A stretch of 64,000 nucleotides of DNA, from assembly GCF_963921235.1 (NCBI RefSeq), contig NC_086097.1:9796001-9860000 (forward strand), in the 5' to 3' direction. Under the pieces are notes generated by a model. It searched no databases. It was not told the origin of the DNA and saw only the letters and a program-made list of their open reading frames with translations. A program made the translations under genes and the position numbers. Positions 1 to 64,000 of the stretch are shown here, piece after piece (position 1 is the first letter of the stretch; each line of letters starts with the position of its first letter). The stretch comes from Mobula hypostoma. Taxonomy: Eukaryota.

Positions 1-470
1 CAAAGTTCAAAATAAATTTACTATCAAAGTGTGTGTATATATATATAGGCATCCGTTAGTCTTGTGAGACCATGGATTTGCACCTTGGAAGGTTTCCAGG
101 GTGCAGGCCTGGGCAAGGTTGTATGGAAGACCGGCAGTTGCCCATGCTGTAAGTCTCCCCTCTCCACACTACCGATGTTGTACAAGGGAAGGGCACTAGG
201 GCCAATACAGCTTGGCACTGGTGTCGTCGCACAGCAATGTGTGGTTAAGTGCCTTGCTCAAGGACACAACACGCTGCCTCAGCTGAGGCTCGAACTAGCA
301 ACCTTCAGATCACTGGGCGTCACTAGACTGATGCCTTAACCACTTGGCCACGCGCCAACACAAAGTACATATCTATCACCATATATACAACCCTGTCATT
401 TTTTTCTTGCAGGCATACTCAGTAAATCCATAATAGAATAATAACCGTAATAGAATCAATGAAAGGCCAC
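1..470 (-). mobile_element. 3' UTR/tail of an older Rex1/Babar-type LINE, split by the SINE at 31-360
   Basis: Reverse complement ends TTTGATAGTAAATTTATTTTGAACTTTG. The same tail recurs at ~33840-33874, ~35490, ~39370 and ~46645. Confidence 0.55.
31..360 (-). mobile_element. tRNA-derived CORE-like SINE with RTE-type 3' tail
   Basis: Minus strand: A-box TGGCCAAGTGG, B-box AGTTCGAGCC, CORE-like GTGTCCTTGAGCAAGGCACTTAACC, tail ATCCATGGTCTCACAAGACTAACGGATGCC(TA)n. TSD caaagt at 25-30 and 361-366. Second copy at 27803-28075. Confidence 0.85.
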
Positions 471-1129
471 ACCTACTCACCTTTCAACCAAAGTGAAAAA
501 ACAACAAAGATAGAAAGTTTAACAGAAATGATGACATTCCAAAAGAGAGATATCAATAAATGAATGTTGCCGTAATTGTAAGGTGCTCTGCCTCAACAAG
601 CAGTATTTTATACAGAACTTGACATGTGATTTACTACTTGTTTAGCAAGTGTCTTTTGTATATCAAGTCAAATCGATACCGATGTATGTTAATTCTATGG
701 CATCTGAGTGAATTGTTCATATCCTTCACAGCCCATATTGTAATACTATATTCCTTTAAACAATTATTGGATTTTCATTATGTAACTAGTAGAACATTAA
801 AAACTAGTTCATAAAACCTTGCTGTATATCATAATTTGATTCAGTAGTTTTGCTTTATACAGATTCTTTTAAAGGGGATATTTTATATGTTTCTTTCTAG
901 CAGTGAATACAACATTAATGATGTTTGGCATATGCATTTTAAAAGATAATAAAATGGAATGAAACAGCCCAATAATTCTGCCTCCAAACTCGATCTTATG
1001 ATGTTCAGACTGAACATATTCAGACAACATGCTGGGAGACAAGATGAAAGTGGTTAATCTAGAAGCCCCATCAGTCATTGATCTGGGACCATGGAAATGT
1101 CATTCATCCAAAGTCTCGCATATCTACAT

Positions 1130-2362
1130 ATATAAGAATCAGAATCAAGTTTCGTATCACTGGCATAAGTCGTGAAATTTGTTGTTATGTGGCAGCAGTA
1201 CATAAGAAGAAAAGAGAAGAGTAATGAGGAGGTGTTCGTGGGTTCAATGTCCATTAGGAAATCCGATGGCAGAGTGGAAAAAGACATTTCTAATTGACTG
1301 AATGTGTGTCTTCAGGCTTTGGTACCTCCATCCTGATGGTAGCAATGAGAAGAGGGCATATCCTGGATGTTGTGAGTCCTTTTGCTGTCTTTTTGAGACA
1401 TTACTCCTTGAAGATGTCCTGGATGCTGGTGAGGTTAGGGTCCATGACCCAGCAGGCGACGAGGCACGGCAGCAGCGGCCTTTCGGATCTGGTGCTACTT
1501 TAATTTAGTTTTTAATTTAATTTTAAGGCGCAATTAGGGTTTAGGGCAATGGATAACAGAGCGACTATCTACCATCACCAGATACTGCTACAATACAGAG
1601 ATCGCCCAAAAACAAACCTTCTTGAAGATCTGCTGGTTAAATTGCGCGACCTCGGCTTGCTGAGGGAATCAGGCCCGCAGTCCTCGGAGACGCCTGATGC
1701 CGGTGGCTGGAGGTGGGGACGTTGTAAGTGGTGTGCGAGGAAGCGGAAGCGAGGCGAGCAGGCAGGAGTCCGTGCCAGGAAAAAAGCAAGTCCTAGCCAG
1801 CTGGCTCTCCCGTCCATTCTTCTCTCCAGTGGCACTAAATTGGACTACATCCGACTCCAAGGAAATACTCAGCGGGAGTACAGAAACCGACGGAATCCTG
1901 GACGCCGCCGTTCAGCTGTTTATTTATGTAACAGCTTTTCCCCCAAGCCATCCTATTGCCCTCCAAAATGCCTATGGTCTTGTTTATTATTTATTGTAAT
2001 GCCTGCACTGTTCTGTGTACTTTATGCAGTCCTGGGTAGGTCTGTAGTCTAGTGTAGTTTTTGTGTTGTTTTACGTGGTCTAGTGTAGTTTTTGTATTGT
2101 TTCATGTAATACCATAGTCCTGAGAAACGTCGTCTCGTTTTTACTGTGTACTGTACCAGCAGATATGGTCAAAATGACAATTATAAAGTGACTTGACTTG
2201 ATGGTGCTGGCTGAGTTTACAACTTTCTGCAGCTTATTTTGGTCCGCCACCCCCACGTACTAGGCAGTGATGTAACCAGTTGGAATGGTCTCCACAGTAT
2301 ATCTGTATAAACTTGCGAGTGTCTTTGAAGACATACCCAAATCTCCTCAAACTCCTAATAAC
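1130..2362 (-). mobile_element. Older Rex1/Babar-type LINE 3' fragment, interrupted at 1448-2200
   Basis: Minus-strand remnants of the Rex1 RT C-terminus (SLRRFGY..KDTRKF). Host sequence ccatga|tggtgctggctgagtttacaac resumes after the insert. Confidence 0.65.
1448..2200 (+). mobile_element. Internally deleted (bipartite) Rex1/Babar derivative: 5' end plus ORF N-terminus fused to 3' UTR
   Basis: ORF 1549-2052 has the Rex1 N-terminal basic stretch (RKRKRG..GVRAR) and APE start [20 protein letters not shown], then jumps to a 3' UTR ending in (GACTT)n. Confidence 0.75.
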
Positions 2363-2478
2363 ATTGCCCAGAAGAAGGCATTGGCAAACCACTTCTGTAG
2401 AGAAAATTGCCAAGAACAATCATGCTGAAAGACCATCATCCCGACGTCATACGACACGGCACATAATAATGATGTTGA
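2363..2478 (+). mobile_element. 3' fragment of RTE(BovB-like)-derived non-autonomous element
   Basis: GAAGAAGGCATTGGCAAACCACTTCTGTAG (Bov-A/Sauria-like motif) and a (ATG)-rich tail. Longer copies at 28815-29212 and 37230-37560. Confidence 0.7.
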
Positions 2479-2534
2479 TGTGTGCAAAAAGAGAAAAAAA
2501 AACAAATATTACAGAAACAGCAAAATAGTGTGCA

Positions 2535-2665
2535 GCACTCACAAAATGCTGGCCTGAAACATTGACTGCTTATTCATTTCTATAGGTGCTGCATGAGCTG
2601 CTGAGCTCCTCCAGCATTTTGAATGCATTGCTCTAGATTTCCAGCATCTGCAGAATCTCTTTTGT
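2535..2665 (+). mobile_element. Penelope-like pseudo-LTR fragment
   Basis: GGCCTGAAACATTGACTG...CTCCAGCATTTT...TTCCAGCATCTGCAGAATCT matches the other pLTR copies in the window. Confidence 0.7.
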
Positions 2666-3414
2666 TTGCCTAATAGGGAGGTAGTGTTCATGGGTTCATG
2701 GACCGTTGAAAACTGTGATCTATTAAAAGCCTCCCCAGCATCAAGGACATCTTCAGAAGTCAACACATCATAAAGGTGACATCCATTATTAAGGACTCCT
2801 GTCACCCATCACATGCCCTCTTCTCATTGCTACCATCGGCAAGGAGGTGCAGGAGTCTGAAGAGACACACTCAACATTTCAGGAACAGCTTCTTCCCCTC
2901 CGTCATCAGATTTCTGAATCGACAATGAACCCATGTACAATACTCACTATTTTATTTATTTTTTTATCTCTCGTTTTGCATTGCTTACTTAATTTAACTT
3001 TAAATATGTATTCCTTATTGTAATTTATAACTTAAATTACTATGCATTGCATTGTGGTCTGCTGGTTGTTCAGCGTGTCTAACAATGACAGGAAACCTGT
3101 GCAGGAGAGTGCTTAAAGTGAAAAAGCTGTTCCACTGGGGCACTCCCAGTTTCTCAAACTCAGAAGTCTGCGTCCAGTGGTACAAACAAACATTGCAAAA
3201 TGGAGTCTTCCTTGTTGCAGTGGATGTCCATGATGTCTTCTTTGCGTTCACTCTCCATGGAGCATTACAGTATCCACTTCCTAGCTGTTGGATCACATCC
3301 ACCCAGTCCACTGGAGCTGACTTTACATGCTAGGAGAGGCATGTTCCTACCTCAATGGGTTTTGAGGCCCGCTGGCTACCTTCACCAGGTTTAGCCCACC
3401 CGTTGAAGCAGTGT

Positions 3415-4938
3415 AGAAACATAGAAACATAGAAAATAGGTGCAGGAGTAGGCCATTCGGCCCTTCAGGCCTGCACCGCCATTCAGTATGATCATGGCTG
3501 ATCATCCAACTCAGAACCCCGTACCATCCTTCCCTCCATATCCCCTGATCCCTTTAGCCACAAGGGCCTTATCTAACTCCCTCTTAAATATAGCCAATGA
3601 ACTGACCCCAACTGTTTCCTGTGGCAGAGAATTCCACAGATTCACCACTCTCTGTGTGAAGAAGTTTTTCCTCATCTCAGTCCTAAAAGGCTTCCCCTTT
3701 ATCCTTAAACTGTGACCCCTTGTTCTGGACTTCCCCAACATCGGGAACAATCTTCCTGCATCTAGCCTGTCCAATCCCTTTAGAATTTTATACGTTTCAT
3801 AAGATCCCCCCCTCAATCTTCTAAATTCCAACGAGTACAAGCCCAGTTCATCCAGTCTTTCATTATATGCAAGTTCTGCCATCCCAGGTATCAATCTGGT
3901 GAACCTTCTTTGTACTCCCTCTATGGCAAGGATGTCTTTCCTCAGATTAGGGGACCAAAACTGCACATAATACTCCAGGTGTGGTCTCACCAAGGCTTTG
4001 TACAACTGCAGTAGTACCTCCCTGCTCCTGTACTCGAATCCTCTTGCTATGAATGCCAGCATACCATTCACCTTTTTCACCGCCTGCTGTACCTGCATGC
4101 CCACTTTCAATGACTGGTGTATAATGACACCCAGGTCTCGTGGCACCTCCCCTTTTCCTAATCGGCCACCATTCAGATAATAATCTGTTTTCCTGTTTTT
4201 GCCACCAAAGTGGATAACCTCACATTTATCCACATTAAATTGCATCTGCCATAAATTTGCCCACTCACCTAATCTATCCAAGTCACCCTGCATTCTCTTA
4301 GCATTCTCCTCACAGCTAACACCACTGCCCAGCTTCGTGTCATCCGCAAACTTGGAGATGCTGCATTTAATTCCCTCGCCTAAGTCATTAATATATATTG
4401 TAAACAACTGGGGTCCCAGCACTGAGCCTTGTGGTACCCCACTAGTCACTGCCTGCCATTCTAAAAATGTCCCGTTTATTCCCACACTTTGCTTCCTGTC
4501 TGCCAACCAATTCTCTATCTGCATCAATACCTTACCCCCAATACCGTGTGCTTTAAGTTTGCACACTAGTCTCCTGTGTGGGACCCTGTCAAAAGCCTTT
4601 TGAAAATCCAAATATACTGCATCCACTGGTTCTCCCCTATCCACTCTACTAGTTACATCCTCAAAAAATTCTATGAGATTCGTCAGACATGACTTTCCTT
4701 TCACAAATCCATGCTGACTTTGTCCGATGATTTCACCGCTTTCCAAATGTGCTGTTATCACATCTTTGATAACTGACTCTAGCATTTTCCCCACCACCGA
4801 CATTAGGCTAACCGGTCTATAATTCCCCGGTTTCTCTCTCCCTCCTTTTTTAAAAAGTGGAGTTACATTAGCCACCCTCCAATCCTCAGGAACTAGTCCA
4901 GAATCTAAAGAGTTTTGAAAAATTATCACTAATGCATC
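3415..4938 (-). mobile_element. Young 5'-truncated CR1 (HER1-like) LINE
   Basis: RT ORF plus 3' UTR ending in (CTATGTTT)n. Near-identical 3' ends at 38832-39161 and 50321-51040. Confidence 0.95.
3511..4929 (-). pseudogene. CR1 ORF2 reverse transcriptase (472 aa open fragment)
   Basis: Motifs GNYRPVSL, QHGF, YLDFQKAFD, GVPQGSVLGP, FADDTK, RPHLEY, VVNLWNSLP. Confidence 0.95.
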
Positions 4939-5411
4939 TGGGATGTGGCATGTAAATAGCTACTTTGATCCACAGGTGAGAGCTACGTGTTTGGTGGGGG
5001 ACCAAAGTTGAGTGATCCGCCCCACTTCGGACATGACATGCCCCTTCTCCAGAGGTATTACCCCTCCCTGGACACCCCATGCACCCCATTGCAATGTACT
5101 GCAGCTGCAAAACAACAAATTTCATGTCATATATAGTTTCAGTGATATTAAACCTGATTGTTGCCTTACATCTCAAAGAACATTTGACAATCACGACAGA
5201 ATATTAATAGTCGTTTCCAGATCCTACTCAACCATAGAGCGGCAAACAATTAAGGAGAAGATGGATTCCTTAAGTACATTCCTTGCTTTCCTCGTTATGA
5301 TGGTCTGGATTAATTAAGTAGCATTTTAAGGGGAATTGGACGGATTAGAGAGAAAGAGCTAATTAAATCCATGTGGATGTAGTTCAAGAATCTCAATACT
5401 TCAACTACACC

Positions 5412-5760
5412 TTGACAAGAATATTGAAAGGCCAAGATAGAGTGGATGTGGAGAAGATGTTTCCTATAGTGGGAGAGTCGAGGACCAGAAGGCAGAGTCT
5501 CAGAATAGAGGGATGTCCATTTAGAGCAGGGATGAGATGGAATTTCTTTAGCCAGATGGTGGTGAAACTGTGGAATTCATTGTCATAGGCGGCTGTGAAG
5601 TCATTGGGTATATTTAAAGTGGAGGTTGATAGATTCTTGATTCATAAGGAAGTCTAAGATTATGGGGTGAAGGCAGGAGAATGGGGCTGAGAGGGATAAT
5701 AAACCAGCCAGGATAGAATGCTGGAGAAGACTCAGTGAGCCAAATTGCCTAATTCTGCCA
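5412..5760 (+). mobile_element. CR1 3' fragment
   Basis: RILKGQDRVDVEKMFP..ESRTR..FFSQMVVKLWNSL. Confidence 0.85.
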
Positions 5761-5779
5761 AAATACAACAAATTTCAAA

Positions 5780-6510
5780 ATTTCAAAGATTCAAAGAACA
5801 TTTATTATGAAAGCATGTTTGCAGTATACATCCCTGAGATTTATCTTCCTGCGGGCAGCTACTAAACAAAGAAACATCATGGAATCCATTCAAGAGAAAC
5901 ATCAAACACACAAAGCACTGGGAAAAAAAGAACAAATTGCACAAACAGCAAAAAGCCTGCAAATAACACACAGAATATTAAATATCGAACTGCAGAGTCA
6001 CATGATCCCAAACAGTCTTGGAGTGTTCGGTTCAGTTTAGTGTTGTGTCACTCGTTGACTGCAAGCCACATTGCCAGTCTACACTGCAGTGCCCTTGTCA
6101 AATTGTACAAAGTAGCCAAAAAACAGTAACTACAAGCCAGAAGCAGATATAAAATGAACCACAGAGTCCTTCAAGAATGTGTCCACATCCATGAGCCACT
6201 CCAATCAAATCCTGCAGCATGGGACCCAAAATTCCTGCACTTTCCTCCTGCAGCAGTGAAAGAGAGGGAGGCGAGTCAGGTGCAGGCAGATGACGCTGAA
6301 CACGTACTCGCCTTCCATTCTCATCTTCGTCGATTTCAATCTTGCTCGATGCTTTAATGGGCAAGGAGTAACGGAGCCGATCATGGGTTCGCTCTCCACT
6401 ATTAGGCCACGCAGAACACTCTCGTCCTTGCCGAATTCCCCCAGAGACAGCAAAAGCGCAGGTCACTCGGTTGGCCTAAAAAAATGTCAACATCATGCAA
6501 ATTACAGACC
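5780..6510 (-). mobile_element. Unclassified non-autonomous retroelement with Rex-type (TTTGAA)n tail
   Basis: Minus-strand tail AATAAATGTTCTTTGAATCTTTGAA. A related tail lies at ~57905-58000. No coding homology recognised. Confidence 0.45.
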
Positions 6511-7146
6511 CTAATTGCACATAGTTTAGTAGGAGAAGCATATTTGAAAGAAGAAGAAGTGGCTTGGTGAACTGTCTGCAGGACATCTGGTTGTTCACTC
6601 ATACCATCTTGAAAACTGCACAGCATATCTCAGTAACAATAAACCTTCTGATTCCAGTTCTGAACTGTGCTTCTTACCCACAAATCCTGCCCAACCTGCC
6701 AGATACTTGTAGATTTCTGTTTTCTATTGGCTGCTTGGTGGGTTAAATTCAAATCACTGACCAACCTCAATTAAAATCGTGTGTTAATTGAGATTGTGTT
6801 AGCTCTGAGATGGCTAAAAATCTAGGCAAATCTAATCACTCTTGCAAAAAACAGTGAAGTCTCATGTACGAAATTAGTTTGCGACACCAAATCCCAAAAC
6901 ATAAGATAAGAAGTTTAAAAACAAAACCATTTCATTCATGGCTGATTTCGACAGGGTGGCATGAAATTTAAAAACAAGTTAATTTATCACTGTGAGGGAT
7001 GTCACTCCTCTTGGTGGCTGTTTATCAATTGAGACTGAACAAAAGCTGATAATAATGCAGATATTATCAATGTGCTTCTGTTATGTCAGGGCTCCTGAAA
7101 TGTAGGAAAATGATAAATGTAAAATGTTATTGTCCACAGGATATAT

Positions 7147-7587
7147 AACTTCCGCTAGGCCCCACCTCCCCCTCGTACCCCATCTGTTACTCATTTTTAT
7201 GCACACATTCTTTCTCTCACTCTCCTTTTTCTCCCTCTGTCCCTCTGAATATACCTCTTGCCCATCCTCTGGGTCACCCCCCCACCTTGTCTTTCTTCCC
7301 GGACCTCCTGTCCCATGATCCTCTCGTATCCCCTTCTGCCTATCACCTGTCCAGCTCTCGGCTCTATCCCTCCCCCTCCTGTCTTCTCCTATCATTTTAC
7401 ATCTCCCCCTCCCCCTCCAGCTTTCAAATCCCTTACTCACTCTTCCTTCAGTTAGTCCTGACGAAGGGTCTCGGCCTGAAACGTCGACTGTACCTCTTCC
7501 TATAGATGCTGCCTGGCCTGCTGCGTTCACCAGCAACTTTGATGTATGTTGCTTGAATTTCCAGCATCTGCAGAATTCCTGTTGTTT
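7147..7587 (+). mobile_element. Penelope-like element pseudo-LTR (young)
   Basis: Pyrimidine-rich tract, hammerhead motif and terminal CCAGCATCTGCAGAATTCCTGTTG. Highly similar to 24068-24500, which directly follows GIY-YIG C-terminal coding sequence. Confidence 0.9.
7453..7490 (+). ncRNA. Minimal type I hammerhead ribozyme (PLE-associated)
   Basis: TAGTC-CTGACGA-AGGGTCTCGGCCT-GAAA-CGTC^GACTG: stem I TAGTC/GACTG, intact core, palindromic ACGT in place of stem III. Predicted cut after 7485. Confidence 0.85.
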
Positions 7588-7664
7588 TTGTATATAATTT
7601 TTTGTTGCCATTCCATCCAATTCAGAGGTTCAACAAAGAAACACTAATTCCCACACCATTAACA

Positions 7665-7945
7665 GGGCAGCACAGCAATGTACCGGTGAGCACAGTGCTT
7701 TACAGTACCAGCAACCGAGTTCAATTCCTGCTGCTGCCTTTATATTTGTATGTTCTTCCCATGACTGTGTGTGTTTCCTCCGGGTGCTCCAGTTTCCTCC
7801 CACAGTCCAAAGATGTATTGGTTGGTAGGTTAATTGGCATTTGTAATTTGTCGCATGATTAGGCTGTGGTTAAGTCATGGTTTGTTGTGTTGCATGCCTC
7901 AAAAGGCCAGAAGTGCCATTTCTCGCTGTATCTTAATAAATAAAT
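7665..7945 (+). mobile_element. HE1-like V-SINE
   Basis: tRNA-like head with GAGTTCAATTCC, V-domain GTTTCCTCCGGGTGCTCCAGTTTCCTCCCACAGTCCAAAGA, (TAAA)n tail. Confidence 0.85.
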
Positions 7946-8309
7946 AGTAATATAAATTCCACATTTCCTGTTTTATACATATGAGCAAAGAATAAAGGGA
8001 ATACTGTTGGAACTGCTTGCGTACAAAACAATCTAACTGTTGAGAAAACGCAGCAGCAGACTGCTTAGTTCATTAACAGCCGAATAAATGGCTGTGCAAT
8101 GTATTCTAAACTTCACTTAAAAGGGGATACCCATTATTTTTCTCCTGAAATTTATAATTTCCAAATTTTGTCCCTACTTTAAAATTAATTTTTTTGACCA
8201 AGCTTTCTGCAGCGATAAATACCTCCTTCTTTACCTTGATTTCCAGTTGTGTTTAGTTACATACATACACGAGTCTGCTCTACCATTCGATCATGACTGA
8301 TTTCTTCGG

Positions 8310-8570
8310 TGCGGCACGGTACCATAACACTTCTACAGCACCAGTATCCTGGGTTCAATCCCAGCAGCTGCCGTAAGGAGTGTGTGTGTTCTCCCTGTAA
8401 ATGTGTGTGTTCTCCCTGTAAATGTGTGTGTTCTCCCTGTAAATGTGTGAGTTTCCTCCCACATGTCAAATACGTATGGGTCAATAAGTTAATTGGTCAC
8501 ATGGTGAAATTGTGTGGTATGGGCTCGCTGGGCCGGAAAGGCCTGTTACCATGATGCATTTTTAAAATTA
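8310..8570 (+). mobile_element. HE1-like V-SINE containing a 3 x 21-bp tandem repeat (8381-8443)
   Basis: GGGTTCAATCCC B-box; unit TGTGTGTGTTCTCCCTGTAAA repeated three times. Confidence 0.75.
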
Positions 8571-9289
8571 AAAAGATATATATCTCACAGACTGGAAATT
8601 CCATTGCATAATTTTATTTTATTTTTAATTGTGATTTAATTGATTTTTTTTTACTATTAGCAAAGAATAGTGACAATCATTTTTTTTATTTTTGACATCT
8701 CTTGAAAATTTCAACCAGTCCTTGTAACTTCAATGCAATTTCTACATCAACCAGGCATAGGATGAGTTAATTTCCAACACAGAACTCCTCCTGGACTATT
8801 GGACTATGCTGCACTGCAGGTGCTTTTACTGGACTGTTATTATCTAAACAACAATGTATGGAACCAGAAGACTTGCAGGAAGTCCTACACCTCTTCTCCA
8901 ATCGATCTCCTAGCCTCTGCTCCCTTGTCCTTGCTCTGAGGTTTGGCTTCGACCACTCTTCTCTCCACCACCACACACAATTACATGCATTCCTAGGTCA
9001 GAGGTAGGGCACAGTTCAGGCTCAGAACAGGCTTTGCAGTGGAGCAGCAAATCATAAACGCGACATAGTCTGCAAATCCAAAGCCACAGACACAAAATGC
9101 TGGAGGAACTCAGTGTCCTGTTTACCTGTGCTGTGCACTATGTGCACTTTGAATTATATTTTATCAGATTACTGATAGAACATTTTGTTTTGTGAGCTGT
9201 GTGTGATATATGAATTATGCCAGCACTGTGGTCCATAGGAACGTTGTTTAATTTGGCTGTACATATATAGAGTTAGATGACAGTAAACT

Positions 9290-10020
9290 TGAGTTTGGAC
9301 TTGAACTTGAGAAATAACCTAATTTCATGGCTAACCTGCATCCCAATGTCAAGACATCGTTTATAGTCAGTTAACTATATACATGAATATCACCAAATGA
9401 GACAATGTTTCTCTGGACCACATTAGTACACATAGCACTTATAACTTAGGAATGTAAGAATTAAATCTACAAATAAATTATGCATAGATAAACAAAGTAT
9501 ATTGCATAAATTAAATATTGGAGGGTACAGTACAAATTATCCAGTGACACTTTGAACGCGAAGTTCAGAAACTAATGGGCTGAGGAAAGATGCTGTTTCC
9601 CATCCTGACCATTCTTATGCATATATATCGGAAGCTCCTGCCTGATGGTAGGATGTCAAAGAAGATTCTGGATGCACTGGTGGAATCCTTGATGATACTA
9701 AGAGCTCTGTATATGCAGCACTCCTGATAAATGTCCCCGATGGGTAATAGGGAGACCCCTATGATCATCTCGGCCATTCTCACAGTCCTTCGTAGGAACC
9801 TCTGGTCCGATGCTTGGCTGCTCCCATACCAGATGGAGATGCAGCTTGTCAGGGCAGTCTCAATGTGCTCCTGTACAATTCAGTTAAGATGGAGGTGGCA
9901 GGGGGTTGCGGGGGGGGGGGAGGTAGGGAACCTCGCTTGGCTCAATCTCCTCAGGAAGTGGAGAACCTGCTTTGCCTTCTTATTCAGGGAGGTGATATTG
10001 AGGGACCAGGTGAGGAGTCC
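9290..10020 (-). mobile_element. Rex1/Babar-type LINE 3' fragment
   Basis: Minus-strand ORF IIGVSLLPIGDIYQECCIYRALSIIKD..LPSGR..MGNSIFPQ. Confidence 0.75.
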
Positions 10021-10444
10021 ATTACTGGAAAAAAAGAGGCAACACAAGTCAATACATATGAACCAATAGCTCTAATCCACCATTTCTAACCACCCAACCC
10101 CAGTCATCCAGCGGTCTGCTGCACTCTCACTTGAATTTTCCCAACATCAAGTACCAGACATTCTGGTCTCACCCATATCACACGTGTTAGCAGCAAATTC
10201 CTGAGCCTGTATCCAGAGGTGAAAATATCTGTTACCTCATCACGTTTGACAAAATCTTGGTCACAAATTAATTTGATCCAGCATTACACTGTAACAATCC
10301 AAACAGTCTTTCACCCATCTCATTTGCACAATTCTATCACTTCCTTTGGCGTGTTCTCAAACTTCCAGACAAATATTTGTTTTACTGCATAACAGAAATG
10401 GCAGTGGGTGATGAAATCATGTTCTTCAATCTTAGGATCACCTC

Positions 10445-10655
10445 CCTTATAGATGGCCCCAGGTCCGGCTGCAAAAGGAGGAGGATTGGGGATGGGGGTT
10501 AGCAACTCCATCCTCTATAAATCCAATGTTCTAGAAATGCCGACAGAGGCTCCAACAGCCTCACTCCTGGGAAGGGGAGGATCATCAATGGGCTACACAT
10601 TGAAAGACTGAAAAACTGGCCCAGTATAGAGGAATCCTAGAGTTGTGCTGTTCTG
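10445..10655 (+). mobile_element. Decayed RTE-derived bipartite element with twister-like 5' relic
   Basis: CCCCAGGTCCGG..AAAAGGAGGAGGATTGGGGATGGGGGTTAGCAACTCCATCC resembles an RTE 5' UTR. It is followed by ATGGGCTACAC..ACTGGCCCAGTATAGAGGA, resembling the RTE ORF C-terminus LAQDRG. Confidence 0.55.
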
Positions 10656-10671
10656 CATTTTTACTGAGATT

Positions 10672-11185
10672 ATTTAGTAAATAAGGTTGAAGGAGTACAG
10701 AGAAAAATTACAAGGATGTGTCTGGGACTATAGGACCTGAGTTATAATGAAACATTGAATAGGTTAGAACTTTATTCCTTGGAATATAGAAGATTGTTGG
10801 GAAATTTGATAGAGGTAAACAAACTTATGAGGAGTATAGATAGGGTAAATACAAGCAGGCTTTTTCCATGAAGGTTGGGTGGGACTACAATGAGAGATCA
10901 TGGGCTGTAGGTGAAATGTGAAAAGTTTAAGGGGAACATGAGGGGAAACTTCTTCACTCTGAACGTCTTGAGAGTGTGGATCGAGCTGTTAGTGCAAGTG
11001 GTGCATGTGAGCTTGATCTCAATGTTTAATTGAAGTTTGGGTAGGTACATGGATGGTCACGGTATGGAGGGCTATAGTAATTGTGGAGGTCGATGGGAGT
11101 AGGCAATTTAAATGGTTCAGCATGGACTAGATGGACTGAAGGACCTGTTTCTGTGTTCTACTTTTCTAAGATTCTATGACTCTAT
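10672..11185 (+). mobile_element. CR1 3' fragment
   Basis: KVEGVQRK.TRM..LNRLELYSLE; tail TTCTATGACTCTAT. Confidence 0.85.
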
Positions 11186-12127
11186 TTATCATCACAAGGT
11201 AATAATGGGTAAAGAAGGTTTTTCAGCACACCACATCAGGAGGTCCTGATGACCTGCAGGGTACAGTGACATCCATCTTTTGATGAAGTATTTCCAAGGA
11301 GTTTCTCTTGATGGCAATGTCCATTTCACATGCAAAAGGTTATGTTATTTGTCCTAATGTTGGTCTCTAGCTGTCTGAACATGTGTCCCTTGTGTAATAG
11401 AATGCAATATAGTAGGTTATCCATGTCCGAAACAGCGTAATAATCCTCTTAAGTGCTACCATTTCAGGTGAATTGTTCACAACTCTTCAGCCTTTCTCAA
11501 TATCTCATTCCTCTAATAGTAATGTAGTCCTTTACAACACTTAATCCAATGCTTAAATCTATTTCTTGCTGCTTCTGACTAGAGCAGAATAGTGTTTCAT
11601 TTCTACTATTTCTACTGTTCTGACATTGTAATTCAACATCCCATTGGATTTGAAAATTACTGCTCAGCAAGAGTGCTCTTAGCACTGTTACTGAAATGCA
11701 TGCTATTGTTTGTTTTTAATCCCCCCCCCCCTTTCCTGTTTTTGGCACTCTACATTAGCTTGCATTAGATTTCTCCTTCCATCGCTCTATCTGCTTGCAT
11801 GGATGGTTAATTCATGCTCGAACCTCCGGCTTGTCACACACAATTCTGAATCCTGCATTCTGAGATATTACTTGCCAATTTGACCAATTTGCATTCTGTT
11901 TTTCATTCCAATCTCTTTAGGATAACGCGTATTTTTCCTGCTTAATAAGGTACCTGAGAAACATCTTTGTAACACTGAGGGACATATTGGAAGTGCTATA
12001 TAAGTGGATATATTGTAAAGGAAATGTTTGGTGTTCATTATGCAGCCGTTTAATCAGAGCAGTCCCGTATTTCATCCTTAATCTGTGTTGAGTTTTGTAT
12101 GATGATGTGGAAATGGCAGGTTGGCTG

Positions 12128-12425
12128 GTGGCACGGCCACGTACTGATTAGTGCCATCACTTTACAACCCCACTAATCATCGATCAGGGTTCAATTCCCG
12201 CTGCTCTCTGTAAGGAGATTGTACAGTCTTCCCATGACTGGGTTGTCTCTGCCGGGTCTGCTTTGTTCTCAGTTTCAAAGATATATGGTAAGCTGTGCAC
12301 ATGCTATGTTGGTGCTGGAAGTACGGTGACTCTTGCAGGTTGTCTTTGCTGATTTGACATGACACATTTCACTGTATATTTTGAATATTGATGTACTTGT
12401 GACAAACAAAGCTAATCCTTATCTT
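12128..12425 (+). mobile_element. tRNA-derived SINE (HE1-related variant)
   Basis: GGGTTCAATTCCCGCTGCTCTCTGTAAGGAG head. A related copy lies at 27343-27610. Confidence 0.65.
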
Positions 12426-12530
12426 TAAACATGACAATGATCTTGGTATGCTTACAAAAAAATCCTGCAATTATATAATGGCCTTCATGTTGTCAGGTTG
12501 TTTCTGTCACTATGCAGCCCATGAGATACA

Positions 12531-12640
12531 ACACTGTTGCAATGTGCAAATACAGCAACCAATTCCACAAATACCGATATAAAAATGGCCACAGGTTTCT
12601 CTTTCATCATATTGACTGAGAAAAGAACTTTGGTAAGTGA
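12531..12640 (-). mobile_element. Ancient Deu-domain SINE (SacSINE1/AmnSINE-like) relic
   Basis: CACTGTTGCAATGTGCAAATACAGCAACCAAT..CCACAAATACCGAT..ATATTGACTGAG resembles, from memory, the antisense of the shark DeuSINE 3' region. Heavily diverged. Confidence 0.4.
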
Positions 12641-12705
12641 TACACTTCCTGAGGAGACTGAGGTGAGCAAGGACCCCCCCCCCCCCTCCACCCCCACCGC
12701 CATTT

Positions 12706-14130
12706 AATCAATGTTTACAGGAGCACCATTGAGACTGCCCTGACCATTTGGCACAGGAGTTGTAAACCTCCAACCACAAGACCCTACAAAAGATTGTGAG
12801 GACTGCTGAGAGGATCATTTGCGTCACTTTCCCACTTATTTGAGATATTTATCAGGAATGCTGCATGCGTGGGGCCCTTAGCATTGTCAGTGATCCCTTC
12901 CATCCATCCAAAAATCTCTCTGACCCCCCACCATCAAGCAGGACGTACCATTAGGACAAAGACTATTAGGATTGGAAACAGCTCCTCCTGCCAGGGTGTG
13001 AGACTACTGAACTCCCCGACACCGCCCAGGTCTAGTAGCGTATGAAGCACCAGTAGCATTATATTGTTTATTTTTTTAAAATTCTTTTGCACCTTATTAT
13101 TTGCTAATTTATTTGTGTATGTGTGTTGTGCACCTTGGGCTGGAGGAACATTGTTTCGTTTGGTAGTATACATGTGTAAACGGGTGTCCGTTGAATATCA
13201 TAGTTTATTGTTAAACTGCACTTATGTATTCACGCTGGTAATGCTAAAATAGCTGCCTGTGCCTTTAAAATAAAACGATGATGTTATTACGCACGTGTGG
13301 AGTGAAAGAAAAGTTACAAGGTTCTAGAAAGAATGTTGAGTGTTTTCCCAGATATGGTGAGGAAAAGTGGATAATATCTATAATATTTATATAAATTTAT
13401 TTATACTTGTTTGTACATCTAGAATATTGGTCATTTGACATATTTTACATGTGGATGTTTTAGATTTTCATGAGTAAGGTATCGGCGCTGGATAGCACGG
13501 TTGTGTGAAGTTCCTTATCAGCCTAGTAGGTTAGTCTTTCTAGTAATTCAACGACAAGGCTATATAGTGTATAAGTTCTTGTAAAAGTTCATTTTTGTCT
13601 TACTTTATTGTTTCATGACTGAATGTAATAGAGTAAGGTGAATGCGTTAATATCTGTTCATGTAGCGTGAGCAAGGAGAACCCGCTTCAGGGTTTAGCCT
13701 ATATGTGTTTGGAAATTAAGCACATGTGTGCCAATGTGAGTGTATCTCTTAGCTATGATGAGTTATATTTGTTCATATTTTTGATGTTGTGTATAAGATA
13801 TAGGGTTGGTGGGATCCTCATGTTGTTTGTATTGCTTTTTTAGAATTACACAACCATACTGGTTTTGTATATTTTGTTTTACTTTTTTTCTTACTACATA
13901 CGTAACTAGTTGATACACAAGGGTGTGGACTGAAATTAAGCTGAGCTTAACAGCAAGAATTTTTTTAAATTAATTTTGTTGTTTTCAATTTGATACTCTC
14001 TTTCTGCATTAAAATATCTAAAACAGGTAAAGGAATTAAAGACCTGAAAAGGTATTTGTTGTCCTGTGTTTGTCTTTTTCCCAGGCTACAAAACATGTGT
14101 ACGGTTGAATAACAATAAACAAACTTGAAC
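12706..14130 (+). mobile_element. Rex1/Babar-type 3' fragment interrupted by a solo LTR
   Basis: KTLQKIVRTAERII..ALSIVSDPFHPSKNL..IRTKTIRIGNSSCQ. The tail gtatacatgtgtacggttgaataacaataaac is split at ~13174/14096. Confidence 0.7.
13175..14095 (+). mobile_element. Solo LTR-like insertion (~920 bp)
   Basis: Starts TGTAAAC and ends GGCTACA(AAACA). ATTAAA lies ~85 bp before the end. It cleanly interrupts the LINE tail and has no ORF. Confidence 0.65.
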
Positions 14131-14439
14131 TACGCTCTTTTTCAACTTAATACCATGTGTACATTTCTGTCCACCTGACAAGACTTCATGTTAATGGTGC
14201 AACATTCTTTCAATAATACAATGGATTGCCATTTGTATTCAAGTATGATGACCCCACACTCTTCTGATTCAGCCATAGAGTGGCCCTAAAATAGGTCAAA
14301 AACAGATGAGCAGGAAGGTCATCCAAAAGGATTACTAACTGTTGTAGCAATCACATGGCATGCTTACAGGATAAAAACTGACTCTGTTTATTTTCGAATA
14401 GCCCAAGCAATCCCAAGAAGCTGAGACCGTAATGCCAGT

Positions 14440-14730
14440 GGAGTGCCAATCAGGATGCCATTACAGCTCAGGGAATTCCAGAGTTCTGAGATCAATTCCA
14501 GTGCCATTCTGTAAGGAATCTCTGTACATTCTCCACTTGACAACATGGATTTCCTCCAGGTGCTCCAGTTACCTCTCACTGTCCAAACGTATAACAAGTA
14601 GGTTAATTGGTCATTGTAAGTTGTCCAGTGATTATATTAGGGTTAATTGAGTTTGTCAGGGGTTGCTGGGGCAGCATGCCTGGAAGGGGCAGAAGGGCAT
14701 ACTCCATGGAGTATAGCTAAATAAATAAAT
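14440..14730 (+). mobile_element. HE1-like V-SINE
   Basis: GGATTTCCTCCAGGTGCTCCAGTTACCTCTCACTGTCCAAAC V-domain, (TAAA)n tail. Confidence 0.8.
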
Positions 14731-15165
14731 AATGGTCTGTCACTACCTTAGAACCATTCTTATGGTCCACATAGTTCAAAATTTTAAAACCACAATGTTT
14801 CAGATCAATCAGTTTTTGGATCAAGGTTCAAAAAAGTTTCAAAATTTCAGCTCATAGTTTCTTTGTTACGTGAGGAAAGAGAAACCATTTGTTTGAGATC
14901 CCAATAGGATCTGTCACCATGGAAACAAAGCTTAAAACATCATCCCCTTGAGTGGAGAGCAAAACAAAAACGATTCTGGGTAAATACATCAGAAGTCATT
15001 GGTGCTTAACACACATTGACTTTTTGCTGAAAGTTATTCAATATTTCATTGCTTCATGTTCCACTGTTTCAGTCTTCACAGATTAGACAAGATGGTGAGA
15101 TAGATTTTGTGGGGAATTAGAATTTTGTTAAGCAATTAATATCTCTGTGTTACCACAATGCAATT

Positions 15166-15590
15166 AAAGCTGCCCAGAATGGCTGGAAGACCAAGATTTT
15201 CCCTGTAGAAGTGGGATGCAGGAGATTCGTTGCTACATCTACGACCAGTCTATTGAAGAAGGTGGGGGTGAGGGGTCACTCCCTCCAAAAAGCAATCAAG
15301 TCCTTATCAAATGCAGCAGAAGAAAACAGCAATTGGATTTGGATTAAAGGGAAAGACAAATGGGCTGCAAGATGAAGACAGGAGGGTATGGAACTGAGGG
15401 GGTGTATCTGGGACTCCAGGTAGCACCGTTGAGCCCTCTGGAGACATCGTGGGCTTATCAGTGAAACGTCAAAGAAGGAGGGTGCCCACCTGATGACTCT
15501 GATGATGTACCTACCCTCCCTCCTTGTCACCACTCCAAGCCCACTGGCAACATCGAGAGTGCCGACTTGCCATAGGGATTGAAACATCAC
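15166..15590 (+). mobile_element. HERO-clade (restriction-like endonuclease) non-LTR retrotransposon, 3' end
   Basis: 15169-15375 translates AAQNGWKTKIFPVEVGCRRFVATSTTSLLKKVGVRGHSLQKAIKSLSNAAEENSNWIWIKGKDKWAAR*. The P.EVGCRGF..AAE..S.W.W.K pattern matches the HERO RLE C-terminus. Confidence 0.8.
15433..15505 (+). ncRNA. Candidate non-circularly permuted (pseudoknotted) hammerhead ribozyme
   Basis: GACAT-C^-GTGGGC ... TTATCAGT-GAAA-CGTC ... GCCCAC-CTGATGA-CT-CTGATGA. All three core strands are present and stems I, II and III can form. Confidence 0.65.
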
Positions 15591-15789
15591 GGTCCTAGTA
15601 GCTCTACTCCTCTTCACTTTGAAATGGAGGGCAACTCTTGTCTGCACCTGGTATTGAGCTGAAAGGATGATTAGTTAATGAGGTAAATACTTATTAATCT
15701 CTAAAATGGAGAGACCATGGAACTATTATGGTCCAACCAGCCGCAGGGGCAGGCCATAGCGACGAGATTTCTCACAGGTTGGCGACGCT

Positions 15790-18700
15790 GGTTTAAAAGG
15801 AGAGCTTTGCGGGCATTCAGGCTTATTCCGAAAGTGATGCTTGTTTAAAGTACAGAAGGGGTAAGCAGGGCGGCCATTGTTGGGAGTAGGCCAGTGGTGA
15901 GAGTGGGAATGTCAGGCTTAGGCTCAAAGGAGGCTTTGGCTTGAAAGAGGCATTGGCTTTGAGTAAACTTCTGTTAAGGTTCCTTTTTTTCCTCTCTTAC
16001 TCTACCTAGTGTAGTAAATGTGTGTTCTTCATGCCGGATGGTGGAGTCTTGGGAGACCCAGAGTCTCCCAGGGAACTACATCTGCGTGAAGTGCATCCGG
16101 CTGCAGCTCCTTGAAGACCATGTTAGGGATCTGGAGCAGCAGCTGGCTGACCTTCGGCTTGTATGGGAGAGTGAGGAGATAATCAATCAGAGTTACAGGG
16201 AAGTAGTCACCATGAAGTTGCAGGAGGTGAATAGCTAGGTGACTGTCAGGAGAAATGGAAATGTGAATAGGCAGTTAGCGCAGAGCACCCCTGTGGCTTT
16301 CCCTTCAAAAATAATATACTGTTTAGGATACTGTTGTGGGGGATGATCTTCCAGGGGAATGCCACGGAGACTGGGTTATTGGCACGGAGCATAGGTCCAT
16401 GGTGCAGAAGGGATAGAGGGAGGAGAGCGGCGTGGTAGTGATAGGGGACTCAATAGTCTGGGGAACAGACAGGAGATTATCTGGACGTGAAAGGTACGTT
16501 GCCTTCCAGGGAGCAACGTCACAGATGTCTCGGATCACATTACAACATTTTGGAGAGGGAGGGAGACCAGTCAGACGTCTTGGTATATATTGGTAACAAA
16601 GACATAAGAAGGAAAAGCAAAGAGGCCTTGAGAAGAGTATTTACCAAGCTAGGTAGAAAGCTGAGAGGCAGGACCACCCTGGTAGTAACTTTTGGATTGC
16701 TGCCTGTGTCATGCACCAGTAAGGGTAGAAACAGGATGCTTTGGCAAATTAATGTGTGGCTGAGAGACTGGTGTGGGGGACAGCTTCTAGGATCATTGGG
16801 ATCTCTTCTGTGGGAGGTATAACTTGTACAAAAGGGACAGGTTGCACCTGAACCCAAGGGGAACCAATATTCTTGTGGACAGGTTTGTTAGAGCTGTTGG
16901 GAAAGGTTAAAACTAATTTAGCAGAGGGGTGGGAACTGCAGTAAAGGGACTCAAGATAGGACGAATGATAAAAATCAAAGATACCATGCAGTCAGGCTGC
17001 TAGGAAGGGCAGACAAATGATAGGACATAATTGGAGCCAGTAGGGTGAGTATCAGTGCATCAGCGATGTGGATCCAAAAAAGGTAACAAATGCAGCACTC
17101 AAAGCATTATACCTCAACGCACAGGGTATAAGAAATAAGGTGGATGATCTTGTTGCACTTTTACAGATTGTTGGATTTGATATTGTGGCCATCACTGACA
17201 CACTGACTCATGGCTGAAGGATTGTTGTAGTTGGGAGCTGAATGTCCAAGGTTACATGTTATATCAGAGGGATAGGAAGGTAGGCAGAGGGGGTGATGTG
17301 GCTCTGCTGGTAAAGAATGGCATCAAAGCAGTATAAAGGTGTGACATCGGATCAGAAGACGTTGAATCCTTGCGGGTTGAGTTAAGAAACTGCAAGGGTA
17401 AAAGGACGCTGATGGCAGTTACAGTATATACAGGCCTGCCAACAGTAGCTGGCATGTAGACTACTGATTACAAAAACGAAATAGAAAAGATGAGTCAAAA
17501 GGGCAATATTATGGTAGTCATGGGAGATTTTAACATACAGGTCGATTCTGAAAATCGGGTTGGTAATGGATCTCAAGAAAGTGGGTTTGTTGAATGCCTA
17601 AGAGATGGCTTTTTAGAGCAGTTTGTTGTTGAAACCTATAGGGGATCAGTTATACTGGATTGGGTGTTATGTAATGAATCAGAGGTGATTAGGGAGCTAA
17701 AGGTAAAAGAACTCTTAAGAACCAGTGATCATAATATGACTGAGCTTAGCTTGAAATTTGATAGGGAGAAAGCAAAGTCTGACGTAACAGTATTTCAGTG
17801 GAGAAAAGGAAATTACAATGGTATCAGAGAGGAGTTGGCCAATGTAAATTGGAAGGAGCTCCTGGCAGGGACTTCACCAGAGCAGCAAAGGTGTGTGTTT
17901 AGGGGGGAAAATGAGGGAGGTGCAGGACATGTGTATTCCAAAAATGTAGAAATACTCAAATCGCAAAATAGTACAACTACAGCTGATAAGGGAAGTCAAA
18001 GCTAATGTAAAAGCAAAAGAGAGTGCATACAACAAAGCAAAGATTAGTGAGAAGACAGGCAATTGGAAAGCTTTTAAAACCCTACAGAGAGCAACTAAAA
18101 GAATCATTAGGAGGGAAAGAATGAAATATGAAAGCAAGCTATCAAACAATATCGAAGTGCATAGTAAAAGCTTTTTCATGTATGTAAAAAAATAAAACAG
18201 AGATCAGAGTGAATATAGGACCGCTAGAAAATGAGGCTGAAGAAATAGTATCAGTGGCCAAGGAGTTGGCAGATGAACGAAATGAGTATTTTGCATCAGT
18301 CTTCACTTGGAAGACACCAGCAGTGTGCCAGATGTTGAAGGGTGTGAGGGAAGAGAAGTGGGTGCAGTTACTATTACAAGGGAGAAAATGCACAAAAAGC
18401 TGCAAGACCTATGGGTACATAGGTCACCCAGGCCAGATGAACTGCACTCTGGAGTTCTGAAAGAGATAGCGGTAGAGATTGTGGAGGCATTAGTAATAAT
18501 CTTTCAAAAATCATTGGACTCTGGCCTGGTGCAGAGGACTGGAAAATTGCAAATGCCACTCCATTCTTTAAGAAAGGAGGAAGGAAATTATAGACCAGTT
18601 AGCCTGACCTCAGTGGTTGGGAAGATGTTGGAGTCAATTGTTAAGGATGAGGTTATGGAGTGCCTGGTAACACAGGATAAGATAGGATAAAATCAGCATG

Positions 18701-19201
18701 GTTTCCTTCAGGGAATTTCCTGTTTCCTGTTGGAATTCTTTGAGGAGATTACATGCATGATAGACAAAGGGGTTGCTATGGGTGTTGGATATTTGGACTT
18801 TCAGAAGGCCTGTGACACGGTTCCACACATGAGGCTACTTACCAAGTTAAGAGTCCATGGCATAGCAGGAAAGTTACTGTCATGGTTAGAGTATTGGCTG
18901 ATTGATAGGAGGCAGCGAGTGGGAATAAAAAAAGATCTTTGTCTGCTTGATTGCCAGTGAATAGTGATGTTCCACAGGGGACGGTGTTGGGACCAATTCT
19001 TTTTATGCTGTATAGCAATGATTTATATGATGGAATAGATGGCTTTGTTGCCAAGGTTGCAGATGATACAAAGATTGGAGGAGGGACGGGTAGTGTTGAG
19101 GAAACAGGTCGGCTGCAGAAAGACATAGACGGATTAGGAAAACAGGCAAGAGAATAGAAAATGAGATACAATGTTGGAAAATACATAATCAAGCACTTTG
19201 G
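15790..19201 (+). mobile_element. Near full-length decayed CR1 LINE, 5' part (ORF1, APE endonuclease, RT); continues at 24506
   Basis: ORF1 zinc finger/zipper CSSC..YICVKC..LQLLEDHVRDLEQQL and SGNH esterase VIGDSIV..LHLNPRGTNIL. ORF2 LYLNAQGIRNK, VMGDFN, LDWVLCN, SDH, NYRPVSLTS, PQGTVLGP, ADDTK. Confidence 0.92.
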
Positions 19202-19628
19202 TGTAACTCTCGCTTTGGCTCGCGGCTTAATTTAGGGGGTGATAGCCCCTGGCCTGGTCGAACCTAAGAAATTTTGTTTGGGTGGATGCTGCGCGATGTG
19301 TCCCCTGTTACAAATCAGTACCCCGAAATAACAAACAGTACACAATATGTGATTAAATGATTTAGCTTTATAATTCTTATTTTGACTATATGGTTAGTAA
19401 AGAAATGAAAAACAAGGGGAAAAAAAGGGCCCAATCTTATTAAACAGTCTGTTGCGCAAAGGTGGAGCTCACTGATAAGTTGATCGTCCACCATCGACCT
19501 CCTCCGATCGTTGCTGCCCTTCGGACCCTCGCTGCAAGTCTACCCCATCTGGTGGTCTACCAGATCTCTCCATTCACGTCTTCTCTCCTCATCTGTCCCT
19601 GGCAAAAGCCCGCGAAAAATCTCCTTCC
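19202..19628 (-). repeat. Partial 3' LTR of the Gypsy element
   Basis: Begins TGTAAC on + (CA end on -) exactly at the CR1 breakpoint. Non-coding, and joins pol directly at ~19630. Confidence 0.75.
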
Positions 19629-19629
19629 A

Positions 19630-22304
19630 GAACCAGCTGGCAATGCCGGGGTCGGTCTGGGGGTGACATGACCTGGTATAAGGTCTGGTTCTTCAACTCC
19701 AACCAAGGCCATTCTCATAGTAACAGAAGCACCGATGCATGTTTCGTCCTCTCCGCCTGAGCTATATCTTCTTTTTCGACTGCCGCCCAAATGGTACCAA
19801 TGCCCGGATCATCTCGCTGAGCAGCAGCCACTTCCCCAGAGCTCAATTCCAGCAGCTGGTTTGTCTTCAGAGCAGTCAGGTTACAGTAAACTTGGGGAAT
19901 GACGTCATCAGAAGTCCCCAATTGATCTACCACTCGCTCCTGCCTTCACGGTGATGGCAAACTGACACGGGGCCTTCACCCCCGGGACAGCAACATTTTC
20001 CCACTCCTCATCCCTGTCCAGTCCCTCATGCATCCGTCAGGACAAAACATCCGCATCAATGTTCTGGCTTCCCCGCCGGTACTTCAGGCTGAAGTCGTAG
20101 GCAGACAATGTTGCCAACCACCGATGGCCTGTGGCATCCAGTTTCGCTGAGGTCAGGATACAGGTTAGGGGGTTGTTGTCCGTCCTCACCTCAAACTTGG
20201 CCCTGTAGAGGTAGTCACTCAGCTTATCCACCACCACACATTTCAATGCCAGAAATTCCAACTTGTGCCTGGGATAGTTTTTCTTGGAGGGTGACAGACT
20301 GCGGTTGAGAAATGCAATGGGCCTCAACCAGGAGCCCTGATTCTGATACAGGACGCCCCTTAAACCCTCTCATCTGGCATCCGTGTGCAGAACATACAGT
20401 AATCGGGGATCCGCAAAAGCCAGCGCTGGTGCCTGGGACAGCAGCTCCTTCAGCGACAAAAACCCTCCTGACATTTTGCATCCCACCTCGGTCCAAAGGG
20501 CTCCGATGGGCTAAGATACTCCCCACCCTCCTGTCTTTTCTTCTCCCTCCCTTTCTTCCCCAAGGGAGGGTAACCACACAGAAGCTGATTTAAAGGGTAA
20601 TTCACTTTTGCGTAGCCTTTCACAAACCTCCAATAGTAACCACAGAACCTGAGGAATGAGCGCACAGCGCTCACAGTCTGGGGTCTTGGCCAAGTGGTAA
20701 CCGCCTCGATCATAGCTGGGTCTGTATCTACCCCATCCCATGAGACAATGTGCCCAACATAGCTAACAGACATTTGGCAGAACTGGCACTTGTCCAGGGA
20801 AAGCTTTACCCCTTCAGCTTTCAGGTGGCTCAGCACCTTCAGCAGCCTCGCTTCATGTTCTTCCAAGGTGGACCCAAATACTATGAGATCATCCAGATAT
20901 ACCAATACCTCAAGCAAGTTCATATCCCCCACCGTCTTCTCCATGACCCGCTGGAAGGTTACAGGAGCTTCCGAGATGTCCTGGGGTATGCTTTTGAACT
21001 GGAAAATTCCCAAGGGACATATAAATGCCATTTTCTCTTTGTCGGCCCCACTCCTGGGGACCTGGTAATATCCACTCCTCAAGTCCAACACACTGAACCA
21101 CTTCACAACACTTAGGCAGGCCAGCGCGTCTTCAATCCTTGGGACAGTATGCCGGTCAGGGATGTGGTCCACACACATCTGTACTTTCCTATTCTTCTTT
21201 CGGGCCACTACTACTGGGGACGCATGGGGACTTCGGGACTCGGTTATGACCCCAGCTTCCTTCAACATACATAAATGCTGCTGAACGTCCTCCACCTCTG
21301 CAGAGGCCAGTTGCCATGACCTTTCTCTGAACGGGGCATCCTCAGTCACCTGGATATTGTGATGAGTGCTCTTGGAACAACCCACATCAAACTCGTCAGT
21401 GGAAAAGACACCTTCCAGCTTCAACATCTTCTCTACCAGCCTCCTCTTCCAACCTACAGGAACCGGGGAGTCCCCAAAGTTGAATGACTCGGAAGTCAAC
21501 TTTCCCCCCTTTTCCAATAGTTTCTCCCTGGCGTGTCTCACAGGGAAATTACCATCACTGGGAACAAGTGCGCCAGGGGCATCCCCCACTTGAAGGTGAC
21601 CTCCCTCTTCGTAGTGTTCCTGACAATCACTGCCATCCTGCATTCCTGTACAACCGAGGGCTTCTGCAATTTAGGCCTCACCAGTACCCCAGCAGGAAAT
21701 CCCGACTCCCCCTCATGGTCTTCCGGAGTGTCCACTAAGAGGGGTTCGCCCTCAGGCACTCCGGGAAATTTGGGGGTCCCCATCACTCTCACTACTCCCC
21801 CGGGCTGAACCACCATTGGCTTCGACTGGTGAACCACACAGTCCCTTGTTTAAATTTGGTATCTGGCCCAAGGTTGCCACGTACTTCTTCAAAAGCAGTT
21901 CAAAACCCCGGGTATATGGACAATGTTCCCAGAAAGCTCTCGCTAGCCTTCTCCTTGCAGGCCCCCATGAGCCTCTTCACAAGAGGGGTGTTGGTCCCCA
22001 CCAGAATTGAGACGCCGCCCGTCTCAACAGGGTCCGGACAAACCAGCACCACTGTATCAAGGACCTCAGACATTCCCACATCGGCCTCTGAGAACTCCAA
22101 CTTCACTGAGAAATAATTGTCGTTTGGATAATCAGTATCACTAAGCCCCCAGATCTCTAGTGCTCTGAATGGTGTCAATGGTAGATGCTTCGGATACCAG
22201 TTGTAAAACGAACGGTACAACAACGTGACCTGTGACGCTGTGTCGAGTATGACTTTAGCATAAATACCCTCTATTCGTAGCGACACACTGGAGCATGGTC
22301 CCAC
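19630..22304 (-). pseudogene. Gypsy pol (protease, RT, RNase H), frameshifted
   Basis: ORFs 21900-22304, 21538-21837, 20450-21643, 20037-20327 and 19715-19933 are successive pol segments. Confidence 0.9.
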
Positions 22305-22329
22305 TACTTCAGGAACTGGGCCTTTCGAT

Positions 22330-23790
22330 TTCCAGAGTTCCCTGGTACATTGCTGGGAACGTGTTCCCCCAGAGACCTGAGGCCTTTCCCCTCACTGTTT
22401 CTCCTCTAGGTTTTCCCAACGGCTCTCCCTGCTGAGGTACCCAGGGGCTCACTCTCCTTCTCGCGTGACACCTGCTGCCAGCAGCCCTCCGTATTGTTCG
22501 TCCCCTTGGGGAATCTGCCCCGCTCCCCCATCAGCTCCATCATATGGGAGGGGGTCACACCCACTGATAACAGCCGACATATCTCCGTTCTCAACTCTGC
22601 CACAATATCCTCTACCGCTCCCTGGGGTAGGCTATCTGTGGTCACTTCGCCACAAGGGGCTACTACTGAGGAGTGTACCCTGCTGACGGAGTCCTCCCAC
22701 GCCTCCGACGCATTCTCCTCCTCCCGTACCTCTCTGATCAGCTCAACAAAAGATGGAGAGGGTGCGTCTTATGAGACTGTCAGAGACCCCAAGCAATCAG
22801 GACATGGGACTGGGCACCTCTGGCTCTCTGGTCCATTCTTAACTGATCCACCTCAGCCGCCTGAATGACCCCTCTGCGCTGCAAGCAATTTCGCTCCCTC
22901 TCTAGCCGAAAAATAAAAGCAGAAAGCTTCTCCCCCTTCTCTGAAGCATGTTCTGAAACCCCACCATGAGCTCCATCGTGCTTCCAGTTGGACCAAAAGC
23001 ATTGTCCAGTGCTTGTGCTTGCAGATAATTGACAGCTGTCGCTACGGGAGATTTCAACGTGACAGATCTCACAACGTCAGCGGCTCACCCATTCGAACTT
23101 CCAACCAATCTGTGTCGCTTTTCATTATCAGAGCACTGCCACTCAGCTAACAACTGAGAGATGCGCTCCGCCCAAGTCTCATACTCCTCCCCTTTAGGGA
23201 TGGGTGTTATTCCAGAGAGTAGGCAGAGCCTGCCATAGCTGGGACATTGATTCTGATATTTCCATTTATTCGCCAGAGAAGTAAGGGCGGTGAAGAATTC
23301 TTAACAACAGGAATTCTGCAGATGCTGGAAATTCAAGCAACATACATCAAAGTTGCTGGTGAACGCAGCAGGCCAGGCAGCACCTATAGGAAGAGGTGCA
23401 GTCGAGGTCCTGACGAAGGGTCTCGGCCTGAAACGTCGACTGCTCCTCTTCCTATAGATGCTGCCTGGCCTGCTGCGTTCACCAGCAACTTTGATGTATG
23501 TTGGTTGAAGAATTCTTACTCTTCACTGGGGGACGTGGACTAATTAGACATTCCAAATCCAACCACTCTTTCCCCTCACTCCTCAGAAACAAGAGAACCT
23601 TGTCTTTGAAATCTCTGCCCCCAGCTACCGCTACCTCAGCGCTGGTCTGCATTAAAGCAAGAGCCGTGCCAGCCATTTTATCAAAACCTCCGCTCACAAT
23701 CGCACCTTTAACAATACTTAACAGGTGAATTAACAATTCATCCCGAGTACAAATATCTGCACCACTGGTTCATTGCTCAGGGTAATCACG
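22330..23790 (-). pseudogene. Gypsy gag, PNMA/MOAP1-like, frameshifted
   Basis: Minus strand gives YGRLCLLSGITPIPKGEEYETWAERISQLLAEWQCSDNEKRHRLV and RDFKDKVLLFLRSEGKEWLDLE. Confidence 0.75.
23304..23505. mobile_element. Fold-back mini-Penelope pLTR insertion with hammerhead at 23406-23441 (+)
   Basis: 68-bp inverted arms 23338-23405 and 23436-23503 (2 mismatches). 13-bp TSD TGAAGAATTCTTA at 23291-23303 and 23506-23518. Confidence 0.9.
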
Positions 23791-23844
23791 CAGCACCAAC
23801 GGAATCAATCCCAAACATGGCCTAGAGAGTGTAGGTGCTGTCCA

Positions 23845-24503
23845 CCAGAGAAAGCTCATTTTGCTGAACACCTACGCTCTGTCCACCAGAGAAAGCAGGA
23901 TCTCCCAGTGGTCACTCATTTTAATTCCACGTCCCATTTTCATTCTGACATGTCTATCCATGGCCTCCCCTACTGTAAAGATGAAGCCACACTCAGGTTG
24001 GAGGAAAAACACCCTTATATTCCGTCTGGGTAGACTCCAACCTGATGGTACGAACATTGACCTCAAACTTCCGCTAATATCCCACCTCCCCCTCGTACCC
24101 CATCCTTTATTTATTTATATACACACATTCTTTTTCTCTCTCTCCTTTTTCTCCCTCTGTCCCTCTGACTGTACCCCTTGTCCATCCTCTGGGCTTTTCC
24201 CCCCCCTCCCCCTTTTCTTTCTCCCTAGGCCTCCTGTCCCATCATCCTCTCATATCCCTTTTGCCAATCACCTGTCCAGCTCTTGGCTCCATCCCTCCCC
24301 TTCCTGTCTTCTCCTATCATTTTGGATCTCCCACTTTCAAATCTCTTACTAACTCTTCCTTCAGTTAGTCCTGACGAAGGGTCTCGGCCTGAAACATCGA
24401 CTGTACCTCTTCCTATAGATGCTGCCTGGCCTGCTGCGTTCACCAGCAACTTTGATGGGTGTTGCTTGAATTTCCAGCATCTGCAGAATTCCTCGTGTTT
24501 GCG
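23845..24503 (+). mobile_element. Neptune-type Penelope element 3' part (GIY-YIG C-terminus plus pLTR with hammerhead 24366-24403)
   Basis: HFAEHLRSV..LPVVTHFNS..GL..LRLEE..LIFRLGRLQPDGTNID. Hammerhead CTGACGA..GAAACATC^GACTG. Confidence 0.9.
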
Positions 24504-24505
24504 AA

Positions 24506-25040
24506 TGTACAGACTATTTTCTATACGGGGAAAAAATTCCAAAAATCTGTGATGCAAAGGTACTTGAGAGTCCTTGTGCAGAACACTCTAAATGTTAACC
24601 TGCAAGTAGAGTCAGTGGCGAGGAATGCAAATCCAATGTTAGCATTCATTTCAAGAGGTTGAGAATACAAGAACAGCGAAGTGTTGCAGAGACTTTATAA
24701 GGCACTAGCAAGACTTCATCTTGACTATTGTGAACAGTTCTAAAAAAGATGTGCTGGCATTGGACTGGGCTCAGAGGAGGTTCAGAAGGATGAATCCAGA
24801 GATGAAAGGGTTATTATACAAGGAACATTTGATTGCTCTGGCTCTGTACTCACTGGAACTTAGAAGGATGAGGAGGGATCTCATTGAAATCTTTTGAATG
24901 TTGAAAGGATGAGACAGAGTAGATTTGGAAAGGATGTTTCCCATGGTGGGGAAGTCTAGGACAAGAGGACACAGCTTCAGGATAGAGGGGCATCCACTTA
25001 AAACAGAAATGCAGAGAAATTTATTTAGCCAGAGGGTGGC
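24506..25040 (+). mobile_element. 3' continuation of the CR1 that starts at ~15790
   Basis: Resumes at DYFLYGEKI just after HFG (19200); LQVESVARNANPMLAFISRG..RTRGHS. Confidence 0.85.
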
Positions 25041-25061
25041 GACAAACTTGAACTTGAAATT

Positions 25062-25815
25062 TGGAAGAGGAAATCAGACCACATGTGGCAGTCCTCACAG
25101 AAGGGTATGTTTCGAAAAAAGTCAGGAATCTCAGGCTACTGGGTATCAACATCTCGGAGGACCTTTCCTGGGCCCAGCACATAGATGCAACAATGAAGAA
25201 GGCAAGTCAGTCTTTTTACTTTCTTCAAGGTTTATGGAGATTTGACATCTTCTGCAGATATACAGTGGAATGTATTCTGACTGTTTGCATCATGATCTGA
25301 TATGGGAGCTCCAACACATAAGAGTCTACAAAGAGTGGTGAACTCAGCTAGTTCCATCATGGGTGCATTTCTCTTCACAATCAAGGGCATCCGCAGGAGA
25401 CAATGTTGCAGGAAGGTGGCATGCATCATCAAGGACGCACAGCAACCTGGGCCATGCCCTCTTCCTGATGCTGCCATCAGGCAAGAGGCACAAGAGTTAA
25501 TGACCCATATCTCAAGATTCAACAGCAGCTTCTTCCCCACTGTCATCAAGTTCGAACCAGCATGAAAAACCTGAACACTATCTTGGACTACAGATTTTTC
25601 TCTCTCGATCTTGCACTAGTGTCATTATGTTTATTTTGTTGTTTACTTTTGCACACATGTAAGTCATGTATAATTTATCTTAATTTAAGTTTATGTTGAC
25701 TTCTGTATGTATTTGTCTAATAATGTATAGTGCTGCTGCTGTAAGACGCTAATTTTCACAACATTTATTCCCTATATATGGATGCCTATGAGAACAATAA
25801 ACTTACTTGATCTTG
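25062..25815 (+). mobile_element. Rex1/Babar 3' fragment
   Basis: LLGINISEDLSWAQHIDATMKKASQSFYFL..RYTVECILTVCI; LQRVVNSAS. Confidence 0.85.
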
Positions 25816-25927
25816 AAATATAGGCTTCAAACCTTTGCCAAGGGATACATGTGATGCCAAAGTTGTGAACTATCTGATTCAGTGTCAGCAGATTGTCAGA
25901 CAGAAAAACGGAATTCATGGCTAGGTT

Positions 25928-26545
25928 AAATGCTCTCTTCTCATTACCGCCATCAGAAAGGTGGTACAGAAGCCTTTGGTCCCACACCACTTGGCCCAAC
26001 AAGAGTTATTATCCTTCAGCCAGCCTCAGGAACCAGCATGGACAACTTCACTCACTTCAATTCTGAATGGATCCCACAACCTGTGGACTTACTTTCGAGG
26101 ACTCTTAAACTCGTGATCTCAGTATTATTTATTAATATATTTATTCATTTTATTTGCACAATTAGACTTCTTTTGGACATTGGTTGCTTGTGTGCAGTTT
26201 TTCATTGATTATTTCATATTTCTCCGATCCCTTGTGAATACCTGCAAAAAATATACTTTATACTTTATTGTCGCCAAACAATTGATACTAGAACATACAA
26301 TCAACATAGCGATATTTGATTCTGCGCTTCCCACTCCCTGGATTACAAATCAATAGTAAATATTAAAATTTTAAATTATAAATCATAAATAGAAAATAGA
26401 AAAATGGAAAGTAAGGTAGTGCAAAAAAACCCAGATGCTGGTCCAGATATTTGGAGGGTATGGCCCAGATCTGGGTCTAAATATAAACCTCCAGTTGATA
26501 TATGGTGATACATGTGTACTTCAATAAGAAACTTAGTTTGAAAAT
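25928..26545 (+). mobile_element. Rex1-type 3' fragment with a younger antisense LINE tail inserted at ~26255-26478
   Basis: ALFSLPPSERWYRSL. Inner insert ends (TAAAGTA)n on - and is flanked by aaatata repeats. Confidence 0.6.
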
Positions 26546-26591
26546 TGAAATAGTTGGAGAAGAGAATTATTTATATATCTGTTGTATGTGA

Positions 26592-27140
26592 GGCCTCCAT
26601 TGGTCAAGGTCAACCATGAATGTTGCACCCTAGCTATCTAGATGCGCAAACCTGGTCGGTCGGTACAATATGGAGAGCAAGCTGCTGCCCATGTTTCAGG
26701 CTCCTCCTCTCCACGCATCTGATGAACCCAAAGGAACAGCAAAGACCGATACAGTTTATTACCAGCAGATTCACGGGAGCTGCCAGTCAGTGATTGAACT
26801 TGATGTAGGGACTCCAGCTTTGGATTCTTCCCCTGGGGCCTACTCCCGAAACCTTCCCCATGAGTGGTTATCACCACAAGGTAGTGGAGTTTTGAGATCA
26901 GAGTTTTTCTTCTCCTGGATGAGCTGCCAACTAGCCCCCATCTTCCCAAAGTAACTGGTTTTAAGGTCCCAGTTACCTGCCATTTCTCCTTCTTCTATCA
27001 GTAGAAATGGTTCTGCTGGGCTTTCTAGCTGAGCCACATGTGAAGGCCAGGAGTGGACTTGTTTGTCAGAGGTTATTTGAGACACATGTCATTGGGCACA
27101 TTTAACAACTTTAAGCTGCTTTATAACAATATAGAGGGGT
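26592..27140 (-). mobile_element. RTE-derived non-autonomous element
   Basis: GGAGAAGAAAAACTCTGATCTCAAAAC RTE 5'-UTR motif. Homologous + copy at 48945-49512. Confidence 0.7.
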
Positions 27141-27629
27141 TCTTTTTAGCTCGTAGGGTCCATGTATCATTCAAGGGAAGCAATCCCAGTAGTTCAAGTC
27201 TCCCCTTATTTTTCAGTACCTCTGCAAGTTATTCTCTCTCATGCATGCCTAACAACTATGCTTTCATTCATTTTGCCATTAACCTTCATGCAGCAATAAT
27301 TCACAGAAAGCAATTAATCTAGTTGTTGTGTTCAGTGTATTGGGGTGCCACAGTAGCATAGAGGCAACAGCTTGGGGTGTCGGAGTTCAATTCTGTCATC
27401 ATCTGTACAGAGTTTGTATGTTCCCCCTGACTGCATGGGCTTCCTCCCTTGGTCCAAGGATGAATGTTTAGGGTAGTTAGCTATGGACATGCTATGCTGG
27501 TGCCAAAACCGTGGTGTCACTTGTGGACTATCCTTGCTGATTTGATTTGACTCGAATGACATATTTTACTGTATGTTTCAATATTTTGATGTACTTGTGA
27601 CAAATAAAGGTATTAAAATTATGAAGGCA

Positions 27630-28122
27630 TGGAATTCAATTCCAGCATCTTCTGTAAAGCAGTTTGTACATTCATCCCGTGAGCATGTGGCTTTCCTCTG
27701 GGTGTTCCTGTTTCCTGCCACACGCCAAAGACGTACCAGTTAGCAGGTTAAGTGGTCATTGTAAATTGTCCGGTGATTAAGCTAGGATTAAATAGGTGGG
27801 AGTGTTGACGCGTGGCCAAGTGGTTAAGGTGTTGGTCTAGTGATCTGAAGGTTGCTAGTTCGAGCCTCAGCTGAGGCATCGTATTGTGTCCTTGAGCAAG
27901 GCACTTAACCACACATTGCTCTGCAACAACACCAGTGCCAAGCTGTATCGGCCCTTGTGCCCTTCCCTTGGACAACATCGGTGGCGTGGAGAGGGGAGAC
28001 TTGCAGCACGGGCAACTGCCAATCTTCCATACAACCTTGCCCAGGCCTGGTCTCACAAGACTAATGGATGTCTATAACTAGGTGATGTGGCTTGCTGAGC
28101 CAGAGCAGCTGTTTCTCTAAGT
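27630..28122 (+). mobile_element. V-SINE interrupted by tRNA-CORE-RTE SINE (27803-28075)
   Basis: V-domain at 27688-27735. The inner SINE has A/B boxes and a CORE-like segment, with a taggtg repeat either side. Confidence 0.8.
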
Positions 28123-28534
28123 AAAATGTTCCAGAATTTTATATGGAAGATATTCTTGCCCTTTCATTATGTAAGTACAAGCAGCCTAGCAATTTAGAGT
28201 CAGGGGAGACCATTAAGAGCGATTATATAAGTATAATATGAGGGAGTCTGTTGGAAGAAGCCAGTTGGAAGTGTTTCTCCTTGTAGGAATTCATAGGCTT
28301 AATTAGTAGGAGAACCTGTGGGAATATGAGTCACGATTAGCTGTAGCTAGTTTGTTGTTATGCTATGGACTGTAGTACTCACAAGAGGGACAGAAACAGA
28401 ATCAGTAATACTTTCCTGAAGGGATTTGTATATATACTTAGAGAGTAAAACAAAAATTGTGCAATTAAGGGATTAAGTGGAATTATTTTTTAGGTCGATC
28501 TTTCAGATGGTTGGCATGGCTAGGAAAAACACTC

Positions 28535-28780
28535 GGTAGCATAGTGGCTAGCACAACGCTTTACAGTACCAGCGATCCCGTTCAACTCCCCTGCTATCCA
28601 TAAAAAGTTTGTATGTTCTCCCCTTGACCATGTGGGTTTCCTCCCACAGTCCAAACATGTACCAGTTGGTCGTTGTAAATTGTCCTGTGATTAGGCCAGG
28701 GTTAAATCGGGGGTTGCTGGGTGGCATAACTTGAAGGTTGGGAAGGGCCTGTTCTGCGGTGCATTGCAATAAATAAATTA
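28535..28780 (+). mobile_element. HE1-like V-SINE
   Basis: GGTAGCATAGTGG A-box, GGGTTTCCTCCCACAGTCCAAAC, (TAAA)n. Confidence 0.8.
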
Positions 28781-28814
28781 ATAGACAATGTTCATTTATA
28801 CCCTGTGGTTCTAT

Positions 28815-29212
28815 GTAATGGTGGTGGGCGGAGATACCTCCACCCAAGGAGATGTAAGATGCTCCTTCCCTCCACTAGCCCACAGGTCACCCTTGGGCAA
28901 GGTGTAGCACCTGCTTAGCCCCCCACTCCGATGAGGGTCACAAGAAGCCAAAGGAGCAGGTGGTGGATGGTCGTATGAGCAGCTGCTGCAAATCACAAGT
29001 CCTGCTTATGCGAACACTGACGCCAGGCAGACAACCTCTGAAGAGTTTTGATAACGGTTGGGGTCAGCCGTCTTGTAAAGACACTGTCCAGAAGAAGGCA
29101 ATGGCAAACCACTTCTGTAGAAAAATCTGCCAAGAACAATCATGGTAATGGATAGGGAAGGAAGACCATGATCGCCCACATCATAGGATACGCACATAAT
29201 ATTGATGATGAC
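28815..29212 (+). mobile_element. RTE(BovB-like)-derived bipartite non-autonomous element
   Basis: GAAGAAGGCAATGGCAAACCACTTCTGTAG motif and (GAT)n tail. Copies at 37230-37560, 38595-38762 and 2363-2478. Confidence 0.75.
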
Positions 29213-29279
29213 TCTATGTATGTAGTTTACAAAAAAAGACATAAGAAATAGAAATAAGAGAAGACTATCAGGTCCCTCG

Positions 29280-29856
29280 TGTTCATTCTACAGTTCAACA
29301 AGCTGTTCTTTCATCACCAAGCCGAGGAAAGAGGACCGGGTCGAGACAACAGAGACTTTTGGAGAAGAGGAGTTCGGTGGGTAATACCGTTCCGGCTGAC
29401 CGGAAATGCACTGAGAGCGGTAAGCGGCGTGAAGGAGTGGGGTGCTTACTGATCTGGCTAACAACGGATGGTGCAGTCCGGGGTATATTACGATCGAGGA
29501 ACGTGTTTGCAGACTGGATATTGAACTTCTTACTGTTGGACTTCGGCCACATTCCACCGTGATACAACACTTGGCAGCACGGGAGGTCGTTCCTGCCTGT
29601 GGCCATCGAACGTGCAGCTCCTCCCGTGGAGGGTCAGACACCCTGAGCCAATAGACTGGTCCTGGACTTATTTTCCATCTGGCATAGTTTGTATTTTGTT
29701 GTTTGATTGTTGGGGGTTTTTGTATTGCTATATTTACGCTCTATTCTTGGTTGGTGCGGCTGTAACGAAAGCAAATTTTCCTCGGGATTAATAAAGTATA
29801 TTTATCTATCTATCTATCTAACTATCTATCTATCTACTTATCTATCTATCTATTTT
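29280..29856 (+). mobile_element. Internally deleted Rex1/Babar derivative with (CTAT)n tail
   Basis: APE fragments ADRKCTESGKR and NNGWCSPGYITIEERVCRLDIELLTVGLRP are fused at ~29550 to the RT C-terminus SFLPVAI..GGSDTLSQ. Inserted in an old antisense CR1 tail. Confidence 0.8.
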
Positions 29857-30679
29857 TCCTGCACTAACTAGATATCACCTGATTCCCCTAATGACTGAAA
29901 ATATAATTATTAACTCTACGTCTGCAGCCCTCTTTGTCAGAAAATTCACCAATCTCTCTACCCTCAGGGTGAAGAAATCTCTTTCCATTGCTTGGATTTT
30001 GTTGTCCTTGATTATACATGGCCCAGTCAGGGAGATCATCCTTCCTGCATCTACCCGGTGAAACCCACATGGAAACTGTATATTCCCTAAAGATTACATG
30101 TCGATCATTTAAACTCAGTGCAGAAATGTCCCAGCCTGATTATTCTTTGCTTATAAAAGAAAACAAAATCCATGATTCAATCTGGTGAATCTTTGTTCTT
30201 CCATCAAAAGTAAGTCAATGGAAAGGAAAGAACAAAGATGTGGGCAAGTACAGCAACTGCTCTTTGATTCATACACATAGAGTGTATAGCAGACGGTGAC
30301 GTTTCTTGTAATCTGTTAGGGAGAATAGAAAACAATAAGGATCACTTCCAGACAGGTCATTATATTATCCAGTTTTATATGAGAGGTAAATAACTCTATT
30401 TTCAGCTGCAAATAACATTGAAAAACACCATGTTCTGCACTATCATGACGCGAATCTTGGACACCTCAGCGAACTTCAATACAAGGTATCAGAGAGCAAA
30501 TTCAATTACAGCAGCGGAGGAGGAGAGAATTCAGCAACAGAGAAAGAAAATAAAAGAAAAGATATGTGTTGAGGGAAATACTTCAATTTTCAGAGATTAG
30601 ACAAAGTAGAAGAAAAAAAACTAGCTGAATTGAAAACAAAACGAAAGTCTGAAAGCATCACTGCTTTGGATTTTAACAT

Positions 30680-31120
30680 TTTCAAGATCTACTGTACAGT
30701 GGAGTGTATGCTGACTGTTTGCATCACGATGTGCTGTGGATGCACCACTACTCTTGGATGGAAAAGCCTACAAAAAGTAATGGATATAGCGCAGTCCATT
30801 GCAGATAAAGCTCTCCTCACTATTGCTCATTTCTGCATGAAGTGCTATCGCAGGAAAGCAACATCCATCATCAAGGATCCCAGCATCCCAGCCATGCTCT
30901 CTTCATGCTGCTGCCAACAAGTCATGTATCACCAGGTTCAAGAGCAGTTATTACCCTCAACCATGAGGCTTTTGAACCAGAGAGGGTAACTACACTCACC
31001 CTAACACTGAACTAATTTCACAACCTATGGACAATGCATTGACCCACTGTTAAGGACATTACATCTCAACTTTTTGATAATGATCATTTATTTATTGATT
31101 ATTATTATTATTACTTCTTT
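30680..31120 (+). mobile_element. Rex1/Babar 3' fragment
   Basis: IYCTVECMLTVCITM..KSLQKVMDIAQSI..RKATSIIKDP. Confidence 0.8.
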
Positions 31121-31754
31121 TTATTTGTAACCCTCTCACTGTAGTCTTGTAATGAGTTTGCTATTACTGTGAACACAAACTAACAGCAACCTAAAAATAC
31201 ATGGGGAATAACGATGAAAAAGCCATTTCCAATTTTAAAAAACAGGTCTAGATTAAATATGATTGAGGTAAACACACACATAAAAGTTTGAATGTCCTTC
31301 TTAGGGAAATTAGGACAATACCTGTATGATTACTGACACATCCATGCAAATTTACAGCTTGCCAGGGAGCAGTAAGTTCACTCACACTGGTATACACGTA
31401 GATCAAGGCAACACACTCAAAATTCTGCAGGAACACAGCAGGCCAGGCAGTATCTATGGAAAAAAAGTACTGTCGATGTTCGGGCCAAGACCCGCACTAC
31501 AGTTAGATCAAAATTGTTTTGACAAAAATATTTTAAACTAAAACAAACAAAATAAAGAAAAGGGCCCATTATATATATATTAGTCTATTGTGCACTTAAT
31601 CGTTGGAGTTTGCTGGTGTGTAATCGATCCACTTTGCTTCACTTCATTTACTCATGGTACTGAAATGTTCTGCACTGAAAAAAAAGGTCCAAGTAAAACA
31701 TAAATAAATATCCATGCATTGTCCAAGGAAAAGGTGTTAAACTTCCTCCAAGGT

Positions 31755-32085
31755 CATAGAAACATAGAAAACCTACATCACCAACAGGACCTTTGGCCCA
31801 TAATGCTGTGCTGAACATGTACTTACTTTAGAAATTATCTGGGTTACTCATAGCCCTCTGTTTTTCTAAGCTCCATCTACCTATGCAGGAGTCTCTTAAA
31901 AGACCCTATCGTACCCGCCTCCACCACCATCGCTGGCAGCCTATTCCATGAACTCACCACTCTCTGCATAAAAAAATTATCCCTGACATCTCCTCTGTAC
32001 CTACTTCCAAGTACCTTAAAACTGTGTCCTCTCATGCTAGCCATTTCATCCCTGGGAAAAAGCCTCTGACTATCTACACGATCAA
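31755..32085 (-). mobile_element. CR1 3' fragment (antisense partner of 32163-33042)
   Basis: IDRVDSQRLFP..RGHSFKVLGSRYRGDVR..FFMQRVVSSWN; (CTATGTTT) tail. Confidence 0.88.
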
Positions 32086-32162
32086 TATCAGAGGTAAGTT
32101 TCTTATGCAGAGAGTGGTGAGTGCATGGAATGGGCTGTCGGCGACAGTGGTGGAGGTGGAGG

Positions 32163-33042
32163 TGATTACACAAAGGGTAGGGGTGTTGTGGATAGTCTGG
32201 ATGGTTGTCAGAGGTTATAGCGGGACATTGATAGGATGCAGAACTGGTCTGAGAAGTGGCAGATGGACTTCAACCCAGATAGGTGTGAAGTGGGTAATTT
32301 TGGTAGGTCCAATTTGAGACAGAATATAATATAAATAGTGAGACTCTTGGCTGTGTGGAGGATCTGAAAGTCCTTGATGTCTGTGTCAATAGGACACTCA
32401 AAGCTGCTGCGCAGATTGACAGTGTTGTTAAGAAGACGTATGGTGTGTTTGCATTCATCAACTGTGGGATTGAGTTCAAGAGCTGTGAGGTAATGTTACA
32501 GCTATATAAGACCTTGGTCAAACCCCGCTTAGAGTACTGTGTTCAGTTCTGGTCACCTCACCACAGGAAGGATGTTGATACTATAGAGTGCAGAGGAGGT
32601 TTACAAGGATGTTGCCTGGATTGGAGGGAGTACCTTATGGGAACAGGTTGAGTGAACTTGGCCTTTTCTCCTTGGATTGACAGAGGTTGAGAGTAATCCT
32701 GATATAATGATGAGGGGCATTGATCCTGTGGATAGCCAGAGGCTGAAATGGCTAATATGAGGGGGCATAGTTTTGAGGAGCTTGGAAATAGGTACCGAGG
32801 AGATATCAGGGGAAAGTTTTTCACACAGAGAGTGGTGAGTGCGTGGAATGCACTGCTGGCAGCGGTGATGGAAGCAGATACAATAGGGTCTTTTAAGAGC
32901 CTCTTAGATAGGTACATGGAACTTAGTAAAATAGAGGGCCATGTGCTAGGGAAATTCTAGGCAGTTTCTAGAGTAGGTTACATGGTCGACACAACATTGT
33001 GGGCCCAAGGGCCTCTAATATGCTGTAAATTTCTATGATCCA
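32163..33042 (+). mobile_element. CR1 RT 3' fragment
   Basis: KKTYGVFAFI..LYKTLVKPRLEYCVQFWSP..FFTQRVVSAWNAL. Confidence 0.9.
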
Positions 33043-33294
33043 TGTTGTTTATGATATAATTAAAGGACAAGCAAAATGCTGGAAATCCGAGCAACACCCA
33101 CAAGATGCTGGAGGAACTCAGCAGGCCAGACAGCATCTAGCGAAAAAAGGGCAATGAACGTAATTAAAGGAACACTTTCTTTTATATAGATTTGCATTTT
33201 CCGAAATACTGCAAAGCAAAAAATAAAATGCCCAACAGAAGATATAAATCATGGTCTTAAACCGGAGTATTACATCTCTTTTTGCAGAGTTATA

Positions 33295-33688
33295 ATGTCA
33301 TAGAAAACTATAGCACAGAAACATGCCCTTCAGCCCATCTAGTCTGTGCTGAACCATTAATCTGTAGTCCCATAAACCTGAAAGGGGCCCATAGCCCTCC
33401 ATATCTCTTTAATCCATGTACCATTCTGAACTTCCTTTGAACTTTGAAATCAAGCTTGCATGTGCCACTTGCACTGGCAGCTTGTTCACCACTCTCACCA
33501 CCATCTAACTGAAGAAGTTTCACCTCATGGTTACCTTAAACTGTTCACCTTTCACCCTTAACCAGTGACCTCTAGCTGTAGTCCCACCCAACCTCAGTGG
33601 AAAAAGCTTGCTTGCATTTACCCTATCTATACCCCTCATAATTTTGTATATCTCAAACAAATCTCCCCTCAATCTTCTATATTCCAGG
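33295..33688 (-). mobile_element. CR1 3' fragment
   Basis: Antisense of the KIMRGIDRVNASKLFPL..NFF region. Confidence 0.8.
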
Positions 33689-34055
33689 GAATTTGAACAG
33701 TTTATGGTCTTTGTGCACAGTGGTTAATTGTCTGCATTTATTGTGAATGTTTTCATTGATTCTATTGTGTTTCTTTGTAGTTTCTGTGAACGTCCACAAG
33801 AAAACGAATCTCGGGGTAGCACATGGTGATATATACTGCTTGTACTTTGATAATAAATTTACTTTGAACTTTGAACGATCATTAACTGCTGACACAATAG
33901 TGTAATGAGTGAGCATAGGTCAACAACAGAATTTAAACATAAAAGAAATAAAAATATTTAATACAGAACAGAAAAGATTATAACAAAACCAGTTTTTTAA
34001 AAACTGCGCAATCATTTAAAAATTATTAGTTGATTATCCCCCTGAACATTTAGAG

Positions 34056-34137
34056 CAGGGGTTCCTATCCTGGGGTTCACAGACGCCTTGCTTAATGGTA
34101 TTGGGCCATAGAATTTAAAGAAAATCAGAAACCCTTG
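34056..34137. mobile_element. 82-bp hAT-type MITE
   Basis: Termini CAGGGGTT.../...AACCCTTG and a perfect 8-bp TSD ATTTAGAG (34048-34055, 34138-34145). Confidence 0.8.
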
Positions 34138-34795
34138 ATTTAGAGTGATTGTGCTGGGCACGTTTTGTGGGTAGAGCTCAGAGAGAAGAAGTCAGGGAGA
34201 AAAGGAAAGAAACCTGGCAGGTGATGGAAGCCAGGGGGAAAGGAGAGCAACTTGGGAGGTGATGGAAGCCAGGGATAAGGAGAACAACTTGGGAAACAGA
34301 ATGGAAAATTCTATTGAACTGAAGAGAACTGAAATTGAAAACAAGGAAGGGAGAAGGCTGATTGAATCACCTAGAGACCAGGAAAGGAGGAAGAGGTGGG
34401 ACAGCAAGTTAGTAGGTGGGCCCAGTTACCTGAGGTTGGGTGGTTAGGGCGAAGGGGAATTGGAGTTCATAGCCTTAAGGATAGCTCAGTTTGTTTTTGG
34501 TTTAAGCTGCCATACAGTGAAAATACAAGATTGCTGTGACTTTTTGGATCAGGAATAAGAGTTACAGCGAGGTTAAATGTGACTATCAGTTTACCATACA
34601 TGCAGAAAAGATGTTAATGACCTTGTGTCAGATGTTGCAATCCTTAGGTGGGTCAGGCTGGAACACACTTGCTACTTGGAAATGTATAAAACTACTTCAT
34701 AAGTAAATCATCATCATCACCATGCATAAAAGCTACATTAGAGCACCATCTATAAAGTGTAGGTGGTATTGCAGGTAAAGGACAACAGACATCAC

Positions 34796-35186
34796 AGATT
34801 TTGAGAGGAGATTTGCTTGAGATATACAAAATTATGAGGGGTATAGATAGGGTAAATGCAAGCAGTCTTCTTCCACTGAGGTTGGGCGACACTACAAGCA
34901 GAGGTCATCAGTTAAGGATGAAAGGTGAAAAGTTTAAAGGGAACACAAGGGGAAACTTCTTTACGCAGAAGACCATAGGAGTGTGGAATGAGCTGCCAGC
35001 ACAAGTGGTGCATGTGAGCTTGATTTCAACATTTAAGAGAAGTTTGGGATAGGTACGTGGATGGTAGAGATATGGAGGGCTATGGTCCAGGGGCAGGTCG
35101 ATGATAGTAGGTAGATTAAGTGGTTTAGTATGGACTAAATGGGCTGAAGGGACTGTGCTGTACTTTTCTATGACTCAATGACTCTA
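34796..35186 (+). mobile_element. CR1 3' fragment
   Basis: RGDLLEIYKIMRGIDRVNA..NFFTQK..VWNELP. Confidence 0.88.
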
Positions 35187-36261
35187 TTTTACTGAAAATC
35201 AATAATCAAACTTGCAGAATCTAGAAATCAGAAAATGCAAAAAAAAAAAGACTCAAAGAAAGGAAGCATCTATAGAGAGAGAAAAAACATTAACACTGTA
35301 GGCTGGAGATAGATCCGTGATCTAAAATATTAACTCTGATCTTTTCCTATATAGTTTTCAAAAGAAATGTTGAATTAAGGATCAGAACTAGATTTATTTT
35401 CACTGACACAGGACATGAACTTTGTTGCTTTGTGGCAGCAGTAGAGTGAAAAAACATAAAATCAATAAATTAGCAAAATGGAGGTACAAAGTTCAAAGTT
35501 CAAAGAAAAGTTTATTATCAAAGAACATGTTGGTTACCATATATAACCCTGAGGTTCATTTTCTTGTGGGCATATTCATTGAAAGACCACCTAACTAGGG
35601 CATTCAACCAGAATGCAGAAAACAACAAACTGCCAATAAAGAAAGAAACAATAATAATAAATAAATAAGCAATAAATATTGAGAATATCAGATGAATAAA
35701 TAAATAGTGCATCAAACAAGAAAAATGAGGTGGTGTTCACAGACTGTTCAGAAATCTGATGGTGAGGGAGGAGAAGCTGTGCCTAAATGATTGAATATGA
35801 GTCTTCAAGCTCCTCTAACAGCTCCCTGATGCTAGTGATGAAAAGAGGGCTCATTCCAGATGGTGGGTCCTTAATGATAAATGTCGCCTTCTTGAGGCTC
35901 CGCCTCTTGAAGATATTATCCATGGTGGGGAGGGTTGCGCCTGTATTGATAGCCATTTACGCTGTTACACTGTTACCTTATAGAAATTCATGGCACTTAG
36001 CGCCTGCCACGGCTGTAACGCATTTGATTCTGTTTCTAGCTACACTTAATATTAGAAAATAGTCCACACCCTTATTCTTTCTACCAAGGTGCATGACCAT
36101 ACACTTCCTTACACTGAAAAAAGCATGAGCAGTATGGGAAAAAGAGATGGGAATTGAGACAAATTAAATTTTATACCAATATATAGCACAGGAATGATAT
36201 TCCACATGCTCTCCTTTTGCCTTGTTAGATTCTGTGATTCAGTTATATAAATCTACCCTCA

Positions 36262-36699
36262 CAGTTCTGTAAAAAAGTCTTAGGCACAGGTAAAATAGTT
36301 CTGTAAAAAAGTCTTAGGCACAGGTAAAATAATTCTGTAAAGTGAGGATGCTTTCAAAGTAATGAAATGAAAAGCTTCTAAATATCATAACATTACTATA
36401 CAGTGCAGTAAACAGTAAAAATCTAAATCTAATCAGGATTTGGCGTGACCAACCTCTGTCTTCAAAACAGTATCAATTTTGTTAGGTATAGTTTTGTGCA
36501 GTTTTATAAGAAAATAGGCTGACAGCATCTTGGAGAACTTGCCGTAGCTCATGTGCAGACTTTGGCTGTCTCACTTGCTTCCGTCTCTCTACGTAATCCC
36601 AAACAGCCGTGATAAAGTTGAGATCAGAGCTTTGTGGAGGTCCTACCATCTGAAACCAGACAAAAAAACTAATGTGCCTTAGACTTTTGTACAGCACTG
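36262..36699 (-). mobile_element. Internally deleted Tc1-like DNA transposon
   Basis: 27-bp TIRs CAGT(T/G)CTGTA(A/C)AAAAGTCT(T/A)AGGCACA with TA on the right flank. Minus-strand PPQSSDLNFITAVWDYVER matches the Tc1 WPPQSPDLNPIE motif. Confidence 0.88.
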
Positions 36700-36899
36700 T
36701 ATACCCATATACGCTTCAGTACTACTAATAATATTGGCAAGGTGTTATTAACTTGTTATGGGATTGTAATAAAGGTGCTTTCAAAATCAGCTAATTTATA
36801 GAGTATAACAGGTATACCTGTAAATTCAGTTGCAGTCAGTCAGTAGTAATAAAAGGTTAAGATTATGAAGTTCGTAAATTGTACTTTGGTCCTGAAGAT

Positions 36900-37140
36900 C
36901 GGGACACCATTGTTTGGAGTCCAATTCCAGTAGTATCTGTAAAGAGTTTTTACGTACTCCCTGAGAACACGTGGGCTTCCCCCAGGTGCTTCAATTTCCA
37001 TCCACAGTCCAAAGATGTACAAGTTAGTCGATTAATTGGTCATTGTTAATTATCCTGTGAGTAAGATAGGGTTAAACAGGTGGGCTGCTGGACGGGCGGT
37101 TAGGCCAAAGGGCTGTTCCACACTGTATCTCTAAATAAAA
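36900..37140 (+). mobile_element. HE1-like V-SINE
   Basis: V-domain GGGCTTCCCCCAGGTGCTTCAATTTCCATCCACAGTCCAAAGA. Confidence 0.75.
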
Positions 37141-37574
37141 TACTATATTTCAGTGGATGAATTTCTATTTATTAAAGTACAAGAAATTGCACAAATGCAT
37201 TAAGCAAGAAATCAAACCAATAGTATAGTAGTGGGTGGCGGGGTGGGGATACGTCTTTATTAAAGGAAGTGTAAGGCACTCTTTCCCTCTACTAACCTGC
37301 AGGTCACCTTTGGGCAAGGTATAGCACCTGCTTAGCCCACCCCTCCTATCAGGTTTATGTGAAGCAATGCGAGCAGTGGTGGGTGAACAGCTGGTGCGTA
37401 TCACAAGTATCACAAGTCCTGGTTATGCGATGACTGATGGCAGGCAGACAAACTCTGAAGAGTATTGATAATGGCTGGGGTGATCTGACTTATAAAGACA
37501 CTGTCCAGGAGAAGGCAATGGCAAACCACTTCTGGACACAAACAAAATAATGGTCATGGAAGCTCTATTTCTAT

Positions 37575-38328
37575 CTTTAATATCTCTATTTTTTTCCTTT
37601 CAGGGATCCTTTGAAGACCCTGACCTGGAGCTACATGCTGACTTTGTTGCTTTACGGGAATGGGACCAGCTCTCAGGGTCTCACCACTGGCTGCTAAATT
37701 GGTATACCAAAGACGCAGCCTAGAAGACTAGAACACCTTTGGGGTTATGGGATTTTGTGGCTCTGGAGACGGGCAGACTCATGTTCGGTGCCTCTGCAGG
37801 AAATTGGTGTGTTATGGGAGATGGAAGATCGAAAGCAGCAAGCTGGCTGCTGGCTGTGTGCCCAGAGACCCGAGTTCTTCGGGCACAGAGCTCAGAAAAA
37901 AACGATGCAACAAACTTTTAACATTGCAAATCAGTGAGTTGTTTGTTATGTCTCCCCTCTCACTGTGAAACGGAGACACCTCTTAGGGAGAGAGAGAGAG
38001 AGCCTGTGGTATGTCAAATTACCGGATGAACGAGTCGCCTTTGGGGTACTGCAAGTCTGTGTCTTTATTAATGCTTTGCTGCACGCTTGAGTGCTCAGTG
38101 GAGGGTGCTGATGCTTTTTTTGCTGGTGGGGAAGGGGGGGGTCGTTGTCTTGCTGCTGTTTGTGTGTGGGGGGGAGTGGGGGAGGTGCTTTGGGCTTCTA
38201 ACAGTTAACTGTCATTCATTCTTTGGGCCACTCCTCTGTTTTCAGGGATGGTTGCGAAGAAAAAGAATTTCAGGATGTATATTGTATATATTTCTCTGAC
38301 ATAAAATATACCTTTGAAACCTTTGAAA
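37575..38328 (+). mobile_element. Unclassified ~750-bp non-autonomous retroposon with (CCTTTGAAA)n tail
   Basis: A homologous antisense copy at ~60050-60870 is inserted within a CR1. No coding homology recognised. Confidence 0.65.
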
Positions 38329-38831
38329 GACCATAATCGCCCATGTCAAAAGGCATGACACATAACAAACAAAGCACAGCCAGAGAATATTTCTGAGGAA
38401 GAAATCAAGCAAAATTGTGAATCCTTTTCCATTTGCATAGAGACCATCTGTCACCACATTATACATTAAAAGGCAATTTTGCTGCTTAACAATGTGGCAT
38501 CTTTATCTATTGGCCAATAAAAATATCCTTGGAACCATCCTTGGAGATGCCATATCGAGCACAAAATGAATCATTTGAATCAAATAATCCAAGCTTGCAA
38601 TCTCTGAAGAGTATTGGTAATGGATGGGTTCACCCACCTTGTAAAGTCCCTGCCAAGACGAAGGCACTTCTGTGGAAAAATTTGCCAAAAACAATCATGG
38701 TCATGGAGAGACCATGACCTCCCAGGCCATGCGACACGGCAAATAACGATGATGATGATGACCGGATGATCAAAATAAATGACACTATACCTGCAATGCA
38801 ACACGTATTTGCTTTCTGAGTAATTCATAGA

Positions 38832-39161
38832 ATTGAAAATGAGCAGATCTTCATGGGCCACAGTTTGAGGATAGAGGGGAAGCCTTTTAGGACCGAGATT
38901 AGGAAAACCTTCTTCACACAGAGAGTGGTGAATCTGTGGAATTCTCTGCCACAGGAAACTGTTGAGGCCAGTTCATTGGCTATATTTAAGAGGAAGTTAG
39001 ATATGGCCCTTGTGGCTACGGGGGTCAGGGGTTATGGAGGGAAGGCTGGGGCGGGGTTCTGAGTTGGATGATCAGCCATGATCATAATAAATGGCTGTGC
39101 AGGCTCGAAGGGCTGAATGGCCTACTCCTGCACCTATTTTCTATGTTTCTATGTTTCTATG
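38832..39161 (+). mobile_element. Young CR1 3' end
   Basis: GHSLRIEGKPFRTE..VVNLWNSLP; (TTTCTATG)3 tail. Confidence 0.92.
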
Positions 39162-39364
39162 AAAACATACTGTCACATTGAATACATTTTATAAATAAAA
39201 GAAAGATATTGCATGTTTAGCCTTAAGAAAAAAAATAGAATGGAATAAATAGAAAGTGACAGTTTTCATCCAACAGTAAATGAGGAAGTCACATGGGAAA
39301 ATGTGTAAAGTTATCTACATAACTGCTGTGAAAATTTCCATTATTAGTGCAGATTCTAAAGTTA

Positions 39365-39805
39365 AGGCAAAGTTCAAAGTTCCAGTTTAAAGTTCAAGGT
39401 AAAATTTATTATTAAAGTACATATATGTCAGCTTATACAACCCTAGGATTCTTTTTCTGCAGGCATACTTAACAAATCTATAGAACAGTAACTATAAACT
39501 GTAAGCATCAGGAACTGTTAACTGTTAACAAACTATGCAAATGCAGATATGAATAAATAGCAATAAATAACGAGTATGGAATAACAATATTTTAGAGTCC
39601 TTAAATGAGTGTAGCTATCCCTTTTTCTTCAGGAGCCTGATGGTTGAGGGGTAGTAACTGTTCTTAAACCTGGTGATGTGAGTCCTGAGGCACCTGTACA
39701 TTTTGCATAATGGCAGCTGTGAGAAAAGAGTATAGCCTGGGTGGTGAGGATCTTCGGTGATGGGTGCTGTTTCTCTATAGCAAATATTAACTTCAGCAGC
39801 AGCCA
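39365..39805 (-). mobile_element. Rex1/Babar 3' fragment
   Basis: DPHHPGYTLFSQLP..THITRFKNSYYPSTIRLL. Confidence 0.8.
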
Positions 39806-39962
39806 ATCTTCAGACCTGAATATGGATTGTAGATTAAATTTAAAATGCAGGCCTGAACAACAGCTTTCTAGTGCTGCAGACACCAGTTGTTTGAAAAGAT
39901 GAAATACAAGGGCAAACTAACCAATAATATAAAACAGGGTAGTAAAAGGTTTTTCACTTATA

Positions 39963-40759
39963 TAACTACTACTACTACTACATTGACTCAGGCCTAGGGG
40001 GCCGGCATTGGGCACAATGACAGACCCTCCACTTCTCCCTCTCTCTCATCAGTGTGTTCAGTTCATTTACATTAGCCGCACCGCTGTCTTATAGGAGCAT
40101 ATAGACCATAGTCTTGGGAGGGCGCCCAGGGTTCATCCTCCTGTCTTGGGCTCCCATATGATGACTAGGCTGGCAGGTAGCTCAGGGTGGCGTAGACAGT
40201 GCCCCGCTAGTTGCGGTCTTCTCTCCTCGATTTTAGTGGTGAGCATCGGTAGGTTGTTAAAGAGCTCAACGTTCGTCATGTGCTGTTGCCAACTCACATC
40301 AAGAGCCATCCAGAGAATTCGTGTATAGCAACCATCTAGAGACTTCCGCATCGTCTTGGTGAGTGTCCACGTCTCGCATCTGTACCTGAGAATGGACTCT
40401 AAGACCGCTATAAAAATCCCCTTTTTAAGCCCTCTTGTCAGGTTTGACTTCCAGATTTCCTTCATGTCGTTCATAGCCCTCCACGCCAGCGCCTTCTGTA
40501 TCTTTATGTCCTTCCCTGAACTCATCATTCTTGACCCGAGGTACTTGTGGTCAAAGACTTTCTTAATGGTATCGTTCTCTAAGGTCTTGAGAGTACCTTC
40601 GTCGCAGTTAAACGCCATGTACTCTGTCTTTTTAGCGTTTAGGTGAAATCAAACTTTATTGCACTCAATTTCCACTTTTGTCAGCAGCTGCTGTGCTTCC
40701 TCCATCTGGTCAGAGGGCAGGACTATGTCATCTGCAAAATCAAGATCTGTGAGTGTAAC
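39963..40759 (-). mobile_element. 5'-truncated RTE-group LINE with (AGT)n tail
   Basis: LTDLDFADDIVL..LNAKKTEYM..KYLGS..ESILRYRCETWTLT..LDGCYTRIL..LAGHCLRH. Few disabling changes. Confidence 0.85.
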
Positions 40760-42560
40760 TTATATAAAGAGCAAAAGGGAGTTGAGCATTGATATTGGAC
40801 AACTGGAAAATGATGTTGGTGAGTTAGTAATGGGGACAAAGAAATGGCAGATGAACTTAATAAGTACTTTGGATGAGTCTTCACTGTGGAAGACACTAGC
40901 AGTGTGCCAGAGGTCTGTGAGTGTCAGGGAACAAGAGTGAGTCCCATTGTTATTACAATGGAAGAAGTGCGAGGTGAACTCGAAGGTCTTAAGGTGGATA
41001 AGTCACCTGGACCAGGTGAGCTACATCCCAGAGTACTGAAAGAGATTGCTGAAGAGATAACAGGTGCATTGGTCATGGTTTTTCAAGATTCACTTGATTC
41101 TGGCATGGTCTTGGAGGCCTGAAAGATTGCGAATGTTATTCCTCTCTTTAAAAAGAGAGAAAGGCAAAAAAAAAGGAAATTGTAGGCCAGTTGGGAAACT
41201 TAGTGGTTAAGAAAGTGTTGGAACCTATTATTAAGGATGATGTTATGGGGTACTTGGAGACTAATGATAAAATAAGTCAAAGTCAGCATGACTTCTGTGA
41301 AGGGAAATCTTGTCGGACAAATTTGTTAGAGTTCTTAAAGGAAGTAGCAAGCAGGGTGGTCAAATCAGAGACAGTGGGTGTTATTTTACTTGGATTTTCA
41401 AAAGACATTTGATAAGGTTCCACATATGAAGCTGCTTAACAAGATTCAATCCGATGGTGTTACAAGAAAGATACTGGCATGGATGGTGGAATGGCTGACA
41501 GGCAGGAGGCAGTGAGTGGATATAAAGAGGGACCATTCTGGTTGGCTACCAGTGACTAGTGGTGTTCCTCAGGGCTCAGTATTGGGTCCACTACTTTTCA
41601 CATTGTTTGCCAATGATTTGGATAATGGAATTGATAGCTTTGTGGCAAAGTTTGAAGGCATTACGAAGATAGTAGGTAGTACTGAGGAAGCAATGTGATT
41701 GCAGCAGGACTTAGACAAATTGGAGGAATGGACAAAAAAATGGCAGATGGAATACAGAGCTGGGAAATGTACGATAATGCATTTTGGTAAAAGGAACAAT
41801 AGTGTGAGCTATTATCTAAATGGGGAGAAGGTTCAAACATCAGAGATGCAGAGGGACTTAGGAATTCTCATCTAAGACTCCCAGAAGGTTAATTTACGGG
41901 TTGAGTCTGTGGTGAAGAAGGCAAATGCAATGTTGGCATTTATTTCAAGGGGTGTAGAATATAAAATCAAGAAGATTATGCTGAGCCTTTACAAAAAACT
42001 AGACAAGCCGCACGGAGTATTGTCAACAGTTTTGGGCCCTGTATCCCATAAAGGATGTGTTCTCATTGGACAGAGTTCAGAGGAGGTTCATGAGGATGAT
42101 TTAAGGAATGAAAGGGTTAACATATGAGTACCATCTGGCAGTCTTGAGCCTGTACTCACTGGAATTTACAAGAATGCATGGGGATCTCATTGAAACCTAC
42201 CGAATGTTAAATGGACTAGATAAGGTGGTTGTGGAGAGAATGTTTCCTGTGGTGGGGGTATCCAGAACTAAAGGGCACAGCCTCAAAATCGAGGGGCGAC
42301 CTTTTAGAATAGAGGTAAGGAAGAATTTTTTTTAGCCAGAGAGTAGTGAATCTGTGGAATGCTCTGCCACAGACTGTGGAGGCCAAGTCTGTATATATGT
42401 TTAAGGTGGAAGTTGATAGTTTCCTGATCGGTCCAGTGATCAGGATATGGCGAGGAGGTAGGTAGATAGGGTTGAGTGAGATCCAGGATCAGCGTGACGG
42501 AATGCAGAACAGACTCGATGGGCTGAATGGCCTAATTCTGCTCTTATGTCTTATGGTCTA
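40760..42560 (+). mobile_element. 5'-truncated CR1 LINE (RT), degenerate
   Basis: KSPGPGELHPRVLKE, SQHDFCEGKSC.TNLLEF, GVPQGSVLGPLLF; tail TCTTATGTCTTATGGTCT. Confidence 0.92.
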
Positions 42561-42756
42561 AAACCAAACAATAATTATTAACATTCATTCTGGATGTCTG
42601 GAGTGTGGGTGCGAAGAAGGAGGTTTGTGAAAAATATGCATAATTTAAAGGAAACATTATAACTGCAGAATTGTCCTGCGGTTACCTTTGATCTTTAGCA
42701 TATAAAAATGTCATGTAATATTGGGTCAAACAAGCCTCTTCCTCCAAGAGTGTCTC

Positions 42757-43733
42757 ATAGTCATAGTCATAGTCACACTTTATTGATCCGGGGGGAAATT
42801 GGTTTTCGTTACAGTTGCACCATAAATAATAAATAGTAATAAAACCATAAATAGTTAAATAGTAATATGTAAATTGTGCCAGGAAATAAGTCCAGGACCA
42901 GCCTATTGGCTCAGGGTGTCTGACCCTCCAAGGGAGGAGTTGTAAAGTTTGATGGCCACAGGCAGGAATGACTTCCTATGATGCTCTGTGCTGCATCTCG
43001 ATGGAATGAGTCTCTGGCTGAATGTACTCCTGTGCCCAACCAGTACATTAAGTAGTGGATGGGAGACATTGACCAATATGGCATGCAACTTGGACAGCAT
43101 CCTCTTTTCAGACACCACCGTCAGAGAGTCCAGTTCCATCCCCACAACATCACTGGCCTTACGAATGAGTTTATTGATTCTGTTGGTATCTGCTACCCTC
43201 AGCCTGCTGCCCCAGCACACAACAGCAAACATGATAGCACTGGCCACCACAGTAGAACATCCTCAGCATCATCCGGCAGATGTTAAAGGACCTCAGTCTC
43301 CTCAGGAAATAGAGACGGCTCTGACCCTTCTTGTAGACAGCCTCAGTGTTCTTTGACCAGTCCAGTTTATTGTCAATTCGTATCCCCAGGTATTTGTAAT
43401 CCTCCACCATGTCCACACTGACCCCCTGGTTGGAAACAGGGGTCACCGGCACCTTAGCTCTCCTCAGGTCTACCACCAGCTCCTTAGTCTTTTTCACATT
43501 AAGCTGCAGATAATTTTGCTCACACCATGTGACAAAGTTTCCTACCGTAGCCCTGTACTCAGCCTCATCTCCCTTGCTGATGCATCCAACTATGGCAGAG
43601 TCATCAGAAAATTTCTGAAGATGACAAGACTCTGTGCAGTAGTCGAAGTCTGAGGTGTAAATGGTGAAGAGAAAGGGAGACAAGGCAGTCCCCTGTGGAG
43701 CCCCAGTGCTGCTGATCACTCTGTCGGACACAC
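42757..43733 (-). mobile_element. Young 5'-truncated Rex1/Babar LINE
   Basis: GAPQGTALSPFLF, KFSDDSAIVG, YKYLG; (GACTAT)n tail. Near-identical to 51217-52505 except for a 5-bp deletion at ~43252. Confidence 0.93.
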
Positions 43734-45199
43734 TTGTAATACATTTTGGTGAATAAAATACTTCTGTATCTGCTGGTGACTTTGTTAATATTACAACACC
43801 TGGCACTAGCAGATTATAGCGATTCAGTTCAATTGAATTCAAGACTATTTGTCATTAAACCATATATGAATACTCATGTACACAGCCAAACGAAACAACG
43901 TTACTTTAGGGTCAACGTGTAAAACAGTACCAGCAGTCACAAGCTGCACAAAGCACACATAAGATAGCAAGCTCAAATGGTGTGACAACTAAGCAATGAA
44001 AGAGTCAGAACCATCAATCCACAGTCAACCACAATGCAGCCTGTCTCCCCCAGCCTCACCGCCCCCTGCTGATGTAACTTCGGCAAGTAGCATCGCATTG
44101 AAAAGCAGCAAGCAAATGCAATCTTGATAATGATTGCCGCTAAATTACATTTAAGTGGCAACAGATGGCAACAAATTTTGAACTTTGGGCAAGCTAAGTG
44201 AATAATAACATTCAGATAAGTAAATTTTAAAAATGGTGCACTATAAATCGACGTTCACTATCAGTAAATGTCTTGTTGTACAAGACAAGTAGGCAGCTGA
44301 TGCCATCTCAGTATTATATTTGCTGTTTAATAAAATCAGCTAATTTTCTTTTCTTCCTTGCAAATGCTTGATTAGTCCTTCACTTCCTTAGTTGTTTCTT
44401 TAATGAAACATGATAAATGGATGTAGCCGACCATGTTTCAACTTGTACAGTCCCTGCAAAGAGATGAGTGTATCACTGCCAGGATGTGATCTGGGACAAG
44501 GGTAATTATTCAGGGATAAGTGGCAAGTCAGTACATCATACAATGCTCCACAGAGACAGATGTATCCCTTTTTTCTGTTTTTTTTTTCTCACAGATTAAG
44601 TATTCCATCTATAAATGTAAAAAGATAAAAGTAATTTTATCATTGGCAAACAGGAGACAGGATTACTTTGATTTGAAGAGAAAGCGTAATAGGTACATGT
44701 CATATGAATGATGAATGGTGCGTCTCAGGACTGTGCTCATATTGACAGTGGGTCGTCATGAGGCAGTCATGTTTAATCTATTTCATTGGCATAACATAGA
44801 CATCTAAAAGTAGGTGGCTTAGAGCAATGTCTCCTCAAGAACAGTTGGTTTGTGAGGATGCTCTTAATTTTAATTGCACAACAACTTGCGTGCAAAGATT
44901 TTAATGCATTTTAATGAAAAAAGCTAGATTAAATGAATGAGACATCAGTGGTGCTCTACTAATTAGATCCAGCTAGTCATTCAAAGAAAATAAGCTCTGT
45001 GTTCACATTCTGGTCATTATCAGGATGTTCATGATGCATGTTGAACACAGCAATCTGAAGTTTAAATTCGACCTTGAATATTCTAGGTTTTTTTTTGGTC
45101 TGGACTCTATAAGGGCACAAAGCACTATTTATATAATTACAACAATTTTCATTCCTTTTAACATTTTTGTCCAGAATGTGCACACGAGCATTGTCCAAT

Positions 45200-45670
45200 G
45201 AGGAATTTCAAGTTTCTGGGTGTCAATATCTCTGAGGATCTATCCAAGCCCCATCGTATCCATACAGCTTCAAAGAAGCTGTGACAGTGGCTTTGCTTCG
45301 TTCAGAGTTTGAGGAAATTTGAACGTGCTGTAGAGAGCATTCTGACTGACTGCATCAGAGTCTGGAATTGGGGTGGGCCGCTACAGCACAGGATTGAAAT
45401 AAGCTGCAGAGAATTGTAAACTTAGTCAGCTCCGCCATGGCAGACATACAGCTCCTCTGTAGTATCCTGGACATCTTCAAGGAGCGATGCCTCAGAAAGG
45501 CGCTGTCCATTATTAAGGATGTCCATCACCCAGGCATGCCTTGTCCTCATTGCTACCATCAGGAAGGAGGTACAGAAGCGTGAAGGCACGAACTCCATGA
45601 TTCAGGAACAACTTTTTAACCTCTGCCATCCGATTTCTGAATGGATACTGAACCCATGAATGCTATCACA
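45200..45670 (+). mobile_element. Older Rex1/Babar 3' fragment
   Basis: EFQVSGCQYL/FKFLGVNISEDL-like start; KALSIIKDVHHPG..LLPSGRRYRS. Confidence 0.75.
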
Positions 45671-45673
45671 CAA

Positions 45674-45809
45674 ACAACAGGAATTCTGCAGATGCTGGAA
45701 ATTCAAGCAACATACATCAAAGTTGCTGGTGAACGCAGCAGGCCAGGCAGCATCTCTAGGAAGAGGCGCAGTCGACGTTTCAGGCCGAGACCCTTCGTCA
45801 GGACTACAC
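45674..45809 (-). mobile_element. Short Penelope pLTR insertion with intact minimal hammerhead (45769-45806)
   Basis: Minus: TAGTC-CTGACGA-AGGGTCTCGGCCT-GAAA-CGTC^GACTG. TSD ATG(C/A)TATCACACAA at 45660-45673 and 45810-45823. Confidence 0.88.
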
Positions 45810-45971
45810 ATGATATCACACAACTTTTTTAACACTCCAGAATGCATGATCGACTTTGCTAAAATCTAATTATTTTACTCCACACCTTTGAAAGCTGTGC
45901 TGAACCTATGGAACTTGGGACAATTTGCTTTTCTAGCTGCTACAGATAATGTAGCAGTCTCTTGTAGTATG

Positions 45972-46207
45972 TGTTGTAATTTCAAAACATTAAACTAATT
46001 CAAAGAATAACGCAGGGTGTCCGGGAACACAGGTCCAGTTCGGGTTTACTTTAAGAGAGGTGCACATGTATCAAATGGTAACATGATGACGTATGCAATT
46101 AATGTATTTTTACATTTAACTCATAATTAATTATTTAAACAAACAAGAATGCTTAATGAAACTATATAAGATTACTCAAATATTATTGAAATATTGAATA
46201 TACAACA
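45972..46207 (-). mobile_element. Short solo LTR (236 bp)
   Basis: Perfect 7-bp inverted termini TGTTGTA...TACAACA. No clear TSD; strand is inferred only from an AGTAAA-like signal. Confidence 0.6.
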
Positions 46208-46734
46208 TCTTAATTCAATCAATTGGCTGAAAAGATATATTTAGGGAAACAACCCTACCTACCCTGCTGACGGTGTGTTTCACCAATAGTTCCATTAACT
46301 GGGACTGGTGTACCAATTACAGACAGCCTCAGGCAGTTCTTATAACAGGCAAGACTGGCAGGAAAGCTACCCAAGCGTGGGTTGATACTCATATTAAGAT
46401 GAGTGCATACTTTGACAGTATTTCCATAGCCAAGTTAATAATAGACAACAAACATTGGCAAGTTCACTCTGGGCAAATACAAACAGGATTTCCTCTTCCT
46501 GGTGACTGGGTTCAAGATGGAAAGGCTGTGAAAGACTACTTGTTCGCAATTGCAGTAGCAATATTTCAATATCAGGAATTGCACGAAGGGACATAGCTGT
46601 CATAGCAAAATGCAATAAATGGTGGCGTGGTAGTTCAGCAGCTAAGTTCAAAGTTCAAAGTATATTTAATAGTAAAATTTGTACACTATATACAGCCTTG
46701 AGATTCGTTTCCTCACAGGCAATTGCAAAACAGT

Positions 46735-47105
46735 TATTGAGGAGTGTAGATAGGGTAAGCGCTGGCAGGCCTTTTTTTCTGTCTGAGGTTGGGTGGGACT
46801 ACAACCAGAGGTCGTGGGTTAAAGGTGAAAGGTGAGAAGTTTAAAAGGAACATGAGGGGAAACTTCTTCACTCAGAGGGTGGTGAGAGTGTGGAATGGCT
46901 TTCCTGTGTAAGTGGTGAATGCAAGCTCAATTTCTCAATTTCAATGTTTAAGAGAAGTTTGGATAGGTACATGGATGGCAGGGATATGGAGGGGTACTGA
47001 CCAGGGTTCAGGTCAATGGAACTAGGCAGTTTAAATAACTTGGCATGGACTAGATGGGCCAAAGGTCCTGTTACTGTGCTGTACTCTTCAATAACTCTAT
47101 GACTC
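46735..47105 (+). mobile_element. CR1 3' fragment
   Basis: RGRGLKVKGEKFKRNMRGNFFTQRVVRVWN. Confidence 0.85.
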
Positions 47106-47469
47106 TAAAGCAATCTATTAGAATACTTTTAAAAAAGTGTCAAATATCCAATGTGCAGAAAAGAATTGTGCAGACAATATAAGTATGTGAATAACATTCA
47201 GATCTGAAATTCACGAAAGTGAATCTATACCATGAAGCTAGTCATCACTACAGCCAATCAAGAGCTCATTAATTGCAGCGCAGAAACGAGTAACCACACT
47301 TGGAGTATTGTGAACAGTTTTGGGCCCCTTATTTCAGAAAAGATATGCTGGCATTAGGGAAAGCTAGCAATGGCTGCTCATTCCACACTCTCACCACTCT
47401 CTGAGTGAAGAAATTCCCCCTCATGTTCCCCTTAAACATTTCACCTTACACCCTTAACCCATGACTTCT

Positions 47470-48692
47470 CTGCCTCTATCTCTGGAGACAGCTTATCTAC
47501 TGTTGAATATTATAAACCCTCGGACTTTCACAGCTGCCTGAACTATATCTCTTCCAATCTTGTTACTTGTAAAAATGCCATCCCTTTTTCTAAATTCTTC
47601 TGTCTCCACTGCATCTGCTCTAAGGATGAGGTTTTTCACTCCAGAATGAAAGAGATGTCCTTTTACAAAGAAAGGAACTTCCCTTCCTCCACCATCAACA
47701 CTGTCCTCAACCACATCTCTTCCATTTCACACACCTCTGCTCTCATCCCATCCTCCTGCCACCCTACCAGGGATAGGATTACTCTCGTCCTCACCTACCA
47801 CCCCATCAGCCTCTGCATCAAGCACATAATTCTCCATAACTTCCACCACCTCCAACTGGATCCCACCACCAAGCACATCTTTCCCTCCCCTCCACTTTCT
47901 GCTTTTCACAGAGATCACTCCCCAAGTGACTCCCTTGTCCATTCATCCCTCCCCACTGACCTCCTTCCTGGCACTTACTCTTGCAAGCGGAACAAGTGCT
48001 ACACCTGCCACTGCACCTCCTCCCTCACTGCCATTCAGTGCCACAAACAGACCGTCCAGGTGAGGCAACACTTTACACATGAGTCTGTTGGGGTCATATA
48101 CTGTGTTCGGTGTTCCAGTGTGGCTTCCTGTATATCGGTGAGACCGGACATAGATTGGGAGACTACTTCACCGAGCACCTATGTTCCATCCTCCGAAAGA
48201 AGCGGGATATCCCAGAGGCTACCTATTTTAATTCCACTGCCCATTCCCATTCCAATACTTCCATCCATGGCCTCCTCCACTGTCGTGATAAGGCCACATT
48301 TAGATTGGAGGAACAACACCTTGTATTCCGCTTGGGTAGCCTCCAACCTGATAGCATGAACATCGATTTCTCAAACTTCCAGTAATGCCTCCCCCACTCC
48401 CATTCACCATTTGCCATCCCTTTTCCCTCCCTCTGATGCTCCTCCCCCCTTTTCCTTCTTCCATGGCCTTCTGTCTCTTTCATCAATCAACTTCCCAGCA
48501 CTTTGTTTCATCCCTCCCCCTCCAAATTTCACCTATCGCTTGGCCTTTCCCTCTACCCTCCCCCACCTTGCAAATCTACTCCTCAGATTTTTTCTCCAGT
48601 CCTGATGAAAGGTTTCAGTCTGAAATGTCGACTGTTTATTCTTTTCCATAGATGCTGCCTAGTCTGCTGAGTTCCTCTAGCATTTTGTGTGT
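47470..48692 (+). mobile_element. Neptune-type Penelope element (RT C-terminus, GIY-YIG endonuclease, pLTR with hammerhead 48597-48634), inserted in an antisense CR1
   Basis: LVLTYHP, PGTYSCKRNKCYTC, VIYCVRC..CGFLYIGETGHRL..FTEHL, EQHLVFRLGSLQPDSMN. Host CR1 pieces at 47365-47465 and 48695-48920. Confidence 0.92.
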
Positions 48693-48944
48693 TCTCATCC
48701 AGTTCTCATCTCACGCAACCTCTGTGGAAAAAGCCTGCGTGCATTTAGCCTAATTTACCCCTCATAATTTTGTGTACCTCTATTAAATCTCCCTTTAATC
48801 TTTTATGTTCCAGGCAATAGAGTCCTAACCTATTTAAACTTTCCACACAACTCAGGTCCCCAAGTCCTAGCGACATCCTTGTAAACTTTCTCTACAGTCT
48901 TTCAATGTTGTTTGCATCTTATTATTGCAGTAGTAATGTAAAGT

Positions 48945-49512
48945 TGCCTTCTGGTTGTTATAGCTGGGGGTGGGAGAGTAGCCGTGAAGCTGTGCTTCCA
49001 CTACCTACTAAATGCTCCCAATAGCATGCATCTCAAATAGCCAATGACAACCAAGTCCATCTCCTGACTTACAGGTGTGGCTTAGCTACTAAGCCTGGTG
49101 GAACCATTTCTTCTGACAGGAGAAGAACCAAAGGCAGGTTACTGGCGCCTTAAAACCAATCCCTGGGGCAGATGTGGCTCATCGGCCGTGGCTGGCAGCT
49201 CCTCTAGGAGAAGCAAAACTCTGATCTCAAACCTTCGCTGCTTTGCGGCTGTACCCACTTATGTGAAGGAAAAATCCAGAGCTGGAATCCCTAAGGTAGT
49301 CCTACGTTGAATTCAATCCTGACTGGCAACTCCTGCGATGCTGTTGGTGCCAAACTGAATCGGTCTCTGCCGTTCCTTTGGATTCAACATCTTCATAGAG
49401 AGGGGGAGGTAGCTACATGGCCATCAGCTTTCTCTCCATATTGTACTGTCCTGCTGTACATATCCACATCCTAGGATGCAACATCAATGGCCGACCTTGA
49501 CTGACAGAACCC
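48945..49512 (+). mobile_element. RTE-derived non-autonomous element
   Basis: GGAGAAGCAAAACTCTGATCTCAAACC; homologous to 26592-27140. Confidence 0.7.
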
Positions 49513-50320
49513 CTAGTAATGTAAGGGATTGGAACAATGATCTGAAAGCATAAGTTCAGACCTTTGAAAAGCAGTTAATTTATGTCATACTTGTTATATA
49601 CATGAGAGCATCAATAATCTTGATCAGGTAAGTAAATGAACATCTTTATTTTCATGAAATTATCTGTATTTCTATTTACCTGGTCTACTGTAATTGAGCC
49701 TCTGGTGCAACAGCAGTGTGAAGTAGCCTAGCAAAGAACTTATTTCATGAGCACTTAGAAATGGACAGATAATACCCTTGCCCACTTCCCATTTGTTCAG
49801 GAAACTGCTGGACTTCAGGGCAGATCATTAACTAGAGCCTCATAAGCAGGTTTTACATGCTTTGTTGGTACTAAACAGATTAATTGTAGGTAACAAGCTT
49901 TCAGGTCAAACTTGGCCTGGAGAAAGAATGGGTCAGATCTTAAAGGCTATGATCATTTTTTTATATATGAAAGATGATTGTTCACAGTCATTGTGAAAAA
50001 TTGAACATTTAAGACCATAAGACCAAAAGGTACAGGAGCATTTGGCCCAACGAGCTTGCTCCACCATTTCATCATGGCTGATCCATTTTCCTCACAGTCC
50101 TAATCTTCTTCCTACTTCCTGTATCCCTTCAGGCCATGACTAATCAAAAATCTATCTTAAATACACCCAATGACTTGGTCTCCACAGACAACGGTAGCAA
50201 CAAATTCCACAGATTCATCATTTGCTGGCTGAAGAAATTCCTCATCATCTCCATTTAAAATGGACATTCCTCTATTCTGAGGCTGTTTTTTCCTGGTCTT
50301 AGACTCTCCTCCCATAGAAA

Positions 50321-51040
50321 TGTGTCATTATACACCAGTCATTGAAAGTGGACATGCAGGTACAGCAGGCGGTGAAAAAGGCGAATGGTATGCTGGCATT
50401 TATAGCGAGAGGATTTGAGTACAGGAGCAGGGAGGTACTACTGCAGTTGTACAAGGCCTTGGTGAGACCACACCTGGAGTATTGGGTGCAGTTTTGGTCC
50501 CCTAATCTAAGGAAAGATGTTCTTGCCATAGAGGGAGTACAAAGAAGGTTCACCAGATTGACTTCTGGGATGGCAGGATTTTCATATGATGAAAGACTGG
50601 ATCGACTAGGCTTATACTCTCTGGAATTTAGAAGATTGAGGGGGGATCTTATTGAAACGTATAAAATTCTAAAGGGATTGGACACGCTAGATGTAGGAAG
50701 ATTGTTCCTGATGTTGGGGAAGTCCAGAACGAGGGGTCACAGTTTGAGGATAAAGAGGAAGCCTTTTAGGACCAAGATGAGGAAAAACTTCTTCATACAG
50801 AGAGTGGTGAATCTGTGGAATTCTCTGCCACAGGAAACAGTTGAGGTCAGTTAATTGGCTATATTTAAGAGGGAGTTAGATATGGCCCTTGTGGCTAGAG
50901 GGATCAGGGGGTATGGAGAGAAGGCAGGTACAGGGTTCTGAGTTGGATGATCAGCCATGATCATACTGAATGGCAGTGCAGCCTTGAAGAGCCGAATGGC
51001 CTACTCCTGCACCTATTTTCTATGTTTCTATGTTTCTATG
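50321..51040 (+). mobile_element. Young CR1 3' fragment with 16-bp TSD
   Basis: ORF 50342-50854 is RT C-terminus; (TTTCTATG)3 tail. TSD TCTCCTCCCATAGAAA at 50305-50320 and 51041-51056. Confidence 0.95.
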
Positions 51041-51216
51041 TCTCCTCCCATAGAAAACATTCTCTCCATATCCACTCTATTGAGGCATTTCAACATTCAA
51101 AAAGTTCCAATAAGATCCCCCCCCCCATTATTCTTCTGAAATACAGTAAGTACAGGCCCACAACCATAAAATGCTCCTCATATGATAAGCCTTTTTAATC
51201 CCGGAATAATTTTTGT

Positions 51217-52505
51217 CATAGTCATAGTCGTAGTCATACTTTATTGATCCCGGGGGAAATTGGTTTTCATTACAGTTGCACCATAAATAATAAATAGTAA
51301 TAGAACCATAAATAGTGAAATAGTAATATGTAAATTATGCCAGTAAATTATGAAATAAGTCCAGGACCAGCCTATCGGCTCAGGATGTCTGACCCTCCAA
51401 GGGAGGAGTTGTAAAGTTTGATGGCCACAGGCAGGAATGACTTCCTATGACGCTCTGTGTTGCATCTCGGTGGAATGAGTCTCTGGCTGAATGTACTCCT
51501 GTGCCCAACCAGTACATTATGTAGTGGATGGGAGACATTGTCCAAGATGGCATGCAACTTAGACAGCATCCTCTTTTCAGACACCACCGTCAGAGAGTCC
51601 AGTTCCATCCCCACAACATCACTGGCCTTACGAATGAGTTTGTTGATTCTGTTGGTGTCTGCTACCCTCAGCCTGCTGTCTCAGCACACAACAGCAAACA
51701 TGATAGCACTGGCCACCACAGACTCGTAGAACATCCTCAGCATCGTCCGGCAGATGTTAAAGGACCTCAGTCTCCTCAGGAAATAGAGACGGCTCTGACC
51801 CTTCTTGTAGACAGCCTCAGTGTTCTTAGACCAGTCCAATTTATTGTCACTTCGTATCCCCAGGTATTTGTAATCCTCCACCATGTCCACATTGACCCTC
51901 TGGATGGAAACAGGGGTCACCGGTACCTTAGCTCTCCTCAGGTCTACCACCAGCTCCTTAGTCTTTTTCACATTAAGCTGCAGATAATTCTGCTCACACC
52001 ATGTGACAAAGTTTCCTACCGTAGTCCTGTACTCAGCCTCATCTCCCTTGCAGATACATCCAACTATGGCAGAGTCATCCGAAAACTTCTGAAGATGACA
52101 AGACTCTGTGCAGTAGTTGAAGTCCGAGGTGTAAATGGTGAAGAGAAAGGGAGACAAGGCAGTCCCCTGTGGAGCCCCAGTGCTGCTGATCACTCTGTCG
52201 GACACACAGTGTTGCAAGCACACGTACTGTGGTCTGCCAGTCAGGTAATCAAGAATCCATGACACCAGGAAAGCATCCACCTGCATCGCTGCCAGCTTCT
52301 CCCCCAGCAGAGCAGGGCGGATGGTGTTGAACGCACTGGAGAAGTCAAAAAACATGACCCTCACAGCGCTTGCTGGCTTGTCCAGGTGGGCGTAGACGCG
52401 GTTCAGCAGGTAGACGATGGCATCCTCAACTCCTAGTCGGGGCTGGTAGGCGAACTGGAGGGGATCTAAGTGTGGCCTGACCATAGGCCGGAGAGCCTAT
52501 GAGCC
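51217..52505 (-). mobile_element. Young 5'-truncated Rex1/Babar LINE (RT)
   Basis: LDPLQFAYQ, FFDFSSAFNTI, GAPQG, KFSDDS. One premature stop at ~51681; (GACTAT)n tail; tttgt TSD. Confidence 0.95.
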
Positions 52506-52654
52506 TTTGTGAGCCACCTTTGAATGCCATGCAATGTAAGCACATCCATTCTTAGATAAAAGGACTCAGAACTGCTCACAATACTGCAAATGAGGCATCA
52601 TTCGTGCCTTATAAAGCCTCAAGATTACATCCCTGTCTTTATATTCTATTCCAG

Positions 52655-53610
52655 TTCAATGTGGAGACTGCCCCAATCACCATGTAGGACAGATGGGGAG
52701 AAAACTATTGGCTAGACTACATGAACATCAGCTGGCTGTAAGAAGACACGATCCTCTGCCACTCATCTCAGTAGGTGAAAACCAAGGATACAGGTCCATC
52801 TGTGAAACTACAAATATCCTGGCAGAAGCACAAAATAAGAAATCAAAAGAATGCTTGGAAGCTTAGTTCTCAATGGTCTCTATAAATAAGCATATTGAAC
52901 TGGATAGAATTTGCGAATCTATGCGTCTGCAGGATCGGGGCTGACGTGTTAACTCCGGACAGCTGAGGAACCAGCGCTCACACGACCAATAACCAGGGAT
53001 ATGGGCCACTATCCTTTATTCTTTGGAGCGTAGAACGTTGAGGTGGGACTTGATAGAGGTGTTTAAAATTATGTGTTGACATGGATAGGATTTTTCCATA
53101 GAGAGTGGGGAAGATTCAAACAAGAGGACATGAGTTGAGAGTTAAAGGGTAAAAGTTTAGAGGTAACATGAGGGGGAACTTCTTTACTCAGAGAGTGGTA
53201 GCTGTTTGGAACGAGCTTCCAGCAGAAGTGGTTGAGGCAGGTTCGATGTTGTCGTTTAAAGTTAAATTGGATAGATATATGGACAGGAAAGGAATAGAGG
53301 GTTATGGGCTGAGTGCAGGTCGGTGGGACTAGGTGAGAGTAAGAGTTCGGCACGGACTAGAAGGGCCGAGATGGCTTGTTTCTGTGCTGTAATTGTTATA
53401 TGGTTATATGTTATATCCAGTTAGCTGGGGCCTAGCAGAGACTAGTAACCAGTATCACCAAGAGTCGGGCCAATATAAATGTGAGAAAGAACACTCAATT
53501 GTGCACTGATGATATCACCTTGATCTGTGACAAAACATTTGTGACCTAGCTTGCAGGCTCAGTGAGCAACCCTACAAACAAATAGCCAACCCAAGCATCC
53601 AATCTCCTCT
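52655..53610 (+). mobile_element. Second Penelope family (GIY-YIG C-terminus plus degenerate hammerhead), split by a CR1 3' fragment at ~53015-53415
   Basis: CGDCPNHHVGQMGRKLLARLHEHQLAVRRHD..NILAEA..KECLEA. CTGATGA at 53506-53512. Confidence 0.75.
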
Positions 53611-53964
53611 TTAATGTCAATCATGAGCCAAGCTCACCATGACAGAGAGTACTTTCATTATAAATTTAAATTTTGTAAACTATTGTTATGCATAAATTGC
53701 TTTTACCAAATTTCTTTCCACACAAGGCCTTATGACATAGGAGCACAATTAGGCTATCTGGCCCATTGAGTCTGCTCTGCTATTCCATCGTGGCTGATTT
53801 TTTTTGTCTCCATCTCAACCCCTTTCCTTTGCCCCATAGTATTTCTATGAACAGTCCAAGGGATTTGGAGGAACAAAATTGTAGAGAGATCACAGACTGC
53901 TGCAAGTAACATAAGGTTATTTCAGTTGGTGTTTTTAACTTTCCACATATTACTAGGATTCGCA

Positions 53965-55635
53965 TACTGTAAAAGATGGGACAGATTTTGTCAAATATGT
54001 TCAGGAAAGGTTCCTTAATCAGTATGTATAAGTCCCAGTGAGAGTACGTGCAATACTTGATCTGCTATTAGGGAATGATGCAGGGCAGGCTACAAAAGGG
54101 AACATTTTGCACCAAATGATAATAATTTCATTAGTTTCCAAGTATATACGCAAAAAGATAGTTCTGGTTTGTGGGTTGAGGTTCTAAATTTGAGAAAGGC
54201 CAGTTTTAATTGTATCAGATTTTAATTGTGGATTGGGGCAGGCTGTTTTCTAGCAAAGGTGTACTTGGTAAGTGGGAGGCCTTCAAAAGTGAAATTTTGA
54301 GAGTACAAAGCCTGTCAAAATGAAAGGTAAAGATAACACGTATAGTGGGAATATTATTGGTAAGTATTCTAATTGACTGGATATATAAGTATTTGGATAG
54401 ATATGGACTGATTAAGGATAGTCAGCATGGATGTGTGTGGTAGGTCATGTCTAATCAACCTTATAGGGTTTTCGAGGAAGTTACCAGGAAAGTTGATGAA
54501 GATAAGGCATTGGATGTTGTCTGTATGGACATTAGTAAGCCATTTGACAAGGTCCCACGTGGGAGGTTGGTCATGAAGGTTCAGTTGCTCAGCATTCAGG
54601 ATGTGGTAGTAAATTAGATTTGACATGGCTTTGTGGGAGAAACCAGAGAGTGGTAGTAGATGGTTGTCTCTCTGACTGGAGAGCTGTAGGGATCAGTACT
54701 GGTTCTGTTGTTGCTTGTCATCTGTGTCAATGATCTGGATGGTAATGTGGTTAATTAGATCAGCAAATTTGCAGATGATACCAAGAGTGGGGGTATAGTG
54801 GACAGCGAGGAAGACTATCATGGCTTGAAATGGGTTGAAAAATGGCAGATGGGATGTAATGGAAGGTTTTACTTTGGTAAGACCAACCAGGGTAGGTGTT
54901 ACACAGTGAACGGTAGGGCACTGAAGTATCCAGTACAACAAAGGGATTTGGGAATACAAGTCCATAACTCATTGAAAGTGGCAGCACGGCACAGGTAGAT
55001 AGGTTTGTAAAGAAAGCTTTTAGCGCATTTGTCTTCATGAATCAAATCATTGAGTGCAGAAGATGACATGTTATGTTGAAGTTTTATAAGACATTGGTGT
55101 GGCCTAATTTGGAGTATTGTGTACAGTTGTGGTCACCTACAGGAAAGATGTAAATAAGGTTGAAAGGGTACAGAGAAAATTTACAAGAATGTTGCTGGCT
55201 CTGGATCACCTGAGTTATAAGGAAAGATTGAATAGGTTAGGACTGTGTTCTTTAAAACATAGAAGATTGAGAGGAGATTTGATAAAGGTATACAAAATTA
55301 TGAAGGGGATAGAGAAGTTAAATGCAAGCAGGTTTTTTCCAACTGAGGTTGGGTGGGACTACAACCAGATGTCATGGGTTAAGGGTGAAAGTTAAAAGTT
55401 CAAGGGGAACATGAGGGGAAACTTCTTCAGTCAGAGGGTGGTGAGAGTGTGGAATGAGCTGCCAGCACAAGTGATTTGTGCGAGCTGGATTTCAATGTTT
55501 AAGAGAAGTTTGGAAAAATACATGGATGATAGGGATATAGAGGGCTATGGTCCCAGCTTAAATAATTCTACATGGACTAGGTGGGCCAGATGGCCTGTTT
55601 CTGTGCTGTGCTTTTCCATGACTCTATGACTCTAA
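53965..55635 (+). mobile_element. Degenerate CR1 with internal deletion (APE fragment plus RT)
   Basis: ILDLLLGN..PND; SQHG..GRSCLINL; KFADDTK; NFFSQRVVRVWNELP. Confidence 0.88.
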
Positions 55636-55914
55636 AAATATTTAAATTTCAGTGTTTTTTTTCCCCGGATGAATTTTGCACTGTTTACTGAATCTTAATC
55701 ATTTGGAGCAGAATATTCACAGATTAGGTTTGAACTTCCTACTGCTAAAATCAACTGATGTTGTTAATTTAAAATTTTAGAACGTTAACCAAAGACATGA
55801 CAGAATATAGTCAAAAGCTGGTGTCGGGAAATAAGCTGCAGATCATGTTTGATTCCAATGAAGAGTGGAACAGGTTCAAGCAAGATAGCAGCTTCTAAAG
55901 CAAGACTACTCTGA

Positions 55915-56135
55915 ATCATTAGAGCAAGGTCTGGAGCCAAGTGATGCTGGTGAGACCCAATCTGAACATCACTGAACAGGTCATTTGTGAGTAAGTACTG
56001 CTTGATAGCACTGTCAAATATCCTGCATCACTTCGCAGAATACTGATGTAGATTGCTGAACGGGTAACAGACCCATGTTGATTTGTTTTGCTGGTTGTGA
56101 GCAGGACATGCCTAGATAATTTTCCACATTGCTGA
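55915..56135 (-). mobile_element. Ancient relic of a divergent CR1-group RT
   Basis: Minus: MWKI..CPAHNQQNKS..DSAIKQYLLTNDLFSDVQIGSHQHHLAPDL, resembling RT domains 1-2 (..QFGFR..HS..D). Confidence 0.6.
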
Positions 56136-56374
56136 TCAATACATCCACGGACTAACTCACCCCTCCATAACCTCCACCACCGCCACCTTATCATTTCCTG
56201 TCAGAGTCACCTTTTGTAAAGACACTCCTGTAGCTAGTAGCACCTTATGGACTTAAAATCAATCCATGTATATGAGTTATCTTATGTATTTATATTTATT
56301 GATTTTTTTTAATTATTGTGCTACTTATTTTATTGATTTTTTGCGCTGCATCAGATCCAGAGAAGCAATTATTT

Positions 56375-57840
56375 CAACACACACAAAATACTGAAGGAAC
56401 TCTGCAGGCCAGGCAGCATCTACTGAAAAGAGTACAGTCGACGTTTCGGGCTGAGACCCGCCAGCAGGACTGGAGAAAAAAAGCTGAGGAGTAGATTTAA
56501 AAGGTGAGGGGAGGGGAGAGAGAAACACAAGGTGATAGGTGAAACCTGAAGGGGGAGGGATAAAGTAAAGAACTGGGAAGTTGATTGGTGAAAGAGATAC
56601 AGGACTGGAGAAAGTGAATCTGATAGCAGAGGACAGAAAACCATGGACGAAAGAAAAGGGGGGGAGGAGCACCAGAGGGAGGCAATGGGTTGGCAAGGAG
56701 ATAAAGTGAGAGAGGGAAAAACTAATGGGGAATGCTGAAGGAGGGTGGGAGGGGGGCATTACCGGAAGTTTGGAAAATCAATATTAATGTCATCAGGTTG
56801 GAAGCTACCCAAAGTGAATATAAGATGTTGTTCCTCCAACTTAAGTGTGGCCTCATCACTAAAGTGGAGGAGGCCATGAATAAATATGTCAGAATGGGAA
56901 TGGGAAGTGGAATTAAAATGTGTGCCCACTGGGAGTTCCTGCTTTTACTGGTGGACGGAGATTAAATACTTGAAGTACATAGGAAAGAAGAGTGGACCAT
57001 GGGAGAAAGGGAAGGACAGAGGCCCCTGGAGGAGGTAAGAGATTGGTGAGAAGAGAAGAGCTAAAAGAGGCGCCTGAGTGGGAAACAGAAGAGGATTGGG
57101 GTTGGGGAGAAAGAACTAGAAGTTCAATAAGTTAATGTTGGGGCCAACAGGTTGGAGCCAACCCAGACAGAATATGAGGTATTGCTCCTCCAACCTGAGA
57201 GTGGTCTCATCATGGCAGCAGAGGAAGCCATAGACTGACATGTCAAAATGGGAGTGGGGATTGGAATTATAGTAACTGGCCACTGGGAAATCCTACTTGT
57301 TGTGGATGGAGTGTAGTTTCTTGACAATGTGATCCCCCAATTTACGTTGGATTTCATCAGTGTAGAAGAAGCCATGGCCTCCGTGACTGCCTCACTGATA
57401 CTGAAGGAGTAACACTTCCCTCAAATTCCATTTAGTTAGTCTCCAACCTGATAGCATGAACATGAATTTTTTCTAACCCTTTGTACTTTCTCCCCCTTCC
57501 CATTTCTTCCATTACCCACTTCTTAACTCTTTTCTTCTCAGCTGCCCATCACCTCCCTCTGGGGCCTCTCCTCCTTTCCTTTCCCCCATAGTCCACTCTC
57601 CTCATAGTCCATATTCCTTCTTCTTCAGCCCTTCACATCCTAGCATCTCACTTCATCCCCACTGCTCCATCTACCAGCATTCACCAATCACCTTCTGGCT
57701 TGTACTCCTTCCCTTCCCCCTTCTTATTCTGGCTTTTTCACTCTTCTTTTCCAGTCCTGATGAAGAATCTTGGCCCATAAGATCAAACGTTTATTAATTT
57801 CCATAGATGCTGCCTGACCTGCTGAATTTCACAACATGTT
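56375..57840. mobile_element. Cluster of Penelope 3'/pLTR fragments: 56375-56960 (-), 56985-57385 (-), 57410-57840 (+)
   Basis: GIY-YIG C-terminal LEEQHL.F.LGS.QP remnants and degenerate hammerheads at 56435-56472 (-) and ~57752-57790 (+). Confidence 0.8.
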
Positions 57841-58074
57841 TTAGTCATAATAAATGATTCTGATTCTTCTATGCTTCTAACTAAACTGGATTTGGTGTTT
57901 TGAAATGATTCAAAGTACATTTATTATCAAAGAATGTATGCAGTGTACAACCCTGAGATTCATCTTCTCCACAGGCAGCCACGTAAGAAAGAAAACCACG
58001 GAAAGAAGAGGAACATCACCCAAGTTCAAAATTCAAAGTTCAAAGTTCAGATGTTCAGAATAACTTTTAGTGTC

Positions 58075-61000
58075 ACAGAGTCATAGAGAAGTACAGCACA
58101 GAAACAGGCCATTTAGCCCATCTAGTCCATGCAGAAAAGATTTAACCTGCCGACTCCCATTGACCTGCACCAGGACCATAGCCCTTCAAACCCCTACTAT
58201 CCATGTGCCTATCCAAACCTCTCTATTGAAATCGAGCTCACATGCACCACCTGTGCTGGCAGCTCATTCCACACTGTTACAACCCTCTGAGTGAAGAAGC
58301 TTCCCCTCATGTTCCCCTTAAACTTCTCACCTTTCAACATTAAGCCATGACCACTGGTTGTAGTCTCACCCAACCTTTCTGGAAAAAGCTGGCTTGCATT
58401 TCCCTTATCTATTCCACTCTTAATTTTGTATATCTCTATTAAATCTCCTCTCAATCTTCTATGTTCTAAAGAATACATTCCTAACCTATTCAATCCTTCC
58501 TTATAACTCAGGTCCTTCAGACCCAGCAACATCCTTGTAAATTTTCTCTGCACTCTTTCAGCCTTGATTACATCTTTCCTGTGGCTAGGTGACCAAAACT
58601 TGACACAATACTCCAAATTAGGCCTCACCAACATCTTATACAACTTCAAAAAACATTACATCTTCTGTATAATTAATTTATGAAGGTCAATGTGCCCAAA
58701 GCTTTCCTTGCAGCCCTATCTACCATGACACCACTTTCAATGAATTGTGTACCTGTATTCCCTGATCCCTTTGTTCAATCACACTCCTTGCTGCCCTACA
58801 GTTCACAGTGTAAGACCTACCCCGGTTGGTCCTACCGAAGTACAAAAACCTCGCACTTATCTGCATTAAGCTCCATGTGCTATTTTTCCAGCTGATGCAG
58901 AGCCCTCCACAAGCCATTATTACCTTCCTCTTTGTCCACTACACCCCCAAGCTTGGTGTCATCCATGAATTTACTGATCCAGTTAATCATATTGTCTTCC
59001 GGATCATTGATATAGATAACACACAACAATGGAACCAGTACTGATCCCTGCAGCACACCATGAGTCACAGGCCTTCAGTCAGAGGGGCAACAATCTACTA
59101 CCACTCTCTGGCTTCCCCCACAAAGTTAATCTGTAATTCAATTTACTACCTCATCCTGAATGCTGAGTGACTGAACCTTCTTGTCCAGCTTACCAAGAAG
59201 GACCTTGTCAAATATTTTCTAAAGTCCATATAGACAACATCCAATGCCTTGTCTTCATCCACTTTCCTAGTAACTTCCTCAAAAAACTCTGTAAGATTGG
59301 TTAGATATGACCTACCACACACAAGTCCATGCTGACTATCCTTAATCCGTCCATGTATACCCAAATACTTATATATCTGGTCCCTTGGAATACCTTCCAA
59401 TAACTTTCCCACAACTGATGTCAGACTCACCAGCCTATAATTTCCTGGTTTATGTTTAGAGCCTTTTTTAAACAGCAGAACAATTTTGGGTATCCTCCAA
59501 TCCTCTGGTACCTTTCCTGTTGTTAAGGATGTTTTAAATATCACTGCTAAGGCCCCAGCAATTTCTGGACTAGCATCCTGTAGGGTCCGAGGGAACACCT
59601 TATCAGGCCCTGGAGATGAATCCATTCTGATTTGCCTTATGGTAGCAAACACCTCCTCCTCTGTAATCTGTACAGGGTTCATGAAGTTGATGCCGCTTTG
59701 CCTCGCTTCTATAGACTCTGCATCCATCTTCCGAGCAAATACAGAAGCAAAGAATGTATTTAAGATTTCCCACGTCTGTTTTGGCTCCACACGTGGATTA
59801 CCATTCTGGTCTTCCAGAGGACCAGTTTTGTCCCTTGCAATCCTATTGCTCTTAACATATCTGTAGAATCCCTTAGGGTTCTCCTTCACCTTGTCTGCTA
59901 GAGCAACCTCATGCCTTCTTTTAGACTTCCTGATTTCTTTCTCAAGTGTTCTTTTGCATTTCTTGTACTTCATAAGCACCTCATTTGTTCCTACCTGCCT
60001 ATTCCTGCTATACACCTCATTTTCTCTCTCATCCAGGGCTTCAATATCAATAAGTTTCAATAGGTTCATTTAATACCAGAGAAATGTATACAATATACCT
60101 CCCGAAATTCTTTTTCTTTGCAATCGTCCACAAAAACAGAGGAGTGCCCCAAAGAATGAATGACAGTTAAACGTTAGAACTCCAAAACACCTCCTCCTGC
60201 TCCCCCTTCCCACGCATAAGCAGTAGCAAGGCAACGAGCCCCCCCTCCCCACCAACAAAAAAGCATTGGCTGAGAACTCAGCGTGCAGCAAAGCATCAAT
60301 AAAGACACAAACTTGCAGTACCCGTTACCCGTCACTCGTTCACTTCGTAATTTGACATATGACAGGCTCTCTCTCCCTAATATGGGAAAAAGAGATGTCC
60401 ACATTTCACTGCGAGAGGGAAGACATAGCAAACAACTGGCTGATTTTTAATGTTAAAAGTCTGTTGCATCGCATTTTTTGTGCTCTTTGTCCAGAGAGTC
60501 GGCCCCAGAAAGGCTCAGGTCTCTGGACACACACACATCAGCAGCTAACCCACTGCTCCTGATGTTCTGTGTTCTTCCATGACACCGCAGTCAGGGGCAC
60601 TGGCCTAGAATCAGCCCATCTCCAGAGCCACAAAAATCCAGCATCCTGAAGGCTTGCTAGTCTTCCAGGACGTGTCCTTGGCATGTCAAAAAGCAGCCGG
60701 TCGTGAGGCCCTGAGAGCGGGTCCCATTCCTGCAAAGAACCGAAGTTGAAGTGTAACTCCAGTTCAGGGTCTTCAAAAGAACCTTTGAAAGGAAAGAAAG
60801 AGATATCAAAGAGAGAAATCGAGCTGTTTCTGAAGATTCAAGCAAAGGAGTCGCTGTTTAGTGCCATCATAACTTCGTTCCGCCCCTCTGAAGTTTTTTT
60901 TTATCACTGTAAAACCAAGGTTCCCTACGCTTGTTACCTTTACCTTTATTCTGACAGACACATACAAACTTTGTACTCTCAAAATTTCCTTTTAAGGCCT

Positions 61001-61450
61001 CCCACTTTCCAAGTACTCCTTTGCCAGAAAACAGCCTGCCCCAATCCACACTTGCCAGATCATTTCATAGACCATCAAAACTGGCCTTTCTCCAATTTAA
61101 AATCTCGACCTGCAGACCAGACCTGACTCTTAACACATTTTCTTTTTTTTTACATATACATATTTGCAACACATCTCTTTCTGTAATCCCTCCCACTCTG
61201 TAACTCCTAAAAGAAAAGAATCCCAGAATACAGAGTTGCCAGTACTGCCCCTCCTGCAGCCAAGTCTCACTAATGGCTACAGCATCATAATTCCTGGTGT
61301 GGATCCATGCCCAGAGCTTATCCGCCTTTCCTATGATACTTCTTGCATTGAAATACTTGCAGCTCAGGACACTAGTTGCACCATGTTCCATCTTTTGAAT
61401 CCTGATTTTGTTTGAGGTCTTACCAAGAGCTGCCTCCACAACTTCTCCAC
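58075..61450 (-). mobile_element. Degenerate CR1 ORF2 (APE to 3' end) with internal deletions and an insertion at ~60050-60870
   Basis: YFNARSIIGK..AISETWL; KENPKGFYRYVK; GNYRLVSLTS; QGSVL; FMDDTK; VWNELP. Confidence 0.9.
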
Positions 61451-61489
61451 TGTCTGTTACTCTTATTTTATTGTTTTATGCGATAATTT

Positions 61490-62600
61490 TATTGTCAAAG
61501 TAAATATATGTCACACATATAACCCGAAGGTTTATTTTCCTGTAGGCATACTCAGTAAATCTATAGGATAGTAACTATAACAGGATCAATGAAAGATCAA
61601 CCAGAGTGCAGAAGACAACAAACTGTGCAAATGCAAATAGAAATAAATAGTAATAAATAACGAGAACGTGAAATAACAAGATAAAGAGATCATAAGTGAG
61701 ATCGTTGGTTGTGGGAACATATCAATGGATAGGCAAGTGAGTGTAGTTATCCTCCTTTGTTCAAGAGCCTGATGGTTGAGGGGTAGTAACTGTTCTTGAA
61801 CCTGGTGGTGTGAGTCCTGAAGCTCTCGTACCTTCTACCTGATGGCAACAGTGAGAAAAGAGCATGGCCTGGCTGGTGAGGATCTCTGATGATGGATGCT
61901 GCTTTCCTACAATATTGATTAATGTAGATGTGCTCAATGGTTGGGAAGGCTTTCCCCGTGAGGTACTGAGCGAAATCCGCCACCTTTTGTAGGAATTTTC
62001 ATTCGAAGGCTTTGGTTTTTCCATATCAGGCCATGATGCAGCCAATCAACACATTCTCCACAAGTATGAATGCTCGCCACAATCTTTGATGTCATGCGTA
62101 TCTCTGCTAACTCCAGAGGAAGTACAGGTGCTACCATGCGTTCTTTCCAATTGCATTTACATGCTGAGTCCAGGACAGGTGGTATAGAAACTAAGGAATG
62201 TAATGTTTCTAACCCTCTCCACCTCTGATCGTTCGAAGAAGACTGGTGCGGGGACCTCTGGTTTCCCTCTCCTGAAGTCTACAATCATGTCCTTGGTCTT
62301 GCTGACATTGAGTGGGAGGTTGGCATTAAGACACCACTCAGACAAATTTTCCATCTCCCTCCTGTCTGCTGATTCATCATCCCGTTTGATACAACAGTGG
62401 TGTCATCAGCAAGCTTGTATATGGCGTTGGAGCTGTACTTAGCCACACAGTCATAGGTGTAGAGCGAGTATAACAGGGCCCTAAGCACACAGCCCTGTGG
62501 TGCTCCTGTGCTGATGGAGATCAAGGAAGATATATTTTTGTCAATCTAAAATGACTGGGGTCTACAAGGGAGAAAATACGGAATCCATTGCACAAGGGGA
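61490..62600 (-). mobile_element. Rex1/Babar RT 3' fragment
   Basis: ISTGAPQGCVL..KLADDTTVV; LNVSKTKDMIVDFRR; RFKNSYYPSTIRLLN. Confidence 0.88.
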
Positions 62601-63299
62601 TACTGAGACACCAACGACCACCTATGTGCAAAAACAAATCGCACAAAAATGGCAACAAAAAAGAACAAGCAAAATCAAAGAATATAAAACACAAAAATGA
62701 AAGACTCCATATATATTTCAGTCCGGGTTACCATGATGGTATGATAGACTTAGATAGGGACATGTGCTTGACGATGATGCACAGAGTGTTGTATTTTAAA
62801 CTGTCTTGAACTGCTCTGTTTGCCCTGAGCAAAGGACACAAACTATGCCACTGTGTGACCTATCTGGTATTTTGTACCACGTAGAATGACGGAAGTGTCG
62901 CACCAAACTAATGAAAGTGCCCACTGTGTGATAACAGTGCTCATTTCCACAAGGGTTGAGTACAATGACTTCACAAATACTATCTATGTTATCACTCAGG
63001 GTATATTTATTTAATTAACAAAAACCGAATCCCTCAGCTGCCATGTTGGATATTAAACACATATATCTAAATAATTAGCAGAAGTCTTCGGAATACTAGT
63101 TCAATATCAAGTTTTTCAGACTGTTCACCTGTGACATCTTTCTCAGTAATATTAATATCTTTTCCAACAGAGTCAATCTATAAAGTATTTCAGTTATTTT
63201 AATAATATCAATAGTTAGTTTTCAAATAAACTGTGCAGTAATAAATTATTAATTAATCTTATTATATAGTTCAGATTATGAACAAAATGTGCTACTTAA

Positions 63300-63560
63300 T
63301 GAGTTGAGAGTTAAAGGGCAAAAGTTTAGGGGGAACTTCTTTCCTCAGAGAGTGGTAGCTGTGTGGCACGAGCTTCCAGCAGAAGTGGTAGAGGCAGGTT
63401 GGTGTTTAAAGTTAAATTAGATAGCTATATGGACAGGAAAGGAATGGAGGGTTATGGGCTGAGTGCAGGTTGGTGGGCCTAGGTGAGAGTAAGAGTTTGG
63501 CACGGACTAGAAGGGCCGAGATGGCCTGTTTCTGTGCTATAATTGTTATATGGTTATAAT
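63300..63560 (+). mobile_element. CR1 3' fragment (same subfamily as 53015-53415)
   Basis: Near-identical 3' UTR ending GTTATATGGTTATA. Confidence 0.85.
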
Positions 63561-63609
63561 TATGTGCTGTCTTCTGAGTTCTGTGGTTAGCAATCTTTTT
63601 TTTGACGGG

Positions 63610-64000
63610 GAGGCGTAAAAGAGTGAGATGGATCAGCTGTATGAGTGGTGTCACACCAACAACTTTGCACTCAGTACCAGTGAGACCAAGGAATTCGTGG
63701 TAATCTTCAGGAAGTGGAAGTTGAGGGAAGATGCATTGAGGGATCAGCAGTGGAAAGGAACTTTTGAGTTTCTGAGTGTCAACATCTCAGAGGATCAATG
63801 CTGGGGCCCAACATATTGACGCAATTACAAAGACAGCACGACACGGGCTATATTTCATTAGGGGTTTGAGGGAAATTGGTATGTCTTCAAAGACTCTTGC
63901 AAATTTCTATGGATATACTGTGGAGAGCAACCTAACTGTTGCATCACTGTCTGGTATAGAGAGGTCTGGAAAAAGCTGCAGAAAGATGTAAACTCAGCTG
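63610..64000 (+). mobile_element. Rex1/Babar RT fragment running off the window
   Basis: FLSVNISEDQ; HIDAITKTARHGLYFIRGL..TLANFYGYTVES. Confidence 0.85.

What the first reader, a model, noticed from the sequence alone, without database searches (positions are those of the whole stretch)
15433..15505. Rearranged (non-circularly permuted, pseudoknotted) hammerhead ribozyme in the 3' UTR of a HERO retrotransposon
Seen: about 60 nt after the stop of a HERO RLE ORF, all three hammerhead core strands occur, but in the order [stem III-NUH-stem I], [stem II-GAAA-stem III], [stem I-CUGAUGA-stem II]. That order is not type I, II or III, which are circular permutations. Stem I is GTGGGC 15449-54 with GCCCAC 15484-89 and directly abuts the core CTGATGA 15490-96. 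Stem III is GAC(A)T 15443-47 with ACGTC 15466-70, extended by GCCCTCT 15433-39 with GGAGGGT 15477-83. Stem II is TTATCAG 15455-61 with CTGATGA 15499-505. The predicted cut is after C15448. Inference: the single stem III mismatch (GACATC versus GACGTC) looks like CpG decay, and the usual R10.1-Y11.1 pair is missing, so this copy may be dead while the family consensus is active. A self-cleaving RNA in the 3' UTR of an RLE LINE differs from the 5' HDV-like ribozymes of R2 and could set transcript ends. I recall that non-circularly permuted hammerheads have been reported, but I cannot verify whether this family or taxon is covered.
Basis: partly seen in the sequence, partly recalled or inferred. 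Interest (0 to 1): 0.85.

Follow-up and report, generated by a model that had tools for sequence, protein, structure and literature searches.

The report
Core-split hammerhead ribozyme in LINE 3' UTR
The 3' untranslated region of this fish-type jumping gene carries a conserved hammerhead self-cutting RNA motif whose strands are wired in an order not described before, with the conserved core itself interrupted, so it looks like a new way to build a well-known ribozyme.

Summary
The window holds a decayed, 5'-truncated copy (15160-15608) of a roughly 3.5-kb RT plus restriction-like-endonuclease LINE with over 1500 candidate copies in this genome.

Comparison with 73 related loci from metagenomes (33-81% protein identity) shows a conserved domain of about 115 nt just after the stop codon. 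Its hammerhead core is invariant: GAAA 42/42, U16.1 41/41, and H17 is never G. N7 is free, and C3 and G8 covary. Seven helices covary: 84% of cells are paired against 56% in shuffles (0 of 500 shuffles reach it).

His stem II does not. The true 10.x strand lies upstream (GTTGA 15428-32, pairing with 15458-62), and G10.1-C11.1 is present.

The RNA chain is therefore broken between A9 and G10.1. That gap is closed by a new helix IV and a hairpin V. This amounts to a circular permutation of the published type-SGC hammerhead, opened inside its core, and matches none of the six block orders described.

Rfam 15 gives no match, and nine literature searches found no description. Self-cleavage and biological role are untested.

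The parts
15160..15608 (+). 5'-truncated copy of the RT+RLE non-LTR retrotransposon (ORF C-terminal remnant to 15375, then 3' UTR to the common 3' end ...CTCTACT)
   Evidence: 40 scored matches out of 1585 candidates, covering query positions 41-489 at 92-94% identity; 5' ends vary while the 3' end is shared; longer copies carry RVT_1, a CCHC knuckle and a PD..E..K-like C-terminus.
15399..15402 (+). Helix IV, 5' strand (X): GGGG, pairs with 15497-15500
   Evidence: the segment right after A9 pairs with the segment just 5' of hairpin V. The helix is >=8 bp in 14 of 23 relatives, against 5.6% of cross-sequence controls, but only 4 bp in this lineage; helix IV is 78.9% paired and all 10 pairs show changes on both sides.
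15403..15427 (+). Hairpin V (P0), directly between helix IV and G10.1
   Evidence: RNAfold of the intervening 22-27 nt gives a hairpin in most relatives, with different sequences; helix V is 76.0% paired and all 7 pairs show changes on both sides.
15428..15432 (+). Stem II, 5' strand (G10.1-10.5): GTTGA
   Evidence: stem II is 92% paired on alignments not fitted to it, and 4 of 5 pairs change on both sides. The 10.1-11.1 pair is G-C in 36-38 rows and G-U in 3; 5 of 5 pairs form in 26 of 30 copies from this genome.
15433..15439 (+).
   Evidence: in block-registered sequences, 22-24 of 24 are canonical at each of 6 positions, with 3-5 pair types; 78-79% paired on the CM alignment.
15443..15448 (+). 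Stem III 5' strand GACA (family GACG), then U16.1 (15447) and C17 (15448). Predicted cleavage lies between 15448 and 15449.
   Evidence: U16.1 in 41 of 41 rows; H17 is T in 12, C in 14, A in 15 and never G; stem III is 90.5-91.5% paired; 15446 is a G>A change at a CpG, giving an A-C mismatch at 16.2-15.2.
15449..15454 (+). Stem I, 5' strand: GTGGGC
   Evidence: stem I is 91-92% paired, and all 6 pairs change on both sides, on alignments not fitted to it.
15455..15457 (+). Short A/U-rich linker from stem I to stem II (TTA)
   Evidence: the linker is 1-6 nt in 42 distinct rows (TAA, TTAAA, TAG and others); the same direct I-to-II connection is seen in the published type-SGC alignment.
15458..15462 (+). 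Stem II, 3' strand (11.5-11.1): TCAGT (family TCAAC)
   Evidence: The window changes 15461 A>G and 15462 C>T keep pairing through G-U wobbles.
15463..15466 (+). GAAA box (G12 A13 A14 A15.1)
   Evidence: invariant in 42 of 42 distinct rows.
15467..15470 (+). Stem III, 3' strand: CGTC
15477..15483 (+). Joining helix Pb, 3' strand: GGAGGGT
15484..15489 (+). Stem I, 3' strand: GCCCAC
15490..15496 (+). CUGAUGA box (C3-A9)
   Evidence: U4, G5, A6 and A9 in 40 of 40 rows; C3 in 35 of 40; G8 in 38 of 40; N7 is free (C 12, T 21, A 6, G 1). CTGATGA in 26 of 30 copies from this genome.
15497..15500 (+). Helix IV, 3' strand (Z): CTCT (family CCCC), starting at the first base after A9

Best explanation
Window 15399-15500 is a decayed copy of a conserved RNA domain of about 115 nt that sits 30-190 nt after the stop codon in a clade of RT+RLE (HERO-like) non-LTR retrotransposons. 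The domain is a hammerhead ribozyme with new wiring. Its 5'-to-3' order is: helix IV 5' strand, hairpin V, stem II 5' strand (G10.1 onward), joining helix Pb 5' strand, stem III 5' strand, U-H (cleavage site), stem I 5' strand, a short linker, stem II 3' strand, GAAA, stem III 3' strand, Pb 3' strand, stem I 3' strand, CUGAnGA, helix IV 3' strand. All three canonical stems and the core boxes are present and correctly adjacent, but the chain does not run from A9 into G10.1. Instead, A9 continues into helix IV, and G10.1 is entered from hairpin V. In most sequences these abut with no unpaired linker, which gives a four-way junction at that point. The rest of the fold (stem I wired directly to stem II, plus a helix joining the other sides of stems I and II) matches the published type-SGC hammerhead. 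The domain is therefore a circular permutation of that fold, opened inside the catalytic core. Shown here: the conservation, the covariation and the connectivity. Inferred: that intact copies self-cleave after H17 by the usual hammerhead reaction, leaving a 2',3'-cyclic phosphate on the ORF-bearing fragment and a 5'-OH on the roughly 160-nt 3' fragment. The biological role is unknown. My best guess is transcript processing, either of head-to-tail or read-through transcripts or as a switch that separates the coding part from the 3' end used for reverse transcription. The window copy has an A-C mismatch next to the cleavage site and belongs to a truncated dead insertion, so it is probably impaired.
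For: (1) Relatives. A covariance model built only on helices IV, V, Pb and III finds 49 matches. All lie on the coding strand, in 42 of 73 metagenome loci plus 3 sources from this genome; the window scores 47.7 bits, and 66.1 bits with the second model. Of 32 ORF ends with at least 130 nt downstream, 30 carry a hit. (2) Covariation. For stems I, II and III, 91.2% of 682 cells are paired, against 61.6% in shuffles (0 of 500) and 34-44% when partners are slid; 202 cells change on both sides, against 58.7 in shuffles. Stems I and II were not in the model. For all seven helices, 84.1% of 1476 cells are paired, against 55.6% in shuffles (0 of 500). (3) Core pattern typical of catalytic hammerheads: GAAA 42/42; U16.1 41/41; H17 is T 12, C 14, A 15, G 0; U4, G5, A6 and A9 40/40; N7 is free; G10.1 41/41. 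(4) C3 and G8 covary. Most rows are C-G; L052 and L053/L054 have U-A (TTGACAA); L103 and L104 have U.G (TTGAAGA). G8 pairs with C3 in the crystal structure (PMC11300833, passage read), and U3-A8 is a known natural variant in Penelope-element hammerheads (PMC4209133, passages read). (5) The A9/10.1 junction tolerates an extra nucleotide in known hammerheads (PMC4209133; the CUGAUGAUG descriptor and alignment of Eckert et al.). (6) Helix IV starts at the first base after A9: it is >=8 bp in 14 of 23 sequences, against 5.6% of cross controls. (7) Specificity: the strict parse hits 29 of 73 loci forward, 0 of 73 reverse and 0 of 1460 shuffled.
Against: No cleavage experiment and no RNA data exist. 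An interrupted CUGAnGA-to-stem-II strand has no precedent, and Eckert et al. assumed that block cannot be broken. None of the 20 extra copies sampled with the 159-nt 3' fragment begins at the predicted cleavage site, and neither does any of the 30 loci, so there is no footprint of cleaved RNA being reverse-transcribed. Cutting here would sever the ORF from the 3' end that the shared 3' termini of the copies show is the start of reverse transcription, which is a functional paradox. Helix IV is only 4 bp in this genome's lineage. One relative has A3 with G8 (L113), and 2 of 32 ORF ends lack the domain (L077, L114). My block parser selects for pairing, and the CM alignments are fitted to four of the seven helices. 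The sequences are related, which inflates the excess over shuffles.
Confidence: 0.72

Rival explanations
1. The domain is a conserved structured RNA that serves as a protein-binding or reverse-transcription recognition element of the 3' UTR. It keeps a hammerhead-like fold but does not cut itself in vivo, or cuts negligibly.
For: Stringent LINEs use 3' UTR structures for RT recognition (general knowledge, not tested here). No genomic copy starts at the cleavage site (0 of 20; 0 of 30). Cleavage would separate the ORF from the 3' end. The core strand is interrupted between A9 and G10.1. Penelope-element hammerheads also cleave poorly in vitro (PMC4209133, passage read).
Against: The conservation pattern is the one expected from catalysis rather than helix scaffolding: H17 is never G in 41 rows, N7 is free, C3-G8 covaries to U-A, and G12, A13, A14, G5 and A6 are invariant.
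Confidence: 0.22
2. One reading: a type-SGC hammerhead with three unbroken blocks, stem II formed by 15455-61 with 15499-505, and no 10.1-11.1 pair.
For: In the window copy the two segments form 7 of 7 pairs.
Against: The other 29 copies form only 4-6 of those pairs, and the 7-bp helix depends on four changes private to the window copy. In relatives the segment after A9 pairs with the far upstream helix IV strand instead. The upstream 10.x strand covaries with the 11.x strand, 92% paired.
Confidence: 0.02
3. Chance resemblance: short core boxes and two short helices that any genome of this size would offer many times.
For: Without stem II, the relaxed descriptor gives 0.043 hits per shuffled 64-kb window, and 0.0067 at the observed stem lengths. 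That would mean hundreds of chance sites in 3.5 Gb. The window copy itself fails the strict descriptor.
Against: The same architecture, with different helix sequences, recurs at the same place and on the same strand in 42 of 73 related loci. It occurs 0 times on reverse strands and in 0 of 1460 shuffled loci.
Confidence: 0.01

Closest known systems
Type-SGC hammerhead ribozymes (HRIMA-1 motif and variants; Eckert, Friedrich, Weinberg & Weinberg, NAR 2023, PMC10085705; sections 7, 13-15 and supplement parts 4-5 read)
   Same: The cleavage-site block is followed directly by the GAAA block. Stem I 5' strand is wired to stem II 3' strand by a few nucleotides. A helix joins the other sides of stems I and II (our Pb). 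The core boxes are the same. There is an irregularity between A9 and G10.1, an extra U in HRIMA-1.
   Different: In type SGC the strand stem I 3'-CUGAnGA-stem II 5' is continuous and the ends lie at stem III and the joining helix. Here the chain is joined at that place and opened between A9 and G10.1, with two extra helices (IV and V). The published examples come from soil, spruce and freshwater metatranscriptomes and sit beside hairpin ribozymes, not in an animal retrotransposon. Their descriptors (CUGAUGAG or CUGAUGAUG followed by stem II) cannot match this motif.
Hammerhead ribozymes of Penelope-like retroelements (Cervera & de la Pena, MBE 2014, PMC4209133; passages read)
   Same: A hammerhead carried by an autonomous eukaryotic retroelement, in the terminal region that precedes the next ORF when copies lie head to tail. 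A nucleotide lies between positions 9 and 10.1. A U3-A8 variant of the C3-G8 pair occurs.
   Different: Those are minimal type I motifs thought to act as dimers, with a continuous core strand, in GIY-YIG elements. This one is a monomeric closed domain of about 115 nt with seven helices, in RLE-type LINEs.
HDV-like ribozymes at the 5' end of R2 and other non-LTR retrotransposons (Eickbush & Eickbush 2010; seen only in reference lists and in passages of PMC13580325)
   Same: A self-cleaving RNA carried by an RLE-type LINE, used there to release the element RNA from a co-transcript.
   Different: A different ribozyme class, and a different position (the 5' end, not the 3' UTR). No HDV-like or any other Rfam family matched here.
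Discontinuous hammerhead in mammalian Clec2 3' UTRs (Martick et al. 2008; recalled, seen only as a reference)
   Same: A hammerhead within a 3' UTR, with parts that are far apart in sequence.
   Different: There the discontinuity is a long insertion in a stem loop and the three core strands are intact. Here the core strand itself is interrupted.

Membership tests
Hammerhead ribozyme (class) | CUGAnGA box directly 3' of the stem I 3' strand | tested here: met
   U4, G5, A6 and A9 in 40 of 40 rows; C3 in 35 of 40; G8 in 38 of 40; N7 variable. Window: CTGATGA at 15490-96, abutting GCCCAC.
Hammerhead ribozyme (class) | GAAA box between stem II 3' strand and stem III 3' strand, with an A15.1-U16.1 pair | tested here: met
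   GAAA in 42 of 42 rows; the U-A pair in 40-41 of 40-41 rows.
Hammerhead ribozyme (class) | Cleavage-site triplet NUH (H is not G) between stems III and I | tested here: met
   H17 is T in 12 rows, C in 14, A in 15 and G in 0.
Hammerhead ribozyme (class) | Stems I, II and III supported by covariation, with a G10.1-C11.1 closing pair | tested here: met
   91.2% paired against 61.6% in shuffles (0 of 500); 15 of 17 pairs change on both sides; the 10.1-11.1 pair is G-C in 38 rows and G-U in 3.
Hammerhead ribozyme (class) | C3-G8 tertiary pair of the active fold | tested here: met
   among the 40 distinct rows that hold the C block, C3 in 35 and G8 in 38; U-A in 2 distinct rows, U.G in 2 and A.G in 1. 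The pair itself is described in PMC11300833.
Hammerhead ribozyme (class) | Three continuous core strands forming a three-way junction (types I, II, III) | tested here: not met
   the stem II 5' strand lies upstream of the cleavage-site block. A9 runs into helix IV, not into G10.1.
Hammerhead ribozyme (class) | Match to curated Rfam hammerhead models | tested here: not met
   no Rfam 15 family at gathering score in the window, none of the hammerhead families at E<=10 around the site, and nothing at E<=1 in 8 loci with intact motifs.
Hammerhead ribozyme (class) | Site-specific Mg2+-dependent self-cleavage | not testable with these tools
   No bench assay was possible. The sequencing runs found are contigs only, with no RNA holder listed.
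Type-SGC hammerhead (Eckert et al. 2023) | Block order S-G-C with an unbroken C block (stem I 3'-CUGAnGA-stem II 5') | tested here: not met
   S and G are contiguous and in that order, but the C block is split.
Type-SGC hammerhead (Eckert et al. 2023) | Short linker from stem I 5' strand to stem II 3' strand, and a helix joining the other sides of stems I and II | tested here: met
   Linker of 1-6 nt. Pb helix. Compared with the published alignment.
HERO clade of RLE non-LTR retrotransposons | Single ORF with RT followed by a CCHC motif and a PD-(D/E)xK-like endonuclease | tested here: met
   RVT_1 at E 5e-23. The CSLC..H....C and PD...ELTVPWE...K..KY strings were read. Relatives are ORFs of 1100-1200 aa. 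The endonuclease has no Pfam match, so the motif was read by eye.
HERO clade of RLE non-LTR retrotransposons | Mostly non-site-specific insertion, unlike the R2, R4, NeSL and CRE clades (PMC4640811, passage read) | tested here: met
   Over 1500 candidate copies lie on many contigs, with unrelated flanks and variable 5' truncation.
HERO clade of RLE non-LTR retrotransposons | Placement within the HERO clade in an RT phylogeny with reference elements | not tested
   No Repbase reference sequences were available. Database names of relatives are generic or 'R2'-type automatic labels.

The most novel reading that the evidence does not exclude
This is an active hammerhead whose conserved core strand is physically interrupted between A9 and G10.1 and closed by a four-way junction. 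It would be a seventh, previously excluded kind of hammerhead permutation. It is conserved across a whole clade of animal RLE-type LINEs and shares its pseudoknotted fold with the type-SGC ribozymes of viroid-like RNAs. That would link autonomous LINEs to the ribozyme-bearing circular-RNA world. Together with the frequent head-to-tail arrangement of these elements, it would suggest that unit-length RNAs are cut out of multimeric transcripts.
Probability: 0.6. Interest if true: 0.92.

Novelty: new variant of a known kind. Interest (0 to 1): 0.85.

Why it matters
If the domain cleaves, four things follow. (1) A ribozyme's conserved core strand can be broken and re-routed in nature. Block-based descriptors and covariance models therefore miss real hammerheads: Rfam 15 and the published SGC, CSG and GCS patterns cannot find this one. 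(2) It would add a hammerhead to the RLE-type LINEs, the group known until now for 5' HDV-like ribozymes, and place it in the 3' UTR, which raises a concrete question about how these elements process their RNA. (3) It would tie an animal retrotransposon motif to the unusual type-SGC fold, so far seen only in environmental RNA. (4) It offers a compact, closed, seven-helix hammerhead scaffold for structural and engineering work. The question is directly testable with one in vitro transcription experiment.

Tried and rejected
1. Rfam. There was no family at gathering score in the window. Around the site only weak miRNA or lncRNA noise appeared at E<=10. Nothing appeared at E<=1 in 8 intact loci.

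2. The nested minimum-free-energy fold pairs GUGGGCUU (15449-56) with AAGCCCAC (15539-46). The downstream partner was not seen in the one relative I inspected (L055), so I did not adopt this pairing.

3. Helix IV was first sought as a pairing between the region 5' of stem II and the region 3' of A9, read by eye in this genome's family. It was only found once hairpin V was recognised in relatives.

4. Looking for a spike of 5' ends at the cleavage site. All 20 copies sampled with the 159-nt 3' fragment extend upstream of the site.

5. Sequencing runs. No RNA holder is listed, and all 24 runs are kept as contigs. Laying 4 runs gave no places where molecules begin or end, so there is no information on expression or cleavage. 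One contig in each of X1 and X2 shows a copy whose homology starts at L022:1795-1796, 2-3 nt past the predicted cut. This appears to be a single locus and is not a trend.

The covariance model cannot be run on the own genome.

7. Earlier findings of this scan gave nothing on this genome or motif, only prokaryotic and phage hammerheads.

8. Literature. Searches found no description of a hammerhead in HERO or RLE LINEs, nor of a core-split hammerhead. Subscription-only papers are not covered, and bioRxiv supplements are closed.

9. MAFFT alignments alone mis-register the variable linkers. I therefore used anchored blocks in scripts and two rounds of CM alignment.
Full report
**Observation.** The ORF remnant upstream ends at 15375. 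No Rfam 15 family reaches its gathering score anywhere in the window. A permissive scan of 15000-16000 gives only weak noise.

**What the window copy is.** A search of the window's own genome (3.48 Gb) with 15120-15620 returned 40 scored matches out of 1585 candidates. All cover query positions 41-489 at 92-94% identity. The copies share one 3' end (...GTAGCTCTACT, sometimes followed by short ACT/CTCT repeats) and have different 5' ends and unrelated flanks. This is the signature of a non-LTR retrotransposon. Longer copies reach about 3.46 kb. They encode an RVT_1 domain (E 5e-23) followed by a CCHC motif and a PD..E..K-like C-terminus. Relatives in protein databases are single ORFs of 1100-1200 aa from teleosts, sturgeon, lamprey and lancelet. 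This fits the HERO clade, described as the mostly non-site-specific RLE clade (PMC4640811, passage read). I had no reference elements for a phylogeny. The window copy spans 15160-15608.

**The family version.** Across a 141-nt stretch the window copy differs from the majority of 29 other copies at 7 positions, 4 of them at CpG sites. That helix makes 7 of 7 pairs only in the window copy and 4-6 in the other 29. In the family version the segment after CUGAUGA does not pair with the segment before GAAA next to the core.

**Chance.** A descriptor requiring only the S-G-C order, the core boxes and stems I and III gave 13 hits in 300 dinucleotide shuffles of the window (0.043 per window). At the observed stem lengths it gave 2 hits (0.0067). 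That is rare for one window, but hundreds of chance sites would be expected in a genome of this size. Only 12 of the 29 other copies pass it, and the window copy does not. On these features alone the finding would not stand.

**Relatives settle it.** I aligned 20 full-length relatives and scanned metagenome contigs. This gave 73 loci encoding relatives at 33-81% identity. In most loci that include the ORF end, a CTGAnGA lies 80-250 nt after the stop, preceded by GAAA and a U-H site in fixed adjacency to helices whose sequences differ between loci.

Reading these together gives one architecture, from 5' to 3':
- helix IV 5' strand
- hairpin V
- stem II 5' strand (G10.1 onward)
- joining helix Pb 5' strand
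- 2-6 nt
- stem III 5' strand
- U-H (cleavage site)
- stem I 5' strand
- a 1-6 nt A/U-rich linker
- stem II 3' strand (ending in C11.1)
- GAAA
- stem III 3' strand
- 0-6 nt
- Pb 3' strand
- stem I 3' strand
- CUGAnGA
- helix IV 3' strand, starting at the first base after A9

In the window these map to:

| Element | Window position |
|---|---|
| Helix IV 5' strand | 15399-402 |
| Hairpin V | 15403-27 |
| Stem II 5' strand | 15428-32 |
| Pb 5' strand | 15433-39 |
| Stem III 5' strand with U and H | 15443-48 |
| Stem I 5' strand | 15449-54 |
| Stem II 3' strand | 15458-62 |
| GAAA | 15463-66 |
| Stem III 3' strand | 15467-70 |
| Pb 3' strand | 15477-83 |
| Stem I 3' strand | 15484-89 |
| CUGAUGA | 15490-96 |
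| Helix IV 3' strand | 15497-500 |

**Statistics and controls.**
- A strict four-helix parse hits 29 of 73 loci on the coding strand, 0 of 73 on the reverse strand and 0 of 1460 shuffled loci.
- A covariance model built only on helices IV, V, Pb and III finds 49 matches, all on the coding strand. They lie in 42 of 73 metagenome loci plus two copies from this genome and the window (15391-15506, 47.7 bits). A second-round model gives 48 matches, with the window at 66.1 bits.
- Of 32 ORF ends with at least 130 nt downstream, 30 carry a model hit. L077 and L114 do not.
- Each copy in this genome has one hit, in its 3' UTR.
Shuffles give 61.6% (0 of 500 reach the observed value) and slid partners give 33.6-43.8%. 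There are 202 cells changed on both sides, against 58.7 in shuffles. By helix: stem II 92.2%, stem III 90.5%, stem I 91.1%.
- With all seven helices written as a pseudoknot on the second alignment, 84.1% of 1476 cells pair, against 55.6% in shuffles (0 of 500) and 36.5-42.5% when slid. By helix: IV 78.9%, V 76.0%, II 92.3%, Pb 77.8% and 79.2%, III 91.5%, I 92.4%.
- In my anchored block alignment of 24 distinct sequences, 527 of 552 cells are canonical. That parser selects for pairing, so I give more weight.
- Helix IV was tested separately. The 10 nt after A9 find a helix of >=8 bp in their own upstream region in 14 of 23 sequences, against 5.6% of 498 cross-sequence controls. The gap between that helix and stem II is 22-27 nt in 16 of 23. 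RNAfold closes that gap as a hairpin from first to last base in most sequences.
- The sequences are related, so excess over shuffles overstates independence. The slid controls and the many distinct pair types per column do not share that weakness.

**The core behaves like a catalytic hammerhead core (42 distinct rows, 40 of them with the C block).**
- G12, A13, A14 and A15.1 are invariant in 42 of 42 rows.
- U16.1 is present in 41 of 41.
- H17 is T in 12, C in 14, A in 15 and never G.
- U4, G5, A6 and A9 are present in 40 of 40.
- N7 is free (C 12, T 21, A 6, G 1).
- G10.1 is present in 41 of 41.
- Position 11.1 is C in 39 and U in 3.
- The exceptions at C3 and G8 go together. TTGACAA (U3 with A8) occurs in L052 and L053/L054. 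TTGAAGA (U3 with G8) occurs in L103 and L104. ATGATGA occurs in L113.

G8 pairs with C3 in the crystal structure of a hammerhead, where A9 also forms a sheared pair with G12 next to the G10.1-C11.1 pair (PMC11300833, passage read). U3-A8 has been reported as a natural covariation in Penelope-element hammerheads (PMC4209133, passages read). A scaffold that only needed helices would not be expected to keep this pattern.

**Comparison with what is known.** Eckert et al. 2023 divide the hammerhead into three blocks: S (stem III, U-H, stem I), G (stem II, GAAA, stem III) and C (stem I, CUGAnGA, stem II). They assume each block is unbreakable, which gives six possible orders. They found type SGC (583 sequences from soil, spruce and freshwater metatranscriptomes), type CSG and one GCS candidate.

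Their search patterns require CUGAUGAG or CUGAUGAUG followed directly by stem II. Their HRIMA-1 alignment reads: stem III, U-C (cut), stem I, about 4 nt, stem II 3' strand, GAAA, stem III, a joining-helix strand, stem I 3' strand, CUGAUGA, U, stem II 5' strand, a joining-helix strand.

Our domain has the same S-to-G wiring and the same joining helix. Two things differ. The two ends of the HRIMA-1 fold are joined (Pb 5' strand runs on into stem III), and the chain is opened between A9 and G10.1. It is therefore a circular permutation of the type-SGC fold with the opening inside block C, and it fits none of the six orders.

The opening site is where HRIMA-1 has its extra U, and where Penelope-element and some viroid hammerheads carry an extra nucleotide (the viroid case was seen only as a cited title). 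Helix IV abuts A9, and hairpin V abuts both helix IV and G10.1. The site therefore looks like a four-way junction in which the stack from stem II through the core to stem III could stay continuous while two strands cross over to a helix IV-hairpin V stack. That last sentence is inference from the secondary structure only.

**Literature.** Nine searches and passages of two 2026 papers found no report of a hammerhead in HERO or RLE LINEs or of a core-split hammerhead. The two papers were PMC13725137 and a bioRxiv survey. A 2026 R2 review mentions only the 5' HDV-like ribozyme. Papers outside the library, and closed supplements, could hold such a report.

**Function.** This part is open.
- Against a simple role as the source of the reverse-transcription template: all 20 extra copies sampled with the 159-nt 3' fragment, and the 30 loci, extend upstream of the predicted cut. 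The copies' common 3' end lies 159 nt beyond the cut.
- A possible clue comes from the arrangement of relatives. In 10 loci the order is ORF end, hammerhead domain, start of the next ORF on the same strand. In 8 more loci the domain lies upstream of an ORF start at a contig edge, typically 100-350 nt before the start codon.
- L119 holds a 5'-truncated copy directly followed by a full copy.
- Head-to-tail copies would put the ribozyme of one copy in front of the next. This recalls the hammerheads in the flanking repeats of Penelope-like elements and the 5' ribozyme of R2.
- In this genome none of the 30 loci examined is tandem.
- RNA evidence could not be obtained.

**Verdict.** The true structure is more unusual than he proposed. 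That this is a conserved structured domain with a hammerhead core is close to certain. I put at about 0.7 the chance that intact copies self-cleave. The window copy itself is a decayed, truncated insertion with a mismatch next to the cleavage site. The role of the domain is not known.

Noticed in passing
L119:1049-7093; also L054, L060, L065, L073, L102, L103, L104, L109, L120: Relatives in metagenome contigs often lie head to tail. In 10 loci an ORF end, the ribozyme domain and the start of the next ORF follow each other on one strand. In 8 more loci (L053, L066, L076, L082, L099, L110, L113, L122) the domain sits upstream of an ORF start at a contig edge. L119 is a 5'-truncated copy abutting a full copy (99.9% identical over 1680 nt).
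   Followed up: partly
window 15449-15456 and 15539-15546: In this genome's family the stem I 5' strand GUGGGCUU can also pair with a downstream AAGCCCAC (8 bp), which the nested minimum-energy fold prefers. The partner was not seen in the one relative inspected (L055). It may be a lineage-specific alternative, possibly inhibitory, or a coincidence.
   Followed up: partly
L022:1795-1796 (equivalent to window about 15450-15451): In contigs of two coded runs from different organisms (X1, X2), one copy's homology begins 2-3 nt after the predicted cleavage site, with the same unrelated sequence before it. It appears to be a single orthologous truncated insertion, so it is an anecdote and not a trend.
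   Followed up: no
L050:5403, L049:4759, L051 (reverse complement) 5252: The three longest copies fetched from this genome all begin at the same point, which corresponds to about residue 65-70 of the full-length relatives' ORF. The true 5' end and start codon of this family were not seen.
   Followed up: no
window 15600-15613 and the 3' ends of L002-L030: Copies end in ...GTAGCTCTACT, with variable short ACT/CTCT/CTACT additions before the flank. This is reminiscent of the microsatellite-like tails reported for some RLE elements.
   Followed up: no
L052:3739-3852, L053:20-133, L054:1524-1637, L103:2183-2297, L104:2133-2247: The families closest to this genome's element outside it carry U3-A8 or U3.G8 in place of C3-G8, while every helix is kept. 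This is a natural series that could be used to test the C3-G8 pair in this scaffold.
   Followed up: partly
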